From Mobula hypostoma (lineage: Eukaryota), in contig NC_086097.1 in NCBI RefSeq assembly GCF_963921235.1, forward strand, positions 21,702,001 through 21,766,000: 64,000 nt of DNA, written 5' to 3'. This document shows positions 1 to 64,000 of the stretch, piece by piece. The notes beneath the pieces are model-generated. The model had not been told where the DNA came from. It saw nothing but the letters and a program-made list of their open reading frames with translations, and made no database searches. The translations under genes and the position numbers were made by a program. Numbering within the stretch: the first letter of the stretch is position 1; each line of letters starts with the position of its first letter.

Positions 1-182
1 GGTAGATAAGGGTCAACCAGGTTGCTGATGGTTTGGTCACATAGGGCATTTTTCTCTGGAATAAAGGAGGATGAGACCATTGAGGAAGGTTCATAGAGGC
101 ATACAAGATGATAAGAGGCATAGATCGAATGGGTGACTAGAGATTTTTCCCAAGGCAAAAATAGCTAATACAAAAATGGTTA

Positions 183-1364
183 ATGACTTTCAGAAGACCT
201 TTGACAAGGTGCCACACATGAGGCTGCTTACCAAGTTAAGAGCCCATGGTATTACAGAAAAGTTACTAATGTGGTTAGAGCATTGGCTGGTTGGTAGGAG
301 GCAGTGAGTGGGAATAAAAGGATCCTTTTCTGGTTGGCTGCCAGTGACTACTGGTGTTCTGCAGGGGTCGGTGTTGGGACCACTTCTTTTTATGCTGTAT
401 ATAAATGTTTTAGATGATGGAATAGATGGTTTTGTTGCCAAGTTTACAGATGATACAAAGATTGGCAGAGGGGCAGGTAGTGTTGAGGAAACAGGTAGGA
501 TGCAGAACGACTTAGACAGATTAGAAGAATGAGAAAGAAAGTGACAAATTAAATACAATGTTGGAAATTGCATGGTTATGCACTTTGGTAGTAGAAATAA
601 ATGTGTGGACTATTTTCTAAACGGGGAGAAAATCCACAAATCTGAGATGCAAAGGGACTTGAGAGTCCTTGTGCAGAACATCCTGAAGGTTAACTTGTAG
701 GTTGAGTCGATGGTGAGGAAGGCAAATGCCAGGTTAGCATTCATTTCAAGAGGTCTGGAATACAAGAGGAAGGATGTGATGCTGAGGCTTTATAAGGCAC
801 TGGTGAGGCCCTACCTTGAGTATTGTGAACAGGTTTGGGCTCCTCATCTCAGAAAAGATGTCCTGGCATTGAAGCAGGTCCAGAGGAGGTTCACAAGGAT
901 GATTCCAGGAATAAAAGGGTTATCATACGAGGAACATTTGATGGCTCTGGGTCTGTATTCGCTGGAATTCAGATGGATGAGCGGGAGGGATCTCATTGAA
1001 ACCTTTCGAATGTTGAAAGGCCTAGACAGAGTAGATGTGGAAAGGATGTTTCCCATGGTGGGAGAGTCTAGGACAAGAGAATACAGCCTCAGGACAGAGG
1101 TGCACCCCTTCAAAACAGAGATGCGGAGAATTTCTTTAGCCAAAAGGTGGTGAATTTATTGCCACATGCTGCTGTGGAGGCCAAGTCATTGGGTGTATTT
1201 AAGGCAGAGATTGATAGGTTCTTGACTGGACATGGCATCAAAGTTTACAGGAAGAAGGCCAGGAACTGGGGTTGAGGAGGAGAAAAAAAAGGGATCAACC
1301 ATGATTGAATGACGGAGCAGACTCGATGGGCCAGATGGCCTAATTCTCCTATGTCTTATGGTCT
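183..1364 (+). mobile_element. 5'-truncated CR1-clade LINE (RT C-terminal half + 3'UTR), nested in another CR1 fragment (~46-180 and ~1365-1600)
   Basis: Translates to FQKTFDKVPH, GVLQGSVLGP, KFTDDTK and LYKALVRPYLEYC with stops; CR1-type 3' end CTAATTCTCCTATGTCTTATGGTCT. Confidence 0.9.
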
Positions 1365-1729
1365 AAAAGGGGCATAGTTGGAGGGAAGTATAGGGGGGTG
1401 TCACAGGTTTTTTTACACAGAAAGTAGTGGGTGGAAGGAATAGGTGATGGTAAAGGCAGGTACTGTACATTCGGGACATTTAAGAAACTCTTAGATAGGC
1501 ACAAGGAGGGCTATATGGATGGGATTTATCATAGAGCAGGTTAAAAGGTTGGAACAACACCATAGGCTGAAGGGCCTGTTTTATGTTTTGTGTTCACATA
1601 TAATGGCTGGTTCTCTTTCCTGAAAGACCCCTGGTAGAGTAAACTAAGAAATATAATCTCAACGCATGTGTTCCACACCCCCAGGGCTCCCCAAAGCAAA
1701 TTATAACTAGTTCAGTGCATCACCACTCT

Positions 1730-2220
1730 CCTGTATGTGCTGGCATTGGAGAGGATCCAGGATAATAATCCGAGAAATGATAGGGTTTACAATTGAGGAG
1801 CATTTGAAGGCTCTAGCCTCGACTAGCTGAATTTTAGAAGAATGAAGGGGGAACCTCATTGAAACCTATCAAGTATTGAAAGGACTTAGAAAGGATATTG
1901 AGAGGTCACTATCGCGGGAGAATCTTGGATCAGAGGGCACCGCCTCAGAATAGAAAGATGTCACTTTTGTACAGAGATGAGGAGGAATTTTTTTAGCCAG
2001 AAGGTGGCAAATCTGTGGAATTCATTGCCACAAATGTTTGGAGGTCAACCCATTGGATGTATTTAAAGTGGAAGTTGTTAGGTTCTTGATTAGTGAAGGT
2101 ATCAAAGATTAGAAGAAGAAGAAGGCAGGAGAATGGGGTTGAGAGGGATAATAAATCAGCCATGTTGGAATTGATGGGCTGATTAGCCTAATTCTGCTCC
2201 TGTATCTCATTGTCTATTGG
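1730..2220 (+). mobile_element. CR1 LINE 3' fragment
   Basis: Similar to 860-1360; same 3' terminal motif CCTAATTCTGCTCCT. Confidence 0.8.
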
Positions 2221-2264
2221 TCCCGTGAGGTAGTTAATATACACCTATATGGATTAGGTTTATA

Positions 2265-2600
2265 TACACTTGGAAAGACAGGGTCCATCCAAGGGTAATC
2301 AGCATAGCTTTGTGTGAGGGAAGTTTTGCCTCACTAATTTGATTGAGGGAACTAAGAAGATTGGTGAATGCAGAGTGGTAAATGTTACCTGGACTTTTGT
2401 AGAGTATTTGACAAGGTCCCACATGGTAGGCTAGTCCAACCAGTAAAGGGACATTGGATCCAAATTAAGTTGGATAATATTGGCTCGGTTCTGGAGATGG
2501 ATGCTAGTTGTGGAAGGATGCCTTTTGGTTTGGAATACCCATGGTGCTCTGGGACTTGTTGTTTGTGATATATATGAACACCTTTGATATCAATGTTGGA
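2265..2600 (+). mobile_element. Degraded CR1 RT fragment
   Basis: YLDFCRVFDKVPHGRL motif. Confidence 0.7.
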
Positions 2601-2789
2601 GGCATCAAATATCAATTTTATGCACCATATACAGTGGATCCGTTAATTGGGACACATTGCGACCAATGCACGGTGTAGTGTCTAACAGCAACACAAGTGC
2701 CCGCGACTGACACTAGTTAGAAACTGTTCAGCAACGGTCTCCTGTCCCAATTAAATGACAGGTATCCCAAATAAACAAAGGGAATTTTA

Positions 2790-3175
2790 GCTATGTCTCA
2801 ATTAGTTTTTCTCTCCAATGACAGCACATTCTTTTTGAGATATGTGATATGGGGCCCAAAACTGTTGACAATACTTCAAGTACGGCTTGACTAGTGTCTT
2901 ATAAAGGCTCAGCATTATCTCCTTGCTTTTATATTCTATTCCCCTTGAAATAAATGCCAACATTGCATTTGCTTTCTTTACCACAGACTCAACCTGTAAA
3001 TTAACCTTCTGGGAGCCTGGCACGAAGACTCCTAAGTCCCTTTACACCTCTGATGTTTGAATCTATTTCTTATTTGGACAATAATCAGCACTACTGTTCC
3101 TTTTACCAAAATGCATTATCGTACATTTCCCAACACTGTATTCCATCTGCCCCTTTTTTTGCCAATTCTTCCAAT
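2790..3175 (-). mobile_element. CR1 RT fragment
   Basis: VVKKANAMLAFISRGIEYKSKEIMLSLYKTLVKPYL. Confidence 0.85.
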
Positions 3176-3786
3176 TAGGAGTTATCAAAGTTTGGCACAA
3201 CATCCAGTGTCAAAGGGCCTCTCCTGTGCTGTTCTGCACTATGTTCTATGTTCTAACTGTCAATCTAAGTCCATCATTTCTGTCTGGGCCTTGAATATCT
3301 AGCAGCATCACATTTCCCACAGGCCCCACCAATCTATTGCATTGGATCAAACTGATCATAACCTGACCATTACTTTACAAAGTCCATTGTGGCCTCATGG
3401 TGTTCTGTCCAAAAGCATCCTTCATCCAACCCCAGACAATGTTGCTTGAAGAGTCACTCACCTTTATGAGTGCTTATGGAATTGTGCAGTGTAGAATGGA
3501 TGTTGTTTCTCCTGCCATCCTGAATCTGCACTTAAAGCTTCTACTATTCTTTTTGTCTTAATTTTGTTTTTGAAACTGTTGGAGCCTTACAGTCTGTAGT
3601 TTGATCGAGTGAGCTAGCGCTCTGCTGTCCCTGTGAGAACTCCAGGAGAGAAATGCAAGCACGAGCTACCACGAAGAGAAGCTCAGAAACAAGATGAGGG
3701 GCCTTGATTGACTACATTTCTCATTGATTAAAGCGTCGAGGAAGATTGAAACATCAAGGCAAATGTGGAGGAGTGCGAGTGGTACT

Positions 3787-3999
3787 CGGAGGGGCCGTTA
3801 GTTCCAAATGCTGCCATCAGAGAGGCCACTGGTTTGAGTTGCTGCAGTTGGAGGGGCCGCTGATTCAAGCCACTGCTGTCGGAGAGGCCACTAGTTCAAG
3901 ACGCTGCCGTCAGAGGGCTGCTGGTTCGAGACGTGCCATCGGAGAAGCCACTCATTTGAGTCGCTGGCGTTGGAGGGACCGCTGGTTCAAGTTACTGCC
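3787..3999 (+). repeat. Minisatellite, 7 copies of a ~31-bp unit (YRGAGRGGCCRCTGGTTCRAGNCGCTGCCRT) inside a probable non-autonomous retroelement (~3590-4345)
   Basis: Units read directly from the sequence. Confidence 0.85.
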
Positions 4000-4364
4000 C
4001 TTTGGGTCCCAATGCTCTTGGAGATGTTATCGAAATTCTGAGATTTAAGGTTTGGACTGTAGTTCAAACTAACTGTGGTTCATATTGGCCTCTTTCAGTT
4101 CTATGTCTTATCATGTTGTTGCCCATTCTTTCTTGTTGCGGACCGGTGGGTTGGGGTTTGGGTGATCTGTTAGTTTTTGTGCCAGGGACGGGTTGGGGGT
4201 GTTTGGGGTTTGTGAGTTTTTCTTTCTTTTTGTGCATGGGAGGGGATTGATGTCTTTCTTTCAACTGCTTATAGGGGTTTTCTGTATTTTATGGCTTTCT
4301 GGAGAAGACTAATTTCAGAGTTGCATTCTGCATACATGCTTTGATAATAAAATGAAATGAACCT

Positions 4365-4532
4365 ATCACCTGCTAGCTTGCACTCCTCCCCATCTTCTTG
4401 TTCTGGCTTCTGCCCCCTTCCTTTCCAATCCTGATGACGGGTCTCAGCCCAAAATGTCGACTGTTTAGACCCCTCCTTAAATGCTGTCTGACCTACTGAG
4501 TTCCTTCACTGTTGTGTGTGTGTGTGTGTGTT
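4365..4532 (+). mobile_element. Penelope-like element terminal (pLTR) fragment
   Basis: Matches the terminus of the Penelope copy at ~48500-48736 (CTGATGA..GGGTCTC..CCC..TGCTG..TGAGTTCC). Confidence 0.75.
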
Positions 4533-5279
4533 GTTCAGTGAATTGTATACTGTTTTCTCTGAATCTTATTTGGTATTGGCTAAGAGTATTGCCCGGCCTT
4601 AATGCTAAATCCTTGCCTTCAGTGATTTATGAGTTCCATTTAGTGGGAATCTCCATCCCATCTTTCTTTCCTGCCTCTTATGAATAAGAAATACAACACA
4701 GATTGTGCTCTACTGATGTGTTTAGTCCTTCTTACCCCTGTGGGATAGAACATAGTGTGTTAGAACAGCTAACGCTCCCTACCTACTGTCTCCCAACATA
4801 AGGATGAAAAGATTAGATTAACCTTTGACTAAAACGAAGATTGGTTTTGTAATGCATTCAATCCTGAAGCACTGATCTTTTTTTTAAATAACTTAAAACA
4901 CCATTCAATAATTGCAGTCTCTGCGTGGACAACTTTAAAGTGTTGCTCTAAAGAATAACATGCAGACAATACAAATCAGGGCTCCTTTGACATCTGCTGT
5001 CAGTGCACAGTACCCTTGACAAAACCATCCACTGCTCTGCAAGATCCATCAGCGATGTATTGCTCTGGAATGGGTAATTCTGTAGTTTGGGGACAGTGGC
5101 TGAAGGAGAGATGCTGATTGTTTACCAATGCTTCTGGGATGTTGCTGTGTACACATTGACCGCAGTGTTTGCTGCAACATTGACTTGTGCTCTCTGAACA
5201 GAGAAATGCCCATGAAGTGGATTGGGGCATCCTGAAGTCATGAAAGAGATTACAGAAACACAAGTTCTTTCATGCACTC

Positions 5280-5492
5280 GCACATAGTGTAGAGGTTAGC
5301 ACAACGTTTTACAGAACCAGTGATCCAAGTTCAATTCCCACTGCTGCCTGTAAGGAGTTTGTACGTTCTCCCCGTGACCGTGTGGGATTCAAAGACATAC
5401 TGGTTGGTAGGTTAATTGGTGTTTGTAAGTTGTTCTGTGATTAGGCTAGGGTTACTGGGTGGCATGGCTCGAAGGCCCAAATTGGCCTCTCA
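5280..5492 (+). mobile_element. tRNA-derived SINE (shark/ray HE1-like)
   Basis: A-box-like TAGTGTAGAGG, B-box-like GTTCAATTCCC, body GTAAGGAGTTTGTACGTTCTCCCCGTGACC; related copies at ~8505, 20910, 27795, 45535, 55255. Confidence 0.7.
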
Positions 5493-5494
5493 AT

Positions 5495-5567
5495 GAAAGA
5501 AAGAAAGAAAGGAAAGGAGGAAGGAAGAAAGGAAGGGAGGGAGGGAAGAAGAAAGGATGAAAGAAAG
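5495..5567 (+). repeat. (GAAA/GAAG/GGAG)n purine microsatellite
   Basis: Read directly. Confidence 0.9.
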
Positions 5568-5809
5568 ATTGATTTGACCCAGATTCAGGTTATAATTACT
5601 GACATGCCATGAAATTTGCTATGTTACTGAGGCAGAGAAAAGTATGGACAGAGTCCATAAAGGGAGGCTGCTTCTTGTGATGCGCTGAGCTGTGCCCAGA
5701 ACTTTCGGAGGTTTCTTGCGCTCATGCACTGAGCAATTGCTATACCCAGCTATTGTGCTTCCAGACAGAAAGTTTTCTACGTGCATCAATAAAAGTTGGT
5801 ACATTAAGA

Positions 5810-6640
5810 ACATTTAAAAAGCATTTGGACAGATAGGAAAAGCTGCAAGGGATATGGGACCAAACACGAGCAAATGGGAGTAGCTTAAATGGAATCTTGG
5901 TCAGCATGGACCAGTTGTGAGTCCTTGCTCAGGATTCCCTATAGGTTAATTTACGGGCTGAGTTGCTTGTGAGGGAGGCAAATGCAGTGTTAGCATTCAT
6001 TTCGAGAGGATGAGAATATAAGAGCAAGAATGTAATGTTAAGACTTTATAAAACATGGAAGAGGCCTCACTTGGAGTACTGTAAGCAGTTTTGGGCCACT
6101 TAAGGATGTGCTTACATTGGAGAGGGTTCAAAGGAGGCTCACAAAAATGATTCCAGGATTGAATGGCTTTTCCTATGAAGGGTGTTTGATGGCGCTGGAC
6201 CTGTATTCACCAGAAATCAGAAGAATGAGGGATGACCTCATTGAAACCTATCAAACATTGAAAGGCCTTGATAGAGTGGATCTGGAGAGGATGCTTCCTA
6301 TGGTGGAAGAACTTAAGACCAGAGGACACAGCCTCTGAATAGAGGGACGCCATTAAGAACAGAGATGAGGAGGTTAACCAGAGAGTGGTGGATCTGTGGA
6401 ATTCATTGCCACAGGTGCCTTGGAAGCCAAGTCATTGGGTATACTTAAAGCAAAAGGTAATATGTTCTTGATTGGTCAGGGTATGAAGGGATACGGGGAA
6501 AGGGAAGGAGACTGGGGCTGAGAGGGAAATGGGTCAACCATGATGAAATGATGGAGCAGACTCGATGGGCTAATTCTGCTCCTTTATCCTATAGTCCTAT
6601 GGCTGAGGGGCCTGTTTCTGTGCTATATCGCTGTAGGACT
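5810..6640 (+). mobile_element. CR1 3' fragments (nested)
   Basis: LERVQRRLTKMIPGL..DLIETYQTLKGLDRVD; CR1 3' tail. Confidence 0.85.
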
Positions 6641-7609
6641 GGTTGGGTTTTGAAAAAACTTGAAAAGTTTACTGGTTTAATGATTTGGAGGGCGAGATGG
6701 AGAGATACAGCACAGTAACAGTCCCTTGTGGCCCCATAAGCCCATGCACCCACTTCTACTTGTGTAAATTAACCTATTTGCCCCATTCATCTTTGGAATG
6801 TGAGAGGAAACTGGAGCACCTGGAGGAAACCCATGCGGTCATGGGGAGAACTTATAAACTCCTTACAGAAAGCAGTTCCCTCCCACATCCTAAAGGCATG
6901 TGGGTTGGTAAGTTAATCGGCCACTGTAAATTGTTGGTCTGCAGGTTGGTGATAGAATCTTCAGGAGCTGGTGACAGTTAATGGAGAAAAAAAATGGGAT
7001 TTACTGTATGTGAGACTAATGTAAATGTCTGTTTGATGGTTGCTGTGGACTCGTTGGGTCAAATATCCTGTTTCCGTGCTGTTGTACTATTTCCTTATGA
7101 TATAGGGGGAGGCCATTCTTCCCACTGAGGCTATGCTGCTCTCAGAGACACAACATTAGCCCTGTTCCTCCACTCATTTCTTTGTAACCTAAAGATTAGC
7201 TTTATTTGTCACATGTACATTGAAACATTGAAACATTTTGCGTCAATGACATACACAATCCGAGGATTGTGCTGGGGGGCAGCCCTCCAGTGTCACCACG
7301 CTTCTGGTGCCAACATAACATGTACACAACTCACTAACCCTAATCCTAACCGTACGTCTTCGGAATGTGGGAGGAAACCGGAACACCCAGCGGAAATGCA
7401 CATTTACAGACAGCGGCGGGTGTCAACTCCCGATGGGTAATCACTGCTGCTGTAATAGTGTCGTACTAACCGCCACGCTACAACGTAATCTCACTCCTTC
7501 CCCCGTTCGCTCTCCTCCTAACCTCCCTCTACAGCAGGGGCATTTTCAGCAATCGATTCACCGGATTGGGAGGGGAGAGAACATGCAGTCGCAAAGGGAA
7601 CGTACAAAC

Positions 7610-8175
7610 TGGTATGGAAGCACCAATGCCTTTGAACAGAAAATCTGACAAAATGTAATAGGTACAGCCTAGTCTATCGTGGGTAAGGCCCTCCCCATCA
7701 CTGAACACATCTAGACGAAATGCCGTCGCAGGGAAGCAGCATCCATTATCAAGGACCCCCACCACCCAGGACATGTTTTTTTTTCTCACTGCTGCCATTA
7801 GGAAAAAGAGACAGGAGCCTCAGGACTCATACCACCTGGAACATTTATTACCCCTCAACTATCAGGCATCTTGGACCAGAGGGGATAGCTTCACTTGTCA
7901 CATCACTGAACTGTTCCCACAACCATTGGACTCACTTTCAAGGACTCTTCATCTCCTGTTCTTTACATTTATTGCTTATTTATTATTATTTTCTTTTTTT
8001 AGTATTTGCACAGTCTTTTCTACACTGGTTGAATGATCAAGTTGGTGCAGTCTTTCTTTGATTCTGTTATCATTGTTATTCTATAGATTTATTGAGTATG
8101 CCCACAAGAAAATGAACCTCTGGGTCATATATGGTGTCCTTGATAATGAATTGACTTTGACCTTTGAACTTTACT
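7610..8175 (+). mobile_element. Rex1/Babar-like LINE 3' fragment
   Basis: Homologous to 46350-46945 and 29310-29880; ends in (ACTTTG)n-like tail. Confidence 0.65.
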
Positions 8176-9129
8176 TTCAACCTACAGTGTCAAAGATAAG
8201 AATCAAGCCCGGGTCGCTGGAGGTGTGAGGCAGCAGCACTACCTGCTGTACCTCTTCTCTGCTCCAAACAGAAGTTGCAAGATGCTGTGTGTGGTGCCAC
8301 TGCTGTGTAGCTTGTGTCTAGGGCTCACCACGTCAAGCAATGCCATTTCTGTTGTATATTCTTCCACAGATTAATCATTTTCCTCTCTGTGCTAAACTGC
8401 ACAAAACAGAATGCTATAAATAGGCTAAGCAATCGCACGGACAATTCCTCAGATTAAGGCTCTGTAGTTGTAACAAATCAGGGCACAACAGGGCACTTTA
8501 GAACAGCATAGTGTGCAGCCGTTAGCGTAATGCTATTATAGTGCCCTTGACTCAGGTTCAGTTCCTGCTGCTGTCTGTATGTCCTCCCTGTGACCGCATG
8601 GGTTTCCTTCTGTTGGTCCAGCTTCCTCCTACACTCCAAAAATGTATGGTTAAGCGGGGTTAATAGGTCACAAGACTGTACTTGGGTGGCACAGGCTCAT
8701 TGTGTATCTTTACATTAAATTAAATCTTTAAGTTAAATAAACACCGAGTCATGAACAATGGTGGACATTTAAAGAGTTTGCAAGAACATCATCATCCTCA
8801 GCAATAGTGAGACTCTGCCTATGCACGCTGAATACAAGGCAGAAGCACTAGTTACCTTGTTCAGCCGTGAGTTCTGAGTGAATAATCCATTTGCCTTCTT
8901 CCTGAGCTCTCACCATCACAGCCGAATTGATTCATTACATGTGACATGAAGAAATGGCTGAAAGCACTGGAAATGCAATGGGATCAGACAGCTTTCCAGG
9001 TGTAGTACTGAAGACCAGCACTTCAGAATTAGTGTTCTCTCAAGCCAAGATGTTCCAGTGCAGTTTACAAAACCAGATTCTGCTCTACAATGTGAACAGC
9101 TGCAGGGGCTTCGCAGACTCTCGCCTCTG

Positions 9130-9535
9130 AAGGCCTATTTGATCATGTGCCTTTTCCCCATAACCCTTAATTCCCCTGCTATGCAAAAATCTATCCAATC
9201 TTATGTTAATTATATCTACTGAGGTAACTCCCACTGCTTCAATGCCAGAGAATTCCACAGATTCACCATTCTCTGGGAAAAGCAGTTCTTCCTCATCTCG
9301 GTCCTAAATCTACTTCCCCGAATCTTGAGTCTATGTCCGCTAGCTCTACTCTCACCTACCGGTAGAAACAACTTTCCTGCCTCTATCTTATCTATCCCTT
9401 TCATAATTGTATATGTTTCCATAAGGTTTCGTCTCATTTTTCTGAATTCCAGCCAGTACAGTCCCAGGCGACTCAATCTCTCCTCGTACTCTAACTCTCT
9501 CGTCTCTGGAATCAACCTGGTGAACCTCCTCTGCA
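9130..9535 (-). mobile_element. CR1 3' fragment
   Basis: YEERLSRLGLYWLEFRKMRRNLMETYTIMKGIDK. Confidence 0.85.
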
Positions 9536-10550
9536 GAAGATTTTTCCCTCAGAATCTAAAACCTGTGGTTTCAGAATCAGCGATGTCCCATTTAAGATAA
9601 GAAGTTCCTTCTCTTAGAAGGCCATTAAGCTTTGGTAATTCCACCAAAGAGAGTTGTGGGGCATAAATTATTCAAAGCAAAATAGAAATTTAGAGTGTTG
9701 GGAAATCAAGGGTTGGGGGAAAGGGGGTATGTGAATTAAAGGAGGATGAGGTCACCGCAGATGTTACTGAATTTTAGAACAGGCTTGAGTGTCTATGTGA
9801 TCTATCTTGCTCCTCTTTCTCATGTAAAATTCAACTGGACCAGGCACACTAATACTGTGTTTATAAGAGCAGCTCAGAAGTTGGGTGTTCCACCATGGCT
9901 GACTTGCTTCCTGCTATACAAACCATTCCATATTCAGGAGTCAGGAGTGTGATGGATAACAATCCACAGCTCTGATAACGCTGCTCTACCCTGCTCAACA
10001 CTATCCAGGGTAAAGCAGCTTGCAGCTTGCTTGATTGACGTCGAACCCACCACCCGATACATTCATTCACTTTATCACCGACACACTCTAATCACAGTGC
10101 GTAACATCTACAAAATGCACTGTAGTTACCTGCCTGGGCTACTCTGATAGGACCAGTATCACCCTTCACAGATTCCCTGCAACACCCTGATTTGGAAACA
10201 TATTGCAGCTCCTTCATTGTTGATGGGTCTAAATCCTGGAACTCTGTTCCAAAAGCACTGTGTTGGAAGAGAGAGTCCAGAAAGCCTGAGGCAGTTCACA
10301 AATGTCATTCACAACCACCATCTCAAGGGCAATTACCTATTGAACTTTTCTCACCAACATCCCATAAGTTGCTGTTTCTTTTTGCGCCTCATGGCACATC
10401 ACGTGGCATTTTTGGTGTTTCCATAGCATTTGAGTATTTTTTATGAGGTTGAGTTGCTAGCTTGATGTTCAAACCAGTAAGATGCAAGGAGTCGGTCAGA
10501 TTTGAAGTGGGGACTGTTTGCCTTGAAGACTGGTGCTAATGCCACTACAT

Positions 10551-10869
10551 CAGTGATCCCCAACCTCCAGGCCGCGGACCTATACATTGCCGCGAAGAAC
10601 ACAGCGGTGCAACGGTAGTCAGAACGCACCCAGCATATCTTTAAGAAAAAAGCCAAAATAAACAAGCTAATTAATTAGGTGCCGCATGGCACATAAATGT
10701 TGGCCCAGATCAGAGGCGATTGCCGATTGCTGGGCGGTACCTAATTAATTAGCTTTTTTATTTCCACTTTTTTTCTTAAAGATGTACTGAGTGCGTTCTG
10801 ACGACCGCTGCACTGCTGCATTCTTCGTGGCAATGTATTGGTCTGTGGCCCGGAGGTTGGGGACCAGTG
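10551..10869. mobile_element. hAT-family MITE (fold-back, ~135-bp inverted arms)
   Basis: TIRs CAGTGATCCCCAACCT / AGGTTGGGGACCAGTG; perfect 8-bp TSD CACTACAT at 10543-10550 and 10870-10877. Confidence 0.9.
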
Positions 10870-11115
10870 CACTACATCATAGGCTGGCAACATACCATAA
10901 ATAAATAATAAAAAAAAAGATTATTTCCATCTGCAGATGTACTGTAAACATTTATTTTTAATGGTTATAACAACGGTTTGCATTTATAGAGCCATAGAAT
11001 ACTAAGGCACAGAAATAGGCCATTTGGCTCATCTAGTCCAAGCTGAAATATTATTCAGCCGAGTTCCATCAACCTGCACCCGGACTATAGTCCTCCATAC
11101 CTTCCCATCCATGTA

Positions 11116-12469
11116 ACATAGAAACATAGAAAACCTACAGCACAATACAGGCCTTTCAGCCCACAAAGCTTTGCCGAACATGTCCTTACTTTAGAAATTA
11201 CCTAGGGTTACCCATAGCCCTCTATTTTTCTAAGCTCCATGTACCTATCCAGGAGTCTCTTAAAAGACCCTATCGTTTCCACCTCCACCGCCGCCGGCAG
11301 CCCATTCCATGAACTCACCATTCTGTGTAAAAAAACTTACCCCTGACTTCTCCTCTGTACCTACTTACAAGCACCTTAAAACTATGCCCTCTCTTGCTAG
11401 CCATTTCAGCCCTGGGGAAAAGCCTCTGACTATCCACACGATCAATGCCTCTCATTATCTTGTACACCTCTATCAGGTCACCTCTCATCCTCCGTCACTC
11501 CAAGGAGAAAAGGCTGAGTTCACTCAACCTATTCTCATAAGGCATGCTCCCCAATCCAGGCAACATCCTTGTTAATCACCTCTACACCCTTTCTATGGTT
11601 CCCATGTCCTTCCTATAGTGAGGCGACCAGAATTGAGCACAGTACTCCAAGTGGGGTCTGACCAGGGTCCTACATAGCTGCAACATTACCTCTTGGCTCT
11701 TAAACTCAGTCCCATGATTGATGAAGGGCAATGCACCATATGCCTTCTTAATCACAGAGTCAACCTGTGTAGAAGCTTTGAGTGTCCTATGGACTTGGAC
11801 CCCAAGATCCCTCTGACCTTCCACACGGCCAAGAGTCTTACCATTAATGCTATATTCTGCCATCATAGTTGACCTATCAAAATGAACTACTTCACACTTA
11901 TCTGGGTTGAACTCCATTTGCCACTTCTCAGCACAGTTTTCCATCCTATCAATGTCCCGCTGTAACCTCTGACAGCCCCCCACACTGACAACAACATCCC
12001 CAACCTTTGTGTCATCAGCAAATTTACTAACCCATCCCTCCACTTCTTCATCCTGGTCATTTATAAAAATCACAAAGAGTAGGGGTTCCAGAAGAGATCC
12101 CTGTGGCACACCACCGGTCACAAACCTCCATGCAGAATATGACCCGTCTACAACTACTCTTTGCCTTCTGTGGGCAGCTGGTTCTGGATCCACAAAGCAA
12201 TGTCTCCTTGGATCCCATGCCTCCTTACTTTCACAATAAGCCTTGCATGGGGTACCTTATCAAATGCCTTGCGGAAATCCATATACACTACATCTACGTC
12301 TCTACCTTCATCAATGTGTTTAGTCACATCCTCAAAAAATTCAGTCAGGCTTGTCAGGTACGCCCTGCCTTTGACAAAGCCATACGGACTATTCCTAATC
12401 ATATTATGCCTCTCCAGATGTTCATAAATCCTGCCTCTCAGGATCTTCTCCATCAACTTAACCAAACTG
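11116..12469 (-). mobile_element. Younger 5'-truncated CR1 LINE inserted in an older CR1 3' fragment (~10990-12690)
   Basis: YMDFRKAFDKVPH, GVPQGS, KFADDTK, RPHLEYC; tandem AACATAG tail; 9-bp duplication ATCCATGTA at 11107-11115 and 12470-12478. Confidence 0.9.
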
Positions 12470-12694
12470 ATCCATGTACCTATCCAAACCTCTCTTAGAT
12501 GTTTGAATTGAACCCATGTCCTCCACTCGTACTGACAGCTCGTTCCACACTCTCACCACCTCTGAGTGAAGAAGTTTTTTCTCATGTTCCCCTTAATTAT
12601 TTCATCTTTAACTCTTAGCCCATGACCTTTAGTTGTAGTCTCACCCAACCTCAGTGGAAAAAGGTTGCTTGCATTTATCCTATCTAGACCCCTC

Positions 12695-13352
12695 TTTTTT
12701 TTTTGATTATAAGGACGCACAGTCCTCTTTTGTTGTCATTTAGTAATGCATGCATTAATAAATGATACAATTTGTTCCTCCAGAATGATATCACAAAAAC
12801 ACAAGACAAACCAAGACTAAAAAAAACTGACAAAAACCACATAATTATAACATATAGTTACAACAGTGCAAGCAATACTGTAATTTGATAGAAGGACAGA
12901 CCATGGGCACAGTAAAAAAAGTCTCAAAGTCTCTCGAAAGTCCCAACATCTCACACAGACGGTTGAAGGAATGAGCTTCCAGTGCCGCAAACTTGCCGAT
13001 GCAGCATCCTGGAAGCACCCGACCACAGTCCGACTCCAAGTCCGTCCGAAAACTTTGAGCCTCTGACCAGCTCTCCGACAACAAGCACCGAGCACCATCT
13101 CTGCCGAGCGCTTCGACCCCGGCCCTGGCAACAGGCAACAGGCAAAGCTGAGGATTTGGGGGCTTCCCCTCTGGAGATTTTTGATCGCACAGTAGCAGCG
13201 GCAGCGAAGTGGGCATTTCAGAAGTTTCTCCAGATGTTCCTCCGTGCTTCTCACGGCTGTCTCCATCAAATCAGGATTGTGCACGGCATCCTACTTCACA
13301 AATACAATATCAATTCGAAGCAGCCGCGCGCGCTGCATCGCGCCGCCATTTT
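12695..13352 (-). mobile_element. Non-autonomous poly(A)-tailed retroelement with CpG-rich, YY1-motif 5' end
   Basis: Minus strand begins AAAATGGCGGCG and ends ...TAATCAAAAAAAAAA; interrupts a CR1 fragment; no RT or EN coding. Confidence 0.65.
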
Positions 13353-13892
13353 CTCCTATCCACCTTCTCAACATTATACAACATTTTGTATATCTGCTTA
13401 TGTAGAACCATTGAACATCATCAGGTTCTTCATAGGAGCATGAGCAAAGAAAATGTTGGTGCTGAATTACTTAAAAAGATAGGGCAGGTAACCAAAGATT
13501 GGGTGAAGAGGTAGGATTATAAGAGTGTATTAAAGAAGTAGGTAGAGAGCTGGTGAGATAGAGAGGTTCATAAAGGGAGCTCCAGAGCGGATGGCCAGAC
13601 CACCAATGGTAGAATGGTAAATTGGTTTATTATCATCACATGTACTGTGGGAGAATGAAAATCTTTGGTTTTGCACACCATTCCTACACACCTATGTATT
13701 GAGGAACACAACACCAGAGTTCAGGATAAAGTGTTCAAGCAGTGAAAGTGCGGTGCAGTCAAGATGCAAGGTCCCAAAACGAGGTAGACCGTGAGCATCT
13801 TATTGTATTAGGGGACCATTTAACTGACAGGTAGATGGTATTGTTGAGCCTTGTAGTAGGAGCTTTGAAGCTTTTGTATCTTCTGCCCAATA

Positions 13893-14241
13893 TGACTCTA
13901 CCAAAGGTGGTGTAAGGTGCGCCTTCCCTCTGCTAGCCTGCAGGTTACCCTCGGGCAAGGTGTAGCACCTACTTGGCCCCCTCCGATCAGGGTCACATGA
14001 AGCCGTGAGAACAGGTGGTGGGTGGTTGTATGAGCATCTGGTGCATTTCACAAGTCCTGTTTATGTGACCACTGACACCAGGCAGACAATCTCTGAAGAG
14101 TATTGATAATGGCTGGGGTCACCCATCTTGTAAAGGCACTGCCCAGAAAAAGACAATGGCAAATGACTTCTTGCAAAGAACAATCATGGTCATAGACCAT
14201 GATCACCCACATCATATGACATGGCACATAATGATGATGAT
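13893..14241 (+). mobile_element. SINE-like element with RTE/BovB-type 3' tail
   Basis: CAATGGCAAATGACTTC resembles the BovA/Sauria tail motif; terminates in (ATG)n. Confidence 0.5.
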
Positions 14242-15159
14242 GGGAGGGGGAAGAAGGAAGAGTGTGTAAGAATATGGAAACATGCAAGTGGCCAGAATTG
14301 GAGGAGCATAAATAGTCTGAATATTTTTTGCAACAGACACAAAATGCTGGAGGAACTCAGTAGGCCGGGCAGCATCAATGGAAAAGAGTACAGTCGATGT
14401 TTCGGACCGAAACCCTTCAGCAGTCTGTGTGTGTTGCTTATTTCCAGCATCTGCAGATTTTCTTGTTTGTGAGTATTTTTAAATTTAGAGATGATTACAG
14501 AAAAAAAGGAGGGGTGAGACACACTGTGGAATTGAAAACAAATTTTGAAATCAAGGTTCTGTTTAACTGGTTAGCTACAGATTAATTGCACACTAATTGC
14601 TTCTACAAAAACTAACATTAAAGATTCAGAAAATCTGTTCCCTCTAGCACTTCAATCCATGGCCATGATGTGAAGCCTCTCAGTTTTAGCACCTCTATTA
14701 AATTTCATGGAGTGAAACTTCTGCAAAATCCTCATAAGAAGCAGCCCTCTCTGTCTTCCTTCTTTTGCTTCTGAACAGCTTGAAGCTTGTCACAGTCCAG
14801 TGGCTGAGGACTGCAGCCTTCTAGGAGCCTTTGGATACACCAGATAGCCCATCCCTAGGATTAGACAGCAGGCTGACACACACCGCCCAGGGAGCATATG
14901 GTTATGCACATAAGCTGACCATATCAAATCACTCACAGCCAGCTTTCTGTGCATTGTCTACACTGTGTCAAGAAGCATCAACAGTGCCAGAGGCTCAGCC
15001 AATGAGAAAGAAGAGCATAATCAGGTCAGTCCTGCATCAAGCTCTTGTGTGTCGGAGACAGGTTAATAGCAGTTTACTGTTGTGAACTGTGAAGTCGTCA
15101 CTCTTGTCTGTTCAAAATACAATTTAAAATAGATAACATCTTCCTCAAAGTTGTCACAC

Positions 15160-15720
15160 AAGCTGATTGGGTCGCTGAGAAGGTGTATGTTGTGTTGACT
15201 TTCATTAGTTGTGGGACTGAGTTGAAGAGCCATGAAGTAATGTTGCAACTCTATAAAACTCTGGTTAGTCCACAGTTGGAATATTGTGCTCAGTTCTGAT
15301 TGCCTCATTACAGAAAGGATGTGGAAGCTTTCAATAGGCTGTGGAGGAAATCTACCAGGATGCCCCTGGACTAGAAGGCATGTCTTATAACGATGGGTTG
15401 AATGGACTAGGGCTTTTCTCTTTGGAGCAAAGGAGCATGAGAGGTGACTTGATAAAGGTGTACAAGATGATAAGAGGCATAGGTCGAGTGGGCAGCTAGA
15501 GACTTTCTCCTGAGGGCGGAAACGGCTAATACAAGAGGGATAGTTTTAAGACAAGCAACACACACAAAATGCTGGAGGAATTCAGCAGGTCAGGCAGCAT
15601 CTATGGACGTTTCAGTCCCTTTTCCAGGACCCTCATTCAATCTTAATTTTAAGATAATTGGAGGAAAGTATATGGGGGGGGGGGATGTCAGATATAAGAT
15701 TTTTTTTAGGCAGACAGTGA
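15160..15720 (+). mobile_element. CR1 fragment interrupted by a Penelope terminus (~15553-15640)
   Basis: LQLYKTLVSPQLEYCAQF; AAATGCTGGAGGAATTCAGCAGG motif. Confidence 0.8.
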
Positions 15721-16449
15721 CTGCTCTGCCAATGGGAGGTTGGGTGAGAGGTGAAGTAGGTTTTGGAGGAGCTGGTAAATCAGGAGGAGGCCAAAGAGGG
15801 ACAGACGGGGAGCATGTAACCTGAAATCAGAGAATCGCAGCACTTGGTGCTGAGATAGGATTGGCAAGGAGGAGGGCACATCGTGAGACCCCATCCAGTT
15901 TCCGCACTGCTTAATTTAATAGACATCAGTGAACACAAGTTTGTCTTGCAGATTGCTCTTTTGCATTCACCCAGGATGACTGATAGGTTAGGGGAGTATG
16001 AAAAGTTACCAGAAGGCCAAGCTGACGCACCAGCATACTTGCTTAGATGTACTTCAAACATTGCTGCATTCCGCCATCAATTTGTGTTTTGCAAAGTGTT
16101 TGTTTCTCATTTTTGACAATTGTTTTATGGATCCACTTGACCTCAATTCTTGCGAGTTCCTGGGCCGTTGTTAGAGGAGGACCCGTGAGGAGGTATTTTC
16201 CTCTCAGTGTTCTGGGCACTTCTTATCGGTCAAATAACATCATGGAGTGAATCTTAACAGAGTCATTGGTCAAATCTCACTGATGTTTGAGGGAGTTTGC
16301 TGTGTACTGATTGACTGCTTGCTTCACATATCACAGCAGACATAGGCTGTAAAGCACTTTGAAACTTCCTGGTTTGAAATCTGCTGTCGAATTACAAGTG
16401 TTTTCCCTATCCTCTGGTGTTGTCTGGTTCTGCCTTTCAGTGTTGACAG

Positions 16450-17390
16450 TATATGGGATATCAGATATACATGGAGAGAGGTAGATGCAGGGAACACACT
16501 GGCAGGGGCAGTGGTAAATGTTCATTAGGGGCATTTAAGAGTTTTTTAGGTAGGCATGTGGATGAAGGGTTTGATTATCTTGGAACAGGTTAAGAGGTTG
16601 GCACAAAATTGTGGGCAGAAGGACCTGCAGGCTTACAATGTACTGTACTTTTCTACGTTCTATAAAGTTCATCTCAGGTTACAGAAGGACACACATAGAT
16701 CAACTGGGAAAACAGGCCAAGGAAAGGCAGATGGAATTCAGCTTGGACAAATCAGAGGGCTCTGAGGAGTGTGGTTGCACAGAGAGACCTTGGGACCCTG
16801 ATGAAGGGTCTTGGCCTGAAACACTGACTGTTTATTCCTCGCCACGGATGCTGCGTCACCTGCTGAGTTCCTCCAGAAACTTATTGTGTGTTCTCCGAGA
16901 TTTCCACCATCTGTAGAATCTCTCATGTTTATGGAGTATTGGTCCCACACTTTATGAAGGACATGAGTTCGTTGTCGAGCGTGCAAAGCAGATTCACCGG
17001 AACGCCGCCTGGATTGGAGGGCGAAGATTGTGGGGAAAGATTAGATAGGTTGGGTTTCAATTCCCCAGAGCAAAGGAGCTGAAGCATACGTAAGATTATG
17101 AGAGGCAGAGATAGGGTAGGAAGTATCTTTTTCCCATGTCAAGAGGATGTAGGTTGAAGGCAAGAGGAAAGAGTTTTAAAGGAATCAGAAAGGAATGCTT
17201 TTTATGTAGCACCTGTTGCCAGAGGAGATGAGATACAATTATTATGTTTAAGAGGCATGTGGACAAACACTTAAATAGGAAAGTCCCTAATGTCTGCAAG
17301 TTAGTTTTGTGTCGATGGGCAAAAATGTTGGCATGGACAGGGTGGGCCGAAAAGCCTGTTTCTGTGCTGTACACGACTATGCCCCTATGA
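16450..17390 (+). mobile_element. Degraded CR1 fragments with Penelope terminus (~16793-16930)
   Basis: CR1 RT/3'UTR similarity; pLTR motif. Confidence 0.7.
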
Positions 17391-18049
17391 TCACCTGTCC
17401 AACCCCCTAGACTTCCATCACTACAAATAATCTGCTACCTAACAGCTATGGAAAATCACGAGTTGGGGATCGCCCATTTGTAAATTATTTATATGTTGTA
17501 ATAAATGATTCAAAGTTTTGCCAAAATCTTTTGTTGTTCTCTCATCGGATGCATCAGAAGTGATGTTGAGCCTTCTTGCACTGTAGCAGTCAGTGTGCAG
17601 ACTACAAAGAACATACACAGCTGAGGCAGCCATATGATTGTAGAATGGCCCATTATCCCTGCTCTTCCACCACCACATACAGTACAGTAGCAGTAGATGT
17701 CAGAAACACTCAGTGGATTGTCTAGCATCTGCTGAGAAACAGCCCCTAGACTTGGACAGGTCTAACCTTAGTGTTGCCTCTCCTGATTTCTCTCCAGCCT
17801 CTTCAAGTTCTGCAGCTCTCTGGGGTCTCTGGACTCCTCTGATTATAAATCCTGCCCATTCTGATTGCTCCATCTTTCAGGTACCAATATTCTAAGTTCT
17901 GAAATTCCTTGCCTTGATGTGGAGTCATGCAGGCTGGAACCAAGTCTGCGCCTACCATTAAACACCACTTACTCCACCTAACACTAACCTGAATTTCATT
18001 TCCCAACACTTCCTTCAACTCTCCGGGATTGTATCACACAGTTGGGGAA

Positions 18050-18520
18050 AATTTATATAGTCACAGCACAGAAGCAGGCCCTTCAGCCCATCTAGTCCAT
18101 GCCGAACTATATAAACTGCCTACTCCCATTGACCTGCACTGGGACCATACACCTACCGTCCATGTGCCATCCAAACCTCTCATAAATGCTGAAATTGAGC
18201 TTGCATGCACCACTTGTGCTGGCAGTTCATTCCACACTCTCACAACGCTCTGAGTGAAGAAATCTCCTCTTCATGTTCCCCTTAAACTTTTCACCTTTCA
18301 CCTTTAATCCATGACCACTAGTTGTAGTCCCACACAACCTCATGGAAGAAGCCATTTACCCTATCTATGGACCCTCATAATTTTGTATACTGTACCTCTA
18401 TCAAATCTCCCCTCGCTCTTCTACGGCACCAAACTATTAAATCTTTCCTTATAACTCAGGTCCTCCAGTCCCGTCAACGTCCTTGTAAATTTTCTCTGTA
18501 CTCAATCAACCTTACTTAGT
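18050..18520 (-). mobile_element. CR1 3' fragment
   Basis: VRVWNELPAQVV-like motif. Confidence 0.8.
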
Positions 18521-18829
18521 GACCAATTACCCCACCCATCCGCACATGGTTAGGATTTTGGAGGAAGCCGGAGCAAGCACACCCTGCCGCAGCAAGAGTC
18601 TGCAAACTCCACATAGGCAGGAGCCAAGGTCAGAGTAGGCCCTGGTCACTGGAGCTGTGAGGAGGTGGGTTTACAGTTGCCAACCACAAACTTCATCATT
18701 AAATTGCATTTGGTTCTCCCTTTTTAATTTATTGGTGAGGAGATTGCTCCTAAGTCTTCAGTAATGAGAAACGGCCTGTTGATGATGAGGTTTGAGTGTT
18801 CTTGGAACGTGTTAAATAATAACCCATGA

Positions 18830-20180
18830 GCCTCACATCAGTACTGGAAGTTACTGAAAAAATGATGAAGTACAGGATTCATGATCACTTGGAAAGACAT
18901 GCAATGGGTTGAGTTAACCAGTAAGGCCGACCAATTCGATTGAATTTTTTGAGGAGGTAACAAGGTATGTTGATGAGGGCTTCAGTAAAGGCTCTGACAA
19001 GCTCCCAAATAGACACATCTACTGCACTGCCCTTATCAATATACATTGTCACAGACCTTGCCGAAGGCCTGACGGCCCATGGGATCCGAGATAATTTGGT
19101 AAATTAGATTTAAAATTGGCTTGGGAATAGGAGACAGAGAGTGACATTAAAGAGCTGTTTTCATGATTGGGTGCTTGTGACCACAAGGATTGGTGCTGGG
19201 ACCCTTACTGTTTGTAAATATTGATGTGTTGATCAGAAAGATTACAGATTGATGAAATTGATACAAAGATCAATGATGTTGTTGACACTGAGGAGAGTAG
19301 TCTTAGATCAGGGGTTCCTAGCCTGGTGTCCACAGACCTAATGATAGGGGTCCATAGCATAAAAAATCTGGGAATGCCTGTCTTAAACCATGGGTGATGT
19401 TGATGTGTTGGTGAAATGGGCTAAGAAATGGCATCTGGAGTGAATTCCTCAGAAAAGTGAGGTGATGCATTTTGGAAGTACTAACGAGACTAGGACATAT
19501 ATAGTGAATGGTAGGGTATTGAGAAACAGAAGGTCCTGGATTGCAAGTCCAGTGATCCTTGAAAGTGGAATCGCAGGTAGCTATTGTGTTTGAGAAGACA
19601 TATGGGATGCTTCAAGCTGAAGGAACTCAGCAAGTCAGACAGCATCTATGGAAAGGAATAAACATTCAATGTTTCAGGCTGAGACCCTTCATCAGGACTG
19701 GGAAGGAAGGGGGATGGAACTAGAATAAGAAGGTAGGATGAGGGGTTGGAGTTCAAGTTGGTAGGTGATGTTGGACTTCATTCGTCGGAGCATTAAGTAC
19801 AAGAGTGGAGAGGTTATGAACAGAGATGAGGAGGAATTTCCTTAGCCAGAGGGTAATGAATCTGTGGAAGTCATTGCCACAGACGGCTGTGGAGGCCCAA
19901 GTCTTTGAGTATATTGATAGCAGAGGTTCATTGGTTCTTGATTAGTAAGGATGTCAAAGTTTACGGGGAGAAGGCAGAAGAATGGAGTTGAGAAGGATAA
20001 TAAATCAGCCATGATGGAATGGCAGAGCAGACACGATGGGCCGAATGGCCTAATGGCCTTACCCTGCACCTATATCTTATGGCCTCATAGAGCATTGGTT
20101 AGACCTCAGCTGGAGTACTCTTTGCAGTTCTGGCCACCACACTATAGGTAGGATGTAGAGAGGCTGCAGAGAAGATTCTC
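18830..20180 (+). mobile_element. Mosaic of degraded CR1 RT with nested CR1 3' end, mini hAT MITE and Penelope terminus (~19615-19770, -)
   Basis: CR1 RT motifs; ALVRPQLEYSLQFWPPHYR. Confidence 0.75.
19309..19380. mobile_element. 72-bp hAT (Charlie-like) mini-MITE
   Basis: CAGGGGTTCC / GGAATGCCTG ends; degenerate 8-bp TSD TCTTAGAT / TCTTAAAC. Confidence 0.55.
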
Positions 20181-20348
20181 CTAGAGAAGACCACACCTTC
20201 ACAGGGGCAATATGCAAACTCCACTGGAATCAGGACTGAATCTGCTTTGATAGAGCTGTGAGACAGCACCTCTGCCTCTGTGCCTCTCTCTTTTCCTCGC
20301 TTTCCTCTTTTCAGACTCTCCTTAAAACCTACCATGGCAAGGTAGCGT

Positions 20349-20909
20349 GTTCGTCCATCGTCAACGTCAATGAGGACCTCAACACCATTATGATGGTGTC
20401 GAGACTAGCACATGATTTGGATTTAAGTGAGGGAGAGTTGCGCAGCGTCAGCCTCACGCTCTCTTCCTAATTCCCATCTGGATCCAGTGGCAAGACAGAG
20501 TCTAGACGGCTGGAGATGGGACTAGGCGCAGTGGATGACCAGGACGTCTTCTGTGTCTTGTCGTGCTCTAAGCGTTCCACGACGCTTGCAGAGACCGCCT
20601 TCTTGACCGTTGGACCTTCCATTGGTCTTGTCTGCTCAATCCGCCGGAGTCTGTCTTCACATGCTGGGATAGACAACTCCCTATCTCACCGAGGGTTTGA
20701 GACCCGTCGGCTACCCTCACCTGGTTTAGCCAGCTTGTCGAAGCCGTTGCCTGGGGTGTGGCCGCTGTCGCATGCAAACAGCTACGGGGAGCCACAGGTG
20801 AGAGCTGAGTGCCAGATGGGGACCAAAGGTGGACTAACCGCCTTGAAAAGGACGCGACATGTTCCCCCACCAGAGCTGCTACCCCTCCCTGACACCCCAT
20901 ACACCCCAA
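20349..20909 (-). mobile_element. Bipartite non-autonomous RTE derivative (RTE 5'UTR + RTE-like 3' end)
   Basis: ~20530-20908 is homologous to the RTE 5'UTR at ~60410-60780; perfect 12-bp TSD GCAAGGTAGCGT at 20337-20348 and 20910-20921. Confidence 0.85.
20716..20907 (-). ncRNA. Candidate HDV-like ribozyme (copy 1)
   Basis: P1 GGGGUGU/ACACCCC; P2 CUCACCUGU/AC(C)AGGUGAG; P3 GGC with L3 starting UCC; P4 CGGCUU/AAGCUG; J4/2 GCUAA. Confidence 0.5.
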
Positions 20910-22424
20910 GCAAGGTAGCGTACCGTTTAGTGTAATGCTACGACAGTGCCGATGACCCAGGTTCAGTTGCACTACTGTCTGTAAGGAGTTTGTGGGCTTC
21001 CTTCCATGTTCCAAAGATGCATAAGTGGCAAGGCTAATTGGTTACATGGGTGTAATTGGGCAGTGCGTGCTTGTGAGCCAGAAGTGCCTGTTACTATGGT
21101 GTATGTCCAAATGTCTCAACCTCGAGACCACATTGATCTCAGTTAATACCTGCCTCTACACTCTATTTGTGCTCCGCTTTAGTTTTTTATTTGCCTGTGA
21201 AGTCTGAGATGATCTTGCAACTTTCAAGTTGTTGTATAGATGGCTCTTATTCACCTCCCAGCGTTCACTTCATACCCCCTATCCAACACCCACCCACCAC
21301 TCCCTCACCTGGTCTCACCTATTGCCTGCCACCTCCTATTCATTCTCCTCCCTCGCCTTCTTATTCTGGCCTCTGCCTCCTTCTGTGTCAGTCCCGAAAC
21401 AGACTCTCCATAAATGCTGCCCGACCTGCTGTATTGCTACGGCATTTTGTGTGCGAGTGTATGGCCCTAGGTGTGTGTTATTGCTGTTATTCACAGGGCT
21501 GGACACAAAGCAAATATTAGGATCTTGAAACTGATGCAAAAATAGATTAAATTTTATTTTAATTATCAGCTGCTTGATCATCCAGTTTGAAGAAAGCGTT
21601 CTTTACCCTCGCAGCCCCTCAGTTCATTAGGAAGTCACTATACGACAGACCTATTTTTGTGCGAGTGGAAGTAAAAATTGGTGCAGTATTTCTACAGTAT
21701 TTATACCAGAGAGGAAGGAGATTGTCTGCTATCAGAACAATGCTTCAGATTTAATGATGCTTTGGTAGTTATAGCCTAATTAGATTTTTACAGGCTTTAA
21801 TGCCACATGCAAATAAAAAGGGAGATCATTTCAAGGGTATGACATCCAATTACTGGAGCAGAGAGTTTCCTAGCATCAGACGAATGACAAACACCACGCG
21901 CCTGTTTCACAGACAGATTGTATCTCTGGATCTTGCCGCAAAATGCATTTCTGCTGACTCATTCTGTACCCTTTTTGCAAAATCATTGTCTTTAAATGTC
22001 ACACCTCTTTTGAATAAGGGTTGCAAAAACAGGACCAGTCATATTTGAACCTGCCTAATCTCTACTTCTCTCAACCCCGTTCAAAATGAAGAACTGAAAC
22101 AGTCCATTCAGCCCAACTGGACTGTGCTAGTTCATCTTCTCCAGTACTGTCTCCTCTCATATGATCTCTATCTCAGCTCTCCTGTGTCCTGTTCACCTTT
22201 CCAAACACTCCCCCCCCCCCGCCCCATCACCACGTTCATCTGGTCCTTTGACCTATATCTTCTCTCAGTGACTACATTTACTGTGCAGTTAAAGTTTGGT
22301 TCAGGTGTCTGACAACCAGTTTCTCTTGATGCTGTTGATGCATAGCACTGTGGTTAAGCTTAGGACTAGTACTTTGAGGTCTGATGTGCTGTTGTGATTT
22401 TGGGAGTTCAAATCAAATCAAAGA

Positions 22425-23250
22425 CCATATAGGAGCAGTATTATTATCCATCTCAAGCCTGTTTTCTCCATAACCTTTGATGCCCTTACTAATGAAGAAC
22501 CTATGGCTCTCTACTTTAAGTATACCCAATGACTTGGTCTCCACAGATGTCTGTGGCAATTTTATGTCAATGATTTAGATGATGGCTTTGTGGCCAAGTT
22601 TGCAGACAATACGAAAATAGGTGGAGGGGTAGATAGTGTTGAGAAAGCAAGCAGTCTGCAGAAGGACTTAGTCAGATTAGGAGAATGGGCAAAGAAGTGA
22701 CAGATGAATATCGTGTGGGGAAGTGTATGGTCTCATATACTTTGGTAGAGGGAATAAAGGTGCAGACTGTTTTGTAAGTGGGGAGAAGATTCAAAAATCA
22801 GAGGTGCAAAGGTCCCTGGGAGTCTTGATGCAGGATTCCCGAAAGATTGAGTCAGTGGTGAGGAAGGTAAATGCAATGTTAGCATTCCTTTTGCGTGGAC
22901 TATTGTATAAAAGCAATGATGTAATGCTGCAGGTTTATAAGGCATTGGTCAGACCACATGTGGAGTATTGTGAGCAGCTTTGGGCCCCTTATCTAAGAAA
23001 GGCTGTGATGGCATTGGAGAGGGTTCAGAGGAGGTTCACGAGATTGATTCCCGGAATGACGAGGTTAACGTATGAGGAGCATTTGATGGCTCTGGGCCTG
23101 TACGTGCTGGTGTTTAGAAGAATGGGGGGCGTGGGGGAGGTATCTCTCTGAAACCTACTGGATTTTGAAAGGCCCATATACAATGGATGTGGAGAGCATG
23201 TTTCCTATAGGGCGATTCTAGTACCAGAGGGTACAGCCTCAGAATCTTTT
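22425..23250 (+). mobile_element. CR1 RT fragment, with a short inverted CR1 3' piece at ~22425-22560
   Basis: VRKVNAMLAFL..ALVRPHVEYCEQLWAPYLRK. Confidence 0.85.
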
Positions 23251-23369
23251 CCCTCTCACCATAAACCTGTGCTCTCTAGCTTTTCCTTTCCTAACCCTGT
23301 GAACAATACTTTGACCATCTACATTATCTATGTCCCTCATGATTTTATGCACATCTGTAGAGTTACTGC

Positions 23370-24370
23370 TCCTATACTCCAAAAAAAATCTCAACAGTGA
23401 TAGAATTCCTCTTGTCCTTACCTACCACCCCATGAGCATCTGCATCCAACACATCACCCTCTTCAACTTCGGCCATCTCCAAAGGAATCCTACTACCAAA
23501 CATACCTTTACATACCTCCCCCCCCCCAACGCTTTCCACTGGGGTCTCTCCCTCCATGATACCCTTGTCCATTCATCCCTCCTGGCACTTATTCCTACAA
23601 GCGGCTGAGGTGCCACACCTCCCATTCACCTCCTCTCTCATGTTCATTCAGAGTCCCAGCTGTCCTTCCAGGTGAGGCCACACTTCACCTGCGAATCTGT
23701 TGGAGTCGTCTGTTGTGTCTGGTGCTCCCAATGCATCCCACTCTACATTGGTGAGACCCCTCGTAAATCGGGGGAAGGCTTCATTGAGCACACCTGCTCC
23801 AGCCAGTGAAAGCAGAACTTCACAGTGGCCAATCATTTTAATTCCAATTCCCATTTCTGTTCTGACATGTCAATCCATAGCCTCCTCTTGTGCCAAGGTG
23901 AGCCACCCTCAGGGTGGAGGAACAACACCTTATATTCTGTCTCAGTAGCCTCCAACCTGAAGGCATGAATATTGTTTTTTATGTGTTATAAAAATTTTTC
24001 CCTCCCCCTTCTTCTATTCTGCACTACGGTCTCTTACCTTTTCTCATCTGTCTGTCACTGCCCCTTGGGTCCCATACTCCTTCCCTTTCTCCTATGGTCC
24101 ACTCTCCTCTCCTAGCAGATTATCCTCTCCAGCCCCTTTTCTTTCCTTCCCACCTGGCTTCACCCGCCACCTTCTAGTTATCCTCCTTCTCCTCCCTCCA
24201 CTTTTTTATTCTGGCATCTCCCCCCTTCCATTCCAGTCCTGAAGAAAGGTCTCGGCCCAAAATGTCAACTGTTTATCCATTTCCATAGATGGTGCTTGAC
24301 CTGCTGAGTTCTTTCAGCATTTTGTGTGTGTTGCTCTGGATTTTCAGCATCTGCAGATTTTTTCGTGTGT
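23370..24370 (+). mobile_element. Penelope-like element, degraded GIY-YIG region and terminus
   Basis: RIPLVLTYHP; YIGET-like region; homologous to 47680-48736. Confidence 0.85.
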
Positions 24371-24479
24371 AAATGAATGCTCTGTTCTATCCAAACTTTC
24401 CCTACAGTTCAATCCCCTGAGTCCTGGCAACTGCCTCGTAAATTGTTAACATTAAACTTGTCCACATTCCTTGACTAAA

Positions 24480-25050
24480 TAATGTTGAGGGGCTTATAAG
24501 GCATTTGTCAGACCACATTTGGAGTGTGTGTGCGGCGTTGGGCCCCGTATCTAAGAAAAAATGTTCTGGCATTGAAGAGAGTCCAGAGAAAGTTCATGTG
24601 AATGATCTCAGGAATGAAAGGGTTAATGTATGGAGAGCATTTAGTGGCTCTGCACCAGTAGCTATTGGAGTTTAGAAGAATGAGGGGGATCTCATTGAAA
24701 CCTATTGAATATTGAAAGACCTGGAGAGAGTGGACGTGGAGGGGATGTATCCTATAGTGAGGGCCTAAGATTACAGCAATATTCCTTTAAAGTAGAGATG
24801 AGGAGGAATTTCTTTCAGCAGAGAGTGGTGAATTTGTGAAATGACTTGCCATAGACAGCTGTGGAGGCCAAGCTGTTGGATGTACTGAAAGTGAGGTTAG
24901 TAGGTTCTTGGTTAGTAAGGGTGTCAAAGTTTATAGGGGAGAAAGCAGAAAAATGGGGTTGAGAAGGAAAATACATCAACCGTGATCAAATGGTTGAGCA
25001 GTCTCTAAGGGCCGAGTGGCCTAATTCTGCTGTTCTAATGGTCTAAATAA
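24480..25050 (+). mobile_element. CR1 3' fragment
   Basis: Homologous to 780-1360. Confidence 0.85.
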
Positions 25051-25679
25051 AGGATTTTCTGTCCCTGGTTATGAAGTTTATGATAGAGAACAGTTTTCCA
25101 AGATCTACCTGACTGTCCTCTTAAATTTTGGAAGTCTCTTATTCCTGTCAATATTAGTTCCTGAAAGGTTTGATCACATGATGTCAGATAATTTGTTGTC
25201 TGAGCAATTGTCCACTGCGGTCTACATGTAACTGATACATGAGGAATGTTAATGCAATGGTAAATTACTAGACTAGTTCCTAGAATCATGGACTAGGAGA
25301 CTGCAGAGGAATTTAAATCCAGTTAATTAAATAATCTGGAATGAAGAGGCTAGCCACTGCGATGATGACCATAGGATTGTCAAACTATAATATGTATTAT
25401 AAATATTTGCTGTCATTAGTTGACTTTATGTTTGACCAGCAATGTGATAGATGCTTTAATATTTTAACTTGGTTGGTTGGTGTCCTTACCGGGTTAAGCT
25501 TTGACAGCAGTTTAAATTGGTGGTTCACCACGACGTTGTTAAGGGGTGGGCATTAAATTTTGCCTTTCCCTAAACTGCCCAGTTTTGCACATGGCCCCAG
25601 ATCCATACACGACAGAGATCTGTGCACTGTATCATATAGACCCAGTGGACTAGTATCGCTTATCAGTCAAAATCCGATC

Positions 25680-26835
25680 ATAGAGTAACAAGCTTGGAAG
25701 CAGGTCCTTTGGCCCAACTCTTCTATGCTAATCAAGACACCCATTCAAGCTAGTCCCATTTTTGCACATTTGCCCAGCCTATCTGAACCTTTCCTATCTT
25801 TCCTTTCCTGTTTCAACCGCATTGTCCGGCAAGTTTTCGAGTCTCTTTCCCTGGGAAAAAGACTGTGTATTCATTCTATCTAAGCTGCGCATCTTCTGTA
25901 TAAAGTCACCCCTCAGTCTCCTCTGCTCCAAAGAATAAAGTCCGAGCGTACCCAACCTCTTCCATAATTTAGTCAATTCCCGGAAATCTATTTTTTCTAT
26001 TCTTTTCAGCTTTCCTGTATCAGGGTATCGAAAACTATACACAGCATTACGTCTTGTACAGCTACAACATAATGTCCCAGCTCCTAAATCCAATACCCTT
26101 ACTGGTAAAGCTCAGTGTGCCAAATATCCTGTCTAATGGGAATACTACTTTCAATAGACTATGTACTTGTACTCCTAGGTATCTCTGCTCTATGACACTC
26201 CCCAGAGCTCTACTATTCCTACCTGAAAGTCCTCAAGATTTGTGAAGGTGATAGTTTAGATGAGGCCACATAAGACCAAAAGAACATGACATAGGTGCAG
26301 AATTACGCCATTGAGTCTGATTTATTTTCCCTCTCAACCCCATTCTCCTGCTTTCTCCCTGTAATCTTTGATGCCCCTGCTAATCAAAAACTGATCAACC
26401 TCTGCTTTAAATATGCACAGTCTCTTGGCCTCTATAGATGAATTCCACAGATTCACCATATTCTGGTTAAAGACATTCCTTCTCATTGCTGTTCAAAAGG
26501 GATATCCTTCCATTCTGAGGCTTTGTCTTCTGGTCCTAGACTCTCCCTCCTTTGGAAAAATACTCTCCATTCTAGGAGAGTATTTCAGCCTTTCGGTATT
26601 CAATAGGTTTCAATGAGATCTCTATCAGTCTTCTAATCTCCAGTGAGTATAAGCCCAGAGGCATCGAAACTGCTTCCCATACGTTCACCTTTCAATCTCG
26701 GGTTCATTCTTGTCAGCCTCCTCTAGGCCCTCTCCAATGCCAACACATCCTTTCAGAGATTAGGAGCCCAAAACTGCTCACAATACTCCAAATGTAGCCT
26801 GAACAATGCCTAAAAAGCCTGAGTATTACATCCTC
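25680..26835 (-). mobile_element. Two adjacent CR1 3' fragments
   Basis: LGLYSLEQRRLRGD; CR1 tail at ~26270. Confidence 0.8.
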
Positions 26836-27009
26836 AGAGCTATTAAAATTAGAGCCAACAAGAGAAAGCATAAGATCGTATGTCAAAAGCCTAGTTGTTA
26901 ACCGTAGTGTGAATCAGGCTAAATAGACACCTTAAATCAGTCTTCACCAAGGAAGATGTCATCACACCTGGCAGTGCAGTGAACTGTGGGTATGGTAACC
27001 AATAAGTAG

Positions 27010-28550
27010 TTTATAACTTTCACCATAACTTCTTGTTCTTTAATCTTATGACTATATTTATAAAGCACTGCATTCTGTTTGCTTTTACTTAAATCGCTTT
27101 CTCAACCTGCCATGTGACCTTTAATAAACTGTGCACATTTATGACTTTATCTCCCTGTTCTCATGCCCACTTTGCAATTGTGTCCTCTCGTTTATATTGC
27201 CTCTTTTCATTCTTCTCACTAAAATATGACACCTTACATTTCTCAGCATTAAAATTCGTCTGCCTCCTAATTGCCCATTCCACCAGTCTAAATATACCTC
27301 CTCAAAGCCTCTTATCACCTTCCTCACACTTCACTATATCTCTGAATTTTGTGTCATCTGAATATTTGTAAATCATTCCCTTTATACCCAAGTCCAGGCT
27401 TTAACATAGAAAAGGAAAGCAGTTGTCCTAAATTTTTTGGAGTGAAGAAGGATGAGAGGTGACTTGATAGAGATGTATGAGATGAATACAGGCATAGTTT
27501 GAGCGGATAGCCAAAGACTTTTTACCCTAGGCGGAGATGGCTAATATGAAGAGGCGCAATATTAAAGGGATTTGAGGAAATATAGGGGTGATGTCAGAAT
27601 TAAATATTTTTACCCAGAGTGGTGAGTATCTGGAATGCCCTCCCAGTGGTGGTGGAAGAAGCAGATACATTAAGGGCATTTAAGAAACTCTTCGATAGAC
27701 ACATGAATGATGGAATAATGGAGGGCTATATGGGAGGGAAGGATTAGATTGATCTTAGAGTAGGTTAAAAGTTTGGTACAACATTGTGGGCGTGAAGGGT
27801 GGTATGGTAGCGTAGTGGTTTGCACAACACTTTACAGTACAGGCAACCCAGGTTCAATTCCCGCCGCTGCCTGTAAGGAGTTTGTACATTCTCCCCATGA
27901 CCACATAGGTTTCTTCTGTGTTCTCCAGTTTCCTCCCTCAGTCCAAAGACATACTGGTTGATAGGTTATTTGGTCATTGTGAATTGTCAGTGATTAAGCT
28001 AGGATTAAATCAGGGGATTGTTGGGCAGTGTAGCTCAAAGGGCTGGAAAGGCCTATCTCAATAAATAATATAAACCTCTCTCTCTGCTGTTTCTTAGCCA
28101 CTTTTCTATCCATGCTTCTCTGGCCTCTTTTATTCTATGGTCTTCAATCTTCACAATAAGCTGATAATATAACAATTTACCAGTTGCCAAAGGTTCGTAT
28201 TACCACATTAACCACATTTCCCTCGTCAACATTCTTTGTTATTTAATCAGAAAACACTATTGACTTTCACAAATCCATGCTCGTTTACTCTAATTAAACC
28301 ACATTTGTCCAATTGACTGCTAATTCCTTCCCTGGTTATTGTTTTAGGCACTTTCCCCACAGAGGATATTAAACTGATTGGTCTTCAGGTACTAAGTTTA
28401 TCTCGACAACCTTTTCCACAGTTTTCCAATACATAGTCACCAGCTGTGGAGCTTATGGCCAGCACCTTTGTTATTTTCTCTTAACTCTCCTCAGTAACCA
28501 AGGATACGTCCTGCCTGATCCAGGTGACTTATCCACTTTAAATACAGCTA
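27010..28550 (-). mobile_element. Old CR1 RT fragment interrupted by a + strand CR1 3' piece (~27440-27790) and a SINE (~27795-28065)
   Basis: Degenerate RT similarity; SINE body shared with 5280-5492. Confidence 0.65.
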
Positions 28551-28614
28551 CCTGATAAAATGGCAGAGCCGACTTGATAGGCTAAGTGGCCTAATTCTGT
28601 TCCTGTCTTATTAG

Positions 28615-29112
28615 GTCTTCTGCTGCTGTAGTCTATCCACTTCAAGGTTCAGCGTGTTGTGCATTCAGAAAAGCTCTTCTGCACACCACTGTCGTAATGA
28701 GTTACTGTTGCCTGCTTGTCAGCTTGAGAGAGTCTGGTCATTCCCCCCGACCTCTCTCATTAACAACTCATTTTTTGCTCATAGAACTGTTGTTCACTGG
28801 ATATTTTTTGTTTTGCTCACCATTCTCTGTGATGTGAACTCTAGAGACTGTTATTCATGAAAATCCAAGGAGATCAGCAGTTTCTGAGGTACTCAAACCA
28901 CCCTATCTGACACCAACAATTATTATCATTGAACAATTATTCCGTGGTCAAAGTCACTTAGATCACATTTCTTCCTCATTTTGATGTTGTTCCGAACCTC
29001 TTGACCATGTTGCATACTTTTAGGCATTGAGTTGCTGCCGCATGGTTAGCTGATTAGAAATTTACGTTAACGAGCAGGTGTACAGGTGTACCTATTAAAA
29101 GCTCACTGAGTA
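28615..29112 (-). mobile_element. Tc1/mariner non-autonomous fragment
   Basis: Homologous to 56376-56645 and 57438-58025; TIR-like end TGTACCTATTAAAAGCTCACTGAGTA. Confidence 0.75.
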
Positions 29113-29309
29113 TATGTACATATGCTTGGTTGTATGAATGTTAGATTCCCCACTCTTACCTCTTTTACAAATTGTTCTTTGTCATGATCTTGAAATGCTT
29201 TTGGTGCTATTCATTACAATACTGTGGAGGTATTTTGATATAGAGAGTGATTTTGTGCATTTCCTCACTTAAGGACATTTGTAAAAACAGTACCAGTCAG
29301 AGTAAAGTT

Positions 29310-29880
29310 TATTATCAAAGTACATATACAGTATGTTACCATATACTACCCAGAGATTCATTTTCTTGTGGGCATTGCAGTAGAGTAAATAAATGCAATA
29401 GAATTTATGAAAAACTGTACATAAACAAAGACTGACAAGCAACCAATGTGCAAAAGAAGACAAATAGTGCAATAAAAAATATCGAAAAGATGAGTTGTAA
29501 AGAGCCCTCAAAAGTGAGTCTATAGGTTGCAGAATCAGTTCAGTGTTGAGGTGAGTGATCTTATTCATACTGGTTCAGGAGCCTGATCATTAACTCTTCC
29601 TGAACCTAGGGTTTCTGTACCTCCTGCCCAATCAATGGCAGTAGCAAAAAGGGATATGGTGGGGGGTGGGGTCCTTGATGAGGTTGCTGCCTTCTTGCAG
29701 CAGCATTCCTTGTAGACGTGCTCAATGGTGGGGAGGGCTTTGGTTGTGATGGACTATACTGTACCCACCACTTTCTGTAGACCTTTCCATTCCTGGACAT
29801 TGGTGTTTCCATAGCAGGCTGAGATGCAGCCAGGATATTCTCCGTTGTGCATTTATAGAAGTTTATCAAAGTTTTTGGTG
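29310..29880 (-). mobile_element. Rex1/Babar-like LINE 3' fragment
   Basis: KTLINFYKCTTENIL; homologous to 46350-46945. Confidence 0.7.
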
Positions 29881-29889
29881 ACTTTCTGT

Positions 29890-32320
29890 TCCCAGGTGAG
29901 GCTTTTCTTTCCAGGATATCCTTTTTAAAAGAGTGGAGTTTCCCTTCCTCCAACATTGATGCTGCTCTCACCCGCATCACAGCCAATTCTCATACATCTG
30001 CTTTCACCCCACCTTCCTGCCACCTTAACAGTAATAGAATTCCTCTTGTCCTTACCAATCACCCCATGAGTCTCTGCATCTAACATGTCATTCCCTGCAG
30101 CTTCCACCATCTCCAAAGGAATCCTACCACTAAACATGCCTTTACCTCCCCCTCTCTGATTTCCACAGGGACCACTCCCTCCATGATTCCCTCGTCCATT
30201 TGACATTCCCCACTGATCTCCCTCCCAGCATTTCTCCCTGCAAGCAACAAAAGAGCTGCACCTGCCCATTCACCTCTCCCTCACTTCCATTCAGGGCCCC
30301 AAGCTGTCTTTCCAGGTGAGGCACACTTCACCTGTGAATCTGTGGGTGTTGTCTATTGTGTCAGGTGCTCCCGATGTAGCCTCCCCTGCATTGGTGAGAC
30401 CTGTCGTCAAGCACCTCTGCTCCATAGAACATGGAACATAAAATACAGAAATCTACCGCACATTACAGGCCCTTTGGCCCACAATGTTGTGCCCACCATG
30501 TAACCTACTCTAGAAACTGCCTACAGTTTCCTTAGCACATAGCCCTCTATTTTTCTAAGCTCCATGTACCTATCTAAGAGTCTCTTAAAAGACCCTATTG
30601 TATTCATCTATTGCTACTGTCGCTGGCAGTGCATTCCACGCACCCATCACTCTCTGTGTAAAAAAATTTACCCCTGACATTCCCTCTGTGCCTACTTCCA
30701 AGCACCTTAGAACTGTGCTCTCTCGTGTTAGCCATTTCAGCCCTGGGAAAAAGCCTCTGATGATTCACACAATCAATGTGTCTCATTATCTTATATACCT
30801 CTATCAGGTCACCTCTCATCCGTTGCTCCAAGGAGAAAAGGCCAAGTTCACTCAACCTATTCTCGTAAGGCATGCTCCCCAATCCTTGTAAATCTCCTCT
30901 GCACCCTTTCTATAATTTCCACATCCTTCCTGTAGTGAGGTGACCAGAACTGAGCACAGTACTCCAAGTGGGGTCTGACCAGGGTCCTATATAACTGCAA
31001 CATTACCTCTCGGCTCTTGAACTCAATCCCACTGTTGATGAAGGCCAGTGCACCATATACCTTCTTAACCACCCAGTCAACCTGCGCAGCAGCTTTGAGT
31101 GTCCTATGGACTCGCACCCCAAGATCCCTCTGATCCTTCACACTGCCAAGAGTGTTACCATTAATACTATATTCTGCCAACATATTTGACCTACCAAAAT
31201 GAACCACCTCACACTTATCTGGGTTGAACACCATCTGCCACTTCTCAGCATAGTTTTGCATCCTATCAATGTCCCGCTGTAACCTCTGACAGCCCTCCAC
31301 ACTATCCACAACACCTCCAACCTTTGTGTCATCAGCAAATTTACTAACCCATCCCTCCACTTCCTCATGCAGGTCATTTATCAAAATCACAAAGAGAAAG
31401 GGTCCCAGAACAGATCCCTGAGGCACACCACTGGTCACAAACCTCCATGCAGAATATGACCCGTCTACAACCACTCTTTGCCTTCTGTGGGCAAGCCAAT
31501 TCTGTATCCACAAAGCAATGTCTCCTTGGATCCCATGTCTCCTTACTTTCTCAATAAGCCTTTCATGGGGTACCTTATCAAATGCCTTGCTAAAATCCAT
31601 ATACGCTACATCTACTGCTCTACCTTCATCAGTGTGTTTAGTCACATCCTCAAAAAATGTAATTAGGCTCGTAAAGAACGACCGTCACACTTGATTGGTC
31701 CTATTCTCTCACGTCTTCTCCTCTTGTTCTTCACATACTTGTGGAACACCTTGGGGTTTTCCTTAATCCTGCTTGCCAAGGCCTTCTCATAGCCCCTTTT
31801 GGTTCTCCTAATTTCATTATTAAGCTCCTTCCTGCTAGCCTTATAATTTTCTAGATCTCTATCATTATCTAGTTTCTTTCGAATCTTTTGTAAGCTTTTC
31901 TTATATACCACCTGGGTAGCCTCCAACCTGATGGCATGAAAATTGATTTCTCTTTCCAGTAAAAGAAATTTCTCCCCCTTCTTCTATTCCCTACTCAGGC
32001 CTCTTACCACTTCTAACCTGCCTATCACCCTCCTCCTTCCCTCTCTCCTACACTCTTCTATCAGATTCCTTCCTCTCCAGTCCTTTATCTTTCTTATCCA
32101 CCTGGCTTCACCTGTCACCTTCCAGCTGTCCTCCTTACCCTCCCCCCACCTTTTTCCTCTGGTGTCTTTGCCCTTCTTTTCCAGTCCTGAGGAAGGGTCT
32201 GGGCCAGAAATGTCAACTGTTTGTTCATTTCTGTGGATGCCGCCTGACCTGCTGAGTTCCTCCAGCATTTTGTGTGTGTTGCTCTGGATTTCCAGCATCT
32301 GCAGAGTTTCTCATGTTTAT
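29890..32320 (+). mobile_element. Penelope-like element (29890-30425 and 31909-32320) split by a CR1 insertion
   Basis: Both parts match 47535-48736; GIY-YIG region resumes at CTGGGTAGCCTCCAACCTGATGGCATG. Confidence 0.85.
30426..31900 (-). mobile_element. 5'-truncated CR1 LINE with 262-aa RT ORF remnant (30857-31645)
   Basis: YMDFSKAFDKVPH, GVPQGSVLGP, KFADDTK, RPHLEYCAQFWSP; same subfamily as 11116-12469 and 53320-54115. Confidence 0.92.
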
Positions 32321-32701
32321 AATGCTAAAGCTGATGCTCTTTAGTTATACTGTTCCCCACAAATGCAATTATTCTCTCACTATCCACTTTCAGCATCTTC
32401 TCTCAAGGGAGAGAGAGAGAGCCAGTCTCCTCATCATGTCCTGATACATACAAGCCTCATTTCTGGTATTATCTTCTCTGCACACACTCTTTATCCTTTT
32501 TAAAACATGACAAGCAGAATTGTATTCAGTACTCAAGTGTGGTCTAACCAATGTTCAGTACAAGTTGAGCATAAGTTTCCATTTTTCCTCTGCTAGAAAT
32601 ACACATTTAAGGTTGGTTTGCTTTCTTAATTAACTTGCTAACCTGTAGTGTATCCTTTAGTTATTGGGGTATTGTTCATTTACTCCACTTAGATTGGCAT
32701 C

Positions 32702-33021
32702 TTTTTTTTTAGTGTATGTGCACGTGTGCGTCTGTGTGTGTGTGTCTGCATGCATGCGTCCATGCGTGTGCAATGTTGGCGGGACGATGTCTTTTTCATG
32801 CCTTTACAATGCGCGGAGCAAGAGAGAGACTGTGTGGTACGCCACCCCTCACACAGACATTTCACAGTATTTTTCCCTTTATTTTACGAGGTCAGGTTGT
32901 GGTCTTGACACTCATCCCGGCACGGATGGAAAACTTACTTGGGAGCAGACCCGGCTGGGTTCGAAACCGGGAACCTCCGTTCCAGAGTCCGGCGCTGATG
33001 TCATTGTGCCACCAGCTGGCC
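32702..33021 (-). mobile_element. tRNA-derived poly(A)-tailed SINE
   Basis: Head GGCCAGCTGGTGGCACAATGA (A box) .. GGTTTCGAACCC (B box); A-tail; degenerate 14-bp TSD TAGATTGGCATCTT (32690-32703) / TAGATTCACATCTT (33023-33036). Confidence 0.8.
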
Positions 33022-33219
33022 CTAGATTCACATCTTCTAAGTATTATGTGGCCTCCTGTTTATTCCTAACAAAATCTTGAATCTCCTATTTACTGTGTTG
33101 AATTTCTGTGCTAATTATTTATCCGCTCTGCAAGTTTCTTAATGACTTCTTGTAATTTGTTGAAGCCATCCTCAGTATTGACAGTTTGGTATCATTAGTT
33201 CTTTATTCCATCTAGATTA

Positions 33220-35700
33220 GAACATGGGACAATGCAACATAGGCCCACGATGTTGTGTCGAGCTTTTAACCTACTCCAATCTAACCCTTCTTTCCCATAC
33301 AGCCCAATGTTTTTCTTTCATTCATGTACCTATCCAAGGGTCGCTAAATTGACTGAATGTGCCTGTCATGGGAATCCTTGTCGATCACCTTACTAAAATC
33401 CATTTACACTACATCCACCACTCTACCTTCATCAATTTGTTTTGTTACTTTCTTGATCAAGACAATCAGGCTTGTGAGGCACAAGCTACCCCTCACAAAG
33501 CCATGTTGACTATCCCTGATCATTCTGTACTTCCTCAAATGCCTGTAAGCCCTGTCTCTAAGAACCATCTCTAATAGTTTGCTCACTACTGATGCAAGAC
33601 TCACTGGTTTTTAATCCCCAGGGTTATCCCTAATTACCCTTTTTTGAACTAAGGAATAACATTCGCCATCCACCTTTCTGGTGCTACTCCTGTGGCCAGT
33701 GATGATGAAAATAATCACCAAAGGTGCAGCATTCTCTTCTGTTGTTTCACAAAATAACCTGGGATACATCCTGTCCAGACCAGGGACTTACCGGTCCTAA
33801 GGTTTTTCAAAGGTTCCAACACACCCTCTTTCTTAAGGTCAACATACTCTAGCATATCAGTCTGTTTGAGGCTGTCCTCATATTTGTCAAGGTTCCTCTC
33901 ACTGGTGTAGACTGAAGCAGAATATTTATTAACGATTCCCTTACCACCTCCTACTCCAGGTACATATTTCCTCCTTTACTTCTGATCAGTCCTACACTCA
34001 CTCTAGTCATCCTCCTTTTCTTCGCGTACATCACATCAAATCAAGTATAATTGTCATTCAAGCCATACATGGATACAGCTGAATGAGACAGCATTCCCCT
34101 GGGGTCAAGGTGCAGAAACTTACACACGCATTCTAAATAACGAGAAAGGGAAAAAAAAGAACATAGTCATGTAAGAAAGCATATTTTTAGTCCAAGTCCC
34201 TGAGTGACAAGTCCCACAAATTGATGGTTCCCAGCAGTCCAGCCTATAATTCCACCGATCCAACACTGGAGGGCAACACTGACAGGAGAGGCCATCCTCA
34301 GCTGAGCCCAGACAACAAACAACAATGCAAGCCTGAGGACTGAGGCCTAGTCCTTGCTACAACTGAGGTGACACTGCTGCCTCGCCGCCTGTCTCCCCAC
34401 CACATGGGAAAGCAGGCCTGCGGCAATCGATGCTCAACGGGGTCTTACATTTGCAATAGAAGCGTCCAAGACAGTCACTCACAGTTTCACTGTACGCTGC
34501 CTTTGCGCCAACTTGAAGGCGCTATCTCCATTGCCACCGAGTAGCATGCAGCATCACGGTCTGCACCCAAGTCAGCTCTTCCAGACCCAATCTGGCTTCT
34601 CCTGTAGCCCAACGCCTGGTACGAGTCCCTAGGCTCGACAGCCCGACAGCCCGACTCAAATCCCCAGATCCAACGGCCCATCTTGACATCCCAGGTCCAA
34701 TGGCCTGACTCAACCTTCCCTGTCCGATGGGGAGGACATGTAGAATGCCTGGGGTTTTCCCTAATCTTACTTGCATAGGCATTTCACGTCCCCTTCCAGG
34801 TCTCCTAAGTCCCGTCTTAAGTTTTTTCCTGGCTACCTTATAACTTTTAAAAGACCGACATGATCTCTCATTGTTAAATCTTAAGTATGCTTCCTTCGTC
34901 CTCCTGACTAGATGTTGAGCCTCTCTTGCCAACCATCATGCCTTCACGCTGCCATTCTTTCCCTGCCTCAATGGGACAGACCTATCCAGAACCCCGTGGA
35001 AGTGCTCCCTAAATAACCTCCACATCTCCATTGTATATTTCCCTGAGAACACCTGTTCATGTTTTATGATCCCAAGTTTATGCCTAACGGCATCAGACTT
35101 TGCTCTTCCCCCAATTCAATACTTTCCCAATTTTACATTATACCGTAACTGATCCCAGCAATGATCTTGTAGAAGACCACTACTCAGCTTCTTCCACACT
35201 GAACAGATACGCGTTGCTCCCACTCAGCTTTCTGCCTTGAAGCCAGTTAGCAACCCATTCAGCTATTCAGCTATTCCCTGACCCTGCCATTTGTCATATT
35301 ATTCATTTCCCCTATTATATGGTGCTTTATCAAAGGCTTTTGAAACTCCAGATAGATTTCCGTTTCTGCACTATCATTGTCTACTCTCTCTGTGGTGCCT
35401 TCAAAAAATTCAGTAAGCTTGGTTAAGCAAGACCTCTTTTGAAATCCATACTGATTATTCATTATTATATTTTTCATTTCTAGATGTTTTTTTTTCTCTC
35501 TTCTAGTAAGAACCCTGCTCCTAGGTTAAACTGATTAGCCTATAATTCCCAGGATGCACATACTTTTTATATAGAAGTATAACACTAGATATCTATTTGT
35601 TCTCTGGCACCACCTCATATAAAACCAAACTTTAAAAGGTGGTTATAATGCCTCTGTAATTTCTCATCGGATTATTTAAAAAAACATAGAAATTGTGGGT
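33220..35700 (-). mobile_element. Degraded CR1 ORF2 fragments interrupted by a non-coding element (~34030-34735)
   Basis: SLASVVSKLLEMVLRDR..SQHGFVRG; NQYGFQKRSCLTKLTEFFE. Confidence 0.75.
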
Positions 35701-36119
35701 TTAATCTTCTTTGAAATTAATTGGTTTACTTAACATATCTTCTTTGCCTCTTTTAAATACACTTACGTATCTCGTCCCTCATCGTCCAATGTTATGTCAT
35801 TCAGACCAATCTTCCTGATTCAAAATTATAATTTATTGTTTCAGCAACTTCTTTATGTTCTCTATCCCTAAACACCCTATTCTCACCCTAATCCCTTCCC
35901 ACTTTCAGCATCTGTAAAACGTTTTATTATTCTGTTTTGTTCTGATAATTTAACATCATCGTTCTTTCTTGGCATCAAAAATTTCAATGTTTCTTCTAAT
36001 TCCTTTATTTATGTATGTATCTATTTATTTACTTAGACATGTTGCATGGTATCAGGCCCTCCTGCTCAACAAGCCTGCACTGCCTAACTACACCCATGTG
36101 ATCAATTAACCTCTCACCT

Positions 36120-36352
36120 GGAGGTGTGGTGAATCTGTGGAATTTTTTGGCTCAGGTGGCTGTGGAGGTCAAGTCATTGGGTATATATCTAAGGCAGAGG
36201 TTGATAGATTCTTGATTAGTCAGGGCACGAAGGGTTACGGGGAGAAGGCAGGAGACTGGGGCTGAGAGGAAAGAATGGGTTAGCCAAGATGAAATGACAG
36301 AGGGAGACTCAATGGGCCAAATGGCCTAATTCTGTTCCTATATCTTATAGCC
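36120..36352 (+). mobile_element. CR1 3' end inserted in a minus-strand SINE
   Basis: Matches 1150-1360. Confidence 0.75.
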
Positions 36353-39307
36353 TTTGGAAGGTGTAATGAAATCGGAGCACCTAGAAGAAACCCACGTGGT
36401 TATGGGGAGAACGTACAAACTCCTTACAGATGGCTGGCGCTGTCATAGCACTACACAAACCGCCATGCTGTTGTTGCACCCATTTTGTCCTTAATGTGTA
36501 CCCCTCTCCTTACCCTCAATTGTTCCCTTATGTCATTCTTTACTTCCATGGAGTATTGTAATTCCAGCTTGTTCTTTTTTAGTGGAATATATCTTCCTTC
36601 CACTCTGCCGAACATCATTTTAAACACTTCTCATCATTGTACTACTTCATTGTTCATTAATACTCCTGTCCATTGTACCTTCCCACGTTCTGTACTCAGC
36701 CAACTCAGAGTATATCTTGTGCCTTTGCTTAATCTGTGCTTCATCCAGCTTTTGTTCAAATAGAGGAGCACCAATTGAGGGAGGATGCTAGATGGTAGGC
36801 AAGGGGTGTTGATGTCCTATAGTCAATGTTGAGTACTACCTGCACTACTCCCTCCTATCCATGCAGCCCCCAATGTAGGACTTACCCAGCAATATTTTGG
36901 AGGCATCTGGAATATTGCAAGTTTTAATTATAATGGGTTTAACAGTGTACAGCTGTTTATTGAAAAATCGGTGGAATAACATCCAAGTTTAGACACCAGT
37001 CCCCAAGTGTTTGTGAGGAAAGAGTTTGCGAAGTCAACTGGACTGTGAGTACCTTTGCCTTGTCTGAATGTCATGATCTATCTGGCTTTATCTCTGATTA
37101 ATTGCTAAATGTTGGCCGGGACACTGAAGAAAACTCCTCCACTGGGTGTTCCTCAAGATAATTCCATAGGATTTTTTATATTTGCATAGGAGACAAGATG
37201 GAGGTTTGGTCTGAGGTCTAACCTTTAAGACATCCTTGGAGTGCTGGCCTAGGACTGAAAGTCAGGCAAGATCTGAACAATATGAAACAGTATTTTTGGT
37301 CAAAGACCCTCTCTCAGACAAGGGATCCTTGACCCAAAGTATTGACTCTGTCTCTCTTACTATAGATGCTGCCCGACCTGCTGGGTGTTCACAACATCTG
37401 TAACTTCTTAATTCTCAGAAAAACGTTTTTCTGGTAGTATGAGAGAGAAAGGGGCTGGGGGACAGGCCAAAAGATTCCACATGGACCACTGCTCGAAGTA
37501 AATTGGGCTCCAGTTCATGGAATATTTACAATTAAGCCCTAACCATGGTGAGATTCTCGAGGTGAATGTTTATCCCAAATGGGTCCCAAATGTCCTTTAT
37601 CTGACTGCTGGTGATAGTCCGTACTAAACACAGATTGGCTGCTATATTTCAAGTTAAAGTTCAAGTATATTATCTTCATAGGCGTACTTCACAGGACGTA
37701 GATGTCATAAAAATTAGCTTGTTGTAGCAGCACAGTACATTACAGACTTGACAGACACAAATTAGCGTCACGAGAGAGCCTGCGGATGCTGGAAGTCCAA
37801 GGCAACACACACAAAATGCTGGAGGAACTCAGCAGGCCAGGCAGCGTTTATGGAAAAGAGTAAACAGTTGAGGTTTCGGGCCAAGACCCTTCATCAGGAC
37901 TCAATTAACATCAACTTAAATTAACATAAATTATACACAACTTTGCATGCGCAAAAATAAACATAACAATAGTCGAAGGCTGAGAGAGAGTGCATTGCTA
38001 GTGTTTTTCCAACGTTACAAGAGAGACCTGAAATCAAGAGATGCTTCATTGGCTCTAATGCACTTTAGGACATCCTGAGGTATGAGGGGCATTGTATAGA
38101 CCCATCTTCCTTCTGCTAACCCGCCCTCGGGGGAGCACTGTTATGCCAATTCCCTGTCATCCGCAGGTTGCTGCTCCACTGTCGTCAACTTTCCTATCAG
38201 ACCTGACAGCAATCAGTCAGTCCATCAAGGCATGAGGCACCCTCTGGATGCTTTATTTTCACAGACATTCTGGGCACATATTTGATCTGTGGGAATAATT
38301 GTACAATCTGTTCTGGCAGTTAGAGATGCCCTTGATCATCTCTCTGTATTCCACAGGCATGAACCTGTCACAGTCTTGCCACTTTATCTTCTTTCATTGT
38401 AACCAGCTCCTACACCGAGCGGCTGATCATATTGGTGAAATAAAAGAAGGCAAGACGTGATTTATTAGCAGGCTACAAAACTCCCACTGTGACCTCTGTC
38501 AGGAACTGAAAATGATCAACAGTAATATGAGGAAGTAGATATCACAATTCATTTCGGGGTCAATAATCCTAGATTCAACTGGTATCAAAGTAATATTTAT
38601 CCCTTCATTTTTCTCATATTTCTCACTGTCACAAAATGATACAAGTGAGAATATATTCCACCCTCGTTTTATAAGAGAGGTTTAAATCCTCCACTTTAAT
38701 TTACATTGACTAGACCGAACATTTCTTGCCATGTTGTCACACTGTCTCTGCCATTGTTTTGAGTGCTCTGAATTATTGTCCATGCACCTTCCAGTTGAAG
38801 CCTTGAAGATCTTATAGTGGTATTAACACCACAAGACCTCCGGTATACGCTCCCTAAAAAAAAGGTATAAATATGAAAAGGATCAGCTAATTGTAAAACA
38901 GTAAAAAATAAGTAAAAAAAAGTTAGCTCAATTAAAATACACACAGAACAGAACAAAAGCCGGAAAGTATATATTAAAAAAAACCACAATAAACCTCAAA
39001 CTCATGAATAGACACAGCAACAAAAAAAATAGGATTATTAACATAAAATGATTATAAAAAGCAAAACAGAATAAAATTTAAAAAAAACTACAAAATTTAA
39101 GGCCGCACAGGAAATACGTAAGATGACAAAAGGGAAGTAACCACCCAGAATCCCCTGGGAAAAGAAAGAAATGACGCAGTTAAAAAGAAAGTTTAGCAGC
39201 CATATTAAGAAATCGAAAGTAAACTTTTCTGCCCAAATAGGGCACAGAAAAGTTAAAACCAACCAATTCACAGCCTCCGATCAACGGAGAAAATTAAAAA
39301 AAGGCAA

Positions 39308-40207
39308 TTAAGATGTTGAAGATGAAAGTTGATCCAGATAACTCTGGGCATCCGATGGAGAATCAAAAAAACGAAGAGCTCCATCTAACATGCGAATCCT
39401 TAGACGTGCAGGGTACAGCAGCGCTGGTCTTAAATCCATCTTATAGAATTCCGACATCACGGATCTGTAACGGACCCGTTGGTCCCAGATTGGTTTACTG
39501 AAATCTTCCACGAATCGGAACTTAAGATCCGAAAAATCAATGAAACCTTTAGATCGAGCGAATCGAAACAGTCTCTCCTTATCTTGAAAATAATGAAAAC
39601 GTAAGATAACATGCCTAGGTCTATCTGACCTAGACGAGTATGATGGGATTCTGTGAACACGATCCAGTAGCGGTGGTTGGTCAGGAAATACAGTAGGGAA
39701 TGCATCTTTTAAAAGTTGGGAGAAATATTTCATAGGGTTGTTAGCTTCCACGGCTTCCCTGACGCCAATCATTCGTAAATTCTGCCGTCGCATTCTAGAT
39801 TCCAAGTCAGAGTTTTTAAAAGTCAAAAAGTCAAGTTTCTTCTTCATTACATTAATTGTTTCTTCGACTTTCCCCATCTTAAGCTCACTTTGTTGCGCGG
39901 ATTTTTGAAGACCAGATATAGCCGACTGATGTTCCGCAATACATGTTTGCATCTTATCAATTAAATCGGCAATTTTCTGGAACTTAGTTGAGATTTCCAT
40001 ATGAATCAGGTCTTTAACAAAGCCCATAATTTCTGTACGAATCATCTCCCTAACAGAGGTTGAAATTTCCCTCTGAATTAACTCCGATATAGCTTCCAAA
40101 GTCACCGGTGATTCAGTCGGAGGGAGATCCGTAGCTTTCGGTTTAACCGGAGGTTTACCATCCTTGCCGTCTTTCCCGTTCTTAGACATAGCAGATCTAA
40201 GTTCCAT
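39308..40207 (-). CDS. L1 ORF1p (coiled-coil + RRM + CTD, Transposase_22-type), 299 aa, uninterrupted
   Basis: Heptad-rich N-terminal half followed by DLESRMRRQNLRMIGVRE, LDRVHRI, PRHVILRFHYFQDKE, FVEDFS, LLYPARLRI. Confidence 0.93.
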   Translation of the reverse strand: MELRSAMSKNGKDGKDGKPPVKPKATDLPPTESPVTLEAISELIQREISTSVREMIRTEIMGFVKDLIHMEISTKFQKIADLIDKMQTCIAEHQSAISGLQKSAQQSELKMGKVEETINVMKKKLDFLTFKNSDLESRMRRQNLRMIGVREAVEANNPMKYFSQLLKDAFPTVFPDQPPLLDRVHRIPSYSSRSDRPRHVILRFHYFQDKERLFRFARSKGFIDFSDLKFRFVEDFSKPIWDQRVRYRSVMSEFYKMDLRPALLYPARLRIRMLDGALRFFDSPSDAQSYLDQLSSSTS

Positions 40208-40360
40208 CCAATTGTCAGAGAATTCAGTTTAATTCAAAGTATTGTAAAAATTGATGCCTTAATAGTTAATTAAAGTATAGCTGACCATAGAGAGAAAAAA
40301 CTCAGAGGTAATGGAGCGAGTCAAGAACGCGACTTCACTCCATGAGCGCTACCGGAAGTC
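40208..40360 (-). promoter_or_regulatory. L1 5'UTR / putative internal Pol II promoter
   Basis: Begins GACTTCCGGT (fish-L1-type 5' end; ETS-like CCGGAAGT on the + strand); CpG-containing; directly upstream of ORF1. Confidence 0.65.
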
Positions 40361-40605
40361 ATGGGGGTAGTTTTAGCGCTTGCTTCTTTCTGGCGGGTCT
40401 GCTTTAGATTTCGCCTTGGGGTCCTGGGGTGGGGGGCGGTGGGAGGGGCTTCACGTTTTAGTTTGTTTCTCTTTGGGCTATATACATTATTGAAGTATTG
40501 GTTACGTCCTTTTCCCCGGTATCTTTTGTATGTTCTGTTTCCTCTCCGGGTCTGTGGGTCGCGCCTATTGTCAATCCTCCTTGTTATGGGTTGACTTTAG
40601 GATTT

Positions 40606-43600
40606 ATGGAGTCTATTATTAATTTTGTCTCCTGGAATACTAATGGTCTTAATCATCCTATTAAAAGGAAAAAAGTTTTTAAAGTGTTCCGGAGACTTAA
40701 AGCACAAATTTTATTTTTACAAGAGACCCATGTACGGAGGGGGGACAGACTACGTTTTTTCAAATTTTGGAAGGGACAACAATTTCATTCGAACTCCAAT
40801 GCTAAGATTCGAGGCGTCTCTATCTTTATAGACTCCTCAGTTACTTTTATACAACAGGATATTATCTCTGATCCGAATGGTAGATTTTTATTGGTTAGTG
40901 GTTTATTATTTAATAAAAAAGTAGTTTTGGTTAATGTTTATGCTCCTAATATGGATTGTCCGGAATTTTATAAATCATTGTTTGATCAGTTTCCGAATTT
41001 GAACGAGTTTTCATTGATTTGGGGCGGAGATCTTAATACCTGTTTATCTCCAGCTTTGGACCGTTCGGCTCCTTTACGGACTTTACCTAATAAATCTGCA
41101 AATTTGATTAATTTTTTCCTTTCTGATTCTGGGTCGACGGACATTTGGCGTTTTCTGCATCCTCAGGAAAAAGATTTTTCCTTCTTTTCACATGTTCATC
41201 ATTCCTATTCAAGAATTGATTATTTTTTCATTGATTCTCGTCTCATTTCTTCAGTGATTAAATGTGATTATGATTCTATAACCATTTCGGATCATGCTCC
41301 ACTTAAGCTTTCTATTAAAATTATGGCCAATATACCAAACAATAGACAATGGCGTTTTAATTCGCTGTTGCTTCAGGACTCGGACTTTGTTAATTTTATG
41401 AATGAACAGATTGAGCTTTTTTTTACAATTAACCATACAGAAGATATTTCGGTTAACACTCTTTGGGACACTTTTAAAGCCTATATTCGGGGTCAGATTA
41501 TTTCGTATTCCGTTGCTTTGAGGAAGAAACAGAAGCAGGAGGAGATGGTAATTGTGGACAAGATTAAAGAAATTGATAAGAAATATGTTATGGCTCCTTC
41601 TGAGGAGCTATACAAACAAAGAACTGAACTTCAAATGGAACACAGTTTACTACTCTCGTCCTCGATTGTAAACCAATTAAAGAAAACAAGAAGTGATTTT
41701 TATGTTCACAGTGATAAAATTGGCAAGCTGCTGGCTAATCAATTGAAATCTAATTATGTTAAATCTCAAATCAATCAGATTTATAACCAAAATGATCGAT
41801 TGATATTGGATCATGTGGGGATTAATCAAACCTTTTGTGATTTTTATTCTTCTTTATACCAATCAGAGTCTCCTCGAGATTCTAAATATATGAATGATTT
41901 TTTAGATAAGTTAGACTTCCCTCTGATTTCACAGGATATGTCTTCTTTATTAGATACTTCCATTACAATGGATGAGATTAAGAATGTTATTTTTTCTATG
42001 AATCTGGGGAAAGCTCCTGGCCCTGATGGGTTTACCGTTGAATTTTATAAATGTTTTGCTTCTTTATTGATTCCTTGGCTCTATAAGGTTTTTGAGGCTT
42101 CTTTGAAACTTGGTAAACTTCCGGAATCTTTTAATAGAGCATCAATTTCTTTAATACTAAAGAAGGATAAAGACCCTGCTCAATGTGCATCTTATAGACC
42201 AATATCTTTATTAAATGTTGATTCTAAAGTTTTTTCTAAGTTATTAGCAAATAGACTAGAAAAAGTACTTCCTTCTATTATTTCGGAAGACCAAACGGGT
42301 TTTATTAAAGGTCGTTACTCTTTTTATAATATTCGTACATTGTTAAATATCGTTTATACTCCCTCACAAAATGTTCCTGAGTGTGTTATTTCTTTAGATG
42401 CCGAGAAAGCTTTTGATAGAGTAGAATGGCCTTATTTATTTAAGGTGCTTGAAATGTTTAATTTTAGCTTGAAATTTATATCCTGGATTAAACTGTTATA
42501 TTATTCCCCTGTAGCCTCGGTTCGTACTAACTCCTTAAACTCACCTTTTTTTCCTCTCTTTCGTGGTACTCGACAAGGCTGTCCTCTTAGTCCCCTATTA
42601 TTTGATATTGCATTAGAACCTCTTGCAATTGCTATTCGAGAATCTTTAAATATTACTGGGATAACTCGGGGATTAAAGTCCCATAAATTATCACTCTATG
42701 CTGATGATTTACTTTTATATATTTCTAATCCTGAGAGATCCATTCCTGCTGTTTTAGAGTTATTAGCACAATTTGGTCTTTTCTCAGGTTATAAATTAAA
42801 TCTTAGTAAGAGTGAACTTTTTCCGATTAATAAACATCTTCCCTTATATTATAAATTTCCATTTAAATTGATTAATAATTACTTTTCATATCTTGGGATT
42901 AAAATTACTTGTAAACATAAAGATTTATTTAAGACTAACTTTTTACCATTAATAGACCATATTACTCAACTTTCATCTAAATGGTTTCCCTTATATTTAA
43001 CTTTGATTGGTCGTATTAATGCAGTTAAGATGTTTTTTTTGCCAAAATTTTTATATGTGTTTCAGGCATTACCAATTTTCGTTCCTAAATCTTTTTTTGA
43101 TAAAGTTGACTCTAAAATTTCTTCATTTATTTGGCAGAACAAGAATCCGAGACTGGGTAAAATACATTTACAGAAAGCTAAGAGAGATGGAGGTTTAGCA
43201 TTACCTAACTTTAGATTTTATTATTGGGCTATTAATATTCGACATATGAAATTTTGGTTACTTGATCGGGACATACTATTTATTCCTAAATGGGTAGCAT
43301 TGGAATTACAATCTGTTCAGGGTTATACACTTGGTTCTATTTTAGGTTCCTCTCTTCCTTTTGATTCGAAACGTCTTAAGCAGGTCTCTAACCCGATAGT
43401 TAAATATGCTTTGCGCATTTGGTTTCAATTCAGAAAATTTTTTGATCTTAATCAATTCGGGTTAGCGATTCCTATTTTAGGTAACATATTTTTTCCTCCC
43501 TCTTTTACGGATCGCGCTTTTCAAACTTGGAAGACTAAGGGTATTTTACGGTTTTTGGATTTATTTTTAGATGGTTCCCTTATGTCTTTTGAACAATTAT

Positions 43601-44382
43601 CTAACAAATATAACTTATCAAGAATACATTTTTTTAGATATTTACAAGTTAGAAATTTCCTAAGTACTATACTTACTTCCTTTCCAATGCTTCCTCCTAT
43701 ATATATTTTAGATTCGATAATTAACCTTAATCCATGTCAGAAAGGTGCATCGGCTATGATTTATAATATTATTATGAAACTTAGGAAAGCTCCATTTGAT
43801 AAGATTAGGGTAGATTGGGAACAGGAATTGGGGCTTACCATTTCTGTGGATGATTGGGGGCAGATTTTACAATTAGTTAATACTTCCTCTATTTGTGCTA
43901 AACATTCCCTAATTCAATTTAAAGTGGTTCATAGAGCACATATGTCCAAAGATAAGTTAGCGCGTTTTTACTCGCATATTAATCCTTTCTGTGATAGATG
44001 TTCGGGGCAGATAGCCTCTTTAACTCATATGTTTTGGTCTTGCCCTACTTTGGAAACTTTTTGGAGAGATATTTTCAATATTATTTCTAAGGTATTAAAT
44101 ATAGATATCTCTCCTCACCCTATTACTGCTATCTTTGGACTACCTAAAATTTCTAGTAATCTTTCCCCTTCAGCCCGTAGAATGATTGCATTTCTTACTT
44201 TAATGGCGAAAAGATGTATTTTACAACATTGGAAAGAGCTTAATGCTCCAACTACCTTTTTTTGGTTTTCTCAGACGATTTTATGTTTGAATCTGGAGAA
44301 AATTAGAAGTAACCTTTATGATTCTTCATTTAAATTTGAACAGATTTGGGGACCTTTTATTCGATATTTTCATTTAATGTAA
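40606..44382 (+). CDS. L1 ORF2p (APE endonuclease + reverse transcriptase + CCHC), 1258 aa, uninterrupted
   Basis: EN: SWNTNGL, LQETH, GGDLN, SRIDYF, SDHAP; RT: KAPGPDG, YRPISLLN, LDAEKAFD, GTRQGCPLSP, YADD, YLGI; C-terminal CDRC-x8-HMFWSC; first ATG in frame is at 40606. Confidence 0.97.
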   Translation: MESIINFVSWNTNGLNHPIKRKKVFKVFRRLKAQILFLQETHVRRGDRLRFFKFWKGQQFHSNSNAKIRGVSIFIDSSVTFIQQDIISDPNGRFLLVSGLLFNKKVVLVNVYAPNMDCPEFYKSLFDQFPNLNEFSLIWGGDLNTCLSPALDRSAPLRTLPNKSANLINFFLSDSGSTDIWRFLHPQEKDFSFFSHVHHSYSRIDYFFIDSRLISSVIKCDYDSITISDHAPLKLSIKIMANIPNNRQWRFNSLLLQDSDFVNFMNEQIELFFTINHTEDISVNTLWDTFKAYIRGQIISYSVALRKKQKQEEMVIVDKIKEIDKKYVMAPSEELYKQRTELQMEHSLLLSSSIVNQLKKTRSDFYVHSDKIGKLLANQLKSNYVKSQINQIYNQNDRLILDHVGINQTFCDFYSSLYQSESPRDSKYMNDFLDKLDFPLISQDMSSLLDTSITMDEIKNVIFSMNLGKAPGPDGFTVEFYKCFASLLIPWLYKVFEASLKLGKLPESFNRASISLILKKDKDPAQCASYRPISLLNVDSKVFSKLLANRLEKVLPSIISEDQTGFIKGRYSFYNIRTLLNIVYTPSQNVPECVISLDAEKAFDRVEWPYLFKVLEMFNFSLKFISWIKLLYYSPVASVRTNSLNSPFFPLFRGTRQGCPLSPLLFDIALEPLAIAIRESLNITGITRGLKSHKLSLYADDLLLYISNPERSIPAVLELLAQFGLFSGYKLNLSKSELFPINKHLPLYYKFPFKLINNYFSYLGIKITCKHKDLFKTNFLPLIDHITQLSSKWFPLYLTLIGRINAVKMFFLPKFLYVFQALPIFVPKSFFDKVDSKISSFIWQNKNPRLGKIHLQKAKRDGGLALPNFRFYYWAINIRHMKFWLLDRDILFIPKWVALELQSVQGYTLGSILGSSLPFDSKRLKQVSNPIVKYALRIWFQFRKFFDLNQFGLAIPILGNIFFPPSFTDRAFQTWKTKGILRFLDLFLDGSLMSFEQLSNKYNLSRIHFFRYLQVRNFLSTILTSFPMLPPIYILDSIINLNPCQKGASAMIYNIIMKLRKAPFDKIRVDWEQELGLTISVDDWGQILQLVNTSSICAKHSLIQFKVVHRAHMSKDKLARFYSHINPFCDRCSGQIASLTHMFWSCPTLETFWRDIFNIISKVLNIDISPHPITAIFGLPKISSNLSPSARRMIAFLTLMAKRCILQHWKELNAPTTFFWFSQTILCLNLEKIRSNLYDSSFKFEQIWGPFIRYFHLM

Positions 44383-44754
44383 TATTTACCCTTCTTGTTT
44401 TCTCTTCACTGTTTTAATGGAGGTCGGGATTGAGGACGTGATTTTAAGTTTAACTCTGTTCGGTTTCAAGTTAGCCCATTGCTTTGCTTTGCTTTTAGTT
44501 AGTTGCACGGTGGGTTTTTTTTTGGGGTTTTTTTTTTCTTTTTTTCCATTGATATATATAAAATCTAGTATACTATTATGTTATCTTGGTTTCTTATGCT
44601 TAAATTACATTGTTTGTAGTATTTTCTTTTTGGTATTGTTATCTTTTGGAATTTTATTATACTTTAACATTGTATTAATGTTTATATGGCTTACCTTTTT
44701 TGTATACTTACTCAATAAAAAGATTTAAAAAGAAAGAAAGAACACCACAAGACC

Positions 44755-44975
44755 ATAGACCATAAGGTATAGGAGCTGAATTAAGCCCGTCAGCCATGCA
44801 GCCCATTAACTCTGCTCCGTCATTCCAACATGGCTGATTTATTATCCCTCTCAACCCCATTCTCCTGCCTTCTCCCCGTAACCTTTGACAACCTGACTAA
44901 TCTAGAACCTATGAACATCTGCTTTAAATATGCTGGATGTCTTGGCCTCCACAGCCATCTGTGGCAATGAATTCA
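44755..44975 (-). mobile_element. CR1 3' end whose tail abuts the L1 TSD
   Basis: GACCATA tail repeats; matches other CR1 3' ends. Confidence 0.75.
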
Positions 44976-45799
44976 GAATCATGTTCCAGTGTCACCGGCA
45001 TATGTTGTGAAATTTGTTAACTTAGTGGCAGCAGTACAATGCAATACATGATAATTTAGAAAAAATTATTAAGTAAATCAATCACAGTAAGTATATATAT
45101 GTATATTAAATAGTTAAATTCAAAATAGTGCAAAAACAGAAATAATATATAAAATAAAATGAGGTAGTGTTCATGGGTTCAATGTCTATTTAGGAATCGG
45201 ATGGCAGAGAGGAAGAAGCTGTTCCTGAATCGCTGAGTGTGTATCTCCTTCCTTAGATTCGCCTCCAACTAAAGAAATTCTTGTTTTGTCAGCTATCTCT
45301 GAAGCTGTTTGACATCGCTGTGAGAGTTTCACAGTTCAGGACTGTAAAACTCCAACAACCCAGTGGCTGAATATTTTCTAGAGTATATTTCTGGTTGGCA
45401 ACACAATGTTGATGAAAGCAGAGTGTTGCATCTTAACATCCAAATGTCATGACTTGTTGGTTTCTTCAATATAAGCTGACTACCCCGGTGTAGAATGGGA
45501 ACTATGCCAGCTTCGTCATAATATAGTCTAGCTGTTGGCATAGCACTTTACAGCGCTAACTAGTGGAAGATCAGCATTCCAATTCCTGTCACTGTATGTA
45601 AAGAGTTTGTACATTTTCCCCATGACTGCGTGGGTTTTTCCAGGTGCTGCTCTGGTTTCCTCTCACGTTCCAAAGATGTACTGCTTGGTAAGGGTTAGTA
45701 AGTTGTGGGCATGCTATGTTAGTGCCGGAAGCACTTGTGGACATCTCCCAGCACATTCCCAGACTATGTTTAGTCTTTGACACAAAAGACGCATCTCAC

Positions 45800-46285
45800 T
45801 GTTCATGCCATCAGGTTGGAGGCTATCCAGACAGAATATGAGGTGTTGCTCCTCCAATCTGAGAGTGGCCTCATCTTGGCAAGAGAGGAGGTCATGGACT
45901 GACATGTTAGAATAGGACTGGACATTGGAATTAAAATGGGCAACCACTGGGAAATCCAGCTTTCTGCAGATGGAGCAAAGGTGCTCGACATAGTGGTCCC
46001 CCAATGTACATCATGTCTCACCAATGTAGAGGAGGCTGGATCAGGAGCACCAGGTACAGTAGGCGACCCCAACAGATTTGCAGGACTAAATGGTGGTGAG
46101 GAAGGACGTGAATGGGTAGGTGTGGCATTCCTTCTGCTTGCAGGGATAAACTCCAGGAGGGAGATTAGTTGGGAGGGACAAACGGAGAAGGGAAGGAGCA
46201 ATCCTTGTGGAAGGCAGAGAATGGGTGGGGAGGTAAAGAGGGGTTTGGCAGTAGGGTTTTGTTGAAGATGGAGGAAGTGTTAATT
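45800..46285 (-). mobile_element. Penelope-like GIY-YIG fragment
   Basis: PVVAHFN..QDEATLRLEEQHLIFCLDSLQPDGMN. Confidence 0.85.
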
Positions 46286-46349
46286 ATGCTCTCATTGTGT
46301 AATATTGTTAACTGTTGCCTCAAATACAAAAATAACAACTGTTGACAGA

Positions 46350-46945
46350 CCTCTGAAGATGCACAGTGGAGAGTATACTGACAGGTTGCATCGTGACCTG
46401 GTATGGAAACGCCAATGCCCAAGAAGGGAAAAGTCTACAGAATGTGATGGATACAGCCCAATCCGTCACAGGAAAAGCCCTCCCCACCACGAAGCACATT
46501 TACAACAAGCACTGCCACAAGAAAGCAGCATCCATCACCAAAGACCCCCGCCATGCAGGCTATGCTCTCTTCTTGCTCCAACCATCAGGAAGGAGGTACA
46601 GGAGCCTTGGGTCCAACACTATCAGGCTCAGGAACTGTAATTACCCTTCAACTATCAGGCTTCTGAACTGGTGTGGATAACTTCACGCACCTCAAATCTG
46701 AACTGATTCCACATCCTTCAAGGACTCTTTACAACTCATTCTCAGTATTATTTATTTTCATTTATTTGCACAATTTGTCTTCTTTTGCATAATGATTGTT
46801 TGTTAGTCTTTGTTCATGTTTTTCATAAATTCTGTTGTATTTATTTATTTTCCTGTAAATGCCTGAAAGAAAATGAATCTCAGGATAGCATTTGGTGACA
46901 TATATATATCTATAGATAATAAATTTACTGTGACTTTGACTTTGA
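46350..46945 (+). mobile_element. Rex1/Babar-like LINE 3' fragment
   Basis: ESILTGCIVTWYGN..LQNVMDTAQSVTG..LQPSGRRYRSL; (GACTTT)n tail. Confidence 0.8.
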
Positions 46946-47335
46946 CATTTTTGCCCCAACTGTAATGGTGTGAACTGCACATCAGCCTCGGTGCTTTTAG
47001 CTGTAATGCTCTCAGATGTAGCAACTGTACTGATATCAGCTGTAATAATCTCAGCTACACAGGATCGACTGTTCCCTCAGCTCTAATGGATCGACTTGTC
47101 TCAGCTGTAGTAGTTTCAGGTGCTCTGTCTGCTTCTGTAATGTTAGCTATTGCGTTAACTATAAAAGCGTGAACTGCAATGCCTGCTGGAGGATTGTTAT
47201 GAAGATTAACAAGATAGCTTCATTGAAACATGCAGTGAAATATGTCAAATTAAAGTGAGAATTGCGCTGGGGGTAGCCTGCAATATCTACATGGTTCTGA
47301 TGCCAACATAACATGCCCACAACATGCCCATAACA

Positions 47336-48736
47336 ACCTGGTCCATTTCTGACACCTCCCTCCCCTTTCTAGATCTTTCTGTCTCTATCTCTGGAGACAG
47401 CTTATCTACTGATGTCTACTGTAAGCCTACTGACTCTCACAGCTATCTGGACTATTCCTCTTCTCACCCTGTCTCTTGCAAAAATGCCATCCCCTTCTCG
47501 CAATTCCTCCGTCTCCGCCGCATCTGCTCTCAGGATGAGACTTTTCATTCTGGGACGAGGGAGATGTCCTCCTTTTTTAAAGAAAGGGGCTTCCCTTCCT
47601 CCACCATCAACTCTGCTCTCAAACGCATCTCCCCCATTTCACGCACATCTGCTCTCGCTCCATCCTCCTGCTACCCCACCAGGAATAGGGTTCCCCTTGT
47701 CCTCACCTACCACCCCGCCAGCCTCTGGGTCCAACATATAATCCTCTGTAACTTCCTCCACCTCCAACGGGATCCCACCACTAAGCATATCTTTCCCTCC
47801 CCGCCTCTCTCTGCTTTCTGCAGGGATCACTCCCTATGCGACTCCCTTGTCCATTCATCCCTCCCCATCCCTCCCCACTGATCTCCCTCCTGGCACTTAG
47901 CCTTGTAAGCGGAACAAGTGCTACACATGCCCTTACACTTCCTCCCTCACCACCACCATTCAGGGTCCCAGACAGTCCTTCCAGGTGAAGGGACACTTCA
48001 CCTGTGAGTCAGCAGGGGTGATATACTGAGTCCGGTGCTCCCGATGTGGCCTTCTATATATTGGCGAGACCCGACGCAGACTGGGAGATCGTTTCGCTGA
48101 ACACCTGCGCTCTGTCCGCCAGAGAAAGCAGGATCTCCCAGTGGTCACACATTTTAATTCTACGTCCCATTCCCATTCTGATATGTCTATCCACGGCCTC
48201 CTCTACTGTAAAGATGAAGCCACACTCAGGTTGGAGGAACAACACCTTATATTCCGTCTGGGTAGCCTCCAACCTGATGGCATGAACATTGACTTCTCAA
48301 ACTTCCACTAATGCCCCGCCTCCCCCTCGTACCCCATCCATTATTTATTTATATACACACATTCTTTTTCTCTCTCTCCTTTTTCTTCTGTCCCTCTCAC
48401 TATACCCCTTGCCCATCCTCTGGGTTTTTCCCCCCTTCCTCTTTTTCTCCCTAGGCCTCCTGTCCCATGATCCTCTCATATCCCTTTTGCCAATCACCTG
48501 TCCAGCTCTTGGCTCCATCCCTCCCCCTCCTGTCTTCTCCTATCATTTTGGATCTCCCCCTCCCCGTCCCACTTTCAAATCTCTTACTAGCTCTTCCTTC
48601 AGTTAGTCCTGACGAAGGATCTCGGCCCGAAACACCGAATGTACCACTTGCTAGAGATACTGCCTGGCCTGCTGCGTTCACCAGCAACTTTTATGTGTGT
48701 TGCTTTAAGTTCGAGCATCTGCAGATTTCCTTGTGT
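47336..48736 (+). mobile_element. 5'-truncated Penelope-like element (RT C-terminus + GIY-YIG endonuclease + terminus), few disabling mutations
   Basis: LPFLDLSV..TDVYCKPTDSHSYLDYSSSHP..QFLRLRRICS; GVIY*VRCSRCGLLYIGETRRRLGDRFAEH; 11-bp duplication ATGCCCACAAC at 47313-47323 and 48737-48747. Confidence 0.92.
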
Positions 48737-49209
48737 ATGCCCACAACTCTAACCTGTACACCTGTGGACTGTGGGAGGGAACGTACACGGTCACGGGGAG
48801 AATGAACAAACCTTACAGGCAGTGGCAAGAATTGAACCCGGGTCGCCAGGACTGCAGAGCGTTGTGCTAACCACTGTACCACCATTCTTGACAGTGGTGG
48901 GAATTGAACCCCGATCTTACCGCTGCTGCTGCAAAGTGAGTGCACAAACCGCTACACTACTGTTCTGCGTGGGGTTATTAAATCCTACTGCTTTTGGGTA
49001 ATTGAAATTCAGGAATTAATTAAATTTGGAAATGCAAGAGCATGGTTTTGGTAATGGTGATCATTAAACATCCAGATTATTATAAAATCCATCTAGTTTA
49101 CGGATCTTGTTTACTTCAACTCAGTTGCAGTCTGCATGAGATCAGCAGCCACTCAGTTCAAAGGTTTGCAGAGTTGGACAATGAATTCTAATTTTGCCAG
49201 TGGTATCCA

Positions 49210-49780
49210 CGTCTCCTGAGTGAAGAGCTGTCAGGTAACGTTGCCACACTATAAAATTCTGGTTAAACCGCACTTGGAGTATTGTGTTCATTTCTGGCCA
49301 CCGCGTAGGAAGGATATAGAAGCTTTGGGAGAGGGCGCAGAGGAGGTTTACCAGGATGCTGCCTGGACTAGAGAGCATGTCGTATGAAGGTTGAGTGAAG
49401 GCTGACTTTGGAGTGAAGGAAGGGAAGAGGTGATTTGATAGTGATATGCATGATGATAAGAAACATAGATTGAGTGGGTAGCTAGTTAATAAAAGCGAGC
49501 ATAATTTTAAGGTGATTGAGGAAAGTATAGGGGGGATATCGGAGTTAAGAATTTTACACACAGAGACTGCTGTGTGGAATGCCCTGCCAGGAGTGTTGGT
49601 AGAGGCAGATAAACTCGAGGCATACAGAAAACTCTGATAGAAGCCAGTGGATGATAGAAAAGTGCAGTGCTATGTAGGAGAAAAGGATTATATTATACTG
49701 ATCTTAGAGCTGGTTAAAAAGTTGGCACAACAATGTGGGCCGAATGGCCTGTACTGTGTTGTAATGTTCCATGTTCTCGG
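49210..49780 (+). mobile_element. CR1 3' fragment
   Basis: LVKPHLEYCVHFW-like region; CR1 3'UTR. Confidence 0.8.
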
Positions 49781-50959
49781 AACGAAAGTAGTTTCAGCTG
49801 CAAAGGTGTCAACTGTGGCCCAAGCTATAGATGTGGCAGTTGTAACAGCACAATTTGTGTATTTAGGTGGCAGCTGTTATATTAAGTGTTATAAAAAGAA
49901 ACAGCTATATTTGTGTCAGTCACAATAGCGTCAGGTGTCATTGTGTCAGCTATACTGTGTCAGCGGTAACCAGGATGCTAACACCAGTTTCTTTGCCAAT
50001 CAAATGGAACCACATGTACGAGCCATTCATTATTTTGTTATTTGTCAAGAAGAATTCCTCACTGAACTGGTTTACTCCTTTGCTAACTCAACTCTGAACT
50101 GACTGCGCAACCTACAGACTCACTATCAAGGACTCCACAACTCATCATCTCAGTGTTATTTATTTATTTATCTGTGCACTTTTTATTTGCACAGTTTGTC
50201 TTATTTTACACATTGGTTGTTCGTCAGTCTTTGAGTGCAGTTCGTCAATGGTTCTACTGTATTTCTCTGTTCCACTCTGCATGCCTGCCAAGAGATTGAA
50301 TCTCATGGTAGTATATGGTAATATATACTGTACATACTTCGATAATGCATTTACTTTGAACGTTGAACTTTTGTTTAATGCCAGCATAAACTTTAAGAAT
50401 GTGCTACAAGGTGCAGAATAATAAAGAGGTAGATTTTTGGGGATGAGATTGAAAATGAAGGTTTGATTTTATTCAATGAATCCCTGAGTAATTTGAATTC
50501 AGTGAAGTGTCGCAGTTTTATAAGCAGTGACCCACAGCCTGAATGAGTGGTTCACTACACTCAGCTCAGCACTCATTCTACAACCTATGGACTCATTTTC
50601 AAACTCTCTACAATTCAAAGTGTTATTTATTTACTTATTTATTGTTACTATCATTTGTTTTTCTTTTTGAATTTGTTCGTCATCTTTTGCACATTGGTTA
50701 TTTGTCCAGCTTTCTTTGTGTATAGTTCTTCACCAATTCTATTGTGTTCTTTGTATTTTTTGTGAATGTCTGCAGGAAAATGAATATGGGTAGTATATGC
50801 TGACATGTACATAGCTTGATAGTAAATTTACTTTGAACTTTGAATGACTGACATTTTACTTGTGTTGCCTTACCCGGGGCTTGGACGAGACAAGTGAGCC
50901 TTTAGCCTAAGATTGTCTGGAAGATATCTCTGCTGGCATCTCCTCGTCTGCCCAACACC

Positions 50960-51335
50960 TAACTCTGGTGCCCTTCCTCTTTCCCTTTCTCTCATGGTAC
51001 ACTCTCCCCTCCTATCAGATTCCTTTTTCTTCAGCCTTCTACCTCTTCAATTATCACCTCACAGCTTCTCTCTTCATCCACATTCCCCCAACCATCCAAC
51101 CTCACCCCCTCACCTAGTTCCACCTATCACCTGTCAGCTTGTATAGCTTCCCCTCCTCCCACTCCATGTCCTTATTCTGGCTTCTTCCCACTTCCTTCCC
51201 TGTCCTGATGGAGGGTCTTGGCCCAAAACATCAACTGTTTAATTCCTCTTCATAAGTACTGCCTGACTTGCTGAGTTCCTCCGGCATTTTGTGCTGCTCA
51301 GGGTTTCCTACATCTGCACAATCTCTCGTGTTTGT
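50960..51335 (+). mobile_element. Penelope-like terminus
   Basis: Matches 24060-24370. Confidence 0.75.
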
Positions 51336-51869
51336 AATCTCTGCTGGCATTACAGTGCTCACTGTCCAATGGTGTGGTGTGTAGAGCTTTATTAGAGGAA
51401 GGTCTGTAATTGATAACGCAGAGTGATTTTTGTATGGTTCTCTTGATTCCTTGTGCCCAAGCCTGCCTAAAACATTGAGAATATTGTCAATCATTCTGCT
51501 TCAGGAGCTGGAAGTGCCTCCTCCATTAAAAGCTCTCAGCTTCTCTTCACATACGATTTTGTCACATGGTCCTAATGTCATTATCTGTTGGTAAAGGTTT
51601 ATACAAACCTTTATCTTGAATTCAAATCAGTGGACCGGGAACAGTTAATACTCATAGTTATTTCAGAAAGACAAGACAATCCCTCACTAGCTGTGTGTAT
51701 AACAGAGTCACAGACTCTTTGCAAAGGAGGCTATTTGGCCCATTGCCTACATAAGGCTCCCTACAGACTAATCCATTTACTGCTGTTTCCATGCTCTTTC
51801 TCCACAATCCTCTAAGTTTCCCTTAAAGAAACATCAAAATCTAGAAAATCTGGAGTAAATCATTCATCT

Positions 51870-52450
51870 CTAGACCATAGGGCATAGGAGCGGAATTAAG
51901 ATATTTGTTCCATCGAGCCTGCTCTGCTGTGGCTGATTTATCTTCCTTCTCAATCCCATTCTCCTGCCTTCTCTCCATAACCTTTGAAGTCCTTACGAAT
52001 CAAGAAATTATCAACCTCTGCTTTAATAACTTGGCCTCCACAGCCAACTGGTTGGCAATGAATTCCATAGATTCTCCATCCTCTGGATAAAGAAGTTTCT
52101 CCTCATCTCTTCCTAAAGGGATATCCTTCTATTCTGAGGCTGTACCCTCTGTTCCTAGACTCCCCCACTCTTGGAAACATTGACTCCATGTCCACTCTAC
52201 TTGATTATTTCAATATTCAGTAGTTTTCAGTGGGATTCCCCCCCCCCCATTCTTCCAAGCTCCAGCAAGAACAGGCCCAGAGCCATAAACGCTCTTCATA
52301 TGTCAATTCTTTCACTCTCAGGATCATTCTCATGAACCTCCTCTGGACCATCTCCAATGTCAGCAAATCCTTTCTTGTATATGGGGCCCAAAATTGTTCA
52401 CAATACTCCAAGTGTGGTCTGACCAATGGCTTACAAAGTCTCAGCATTAC
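51870..52450 (-). mobile_element. CR1 3' fragment
   Basis: LVRPHLEYCEQFWAPY..VQRRFMRMI. Confidence 0.85.
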
Positions 52451-53319
52451 GTCATATTTTAATGCTTTGAGGCTGCTTCACCATTCGTTACGATTGTCTA
52501 CCTCAGTACCATGTTCCTGCTTTCTCCCCAAACCCCATGATGCCTCTTGTACCTAAAAATCTATATATCCCCATCTTTAATGTATTCTATGACATAGCCT
52601 CCACCTGCATCCATGATAACAAATTCATTTTCACCTGCATCTGAGTGAAGGAATTTCTCCTCTTTGCAGTCCCAAATGCAAATCCTGAGATGGTGCATCC
52701 TGGTTCTAGGCACCCCAGCCAGAGGAAGCATTCTCCTCATATCCTGTTTGTCTAATGTTTGGGGGCGTATTTTAAGTTTCAAGTAAATTCCCTCCCATTC
52801 TTCTAAGCTCTACTTAATACTAATCTAATTGACTTAATTCAGATTTAGATTCAATTGATTTATGTATCACATGTTATTGAAAACATTCAGTGATACTGTA
52901 GATGTCATTTGTGTTAACAATCAATACAACCTATGTACTGGGGGCTGCCTGTAAGAGTCACTGCACATTCCAGTGCCAACAAAGTTTGCCCACGATCTTC
53001 AGCAGAACAGTACAGAACACAACAATGCTGAACACAATAAGCAGCAAAACAAGATGAGTCTGCTCGAAACATCGACTGTTCATTTCCATAGATGCTGCCT
53101 GACCTGTTGAGTTCTTCCAGCATTTTGTGTTTGTTTCTCTGGATTTACAGCATCTGCAGAACCTCTTAGATTCAAAATTAAAGATTCATTTATGATCAAA
53201 GAATGTATAAATTACACAACCTTGATGTTTGCTTACTCACAGGTGGCCACAAAGCAAGAAACCCAAAAGAACCCAATTAAAGAAAAAAAAGCATCAAAAT
53301 GAAAAATAAAAGAACAATA

Positions 53320-54115
53320 ATTGAATTTAGGAGCCGAGAGGTAATGTTGCAGCTGGTCAGACCCCACTTGGAGTACTGTGCTCAGTTCTGGTCGCCTCAC
53401 TACAGGAAGGATGTGGAAACCATAGAAAGGGTGCAACATACATCAAAGTTGCTGGTGAACACAGCAGGCCAGGCAGCATCTATAGGAAGAGGCGCAGTCG
53501 ACGTTTCAGGCCGAGACCCTTTGTCAGGACAAAGGGTCTCGGCCTGAAACGTCGACTGCGCCTCTTCCTATAGATGCTGCCTGGCCTGCTGCGTTCACCA
53601 GCAACTTTGATGTATGTTGCTTGAATTTCCAGCATCTGCAGAATTCCTGTTGAAAGGGTGCAAAGGAGATTTACAAGGATGTTGCCTGGATTGGGAAGCA
53701 TGCCTTATGAAAACGGGTTGACTGAACTTGGCCTTTTCCCTCTGGAGCGATGGAGGATGAGAGGTGACCTGACAGAGGTGTATGATGAGAGGAATTGATC
53801 GTGTGGATAGTCAGAGGCTTTTTCCCAGGGCTGAAATGGCTGCCACAAGAGAGCATAGGTTTAAGATGCTTCGGAGTAGGTACAGAGGAGATGTCAAGTA
53901 GACAGTGGTGAGTGCGTGGAATAGGCTGCCGCAACAGTGGTGGAGGTGGATACGATAGGGTCTTTTAAGAGACTTTTGGATAGGTACATGGAGCTTAGAA
54001 AAGTAGAGGGCTATGGGTAACCAGAGGTAATTTCTAAGGTAGGGACATGTTCGGCACAACTTTGTGGGCCGAAGGGCCTGTATTGTGCTGTAGGTTTTCT
54101 ATGTTTCTATGTTTC
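53320..54115 (+). mobile_element. Young-subfamily CR1 3' fragment carrying a Penelope fold-back insertion
   Basis: IEFRSREVMLQLVRPHLEYC; (TTTCTATG)n tail. Confidence 0.88.
53437..53651. mobile_element. Palindromic Penelope-terminus mini-element
   Basis: 93-bp arms (53433-53525 / 53528-53620, 1 mismatch); 12-bp TSD GAAAGGGTGCAA at 53425-53436 and 53652-53663. Confidence 0.9.
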
Positions 54116-56375
54116 TAATACTGGATGCACAAGAGAGAAAAAAATTAAAATCACGCAAACAATTGAAGCAAATAACAGCAGCATTCCAAACCAAAATTGA
54201 GTCCTTAGGTCCAAACCTCAGAGTAGCCTGGAGTAGGCCCAAAGCTTCTTATGTCTATGAACAACAAAATGAGCCTCTTTCTTTCCTCCCACCCCGACAC
54301 ATGGATAACTTTCAGCTCCAGGACTGGTCTAATTTTCCCTCATGTGGCAGTTCCTCCACCCCTGGCCTGCTGTTTTTCCAATTCCCCGTTGAAAGTAAAA
54401 GAAAAGCTGTAAATATTAGAAATCTGAAATGAAAATAGAAAATGCTGGAAACACATGGCAGGTCTGGCAGCATCTATGGAAGCGTTTCTTTCTCCACAGA
54501 TGCTGCTAGATTCGTCCAGTGTTCCCAGCGTTCTCTGCTTTCATTCCCCATTGAAAGCTCTGGTTGATTCCACTTCCAACCCCAGAGGCAGTTGGTGATA
54601 AATCACAAGCAAGCTTCATGAAAAATATTATCACAAATCTCCCCTATCTTCTAAATTCAGATTTCTGATTTATTTATCATGTGTACATTGAAACATACAC
54701 TGAAATGCATCATTTGCGTTAGCAACCAATGCAACCTCGGGATGTCCTGTGTGCAGCCCACAAGTATTGCCACACGTTCCAACGCCAACATAGCAAGCCC
54801 ACAGTGCTCGGCAAAACAACACAGATCACAGTAAGCGACAAAACAACAACAGCAAAACAAGCCCCATTCCTCTCTCCCAAACACTTCAAATTTAATTCCC
54901 CAATCCTTAAGCACTCTACTTAAGGAGGCATCTTCCTTTTATTTACCTGTTTAAATCCTTCAATAATATCTCTCCTTAAATCATCTTTTCTCCAAGGAGC
55001 ACATTACCGATGTAAAGTGTTCAGACTGTTTGTGTCGTTGCCTCTATTAGTATTTAACACAGGTAGATCTGTCAACTGAACGTCCTGATTTAAAAGCCAT
55101 AACTCTCTACTAACTGGTTCGCACTCCATTAAAAACGTATCTCAGTTCCTAAAGGTATACTTACACTCTTATGAGTTACTTCCTCTGTGAAAAGAACATT
55201 AAGCCCATATAAGTTAGTCACAGTTTGCATCTATTAAATTATATAACCTGTTTGCGTAGTGTAGTGGTTAGCGCAATTGCTGTACAATGCCAGCCTATAA
55301 GTTCGATTCCTGCCACTGTCTCTAAAGAGTTTGTATTGTACATTGTCCCTGCGACCACTTAGGTTTCCTCTGGGTGCTCTGGTTTCCTCCCACATTCCAA
55401 CGATGTATGATTAGGGTTAGTGAGTTGTGGTGAAGCTCGCCGACACTTGCGGGCTGGCCAGCATAATTCTTGCTGGTTTGATGCTAATGACGCATTTCAG
55501 TGTATACTTCAATGTCCATGTGATAAATAAAGCTAATCTTTATCTTTGTCAGTTAACTACTGACAGCAATGTACTGTGGTAAATGGAAATGAACTTCAGA
55601 ATACAGTCAGTCTCTTGGCCCTTTGTACACTGCACTCTACACTGTAAGCTGAATTTTTGATATCTCTAAAATATGCCTTTCAGATGTTGATAATTGGCCG
55701 TCTCTGAATTACAAGCAGGCTCCATTTTTAAGGCACACACAAAATGCTGGAGGAGCTCTCACAGATGCTGCCTGACGTGCTGAGTTCCTCCGGCATTTTG
55801 TGTGTTCTTCTGAATCTACCTCTCTGGATCACCTTCTAACCCTGGCATGACTGCCGTCAGCCTGTCTTGTCAAACACTGTATTTGGCAAACATTAAAAGG
55901 CCTACTCTAATATTTGCACGGAATTGTCTTCACAATGCTTCACAATCCTCCCGTAGGGCGTGCAGGTTAACTTGTGCTTGATCCAAGCCTGTCAGCAATT
56001 CTGTGAATAAAAAGAGACTTGCTATCATAAATGAGAAAGACTGCAGACGCTGGATATCTGAAACAGAAACAGAGAATGCTGGAGATATATATCAGGTCGG
56101 GCAGAATCTGTGGAGGCAGAAACAGAGTTAATGTTTCAGGGTGATATTTTAGTGAAAGTCTGTTAGCCTTTTTTGTCTAATTTTCTCCAGACATAATCAA
56201 TAATCACTTGCCACAGGCTTTTACTTTTCACCTTATCTGCAGATTCTTGTGATGTACAGCTTCTGTGCAACGCTCTTTTACACTCAATGTTCTAACTACT
56301 TGTTCTTCATCATGATGGATCACTGTCTTGCCACTCCTTTGGGCAACAACATTCCCAAACTCAATACATAAAATA

Positions 56376-56645
56376 CCCTCAAAGGCCACTTTATTAGGTA
56401 CGCCTGTACACCTACTGATCAATGCCAATATCTAATCAGCTAATCATGTGGCAGCAGCTCAGTGTATAAAACCATACAGACTGGGTCATCAGAATGGGGA
56501 AGAAATGTGATCTAAGTGACTTTGACTTTGGAATGATTGTTGGTGCCAGACGGGGTGGTTTGAGTATCTCAGACACTGGGATTTTCACGCACGACGGTTT
56601 CCAGAATTTGCAGAGAATAGTGCACAAACAAAAAATATCCAGTAG
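56376..56645 (+). mobile_element. Tc1 fragment (TIR + transposase N-terminus)
   Basis: GGCCACTTTATTAGGTAC TIR; MGKKCDLSDFDFGMIVGARRGGLSIS. Confidence 0.8.
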
Positions 56646-57437
56646 GCTCTTTTGTGCTGTTGCTTGCACTAGAGGGTAAGAGGCAGCGCTAACAACAGAA
56701 CATCCTTTATTAAAGGCAGAAACTCCTTTGAAAAAGCACTGTCTGATACAACAGTGCACACCCACCAGGTCTTAAATGTATACCCATCATTGCCGATTAA
56801 CTGGACTCTGAAAACTCACACTCGCTCCCCAAACATACTTTATTACTTGTGCACAAGGAGTACGGCATGGCTCCTGTCATCACACTGTTCTGAAGTTTGA
56901 ACAGAGAAATAATATTTTTATACAGGATTGACTAGCAGTTACAGACATTGACTAATTAGTAACCTTGTATATGTTCAGATTCCTTATGTGAAAGTGCCAT
57001 CGCCATTCACAATACAGGTGATAGAATTTAAAAGAAACTAAAAGCTAACAACTGATGATACTTTGAAGTTAGTAAAGTAGTTGTCCCTTAGTTGGTTTGT
57101 GTGGGCTCATGCATCTTTTGATTACATCCTATCCTGTCTTCATATGCCAAATTACTCTGATATCCCGCTATGCAAAGAAAAGCTATGTTTTTCAAAGACC
57201 TTTCTTGTCTGGACTACACCTTGTGCATTTCAACATTCTTATACATACCCTGGCTTCTACAGTCCAATGCTGTGGATGAAATTACTTTTCCTTGGAAACA
57301 TTCTTGTAAATCTGATATAGATATCTCTGTGCACACACCAAAGCTCATTATCAGAAACAGAATCAGGTTTATTCTCACTGACAAATGTGATGAAAGTTGT
57401 TGTGTTGCTGCAGCAGCAGAGTGTAATACATAAAATA

Positions 57438-58025
57438 CATACTGTGGCCAACTTAATAGGTACTCCTGTACACCTCGTTAACACAAATATCTAATCCGTC
57501 AATCATGGGGCAGTGACTCAATGCATAAAAGCATGCAGACATAGTCAAGAGGTTCAGTTGTTGTTTAGACCAAACATCAGGTGGGGAAGAAATGTGATCT
57601 AAGTGACTTTGACTGTGGAATGATTGTTGGTGCCAGATAGGGTGGTATCTCAGAAACTGCTGATCCCCTGAGGTTTTCATACATCTGGAGTTTACAGAGA
57701 ATGGTGCAAAAAACAGAAAAAAAAATCCAGTGAGCAGCAGTTCTGTCGGAAAAGCTCCTTGTTGATGAGAAAAGTGGGAAAAGCACCTTGTCCTGCCGAA
57801 GGGTTTCAGCCCAAAACATCGACGATACTCTTTTCCATAGATGCTGCCCGGCCTGCTGAGTTCCTCCAGCATTTCGTGTGTGTTGCTCGGATTTCCAGCG
57901 TTTGCAGATTTTCTCTTGTTTGTTAATGAGAGAGGTCAGAGGAGAATGGCCAGACTGTTTCAAGCTGAGAGGAAGGCAACAGTACCTCAAATAACTACGT
58001 GCTACAACAGTGTGCAGAAGTGCAT
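57438..58025 (+). mobile_element. Tc1 fragment interrupted by a Penelope terminus (~57788-57920)
   Basis: Same family as 56376-56645. Confidence 0.78.
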
Positions 58026-58113
58026 ATTCAAGTTCAGGTTCAAGTTTAATTGTCATTTAACATCATGCTAGTGGTAGTCCTTCGGATTCGAAGAAGACAT
58101 GCTGTTGTGCAAT

Positions 58114-59960
58114 TCATCTGTGGACACGGAGGTGGCTCTGCAGGCCCAGTCTGGAAGCGCAGAGTCTAGCACAATGGGGGCACTGGAAGTCCGTTGTTGT
58201 AATAATTGTGGCTGCTGTTCTGTGATGCCGCTCAGTGACAAGTCTGTTCAGGAGAATGCAGGCAAAAATCTTGCCTGCAATGGACAGCAGTGAGATAGCC
58301 CTGTAGTGTCCGCAGTCTGATTTGCTTCCCTTGTTCTCGTAGAGAGCCATGATGAGAGCGTTGCTGAAGTCGTCAGTCATCTCCTCTGTGATCCGGATGT
58401 CTTGGAACGCCTGTAAGGCGTTTGGGCCTAATGCTTTGTAGATCTCGGCAGGAATGCCATCCTGCCCTGTTGCTTTATTTGAGTTCATCTGCGAGATCGC
58501 TCTCTTGATCTCATCAGTAGAGGGCAGCAGGTCTAGGTCATCCAGGACTGGCTGCTGAGGAATCTGCTGTAAGACATCAGGATCAACTGTGGACGGCCTA
58601 TTGAGTAGGTTGAAAAAGTGTTCAGCCCAGCGGATTTTCAGTCCTTCCTGGTCTTTGGTCAGGCTCGACCCGTCAGATGACAGCAAGGGGGAGCATCCTG
58701 ATTTAGAAAGACAACAAGCTGACTTTATGGCGCTGAAGAACTCTCTGGTGGTATGCATGTCTGCATAGCGTTCCACCTGCTCAGCCTTTCTCTGCCACCA
58801 CTCGTCCTGCATTTCTCGCAGTTCTGCCCGTACTTTGGACTGCAGGTGTTTAAACTTGTCTGTCTTTGAGACAGATGACCGGTCATTCTGCCAGTCTGCA
58901 TAGGCCTTGTTCTTGGCCTGAAGGGCTGCTGAAATGGTCTCGTGGTTTTCATCAAACCAGTCTTGATGCACTCGGGTTTTCTGTCCGAGTACAGTTGTTG
59001 CAGTCTGCGCGATGACATCTTTGAACTGCGTCCACTTTTCAGAACAAGTTCCCACAAGCGGTGAATTGCCGGAGAGTTTTTCATTAAGTATATCTCGAAA
59101 ACGTTGGACTTGACCTGGGTCTTGCAGCCTGCCAATGTTGAATGACACTCTGACAGTCTTTGGCTGCTTACGATGCAAAGGGGCTACATGCAGGTTGAGG
59201 ACCGACCGAACCAGCCTGTGATCTGTCCAACACTCAGCACCTCGCGTGGCCTGGGTGATGGTGATGTCTTGAAGGTCACGCTGGCGTACTATGACATAGT
59301 CGAGTAGGTGCCAGTGTTTCGATCTGGGACGCATCCGGGTTGTTTTGTATTTGTTTGCAAGTCTGAACATCGTGTTAGTGATGCACAGGTTGTGCTCGGC
59401 ACACTTGCTCAGAAATAGCAGGCCGTTACTGTTTAGTTTTCCCACCCCATGTCTCCCAAGGACTCCATCCCAGTTGTCGCTGTCTGTCCCCACCCTAGCG
59501 TTGAAGTCACCCAAGTTGACGAGTTTGTCGCTGGCAGGGGTTGTCTGAATAGTCTGGTCCAGGTCCTTGTAGAACCTTTCCTTGTCTTCGTATGGACTCA
59601 TGAGAGTTGGTGCATAGACACTGACTATGGTAATATACCGGGACTTGCTGAGAGGAAAGCGGAACTTAGGGATATTCTTCAGCTAAGCAGTATTGATTGC
59701 AAAACCTACTCCGTGGATCCTGTTGTCAGTCTGTGATTTCCCTTTCCAAAAGAACGTATATCCACTCGCTGCTTCCTGTAATGAACCCTCGTCTACAAGC
59801 CTAGTCTCACTGAGTGCAGCGATATCAATGCGATAATGGCGAAGTTCAGTCGCTATGAGTGCTGTTCGTCTTTCAGGCCTTGCCACCTTGTCTCTAGCCA
59901 GCAAGATGCGGACGTTTCAGGCTCCAAAGATGAGTTTTCTTTGATTTGTTTTTCTTGATG
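58114..59960 (-). pseudogene. RTE ORF remnant (stop/frameshift in EN; 495-aa open segment 58114-59601)
   Basis: ORF track shows 59683-59904 and 58114-59601; no QG..LSP or YADD motifs. Confidence 0.85.
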
Positions 59961-60588
59961 CATGTCGACCGCTAAGGAGATGATCTGCCAGCCGCGGTTA
60001 GCTAGCCAGATGTTGTGGGGCAGGCAATGTTTAGGGTACCTTTTCTAACCCCCTCCCTCATGCGAGGGTGGGCAGTGCTGTCCTAAAAAGGGCTGCCCAG
60101 TCGCCCTGGATGCTACTGGACATCTCTGCTGCCCCGGGTACAGAGACGAACGACCAGTGGTCCAAAAGCCGCCTACGTGCAGGTTTGTGACTACAACTGC
60201 CAGTGTTCCGCCTGTTGCTTCGCCACTCCCCCATCGCCGCAGGGCTTGACGAGTTGAGTTCGGACTGAGATGAATCGCACAACAGAAACCCATGCGTGAT
60301 GGAGTTTTAAGTGGAACAGCCGTTGCACAGAGGCAATCCCACTCTCTCGGCAGATGAGACCTTGATCCAGTGGCACGGACAACCATTACGGCTGGAGGTC
60401 TCTCCTGCTGCAGTGGATGACCAGGACGTCTAAGTGTCTTGTCGTGCTCTCAGCGCTCCACAATGCCTGCTGAGCCTCCCTTCTGGACCATTAATCCGTC
60501 TCCTCCGCTCAATCTGCCAGGGCCAGACTTCACATGCTGGGACAGGCAGTTCCCCACCTCACTGAGGGTTGAAGACCCATCGGCTACC

Positions 60589-60779
60589 CTCACCTCGTTT
60601 GGCCCGTCTGCTGAAACAGTTTCCCAGAGTGTGGCTGCTACGCGTGTTACGGCTACTTGGAGCCACAGGTGAGACCTGAGCGCCAGGTGGGCACCAAATG
60701 TGGACAAGCTGCCCTGAAAAGGGCACGGCAGGCCCCCCCACCAGAGGTGTTACCCCTCCCTAGACACCCCATACACCCC
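60589..60779 (-). ncRNA. Candidate HDV-like ribozyme (copy 2) at the RTE 5' end
   Basis: P1 GGGGUGU/ACACUCU with G1-U wobble followed by GG (P1.1); P2 CUCACCUGU/AC(G)AGGUGAG; P3 GGC/GCC, L3 starting UCC; P4 CUGUUU/AGACGG; J4/2 GCCAA. Confidence 0.55.
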
Positions 60780-60981
60780 ATGAATACCCTTGAATACAGA
60801 CAAATGAAACAGCGTTACTCCGGGGGCATAGTGTAAAACTCAGTACCAACAGTCAAACACAGCACAAGGGACATAAGAGAGCAATAACACACAGTCAAAC
60901 AAAAATATAATACAAAAATATATTTTTGAATATACTACATGTTAATGGGGTACAGCAGCAGAAGACCACAAGAATACTGTA

Positions 60982-61038
60982 CATTCTGTGGCCACTTTAT
61001 TGGGGACAGGATGTACCTAATATAGTGGCCTGTGAGTG
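60982..61038. mobile_element. 57-bp Tc1 TIR-only mini element
   Basis: CATTCTGTGGCCACTTTATT..AATATAGTGGCCTGTGAGTG flanked by TA on both sides. Confidence 0.6.
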
Positions 61039-61943
61039 TATACTATAAATTAAAATAAGAAATATAAATTTAAAAAAATAAATAAGTAAAGCAAAAATAA
61101 TGAGGTCGTGTTCTTGGATCATTCAGAAATTTAATGTTGGATGAGGAAAAATCTGCTGCTAAAACCTCAAATGTATATCTTCGCATTCAACATTGAGTGT
61201 GAATTTTTTACTGTCCCATCTTAATAGCTTACTTTGTTCTCAGAGCTGAGGTTGGAGTTTTTCGGCATAAGTGTGTTGTGCATTTTATAGATTTAGTTTG
61301 TTGAGATACATGGGTCCCATATCACACCACGTTTTGTATGTTTTACATTGACACAAAAATGGTGATTTTAGCTGCGGCCATTTGTTATACACGTCTCTGA
61401 TGTCTTCGATTGTTTATTGCCGTTTGGACATTCGACACGAGTGCTCATTAGTTCTTGGTATTAGTTGTGCCCGACCTTGTCATTGCAGCTGTAACAGAAT
61501 CAATCTTTAATATGTGGGCGTATATTTAATATTTACAAATGCTTACCAAGGCTGTATAACCTGGTGAATGTATACCAGTGTCACTCACCTCCACAAAGCT
61601 GAGATCAGGGAGCATAGTAATGTTAGAAGTACAACTGGGAGTTTTACTCCTGGCGCATGCTCTTCCGTTCAGCAAGATCACCTTATTTTGAGTCTTCTAG
61701 ATTCCTCAGCATTTTGCGCTGTACCTACACTGTTGGAAACTTCATTGAGGTCACCCTTCATTCTTTTAAACTCTGGAGAACAGAGGTTTATCAACAGGAG
61801 AAAGTCTGCAGATGCTGGAGATCCAAAGCAACACACACAAAATGCTGGAGGATCTCAGCAGGTCAAACAGCATCTATGGAAAAGAGTAAACAGTCTGAGA
61901 CCCTTCTTCAGGACAGAAATAGAGGTTTATCTGCTCAGTTGGA

Positions 61944-62790
61944 CTCCTAATAAAGTATAGCCGCTGTCTTGCCTTCTTTATGACTACATCAATATGTTGG
62001 GACCAGTTTAGATCCTCAAAGATCTTGACACCCAGGAACTTGAAGCTGCTCACCATCTCCACTTCTGATCCCTCTATGAGGATTGGTATGTGTTCCTTCG
62101 TCTTACCCTTCCTGAAGTCCACAATCAGCTTTTTCATCTTACTGATGTTGAGTGCCAGGTTGTTGCTGTGGCACCATTCCACTAGTTGACATATCTCACT
62201 CCTGTACGCCCTCTCATCACCCCCTGAGATTCTACCAACAGTGGTTGTATCATCAGCAAATTTGTAGATGGTATTTGAGCCTTGCCTAGCCACATATTCA
62301 TATGTATACAGAGAGTAGAGCAGTGGGCTAAGCACACTCCCCTGAGGTGCGTCAGTGTTGATCGTCAGCGAAGAGGATATGTTATCACCAATCCACACAG
62401 ATTGTGGTCTTCCGGTTAGGAAGTCGAGGATCCAATTACAGAGGGAGGTACAGAGGCCCAGGTTCTGCAACTTCTCAATCAGGATTGTGGGAATGATGGT
62501 ATTAAATGCTGAGCTACAGTATAGTGGATGGACAGCATCCTGATGTAGGTGTTTGTGTTGTCCAGGTGGTCTAAAGCTGTGTGAAGAGCCATGGAGATTG
62601 CGTCTGCTGTTGACCTATTGTGACAATAGACAAATTGCAATGTGTCCAGGTCCTTGCTGAGGCAGGAGTTCGGTCTAGTCATAACCAACCTCTCAAAGCA
62701 TTTCATCACTGTCGATGTGAGTACTACCAGGCGATAGTTGTTAAGGCAGCCCACATTATTGTTCTTTGGCACTGGTATAATTGTTAAACT
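61944..62790 (-). mobile_element. Rex1/Babar-clade RT fragment
   Basis: [59 protein letters not shown]. Confidence 0.88.
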
Positions 62791-63565
62791 TATCTTATAT
62801 GTTGAAATCAAGTTTGCATGCACTACTTGTGCTGGCAGCTCGTTCCGCACTTTAACAACCCCCTGTGTGAAGATGTTTTCCCTCATGTTCCCTTTAAACT
62901 TTTCACCTTCCATGTCTTACCCATGACCTCAAGTTGTAGTTCCACCCAATCTCAGCGGAGATTGAAAAATATTTGAAAGATGGAGAAACTGAGCATTCTG
63001 GGCAGATGTGGGGTTGAGGTTTGGGGTAGGTCAGCCGTGAGCATGGCTGAAGGGCCTGGTGGCTACAACTCCACCTCTGACATCTTTGTGTCCTGGCCAG
63101 CAAAACCCAACTCCTATAAATGAATTTAAGTGCTGTACAGTGTGTATCCAGTACTCTAAGTACATAGGTCTTCCTTCTGTGTGTGGGATGTCTTGCTGTT
63201 CTTATACGTATACGTATACTTATACTTTATACTTTATTGTCGTCAAACAATTGGTACTAGAACGTGCAATCATCACAGCGATATTTGATTCTGCACTTCC
63301 CACTCCCTGAATTACAAATATTAAATATTAGAAATATTAGAAATAGTTAAAATTAGTAAATATTAAAAATTTAAATTATAAATCATAAATAGAAAATAGA
63401 AAAATGGGAAGTAAGGTAGTGCAAAAAAACCGAGAGACAGGTCCGGATATTTGATTGCAGGGGATCGCTCATGTCTGCGTGATCCCTGGCTATTTTGCTC
63501 CCAAAACCCTGCTGGTTTCTCCCTTTCAAAGTTCAAAAGTTCAAAGTAAATTTATTATCAAAGTA

Positions 63566-64000
63566 TAGTGCCTTGTAAAAGTACTCAGCTCCCAACCCTT
63601 TGTTCACATTAGTGAGTATTACAACCAAGGATTTCGATTAATTTAACAGAAATTTTTAAATTTGTGAATCACATGCCCCTTTTTTCACAGTAGAGCTCCC
63701 AAACAGGGAAAATTGTAAAGCATGAAAAACTAAAAATTCGAAAACTGTAATGTCAGCAATTCAAAAGTATTCATCCTACCTTGCTTCATACTTAGTTGGA
63801 CTACCTCTTGCAGCTATTACAGCCAGAAGTCTTTTTGAATAAATCTCTATCAACTTTGCACAACGTGATGGAGCAAGATTTGCTCATTCCTCCTTGCAAA
63901 ATTGCTGAAGCTGTGCAGGGTTAATTGGGGAGCTGTGGTGGACAGCAATCTCGAAGTCTCCCCAGAGACATTTGATTGGGTTGAGGTCAGGACTCTGACT
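63566..64000 (-). mobile_element. Tc1 transposon 3' end (TIR + transposase C-terminus), continues beyond the window
   Basis: TA followed by AGTGCCTTGTAAAAGTA TIR, with inner repeat AAAAGTATTCA at ~63763; minus strand SQSPDLNPI..QFCKEE*AN..CAKLIE..KRLLAVIAARG..TKY. Confidence 0.85.

Follow-up and report, generated by a model that had tools for sequence, protein, structure and literature searches.

A young full-length L1 of Mobula hypostoma with an inverted 5' part that is bounded by an inverted repeat native to its family

L1 copies with an inverted 5' part are common and have been attributed to chance microhomology. The twin-priming model for such 5'-inverted copies reportedly goes back to Ostertag and Kazazian in 2001. 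In this scheme the second end of the target anneals inside the L1 RNA and primes a second cDNA, the two cDNA ends are joined by short complementarity, and microhomology is predicted at both joints; 639 of 2,068 human and chimpanzee L1 insertions were assigned to it (PMC2912911). Human twin-primed copies are typically 5'-deleted and inverted near the 3' end (median 5.15 kb), and among 1,703 of their junctions 1,120 show a deletion and 283 a duplication (10.1101/2024.08.27.596794). A second point of reference are the vertebrate L1 families of the fish type. Thirteen of 17 zebrafish L1 families carry CTTCCGG at their start, many fish and frog spacers show G-rich tracts at a place similar to that described below, and the main text of that study reports no spacer structure shared between families (PMC5381506). 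Finally, a single binding site for GABP raised transcription in the reverse direction in four of six promoters which were already functional (PMC2077898).

In a 64-kb stretch of Mobula hypostoma NC_086097.1 (the window, to which all positions refer) we found a fish-type L1 of 5,902 nt, which lies at full length (38839-44740) between the two 14-bp copies of a target site duplication (TSD). Within this element the block 38839-40360 is inverted. It comprises the 5'UTR of 153 nt, ORF1 and the first 462-469 nt, that is two thirds, of the spacer between ORF1 and ORF2. The individual features are:

38825..38838, plus strand: left TSD, 14 bp; its last 4 bases are the outer part of the left arm
38839..38852, minus strand: left edge of the inverted block, formed by the inner part of the antisense 5' motif from the spacer
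38839-38845: shared 7-nt core within the left arm
38846..39307, minus strand: first part of the ORF1-ORF2 spacer, inverted, T-rich in the sense direction
39308..40207, minus strand: ORF1, 299 aa, intact, in opposite orientation to ORF2 (L1 RNA-binding domain, PF02994, E 8.8e-10)
40208..40360, minus strand: full 5'UTR, 153 nt, reaching back to the ETS-type start motif; resembles the starts of zebrafish L1 consensus sequences
40344..40360, minus strand: right arm, the first 17 nt of the element
40350-40360: inversion junction, an 11-nt stretch which fits the 5' end and the spacer alike
40361..40605, plus strand: second part of the spacer, not inverted, with a G-rich tract
40606..44382, plus strand: ORF2, 1258 aa, intact (PF03372, PF00078, PF13966)
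44383..44740, plus strand: 3'UTR, T-rich, with a polyadenylation signal (44714-44719) and an A-rich tail (44727-44740)
44741..44754, plus strand: right TSD, 14 bp

The element shows all characteristics of the L1 clade (fish type), namely the ORF1 and ORF2 domains, TSD, polyadenylation signal, tail, start motif and long spacer, the latter two compared by eye with the text and supplement of PMC5381506. ORF2 codes for an endonuclease (APE), a reverse transcriptase and a C-terminal zinc-binding region; 488 homologues were found, and the named ones are ORF2 proteins of fish L1 elements with 43-47% identity. For ORF1 there were 13 homologues, the two named ones being fish L1 ORF1. With the fish-type families the element also shares the short 5'UTR with a GACTTCCGGT-type start, the long T-rich spacer with a G-rich stretch, the T-rich 3'UTR with AATAAA and tail, and the sizes of both ORFs (PMC5381506). 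By comparison of consensus starts the 5' end of the L1 is genuine, since the same motif opens the L1 consensus sequences of zebrafish, lizard and opossum (PMC5381506). The G-rich tract is located at 40419-40448, shortly past the spacer motif. Rfam returned no match between 38000 and 46000. As a consequence of the inversion, the promoter of this copy points outward into the left flank and ORF2 is without an upstream sense promoter.

The bases before the left TSD form a TT/AA-type nick site, the preference of the L1 endonuclease being TTTT/AA (PMC2912911). Compared to its un-inverted order, which would have 5,906 nt, the element has lost only 4 nt, and these are replaced by the end of the TSD. 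An earlier note on this DNA had described the edges of the inverted block as imperfect inverted repeats, and at 38835-38852 and the reverse complement of 40344-40360 we indeed find 15 matches in 18 aligned columns, with an exact 7-nt core common to both arms (38839-38845 and 40350-40356). The overlap between TSD and left repeat, also claimed there, amounts to four bases. Because these last four bases of the TSD are at the same time the first four of the left arm, the left arm in the window consists of 4 bases from the target and 14 from the element. In the native, un-inverted order the number of matching columns rises to 16 of 18, with an exact stretch of 11. The outer four pairs rest on the four 5'-terminal bases of the native element, which are inferred here from the start motif shared by vertebrate L1 elements. 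With a general repeat finder the arm pair did not appear among the best 25 of 729 inverted pairs, ranked by length.

If the arms are a property of the family, the antisense copy should be present in the spacer of copies that are not inverted. Contigs of four public runs were aligned to 38500-45100. Two of these runs are from organism A: X1, possibly the source sample, and X5, which stems from another sample and study. Two contigs of X1 and one of X5 join 38846 to 40350 on opposite strands, with 7 letters that fit both sides. This un-inverted joint is the first listed and the only opposite-strand one among the best 15 of 376 joints. On its shorter side the X5 joint contig covers 148 letters. 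An X5 contig of the same depth deviates in its letters at 40424 and 40437, has insertions at 38902 and 38975, and hence belongs to another locus. Since the contigs of other copies connect 38846 and 40350 through seven shared letters, it is confirmed that the 5' motif recurs in antisense within the un-inverted spacer and that no gap exists between the breakpoints. Thus, the earlier note was right in placing such a copy natively in the spacer, and both details which it had proposed to check, an antisense motif directly before the G-rich stretch and breakpoints without a gap, were found in the contigs of other copies. For X9 and X13 (organisms B and C) the joint count was 0, at a cover just upstream of the motif which is thin or nil, so that this count speaks neither for nor against the joint there.

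The locus resembles human and chimpanzee 5'-inverted L1 elements in several respects (PMC2912911, 10.1101/2024.08.27.596794). The inverted 5' and the forward 3' part are bracketed by one TSD of typical length, an A-tail is present, the breakpoints are adjacent in element coordinates, and the inversion joint, apparently also the target joint, shows microhomology. Unlike those elements, this copy has a complete 5' end, its inversion point is located 1.5 kb from the start instead of near the 3' end, its junction shows neither deletion nor duplication, and both joints lie on a native inverted repeat (PMC2912911, 10.1101/2024.08.27.596794). The homology at the junction, seen as 7 shared letters at the joint in other copies, extends over 11 nt here, compared to 2-5 nt in about 70% of human 5' joints (PMC2912911, 10.1101/2024.08.27.596794).

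We favour the view, with a probability of roughly 0.55, that this is a young full-length L1 whose 5' 1.5 kb were inverted at integration by twin priming, both joints being set by the native inverted repeat of the family. Following the first nick, cDNA synthesis would be primed from the A-tail. The second target end would anneal to the RNA immediately 3' to the shared core and prime a second cDNA, which would run to the first base of the RNA. The first cDNA would stop at the motif, possibly at the predicted helix between 5' end and spacer which is described below, and the two cDNA ends would be joined via their 11-nt complementarity. Such steps on the native repeat would account for the precise junction and the complete 5' end, and the repeat would likewise explain why the copy departs from the human twin-primed pattern. 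Twin priming is preferred because it is an established route, judged by its share among human and chimpanzee insertions (PMC2912911), and because the copy is young. The youth of the copy is evident from the X5 contigs, as six of the eight listed differ from it by 0-2 letters over 308-650 nt; there was therefore little time for a later rearrangement.

Some support for priming by the target comes from the sequence of its end. Its last ten bases pair at 7 of 10 positions, the last base being mismatched, with the RNA directly past the core and in the exact register of the junction, a pairing equalled or beaten at only 21 of 5,832 positions. The primer duplex is weak (-6.3 kcal/mol), and a normal full-length 5' join would likewise leave three matching bases where the TSD ends. 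A single inversion point would hit the motif with a chance of about 18 in 5,906 (approximately 0.3%), a figure to be read with the finding having been selected from a very large scan, which enriches for neat coincidences of this kind. A second copy inverted at the same point was seen neither in the 64-kb window nor among the best 15 of 376 joints.

Three routes, twin priming, fold-back and later recombination, all give the observed sequence. The block flipped between two repeats, as the earlier note had pictured it, does yield this sequence but is one of these three, and an event at the time of insertion is likelier. If the flip came after insertion, the L1 would first have integrated at full length in the normal orientation, with 3 nt of microhomology at its 5' join, and template switching or microhomology-mediated repair would later have turned the DNA between the arms by way of the 7-nt core. 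Exactly the observed structure would result, with both joints on the arms and the TSD end in register with the start motif, and no further coincidence is needed. Against this, two reciprocal exchanges would be required between arms of less than 20 nt which are 1.5 kb apart, and in a young copy. A single-copy contig of X1 runs without any difference from the unique flank to 38867, that is 29 letters into the inverted element and 22 past the shared core; it crosses the core and does not end there, a weak sign that sample S1 holds no second orientation. No joint from the flank to the 5' end occurred among the best 15 of 376, where a single-copy joint would rank too low to appear. We regard a later inversion as unlikely.

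With 29 letters in the element the X1 flank contig is just too short to count as a bridge, for which 31 are required, but it speaks for the inverted left joint and bears also on the question of an assembly artefact at the repeat. Artefacts may be suspected here, as the family is very highly repeated (its summed contig depth is four orders of magnitude above that of the flank, which is not a copy number) and the right-hand junction is not among the matches listed. However, this short-read contig (record 1), from what is maybe the source sample, leads from the unique flank across the left joint into 22 letters diagnostic of the inversion, and the TSD is intact on both sides, which makes an artefact very improbable.

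Instead of the target, the cDNA itself could have served as primer. The 3' end of a complete first cDNA would fold back, anneal to the motif's internal copy and prime the second strand; following a nick, the target end would be attached at the stem base. The cDNA end and the internal copy can form a DNA duplex of -19.6 kcal/mol, and such self-priming explains why the 5' end is complete and nothing is deleted at the junction. For inversions of flanking genomic DNA it has been proposed that 3' ends at L1-made breaks anneal to themselves (10.1101/2024.12.14.628481), but for L1 cDNA we found no report of this in the literature searched. The extra cleavage step which this route requires is purely inferred, and by sequence alone its product is indistinguishable from that of twin priming. 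We consider fold-back rather unlikely, and twin priming guided by the native repeat remains our preferred explanation.

The strength of the repeat was evaluated against chance. The alignment score of the native order was equalled in one of 2000 dinucleotide shuffles, and an exact 11-nt match arose within the first 25 nt in 8 and at the terminal 11 in 3 of 2000. The same score was also reached by 13 of 230 ordinary 25-mers of the element, all of them A/T-rich (16-36% GC). The duplex energy of the first 17 nt is -29.7 kcal/mol, the best of 342 other tiles reaching -25.7 at a mean of -13.9, and none of 300 shuffled 17-mers equalled it. Nine of the 11 exact bases constitute an ETS/GABP-type core. 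With this 9-nt core fixed and the flanks randomised, the observed pairing was reached in 21-80 of 20,000 cases (0.1-0.4%) for nt 1-17, a window chosen post hoc, and in 289-941 of 20,000 (1.4-4.7%) for nt 1-25. Because random flanks reach the observed pairing so seldom, two unrelated ETS sites explain the repeat only in part; it is probably a copy or a selected pairing, with moderate support from these tests.

To see how widespread the repeat is, all 36 spacers in the supplement of PMC5381506 were read by eye. The antisense core is absent from all 14 long spacers there that belong to families with the same start motif, 13 from zebrafish and one from opossum, in which respect this element differs from the fish-type families described. 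By the same comparison, conservation or covariation of a long-range helix was seen in none of these 14 families (PMC5381506). Two near matches, in zebrafish L1-1B (with one extra base) and in L1-8, which lacks the start motif, were taken to be fortuitous (PMC5381506). As far as tested, the repeat thus appears specific to one L1 family.

As to its origin, it is probable that the repeat is either a neutral scar, left by an inversion or a template switch which the family's source element once underwent, or a second ETS site which binds the same factor. Both are in line with the absence of an antisense copy from the 14 comparable vertebrate spacers (PMC5381506), with the ETS/GABP-type core among the exact bases, judged by the GABP consensus (PMC2077898), and with a further copy of the 8-nt core in ORF2 at 42117. 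The second ETS site is opposed by the test with a fixed core, since random flanks reach the observed pairing so rarely; the scar is opposed by none of the results obtained and would be the likeliest origin. The core copy in ORF2 (42117-42124, sense orientation) is in itself probably due to chance. With bidirectional GABP/ETS sites the spacer motif shares the 8-nt GABP consensus core (PMC2077898). As a single GABP site can raise transcription in the reverse direction, the spacer motif could possibly act as an antisense promoter; the published single sites acted within promoters that were already functional (four of six; PMC2077898).

That the spacer copy could pair with the 5' end of the RNA had been suggested before, and such a pairing appears in the predicted fold. 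In the first 1,786 nt of the native order, nt 1-17 are predicted to pair with the spacer with probabilities of 0.88-1.0. The predicted helix has 17 pairs, one bulged A and one G-U, and would close a loop of 1.5 kb; cap binding, ribosomes and ORF1p could prevent it. Adjacent to it, nt 18-50 (40311-40343, minus strand) are predicted to form a strong 5'UTR hairpin, and by eye a similar stretch is found in the 5'UTR of zebrafish L1-17B (PMC5381506). It is conceivable, but doubtful in our opinion, that the first 17 bases and the spacer form a panhandle around 5'UTR and ORF1 which would switch between cap-dependent translation of ORF1 and internal initiation at ORF2. A programmed full-length inversion with intact ORFs and an outward-facing promoter would then be a by-product.

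Some observations concern the surroundings of the element and its relatives. The flank contigs of organisms B and C end at 38824, before the TSD, and therefore neither runs into this L1. On its other side the L1 adjoins the end of a very high-copy repeat (44755-44990), which may itself be missing in organisms B and C, since their flank contigs end at 38824. Its short tail-like units presumably represent the 3' end of a CR1-type element on the minus strand. Broken CR1-like reverse-transcriptase pieces occur at 190-1153, 11582-12498, 22828-23151 and 30857-31600, and for the last of these the closest named sequences are from Stegostoma (76%), Chiloscyllium (70%) and, over a shorter part, Mobula (77%). 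Further, an ORF of 495 aa at 58114-59601 (minus strand) resembles an RTE-type endonuclease region and one of 185 aa at 47324-47881 (plus strand) the end of a Penelope-type reverse transcriptase. With blastn no second copy of the L1 was found in the 64-kb window. One X1 contig (depth 294) skips 76 nt of ORF1 (39998-40075), has 4 other letters instead and suggests a deleted subfamily.

Scans for full copies or spacer-bearing relatives gave one weak locus in metagenomes (38% identity over 50 residues), one weak match in plasmids, and 0, 0 and 1 distant locus in viral contigs. Contigs of prokaryote genomes gave 0, 10 and 0 loci, and the three closest of the ten (33-47% identity) are short pieces internal to ORF2. 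These three (L003, L004 and L005) are L1 ORF2-like, lie on short contigs in bacterial genome records and likely represent host contamination.

Inverted L1 elements as such are known; a built-in mirror copy that sets the point of the flip is an unusual twist. Our literature search, which covered mainly papers available without subscription, returned neither a native repeat between 5' end and spacer nor an inversion fixed by one. The main visible effect of the repeat would be to funnel full-length inversions to one point. Without recurrence or covariation, the locus would amount to one tidy insertion and a quirk of its family. If the helix between 5' end and spacer is kept by selection, it bears on the translation of ORF2 in long-spacer L1 elements (PMC5381506); if the repeat is a scar, the exchange of 5' halves between L1 families is documented in it. 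Where the point of inversion is dictated by a family's own sequence, one would have a natural test of how such inversions form, because each of the three routes considered above should leave its own pattern throughout the genome.

What the first reader, a model, noticed from the sequence alone, without database searches (positions are those of the whole stretch)
38825..44754. Intact L1 with ORF1 and ORF2 arranged head-to-head
Seen: a single TSD pair encloses an uninterrupted ORF1 on the minus strand and an uninterrupted ORF2 on the plus strand, with start codons ~400 bp apart. The GACTTCCGG 5' terminus lies internally at 40360, and the breakpoint falls in the inter-ORF spacer, so neither ORF is damaged. 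Established: twin priming yields 5'-inverted L1s, but these are usually truncated and are best documented in mammals. Inference: this is either a near-lossless twin-priming product in a fish L1 or a family with a divergent layout. The internal promoter would now make an ORF1-only RNA, and ORF2 would need antisense or bidirectional activity from the junction.
Basis: partly seen in the sequence, partly recalled or inferred. Interest (0 to 1): 0.8.

Follow-up and report, generated by a model that had tools for sequence, protein, structure and literature searches.

The report
L1 flipped at own inverted repeat
One young copy of an ordinary LINE-1 jumping gene, in what is likely a cartilaginous fish, has its front quarter turned backwards with nothing lost, and the turn sits exactly on a short inverted repeat that normal copies carry, which likely steered a known copying accident (twin priming) to this spot.

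Summary
Observation confirmed. One 14-bp TSD encloses an intact ORF1 (minus strand) and an intact ORF2 (plus strand). The divergent-family reading fails: sister-copy contigs in 4 of 4 runs join the spacer in normal ORF1-ORF2 order, and 53 of 53 related loci with a detectable ORF1 are tandem. Single-copy contigs in two DNA runs support the left junction; no listed contig bridges the inner junction (inconclusive). New point: the flip loses nothing and is bounded by an 11-nt inverted repeat that normal copies carry between their 5' end and spacer. That repeat is predicted to form a 17-bp RNA helix just before a 77-codon spacer ORF. Best reading (0.6): twin priming at insertion, steered by this repeat. 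cDNA fold-back or later recombination would give the same sequence. The copy is likely a dead end, because ORF2 has lost its promoter. The scan noted these things before in this genome: another loss-free flipped L1, several truncated flipped copies, the leader-spacer repeat and the spacer ORF. Human 5'-inverted L1s are the known model; they usually break near the 3' end and lose sequence.

The parts
38825..38838 (+). Left target-site duplication (14 bp); its last bases GAC-C overlap the left arm of the inverted repeat
   Evidence: left junction in single-copy contigs X1 record 1 and X3 record 9, 0 differences
38835..38845 (-). Left arm of the inverted repeat (spacer arm after the flip; 10 of 11 identical to the right arm; the odd base, 38838, belongs to the TSD)
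38846..39307 (-). Upstream part of the inter-ORF spacer, inverted
   Evidence: loose ends before 40350 in sister contigs equal the minus strand of 38846-38875
39308..40207 (-). ORF1, uninterrupted (299 aa, or 293 aa from ATG 40189), L1 RRM/Transposase_22
40208..40360 (-). 5' UTR, complete to the family's 5' terminus at 40360
   Evidence: heterogeneous loose ends behind 40360
40350..40360 (+). Right arm of the inverted repeat: the element's first 11 nt reverse-complemented, and identical to the spacer arm of normal copies; inner inversion junction
   Evidence: X7 record 23 matches 40350-40390 with 0 other letters; joint 38846/40350
40361..40594 (+). Short spacer ORF, 77 codons, starting at the first base after the junction and ending 11 nt before ORF2
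   Evidence: a similar ORF in 30 of 38 related loci against 3.2 expected
40606..44382 (+). ORF2, uninterrupted, 1258 aa: APE endonuclease, RT (YADD at 698-701), C-terminal CCHC
44383..44740 (+). T-rich 3' UTR, AATAAA at 44714, short A-rich tail
44741..44754 (+). Right target-site duplication, followed by a high-copy repeat

Best explanation
This is one copy of a normal, tandem-ORF, high-copy fish-type L1 family whose first 1.5 kb is inverted without loss at an 11-nt inverted repeat that normal copies carry, most likely through twin priming during insertion. Inferred steps: (1) ORF2p nicked the target at TT|AAC and copied 4.38 kb from the tail up to the spacer arm, which is also the foot of a predicted 17-bp helix between the RNA's 5' end and the spacer. 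(2) The 14-nt top-strand overhang, ending GAC-C, primed a second cDNA on that same arm (3 matched bases and a terminal mismatch) and copied 1.52 kb to the very 5' end. (3) Because of the repeat, the two cDNA ends were complementary over 3 to 11 nt; they annealed and were filled in, giving a blunt, loss-free join. Predicted consequence: the internal promoter now points left and could make only an ORF1 RNA ending in flank poly(A) signals. The spacer ORF and ORF2 have no upstream promoter, so the copy is likely unable to move itself; its frames are likely open because it is young.
For: Shown: one TSD pair encloses both segments. The left flank joins spacer sequence, not the 5' UTR, in single-copy contigs of X1 (38300-38867, depth 9.7) and X3 (38300-38863, depth 14.4), with 0 differences. 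Sister contigs join 38846 (minus) to 40350 (plus) in 4 of 4 runs. Loose ends before 40350 match 38846-38875 minus in X2, X4 and X7, and a related variant sits before 40349 in X9 of organism B. Nothing is lost or duplicated at the join. Of 79 related loci, 53 have a detectable ORF1 and all 53 are tandem. Summed contig depth is about 1e5-8e5 over the element against 10-14 on the left flank. The longest contigs of X5 and X7 lie mostly 0-2 differences per 220-650 nt from this copy; one of the 16 listed, X5 record 21, has 27. Predicted: nt 1-17 pair with nt 1509-1526 at probability 0.88-1.0. The duplex is -31.1 kcal/mol; the next best of 1157 windows is -17.9; it ranks first of 50 sampled 20-mers; z -7.2 against 20 shuffles. 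The last 10 TSD bases match the priming site at 7 of 10, as good as only 21 of 5896 positions (the length was chosen after looking). Known: 5'-inverted human L1s have TSDs of 10-20 bp and short homology at both junctions (PMC4245944, PMC2912911, passages).
Against: The sequence alone cannot separate twin priming from fold-back or later recombination, because the repeat is perfect in the family. No listed contig spans the inner junction. The expected unique contig is at most about 49 nt, shorter than the longest one-sided pieces, and 775 pieces were not shown. The left-junction contigs reach only 29 and 25 letters past the TSD, below the tool's 31-letter rule, and X1-X4 may be the assembled sample. 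The primer's last base is mismatched. Over 6, 8 and 14 nt the primer match is unremarkable (287, 203 and 348 of about 5900 positions as good; duplex energy in the best 2.5%). In humans, 89% (292/330) of inversion junctions lie in the 3' 2 kb and only 7% (18/273) are blunt (10.1101/2021.12.20.472354, passages), so this is an unusual product for that pathway. The helix is a prediction; no compensatory change could be tested.
Confidence: 0.6

Rival explanations
1. Post-insertion inversion: a normal full-length copy inserted first, and the 1.5-kb block between the two 11-nt arms later flipped by microhomology-mediated repair or replication template switching.
For: A reciprocal flip between perfect arms gives exactly this loss-free product. 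The GAC overlap with the TSD could be the 5' junction homology of the original insertion.
Against: The copy is young. Eleven bases is short: in a human reporter, recombination between L1 cDNAs was not detected with 6 or 0 bp of homology and needed 25 bp or more (PMC13526784, passages; a different setting). Homology with the TSD is rare for full-length human L1 and common for inverted ones. Unchecked scan notes report several other front-flipped L1s in this genome.
Confidence: 0.15
2. cDNA fold-back: RT made one full-length first strand whose 3' end annealed to its own internal copy of the repeat and primed second-strand synthesis towards the tail; the ORF1 loop was then cut and joined to the top-strand overhang.
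For: It explains at once why the 5' end is complete and why the join falls on the repeat. It needs only 11-17 nt of self-complementarity, which the family has.
Against: It needs an extra cut, and it leaves the GAC match with the TSD end to chance or to end-joining. No such route appeared in the passages read.
Confidence: 0.14
3. Assembly artefact: the locus is a normal tandem L1 and the block was flipped by the assembler.
For: The family is high-copy, and no listed contig spans the inner junction.
Against: Contigs from two runs carry the flank-to-spacer junction with 0 differences, 21 and 17 nt beyond the repeat arm. The TSD is exact at both ends.
Confidence: 0.05
4. A family with a divergent ORF1/ORF2 layout and a bidirectional promoter.
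For: Both ORFs are intact. The junction carries CCGGAAGT, which I recall as an ETS/GABP-type motif (not tested). An unchecked note reports a second loss-free flipped copy (e1-8158129).
Against: Sister contigs are tandem in 4 of 4 runs. In X5 and X7 all listed depth at 38902-38923 comes from the contig with the tandem joint. 0 of 53 related loci are head-to-head. A TSD-adjacent inverted end cannot be regenerated from one RNA of this layout.
Confidence: 0.02

Closest known systems
5'-inverted (twin-primed) human L1 insertions (model of Ostertag and Kazazian 2001, not read; seen through passages of PMC2912911, PMC4245944, PMC2837659, 10.1101/2021.12.20.472354 and 10.1101/2024.08.27.596794)
   Same: One TSD of 10-20 bp around an inverted 5' block and a sense 3' block with tail; short homology between the TSD end and the RNA at the inversion point; homology at the inner junction.
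   Different: Here the host is likely a cartilaginous fish. The junction is 4.4 kb from the 3' end (human: 89% within the last 2 kb; tumour median at 5.15 kb of 6). The 5' end is complete (human: typically 5'-deleted). The join is blunt (human: 7%). The junction homology is an 11-nt repeat built into the family, not a chance 2-3 nt.
Fish-type L1 with short 5' UTR and long intergenic region (Boissinot and Sookdeo 2016, PMC5381506, passages)
   Same: Sizes fit the zebrafish ranges: 5' UTR 153-171 nt (165 +/- 42), ORF1 882-900 (877 +/- 70), spacer 718 (311-730), ORF2 3777 (3773 +/- 71); T-rich spacer and 3' UTR; ORF2 42-51% identical to fish-type L1 ORF2s, 65% for the best hit.
   Different: The word 'inverted' does not occur in that paper's main text. 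It folded spacers alone, found no shared structure, and proposed an IRES. The passages seen mention neither leader-spacer pairing nor a spacer ORF.
Zebrafish LINEs in cell assays (ZfL2-1, Nimb-2_DR; PMC4245944, passages)
   Same: Non-mammalian LINE integration with TSDs; one Nimb-2_DR insert was 5'-inverted.
   Different: These are not L1-clade elements. Inversions were seen almost only with human L1 in human cells, so a natural full-length flip in a cartilaginous fish widens the host range.

Membership tests
L1 clade, fish type | ORF1 with L1 RRM (Transposase_22) | tested here: met
   E 8.4e-10; 35-40% identity to fish L1 ORF1 proteins
L1 clade, fish type | ORF2 with APE endonuclease, RT and C-terminal zinc knuckle | tested here: met
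   N11, E40, Y112, D142, N144, D205, D229, H230, YADD 698-701 and C1129/C1132/H1141/C1146 invariant or nearly so in 17 sequences (catalytic roles recalled)
L1 clade, fish type | Poly(A) signal, A-rich tail and TSD | tested here: met
   AATAAA at 44714, short A-rich tail, 14-bp TSD
L1 clade, fish type | ORF1 then ORF2 in tandem in the family | tested here: met
   met in sister copies; this copy is the rearranged exception
L1 clade, fish type | Endonuclease target like TT|AAAA | tested here: inconclusive
   the site reads TT|AACAC: core matches, the rest does not; this family's preference is unknown
5'-inverted (twin-primed) L1 insertion | One TSD pair around an inverted 5' block and a sense 3' block with tail | tested here: met
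5'-inverted (twin-primed) L1 insertion | The two blocks are adjacent parts of one RNA | tested here: met
   joint 38846/40350, no loss or gain
5'-inverted (twin-primed) L1 insertion | TSD 3' end complementary to the RNA at the inversion point | tested here: inconclusive
   3 matches then a terminal mismatch; 7 of the last 10 match (21 of 5896 sites as good), weak at other lengths
5'-inverted (twin-primed) L1 insertion | Complementarity between the two cDNA ends | tested here: met
   11-nt repeat
5'-inverted (twin-primed) L1 insertion | Inversion formed during insertion, not later | not testable with these tools
   needs alleles or orthologues; no genome is held
L1 family with divergent layout | Sister copies share the head-to-head order | tested here: not met
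   tandem joint in 4 of 4 runs; 0 of 53 related loci head-to-head

The most novel reading that the evidence does not exclude
The helix between the 5' end and the spacer really forms in the retrotransposition particle and makes a programmed inversion hotspot: RT halts at its foot, and independent insertions flip the whole ORF1 block at this same base. Such copies would be genomic footprints of a long-range RNA structure that also places the cap beside a conserved spacer ORF leading into ORF2, a possible answer to how fish L1s translate ORF2 across a long spacer.
Probability: 0.22. Interest if true: 0.68.

Novelty: new variant of a known kind. Interest (0 to 1): 0.42.

Why it matters
As a single locus this is a clean, complete 5'-inverted L1 outside mammals: a known accident in a new host group, and likely a dead end. 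Its value is the breakpoint. It falls on the only strong self-complementary partner of the RNA's 5' end; 0.018 matches of 10/11 or better are expected by chance in the element. If flips recur there, inversion sites are set by the element's own RNA structure and not only by chance microhomology, and counting junctions in the assembly becomes a direct test of whether the leader-spacer helix exists in vivo. That helix and the conserved spacer ORF (30 of 38 related loci) bear on the open question of ORF2 translation in L1s with long spacers.

Tried and rejected
Whole-genome search: no genome is held, so copies and junctions could not be counted. No second copy of the element lies in the window.

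Inner junction: a narrow read-laying (40315-40402; X2, X4, X7, X9) listed no bridging contig. 32 pieces were shown and 775 not, so this is neither for nor against.

Expression: no holder is on record as RNA. X5 and X7 are guessed RNA. They have no cover at 38300-38767, and all their depth at 39581 carries the family letter, not this copy's. Contigs drop rare variants and these are other samples, so this is no evidence on expression.

Empty site: no joint skipping the element was listed (15 of 428 joints shown). The left-flank contigs do not break at the TSD, a weak hint of no empty allele in sample S1.

Leader-spacer pairing as a general rule in related loci, using 45 of the 53 tandem loci (8 mammal-like dropped). 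Longest exact inverted match: mean 9.2 against 8.3 nt in controls. Five near-duplicates and 2 loci with short leaders were then dropped, leaving 38. A home-made helix score failed its own control (window controls z about -5 to -6; loci 3 of 38 against 3 of 38) and was discarded. With duplexfold, 8 of 38 spacers reached z below -2.5 against 3 of 38 controls, with only 8 shuffles each. The window's 3' UTR control also gave z -2.9. This is suggestive, not general.

Selection on this copy: 16 coding sites among 23 hand-picked majority differences (40 of 241 rows shown) were 9 synonymous and 7 non-synonymous. This mixes subfamily and private changes and dates nothing precisely.

The fold lacked the partner arm and was uninformative.

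Literature: eight searches ran. The listings and passages seen showed no 5'-inverted L1 in a cartilaginous fish and no inversion at a built-in repeat. PMC5389967 had the term only in its reference list; 10.1101/2024.12.14.628481 added nothing specific. Subscription papers (Ostertag and Kazazian 2001; Kojima and Okada 2009; Ichiyanagi and Okada 2006, 2008) were not read. No supplements were opened, and bioRxiv supplements may list full-length inverted human copies.
Full report
Observation. A 14-bp direct repeat at 38825-38838 and 44741-44754 occurs nowhere else in 64 kb. Between the copies lie 5902 bp: an inverted block of 1522 bp and a sense block of 4380 bp. The inverted block holds an open ORF1 (39308-40207, minus strand, Transposase_22). 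The sense block holds an open 1258-aa ORF2 with endonuclease, RT and zinc knuckle, then AATAAA at 44714 and a short A-rich tail. ORF2 relatives are fish-type L1s. A CR1-type ORF elsewhere in the window has its highest-identity named hits in sharks and rays (76-77%), so the host is likely a cartilaginous fish.

Family or single copy. No genome is held, so I laid public contigs on the stretch. Summed contig depth over the element is about 1e5-8e5 against 10-14 on the left flank. This is not a copy number, but the family is plainly large. In 4 of 4 runs a contig joins 38846 on the minus strand to 40350 on the plus strand; in X5 it has 148 letters on the shorter side. That joint is the normal ORF1-spacer-ORF2 order. 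The narrow laying agrees: loose ends before 40350 equal the minus strand of 38846-38875 in X2, X4 and X7, and a related variant appears in X9 of a second organism. Loose ends behind 40360 are many and unlike each other (15, 13 and 11 contigs), which marks 40360 as the family's 5' end. Among 79 related loci from metagenome contigs, 53 have a detectable ORF1 and all 53 are tandem; L041 also has minus-strand hits that were not followed. The divergent-family reading is therefore rejected.

Is the flip real? Single-copy contigs in X1 and X3 run from the unique left flank through the TSD into spacer sequence with no differences, to 38867 and 38863. They pass the repeat arm by 21 and 17 nt, so the flank joins the spacer and not the 5' UTR. 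They fall short of the tool's 31-letter bridging rule, and may come from the assembled animal. No listed contig spans the inner junction, but the expected one is too short to be listed. With an exact TSD at both ends, I put an artefact at 0.05.

The breakpoint. Sister copies pass from 38846 to 40350 with nothing lost or repeated, and X7 record 23 matches 40350-40390 with no other letter. So the family's spacer contains TACCGGAAGTC, the exact reverse complement of its own first 11 nt. In this copy the left arm differs at one base, 38838, which is the last base of the TSD. By composition, 0.018 matches of 10 of 11 or better are expected in the element. Folding the first 1780 nt of the un-inverted RNA pairs nt 1-17 with nt 1509-1526 at probability 0.88-1.0. 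The duplex of -31.1 kcal/mol is far below the next best site (-17.9) and ranks first of 50 sampled 20-mers. A 77-codon ORF starts at the first base after the arm and stops 11 nt before ORF2. I took this lead from note e1-9282441 and tested it: 30 of 38 related loci have their longest spacer ORF (40 codons or more) ending within 40 nt of the ORF2 start, against 3.2 expected from shuffles. Leader-spacer pairing in those loci is only suggestive (8 of 38 against 3 of 38 controls). I noted the repeat before seeing the scan's notes on it.

Mechanism. Twin priming fits best (0.6). The tail-primed cDNA would reach the spacer arm, which is the foot of the predicted helix. The TSD overhang, ending GAC-C, would prime there and copy to the 5' end. 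The two cDNA ends would then be complementary through the repeat and join without loss. All these steps are inferred. In favour: a 14-bp TSD and short homology at the TSD end are typical of inverted human L1s, and 7 of the last 10 TSD bases match this site (21 of 5896 positions as good, post hoc). Against: the terminal base mismatches, and the match is ordinary at other lengths. Human junctions are also mostly 3'-proximal (292/330) and rarely blunt (18/273). Because the repeat is perfect, two rivals give the same sequence: a later flip between the arms (0.15) and fold-back of a full-length cDNA (0.14).

Consequence. The promoter is assumed internal, as in other L1s (recalled; not tested for this family). 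It now faces left and would give an ORF1 RNA that could end at flank signals at 38700, 38466 or 38257. The spacer ORF and ORF2 have no upstream L1 promoter. The junction has CCGGAAGT, which I recall as ETS-like, but nothing here shows rightward transcription. Fifteen of the 16 longest listed contigs of X5 and X7 differ from this copy by 0-2 letters per 220-650 nt, so youth is enough to explain the open frames.

Comparison and novelty. It works like, and is filed as, a 5'-inverted L1 insertion. No defining feature failed; formation at insertion could not be tested. It differs in host, in completeness and in using a built-in repeat. Eight paper searches showed no such case, but key subscription papers were not read. 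For PMC4245944, PMC2912911, PMC5381506, PMC2837659, PMC13526784, PMC5389967 and three preprints I saw passages only. The scan has unchecked notes of another loss-free flipped L1 and several truncated ones in this genome; their breakpoints were not visible to me. Verdict: real, a single event, a new variant of a known kind; interest 0.42, rising to about 0.68 if flips recur at the repeat.

Noticed in passing
window 40361-40594 (+); loci L001-L079: A 77-codon hydrophobic ORF fills the spacer just before ORF2; 30 of 38 related fish-type L1 loci have such an ORF ending within 40 nt of the ORF2 start (3.2 expected).
   Followed up: partly
window 40349-40355, loose ends in X4, X7, X9: Other subfamilies have a variant spacer arm that would pair with this copy's 5' end over 12 nt plus 6 more after a bulge; their own 5' ends were not read, so covariation is untested.
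   Followed up: partly
window 40390, X7 record 23: A 1558-nt contig of depth 635 follows the tandem spacer to 40390 and then leaves into unrelated sequence: a chimeric contig or a transcript joining L1 spacer to host sequence.
   Followed up: no
window 39998-40075: Contigs in X1 and X3 (depth 294 and 242) skip 76 nt inside ORF1 with 4 other letters between: a multi-copy internally deleted subfamily.
   Followed up: no
window 44755-45300: The insertion sits at the edge of a very high-copy repeat; similar heads occur at 22422 and 51872. The TSD resembles that repeat's short tandem end.
   Followed up: partly
window 30857-31600 (-), 47324-47881 (+), 58114-59601 (-): Other retroelement ORFs: a CR1-type RT fragment, an ORF without Pfam hit (Penelope-like from recall), and an endonuclease-RT fragment; 11110-12365 and 30430-31683 are 86% alike.
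   Followed up: partly
L041: Besides its tandem ORF1, the locus has 8 ORF1 hits on the minus strand: a second or rearranged element.
   Followed up: no

What the first reader, a model, noticed from the sequence alone, without database searches (positions are those of the whole stretch)
60589..60779. Candidate HDV-like ribozyme with an atypical insertion at the 5' end of an RTE LINE
Seen (minus strand): the terminal GGGGUGU pairs with ACACUCU (G1-U wobble), directly followed by GG, which can pair with the UCC after GGC (P1.1). There is a long self-pairing J1/2, a 9-bp P2 with one bulge, a P4 hairpin and J4/2 G-C-C-A-A in the position of the catalytic C. Established: HDV-like ribozymes process the 5' ends of R2, L1Tc and some RTE elements. 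Unusual: ~20 extra nt lie between the canonical-length loop (UCCAAGUA) and the P1 3' strand, giving two alternative GCC partners for P3 and a competing GUGGCU/AGCCAC helix. Inference: a structural variant that standard descriptors may miss, or a conformationally regulated ribozyme.
Basis: partly seen in the sequence, partly recalled or inferred. Interest (0 to 1): 0.75.

Follow-up and report, generated by a model that had tools for sequence, protein, structure and literature searches.

The report
Self-cutting RNA at a LINE's start
The first 190 bases of a very abundant jumping-gene family fold like the hepatitis-delta type of self-cutting RNA, with an extra small hairpin that standard searches do not allow for, and the predicted cut lies exactly where the copies begin.

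Summary
On the minus strand, 60589-60779 is the 5' end of an APE+RT LINE copy (about 58069-60779). Full-length copies of the family start at G60779: 27 of 30 old and 25 of 30 young copies begin GGGG, with unrelated flanks. The family consensus fits an HDV-like double pseudoknot better than the window copy does. P1 is 7 Watson-Crick pairs, P1.1 is GG/CC, the L3 core is UCCNNG, J4/2 is C-N-A-A, P2 has 9-12 bp, P4 has 6 bp, and J1/2 holds a 93-nt hairpin.

Two subfamilies, one old and one young (95-98% identical copies), differ by three compensatory pairs in P4 and one in the J1/2 hairpin. P1, P1.1, P2, P3 and the core letters do not vary. A relaxed descriptor anchored at nucleotide 1 matched 0-1 of 3000 and 0 of 2500 shuffles.

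The atypical part is an 18-20 nt hairpin between the L3 core and the P3/P1 3' strands. Rfam finds nothing significant; its best match is 13 bits to an HDV family. Most copies are ~520-560 nt non-autonomous elements that carry this head.

Verdict: probably a genuine HDV-like ribozyme variant (about 0.7). Cleavage is untested, and RTE clade membership is plausible but not shown.

The parts
60773..60779 (-). P1 5' strand GGGGUGU. The predicted cleavage site is immediately 5' of G60779, which is the first base of the element.
   Evidence: Sequence. 31 of 39 non-self genome matches begin within 2 nt of this base. Flanks are unrelated.
60677..60769 (-). J1/2 peripheral domain: a long imperfect hairpin (index 11-103), here called 'P1.2'. 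Its base uses the second GGGGUGU repeat.
   Evidence: MFE and alifold. Between the two subfamilies there are 1 double and 4 one-sided pair-keeping changes and none that break a pair.
60665..60676 (-). P2 5' strand (index 107-115, with a possible extension over 104-106).
   Evidence: Pairs with 60586-60598. 97.5% of cells are paired in 60 copies. Invariant between subfamilies.
60662..60664 (-). P3 5' strand GGC.
   Evidence: 98.3% paired with 60633-60635.
60654..60661 (-). L3 core UCCAAGUA (UCCCCGUA in the young subfamily). C120 and C121 form P1.1. U119 and G124 are in the places of HDV U20 and G25.
   Evidence: The published descriptor gives L3 = UYYHCGY. The role of G25/U20 is described in PMC13635239.
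60636..60653 (-). Atypical insert. In the consensus it is a hairpin GCUG-loop-CAGC plus one G. The stem is mismatched in this copy.
   Evidence: The stem is kept while the loop changes from 9 to 11 nt between subfamilies. Only 4 genomic copies have a shorter spacer.
60633..60635 (-). P3 3' strand GCC, directly followed by P1' (reading B). The alternative partner is GCC/GCU at 60651-60653 (reading A).
60626..60632 (-). P1 3' strand ACACUCU (family consensus ACACCCC).
   Evidence: The pattern had 2684 genome matches, and no subfamily with another P1' appeared among the 100 listed.
60624..60625 (-). P1.1 3' strand GG.
60604..60619 (-). P4 hairpin (index 161-176, loop CAGC).
   Evidence: 3 of 6 pairs changed on both sides between subfamilies, in 27-29 of 60 copies each.
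60599..60602 (-). J4/2 C-C-A-A. C60602 (index 178) is the candidate catalytic cytosine.
   Evidence: The young subfamily has C-U-A-A, so C178 is kept and 179 varies, as in the descriptor's CNRA. The sub-threshold Rfam HDV alignment puts its GGCUAA here.
60586..60598 (-). P2 3' strand (index 182-194). G60596 is the private mismatch of this copy.
58069..60779 (-). The LINE copy, about 2.7 kb and internally deleted in the RT. The 3' UTR is about 45 nt, ends ...GGACUACCACUA and has no poly(A).
58114..59682 (-). ORF remnant: C-terminal part of the endonuclease, the first RT motifs, then a jump to a C-terminal Cys2His2-like motif.
   Evidence: Relatives of 1000-1090 aa carry PF03372/PF14529 plus PF00078.
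20349..20907 (-). Second carrier of the same ribozyme head in the window: a ~559-nt non-autonomous element of the young subfamily, flanked by the 12-nt duplication ACGCTACCTTGC.

Best explanation
The first ~191 nt of this retrotransposon RNA form a large HDV-like self-cleaving ribozyme.

Proposed mechanism (inferred): the elements are transcribed as parts of longer host or read-through transcripts. The nested double pseudoknot folds as follows:
- P1, 1-7 with 148-154.
- A 93-nt J1/2 hairpin that holds P1 and P2 together.
- P2, 107-115 with 182-191.
- P3, 116-118 with 145-147.
- P1.1, C120 C121 with G156 G155.
- P4, 161-176.
C178 in J4/2 and a metal ion held near U119/G124 then cut the chain 5' of G1. 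This releases an RNA that starts at the element's first base, and that RNA is the one reverse-transcribed into new copies.

An extra hairpin of 17-19 nt sits at the 3' end of L3, just before the P3 3' strand, and presumably points away from the core.

Shown here: the fit to the fold, the coincidence of the predicted cut with the family's 5' end, covariation in P4 and in the J1/2 hairpin, and invariance of the core.
Inferred: catalysis, co-transcription, and tolerance of the insert.
For: 1. The 5' end.
- 31 of 39 non-self matches start within 2 nt of G60779.
- 27 of 30 old and 25 of 30 young copies begin GGGG, with unrelated flanks.
- In the young subfamily an exact duplication of 8 nt or more was found in 18 of 30 loci. 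It abuts nucleotide 1 in 11 of those 18 and is 1 nt away in 3.

2. Fit to the published descriptor (read: P1 R...Y, P2 6 bp, P3 3 bp, L3 UYYHCGY, RN, CNRA).
- Both consensus sequences match a relaxed form of it with P1 at nucleotide 1.
- Anchored matches in shuffles: 0 and 1 of 3000, and 0 and 0 of 2500.
- 0 hits in 128 kb of window sequence.
- 11-12 of 30 old copies and 18-19 of 30 young copies still pass.

3. The consensus repairs the window copy: P1 is all Watson-Crick, G114-C184 pairs, and P4 is all Watson-Crick.

4. Old versus young consensus.
- P4 changes from CCGUCU/AGACGG to CGGCUU/AAGCCG, three double changes.
- The J1/2 hairpin has 1 double and 4 one-sided pair-keeping changes and 0 that break a pair.
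- Other differences fall where the descriptor allows them: L3 positions 4-5 (AA to CC, giving UCCCCGU, which equals UYYHCGY), the N of CNRA, J1.1/4, the P4 loop and the insert loop.
- P1, P1.1, P2, P3, U119, G124, C178 and A180-A181 are unchanged.
- 97.1% of cells are paired, against 36-50% with slid partners.

5. Architecture like the RTE-borne drz-Agam-2 ribozymes: short linkers, a structured J1/2 domain and a long P2 (PMC4908430, part 1 of the full text).

6. The best Rfam match on a young copy is an HDV family (RF02682), aligned in the expected register. It is far below threshold, at 13.2 bits and E = 3.6.

7. RNAalifold, run without my structure, pairs G2-G4 with the CCC of P1' and predicts the J1/2 hairpin and P4.

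8. Three kinds of non-autonomous elements with different 3' parts keep this head.
Against: - No cleavage data exist.
- Rfam gathering thresholds give nothing. E<=10 searches on the window copy, an old copy and a deletion copy show no ribozyme family. The one HDV match is at chance level.
- The helices that define the double pseudoknot (P1, P2, P3, P1.1) do not covary. They are only invariant, which any conserved function could explain.
- An 18-20 nt insert between the L3 core and P3'/P1' breaks the canonical descriptor: 0 of 30 copies pass the strict form. My literature searches found no description of such an insert.
- The cleavage-site pair is G-C, not the G-U wobble of HDV and CPEB3 (the wobble is recalled; the descriptor allows R-Y).
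- Folding energy is no better than shuffles.
- In contigs of two other coded organisms, one P4 position changed without its partner (a C-A mismatch) and two J1/2 pairs are broken.
- 20 related LINE loci from metagenomes showed no HDV-like motif upstream of the ORF by Rfam or by my descriptors.
- My descriptor was relaxed after seeing the candidate.
Confidence: 0.7

Rival explanations
1. A structured 5' UTR with another job (internal promoter, translation or protein-binding element). The 5' end at G1 is a transcription start, and the likeness to HDV ribozymes is coincidental. The hairpins (J1/2, P4) are real, but no cutting occurs.
For: Covariation supports only the two ordinary hairpins, not the pseudoknot helices. 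Rfam finds no significant ribozyme match. The insert breaks the canonical geometry. A precise 5' end is equally expected from a fixed start site. L1Tc's first 77 nt are both a promoter and a ribozyme (PMC3383444, abstract seen), so promoter function is plausible for such heads.
Against: A 7-nt perfect complement of the very 5' end lies exactly after a 3-bp P3. The GG/CC pair, UCCNNG and CNAA are all in the right order and are unchanged in two subfamilies. This combination arose in 0-1 of 3000 and 0 of 2500 shuffles. Variation falls only at positions the HDV consensus leaves free.
Confidence: 0.2
2. A former canonical HDV-like ribozyme that the 18-nt insertion disabled. The family now relies on other means, and the core is only recently inherited.
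For: The insert looks like a local duplication: GUAGC occurs at index 124-128 and again at 139-143 in the window copy.
Against: The insert is present in both subfamilies, and only 4 genomic copies have a shorter spacer. Since the subfamilies split, P4 has changed by three compensated pairs and the core has stayed intact, while the young subfamily multiplied to many copies 95-98% alike. That pattern is what continued selection would produce.
Confidence: 0.07
3. A chance pattern in one decayed repeat copy.
For: The window copy itself fails the descriptor, and its folding energy is ordinary.
Against: The pattern is a family property, is better in the consensus, and is present in thousands of copies.
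Confidence: 0.03

Closest known systems
drz-Agam-2 family: HDV-like ribozymes at the 5' ends of mosquito RTE elements. Sources: Ruminski et al. 2011 (not held here, so recalled; cited as 'RTE [12]' in PMC3774820, and in PMC6765202) and Webb et al. 2016, PMC4908430.
   Same: - Position at the extreme 5' end of a compact APE+RT LINE.
- Cleavage site equals the first base of the element.
- Short linkers around a large structured J1/2 domain.
- Long P2: 12 bp in Agam-2, 9-12 bp here.
- 7-bp P1, 2-bp P1.1 and a CNRA J4/2.
   Different: - An extra 17-19 nt hairpin between the L3 core and the P3 3' strand.
- One bulged C in P2.
- A G-C pair at the cleavage site.
- No detectable match to Rfam's models.
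- The host genome is large, at 3.5 Gb.
- The head is also carried by abundant ~520-560 nt non-autonomous elements.
L1Tc/NARTc Pr77 ribozyme of trypanosomes (PMC3185411 and PMC3383444, abstracts seen; PMC6765202).
   Same: An HDV-like ribozyme in the first bases of a LINE is shared with a non-autonomous partner element, and it releases the element RNA from co-transcripts.
   Different: L1Tc's ribozyme is minimal (77 nt) and doubles as a promoter. Here the fold spans ~191 nt and has two peripheral hairpins. Promoter activity is unknown.
R2 ribozymes (PMC3774820).
   Same: - J1/2 loops of tens to hundreds of nucleotides.
- Variable P4.
- Few fixed letters: the catalytic C plus four others.
- Deviant spacing in L3 is known in one case, the jewel wasp.
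   Different: R2 is site-specific in rDNA and is cut out of a 28S co-transcript, often upstream of the junction. Here insertion is dispersed and has target-site duplications.
Twister-variant ribozymes at the 5' ends of RTE elements: Perere-3 of Schistosoma (PMC8501958) and PMC7761336.
   Same: The same biological role is proposed: 5' processing of an RTE-type LINE.
   Different: A different fold. No twister, hammerhead or other ribozyme family appears here at E<=10.

Membership tests
HDV-like self-cleaving ribozymes | Nested double pseudoknot in the order P1-J1/2-P2-P3-L3-P3'-P1'-P1.1-P4-J4/2-P2'. | tested here: met
   Descriptor search on both consensus sequences and on copies. 97.1% of cells are paired in 60 copies.
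HDV-like self-cleaving ribozymes | P1 of 6-7 bp that starts at the cleavage site, with a purine at +1 paired to a pyrimidine. | tested here: met
   GGGGUGU/ACACCCC, with G1-C154. It is G-U in 8 of 60 copies through CpG decay. The descriptor gives R...Y.
HDV-like self-cleaving ribozymes | P1' lies immediately downstream of L3/P3, and L3 is about 7-8 nt (UYYHCGY). | tested here: inconclusive
   - The core letters fit: UCCCCGU in the young subfamily, UCCAAGU in the old one.
- Either L3 is 26-28 nt with an internal hairpin and P1' adjacent, or L3 is 8 nt and 18-20 nt separate P3' from P1'.
- The strict form is met by 0 of 30 copies.
- The adjacency rule is stated in PMC3774820.
HDV-like self-cleaving ribozymes | P1.1: two pairs between L3 positions 2-3 and the two bases after P1'. 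| tested here: met
   C120 and C121 with G156 and G155. 90% of cells are paired, and the losses are CpG decay.
HDV-like self-cleaving ribozymes | J4/2 = C-N-R-A with the catalytic C, followed by the P2 3' strand. | tested here: met
   CCAA in the old subfamily and CUAA in the young one. P2' follows if U115-A182 pairs and C183 bulges.
HDV-like self-cleaving ribozymes | A match to a curated covariance model at its gathering score. | tested here: not met
   0 matches at gathering thresholds. The best is RF02682 at 13.2 bits against a threshold of 44. This is a detection criterion, not a structural one.
HDV-like self-cleaving ribozymes | Covariation in the pseudoknot helices P1, P2, P3 and P1.1. 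| tested here: inconclusive
   These helices are invariant between the two subfamilies. Covariation is seen only in P4 (3 pairs) and in the J1/2 hairpin (1 pair).
HDV-like self-cleaving ribozymes | Site-specific, metal-dependent self-scission that gives 5'-OH and 2',3'-cyclic phosphate and is abolished by changing the catalytic C. | not testable with these tools
   Needs a bench assay.
RTE clade of non-LTR retrotransposons | A compact element with one long ORF (APE endonuclease plus RT) and a very short 3' UTR without poly(A). | tested here: met
   - ORF remnant with PF14529.
- Relatives of 1000-1090 aa with PF03372/PF14529 plus PF00078, on contigs of 3.4-4.5 kb.
- About 45 nt between the stop codon and the element's end, with no A-run.
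RTE clade of non-LTR retrotransposons | Placement of the RT among named RTE references in a phylogeny. | not tested
   No named RTE reference sequences were available. The names given by sources are uninformative.

The most novel reading that the evidence does not exclude
This would be a natural HDV-like ribozyme that carries a third peripheral domain, a hairpin grafted onto the 3' end of L3 next to the active site. That makes P3 part of a three-way junction, and the cleavage-site pair is Watson-Crick G-C. A 7-bp helix (UGUGGCU/GGCCACA) competes with P1 and P2 and could act as a folding switch.

The ribozyme would also serve as a portable 'head', taking the place of the usual Pol III-derived head in several SINE-like families that have different LINE-derived tails.
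Probability: 0.35. Interest if true: 0.7.

Novelty: new variant of a known kind. Interest (0 to 1): 0.55.

Why it matters
- If the RNA cleaves, the HDV fold tolerates a sizeable insertion beside its active-site loop. Current descriptors and covariance models forbid that place, so similar ribozymes are probably being missed in large animal genomes.
- It would document ribozyme-headed non-autonomous retrotransposons amplified to thousands of copies. That is a way of making a defined RNA 5' end without a promoter of the element's own.
- The two subfamilies, and the relatives in other organisms, provide a ready natural mutation set for testing which parts matter.

Tried and rejected
- Rfam gave nothing usable. 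I ran gathering thresholds on the window, E<=10 on the finding, on an old copy and on a natural copy with a shortened insert (that copy proved badly decayed).
- MFE stability as a test: z = +0.96, uninformative.
- A strict canonical descriptor matched 0 of 30 copies.
- I searched for family members without the insert. There are only 4 copies, which look like sporadic deletions.
- I searched for a subfamily with another P1'. None appeared among the 100 listed of 2684 matches.
- Relatives from other organisms yielded 78 metagenome loci.
  - No HDV-like motif upstream of the ORF in 20 loci, by Rfam or by my descriptors.
  - No ribozyme at E<=5 in 7 loci.
  - No similarity to the 5' head.
  - These are single, possibly decayed or 5'-truncated copies, so the blank is weak.
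- Sequencing runs: no RNA holder was listed. The laid runs were contigs only, so no starts or ends of molecules could be read (table 6 empty).
- Papers not held: Ruminski 2011, Webb 2009 and Webb & Luptak 2011. What I say of them is recalled or second-hand.
- Earlier notes of this scan held nothing on this genome or sequence.
- tRNA, 5S or 7SL origin of the SINE-like head: no Rfam match at this place. I did not examine this further.

Full report
WHAT IS THERE

Read on the minus strand, window 60589-60779 is the first 191 nt of a retrotransposon copy that runs from 60779 down to about 58069. Throughout, RNA index i = 60780 - position.

- The copy holds an ORF remnant at 58114-59682. It contains the C-terminal part of an AP-type endonuclease (PF14529, E = 2.4e-5, just under Pfam's cut-off) and the first reverse-transcriptase motifs. 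It then jumps to a C-terminal Cys2His2-like motif, so the RT is internally deleted.
- About 45 nt follow the stop codon. The element ends ...GGACTACCACTA with no A-run.
- Longer relatives in the protein collection are 1000-1090 aa, carry PF03372/PF14529 plus PF00078, and lie on contigs of 3.4-4.5 kb.
- This is the build of an RTE-type LINE. No phylogeny with named references was made, and the source names do not name a clade.

THE FAMILY AND ITS 5' END

A search of the window's own 3.5-Gb genome with 60500-60900 found 4204 first-look candidates, of which 40 were scored.

- 31 of the 39 non-self matches begin within 2 nt of G60779.
- In the 30 fetched loci the upstream flanks are unrelated, and 27 of 30 copies begin GGGG.

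Only 3 of these 30 (the window copy, L014 and L029) continue as the LINE. The others are short non-autonomous elements that share the first ~371 nt or ~498 nt:
- One kind is the first ~498 nt joined to the LINE's own 3' tail.
- Another is the first ~371 nt joined to ~140 nt of unrelated sequence.

The window holds a second carrier at 20349-20907 (minus strand). It is only 78% like the LINE copy.
- It belongs to a separate young subfamily whose 30 fetched copies are 95-98% identical to it.
- These copies are ~560 nt long and end in GACGAAC followed by short AAC-type repeats.
- 25 of 30 begin GGGG.
- An exact target-site duplication of 8 nt or more was found in 18 of 30 loci. It abuts nucleotide 1 in 11 of the 18 and is 1 nt away in 3.

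So the RNA that was copied into DNA began at G1. It did not begin at the second GGGGUGU, at index 10.

THE FOLD

The window copy is a decayed member, about 88-90% identical to its relatives.
- P1 is GGGGUGU/ACACCCC, seven Watson-Crick pairs.
- P1.1 is G155 G156 with C121 C120.
- J1.1/4 is UAAA.
- P4 is CCGUCU/AGACGG with loop CGGC.
- J4/2 is C178-C-A-A.
- P2 is CUCACCUGU with A(C)CAGGUGAG, with one bulged C183, and can be extended by three more pairs.
- P3 is GGC with GCC, directly before P1'.
- L3 begins UCCAAGUA.
- Index 11-103 forms a long hairpin whose base uses the second GGGGUGU repeat.

This layout of short linkers, a structured J1/2 domain and a long P2 is the one described for the RTE-borne drz-Agam-2 ribozymes, where it speeds cleavage (PMC4908430, part 1 of the full text).

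THE ATYPICAL PART

Between the 8-nt L3 core and P3'/P1' lie 18 nt in the old subfamily or 20 nt in the young one. In the consensus they form a hairpin, GCUG-loop-CAGC, plus one G. There are two readings.
- Reading B: P3' is the GCC next to P1', and L3 is 26-28 nt and contains the hairpin.
- Reading A: P3' is GCU (GCC in the window copy) right after the 8-nt loop, and the 18-20 nt separate P3' from P1'.

Neither subfamily decides between them, because both triplets are conserved. Reading B keeps the rule that P1' lies immediately downstream of L3/P3 (PMC3774820).

Only 4 copies in the genome have a shorter spacer, so the insert is the family norm.

From memory only, and not from any call: the last L3 nucleotide of the genomic HDV ribozyme (U27) can be deleted without loss of activity. 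That would make this a plausible place for an outward-pointing insertion.

IS IT MORE THAN CHANCE?

I wrote a descriptor after the published RNArobo HDV descriptor (supplement of PMC4870747). The published form is P1 R...Y, J1/2 up to 51 nt, P2 6 bp, P3 3 bp, L3 UYYHCGY, P1' adjacent, RN, loose P4, then CNRA.

My relaxations were: J1/2 up to 120 nt; L3 up to 30-32 nt, or alternatively J3/1 up to 20-22 nt; up to 1 nt between P2 and P3; and up to 2 nt after CNRA.

Results:
- The old consensus matches with P1 at nucleotide 1 (and at nucleotide 10), P1' at 148 and C at 178. Of 3000 dinucleotide shuffles, 0 (long L3) and 1 (J3/1 insert) matched anchored at nucleotide 1, and 2 and 5 matched anywhere.
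- For the young consensus, of 2500 shuffles, 0 and 0 matched anchored, and 1 and 0 matched anywhere.
- Both strands of the window gave 0 hits.
- Among real copies, 11 and 12 of 30 old ones and 19 and 18 of 30 young ones pass. 17 of 30 young copies pass with the unrelaxed L3 motif. The failures carry point mutations, many of them CpG decay.

Caveat: the relaxations were chosen after seeing the candidate.

COMPARISON OF THE TWO SUBFAMILIES

Because the young copies are 95-98% alike, their shared differences from the old subfamily are changes in the master copies, not decay.

- P4 went from CCGUCU/AGACGG to CGGCUU/AAGCCG: three of six pairs changed on both sides, and all stay Watson-Crick.
- In the J1/2 hairpin, one pair changed on both sides (G-C to A-U), four changed on one side while keeping a pair, and none broke.
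- The remaining differences in the core region are:
  - L3 positions 4-5, AA to CC, which gives UCCCCGU and so matches UYYHCGY exactly.
  - The N of CNRA, C179 to U. This singles out C178 as the conserved cytosine.
  - J1.1/4, UA to GC.
  - The P4 loop.
  - The loop of the insert hairpin, from 9 to 11 nt, with the stem kept.
- P1, P1.1, P2, P3, U119, G124, C178 and A180-A181 are identical in both.

On an alignment of all 60 fetched copies with the full pseudoknotted structure:
- 97.1% of cells are standard pairs, against 36-50% when partners are slid by 1-3 columns.
- P4 has 3 pairs with changes on both sides, in 27-29 copies each.
- The hairpin has one such pair, in 26 copies.
- The pseudoknot helices themselves show no subfamily-level covariation.

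A genome-wide pattern with a free P1' had 2684 matches (13 in the reversed control). No alternative P1' type appeared among the 100 listed, apart from single-copy changes. CCCTGG and CCCCAG look about equally common in that list (not counted), as CpG decay predicts, so the master has G1-C154.

A pattern across P4 had 1827 matches (control 0), and only the two haplotypes were common.

OTHER ORGANISMS

The index of public runs lists holders of the young element in several coded organisms. None is on record as RNA.

Contigs of four runs laid at 80% likeness stop at 20907, the element's first base.
- In two of the organisms (runs X10 and X11), the majority differences shown lie in the J1/2 domain and in P4.
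- None is shown in P1', P1.1, the L3 core, P3, P2 or J4/2. However, 22 further rows of that table were not shown.

Against the model:
- One P4 position (young index 166, U to C) changed without its partner, which gives a C-A mismatch.
- G84 to U breaks a J1/2 pair in both organisms.
- G38 to A breaks another J1/2 pair in one organism.

These are low-depth contigs of unknown representativeness.

Relatives of the LINE protein in metagenome contigs (78 loci) showed no HDV-like motif upstream of the ORF in the 20 loci examined. They showed no ribozyme at E<=5 in the 7 loci searched that way, and no similarity to this 5' head.

DATABASES AND LITERATURE

- Rfam gave nothing at gathering thresholds.
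- Rfam showed no ribozyme family at E<=10 on the window copy, an old copy or a deletion copy.
- On a young copy the best RNA-family match is RF02682 (the HDV ribozyme of F. prausnitzii), at 13.2 bits and E = 3.6. That is chance level, but it aligns GGGCAACGG...CCGGCUAA in the register of my model.
- RNAalifold, run without my structure, pairs G2-G4 with the CCC of P1'. It predicts the J1/2 hairpin, P4 and a 7-bp helix UGUGGCU/GGCCACA. That helix is P3 extended into P1' and P2, so it competes with them.
- HDV-like ribozymes at the 5' ends of R2, R4, L1Tc, Baggins and RTE elements, and in some SINEs, are established (PMC3774820, passages and section 16; PMC6765202, passages).
- Twister variants fill the same place in some RTEs (PMC8501958 and PMC7761336, passages).
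- Four full-text searches turned up no description of an HDV-like ribozyme with an insertion at this place, nor of this family. The three key Luptak-laboratory papers were not available to me, and their supplements may bear on this.

VERDICT

- The most likely explanation (about 0.7) is a genuine HDV-like self-cleaving ribozyme of the large, Agam-2-like kind, with an additional hairpin at the end of L3. It would define the 5' end of an RTE-type LINE and of several abundant non-autonomous derivatives.
- The main rival (about 0.2) is a conserved structured 5' UTR that does not cleave, with the 5' end set by transcription.
- It is a new variant of a known kind. The biology (5' processing of non-LTR elements) is known, while the insert, the G-C cleavage-site pair and the ribozyme-headed SINE-like families are the new points.
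- Catalysis has not been shown, and the pseudoknot helices rest on conservation and motif fit, not covariation.

Noticed in passing
window 20349-20907 (-): A ~559-nt non-autonomous element of a young subfamily, whose genomic copies are 95-98% alike. It carries the same 5' head, a 12-nt target-site duplication (ACGCTACCTTGC) and a tail GACGAAC plus AAC-type repeats. That tail differs from the tail of the LINE at 58069-60779, so its partner LINE is probably a different one.
   Followed up: partly
loci L002-L030 (own genome): Two further kinds of short elements share the head. In one, the first ~498 nt are joined directly to the LINE's last ~30 nt. In the other, the first ~371 nt are joined to ~140 nt of unrelated sequence. 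The 5' head behaves as a module recombined with different tails.
   Followed up: partly
loci L035-L064, 5' junctions: In several young copies, 1-5 extra bases (often T) lie between the target-site duplication and G1. Many upstream flanks end in T or TT. This may be untemplated addition or a target preference.
   Followed up: no
window 60973-61047: A ~75-nt near-perfect inverted repeat lies about 200 nt upstream of the LINE's start. It gives sub-threshold microRNA-precursor matches on both strands (best E = 0.06, far below gathering). It is probably a small hairpin-forming repeat.
   Followed up: no
window 58075-58094 (-): The LINE's 3' tail contains UUCGAAUCC within a small inverted repeat (CUUCUUCGAAUCCGAAGG), a candidate stem-loop for recognition by the reverse transcriptase.
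   Followed up: no
window 58114-58240 (-), ORF C-terminus: The ORF ends in a Cys2His2-like motif (CPHC...H...H) that is nearly invariant in the 11 aligned relatives. This is a conserved C-terminal zinc-finger-like tail in this LINE lineage.
   Followed up: no
window 56363-56559 and 57425-57646: Two stretches downstream of the LINE are repeats of one another (93% over 73 nt, 76% over ~119 nt), and similar repeats are scattered across the window. They belong to other interspersed repeat families.
   Followed up: no
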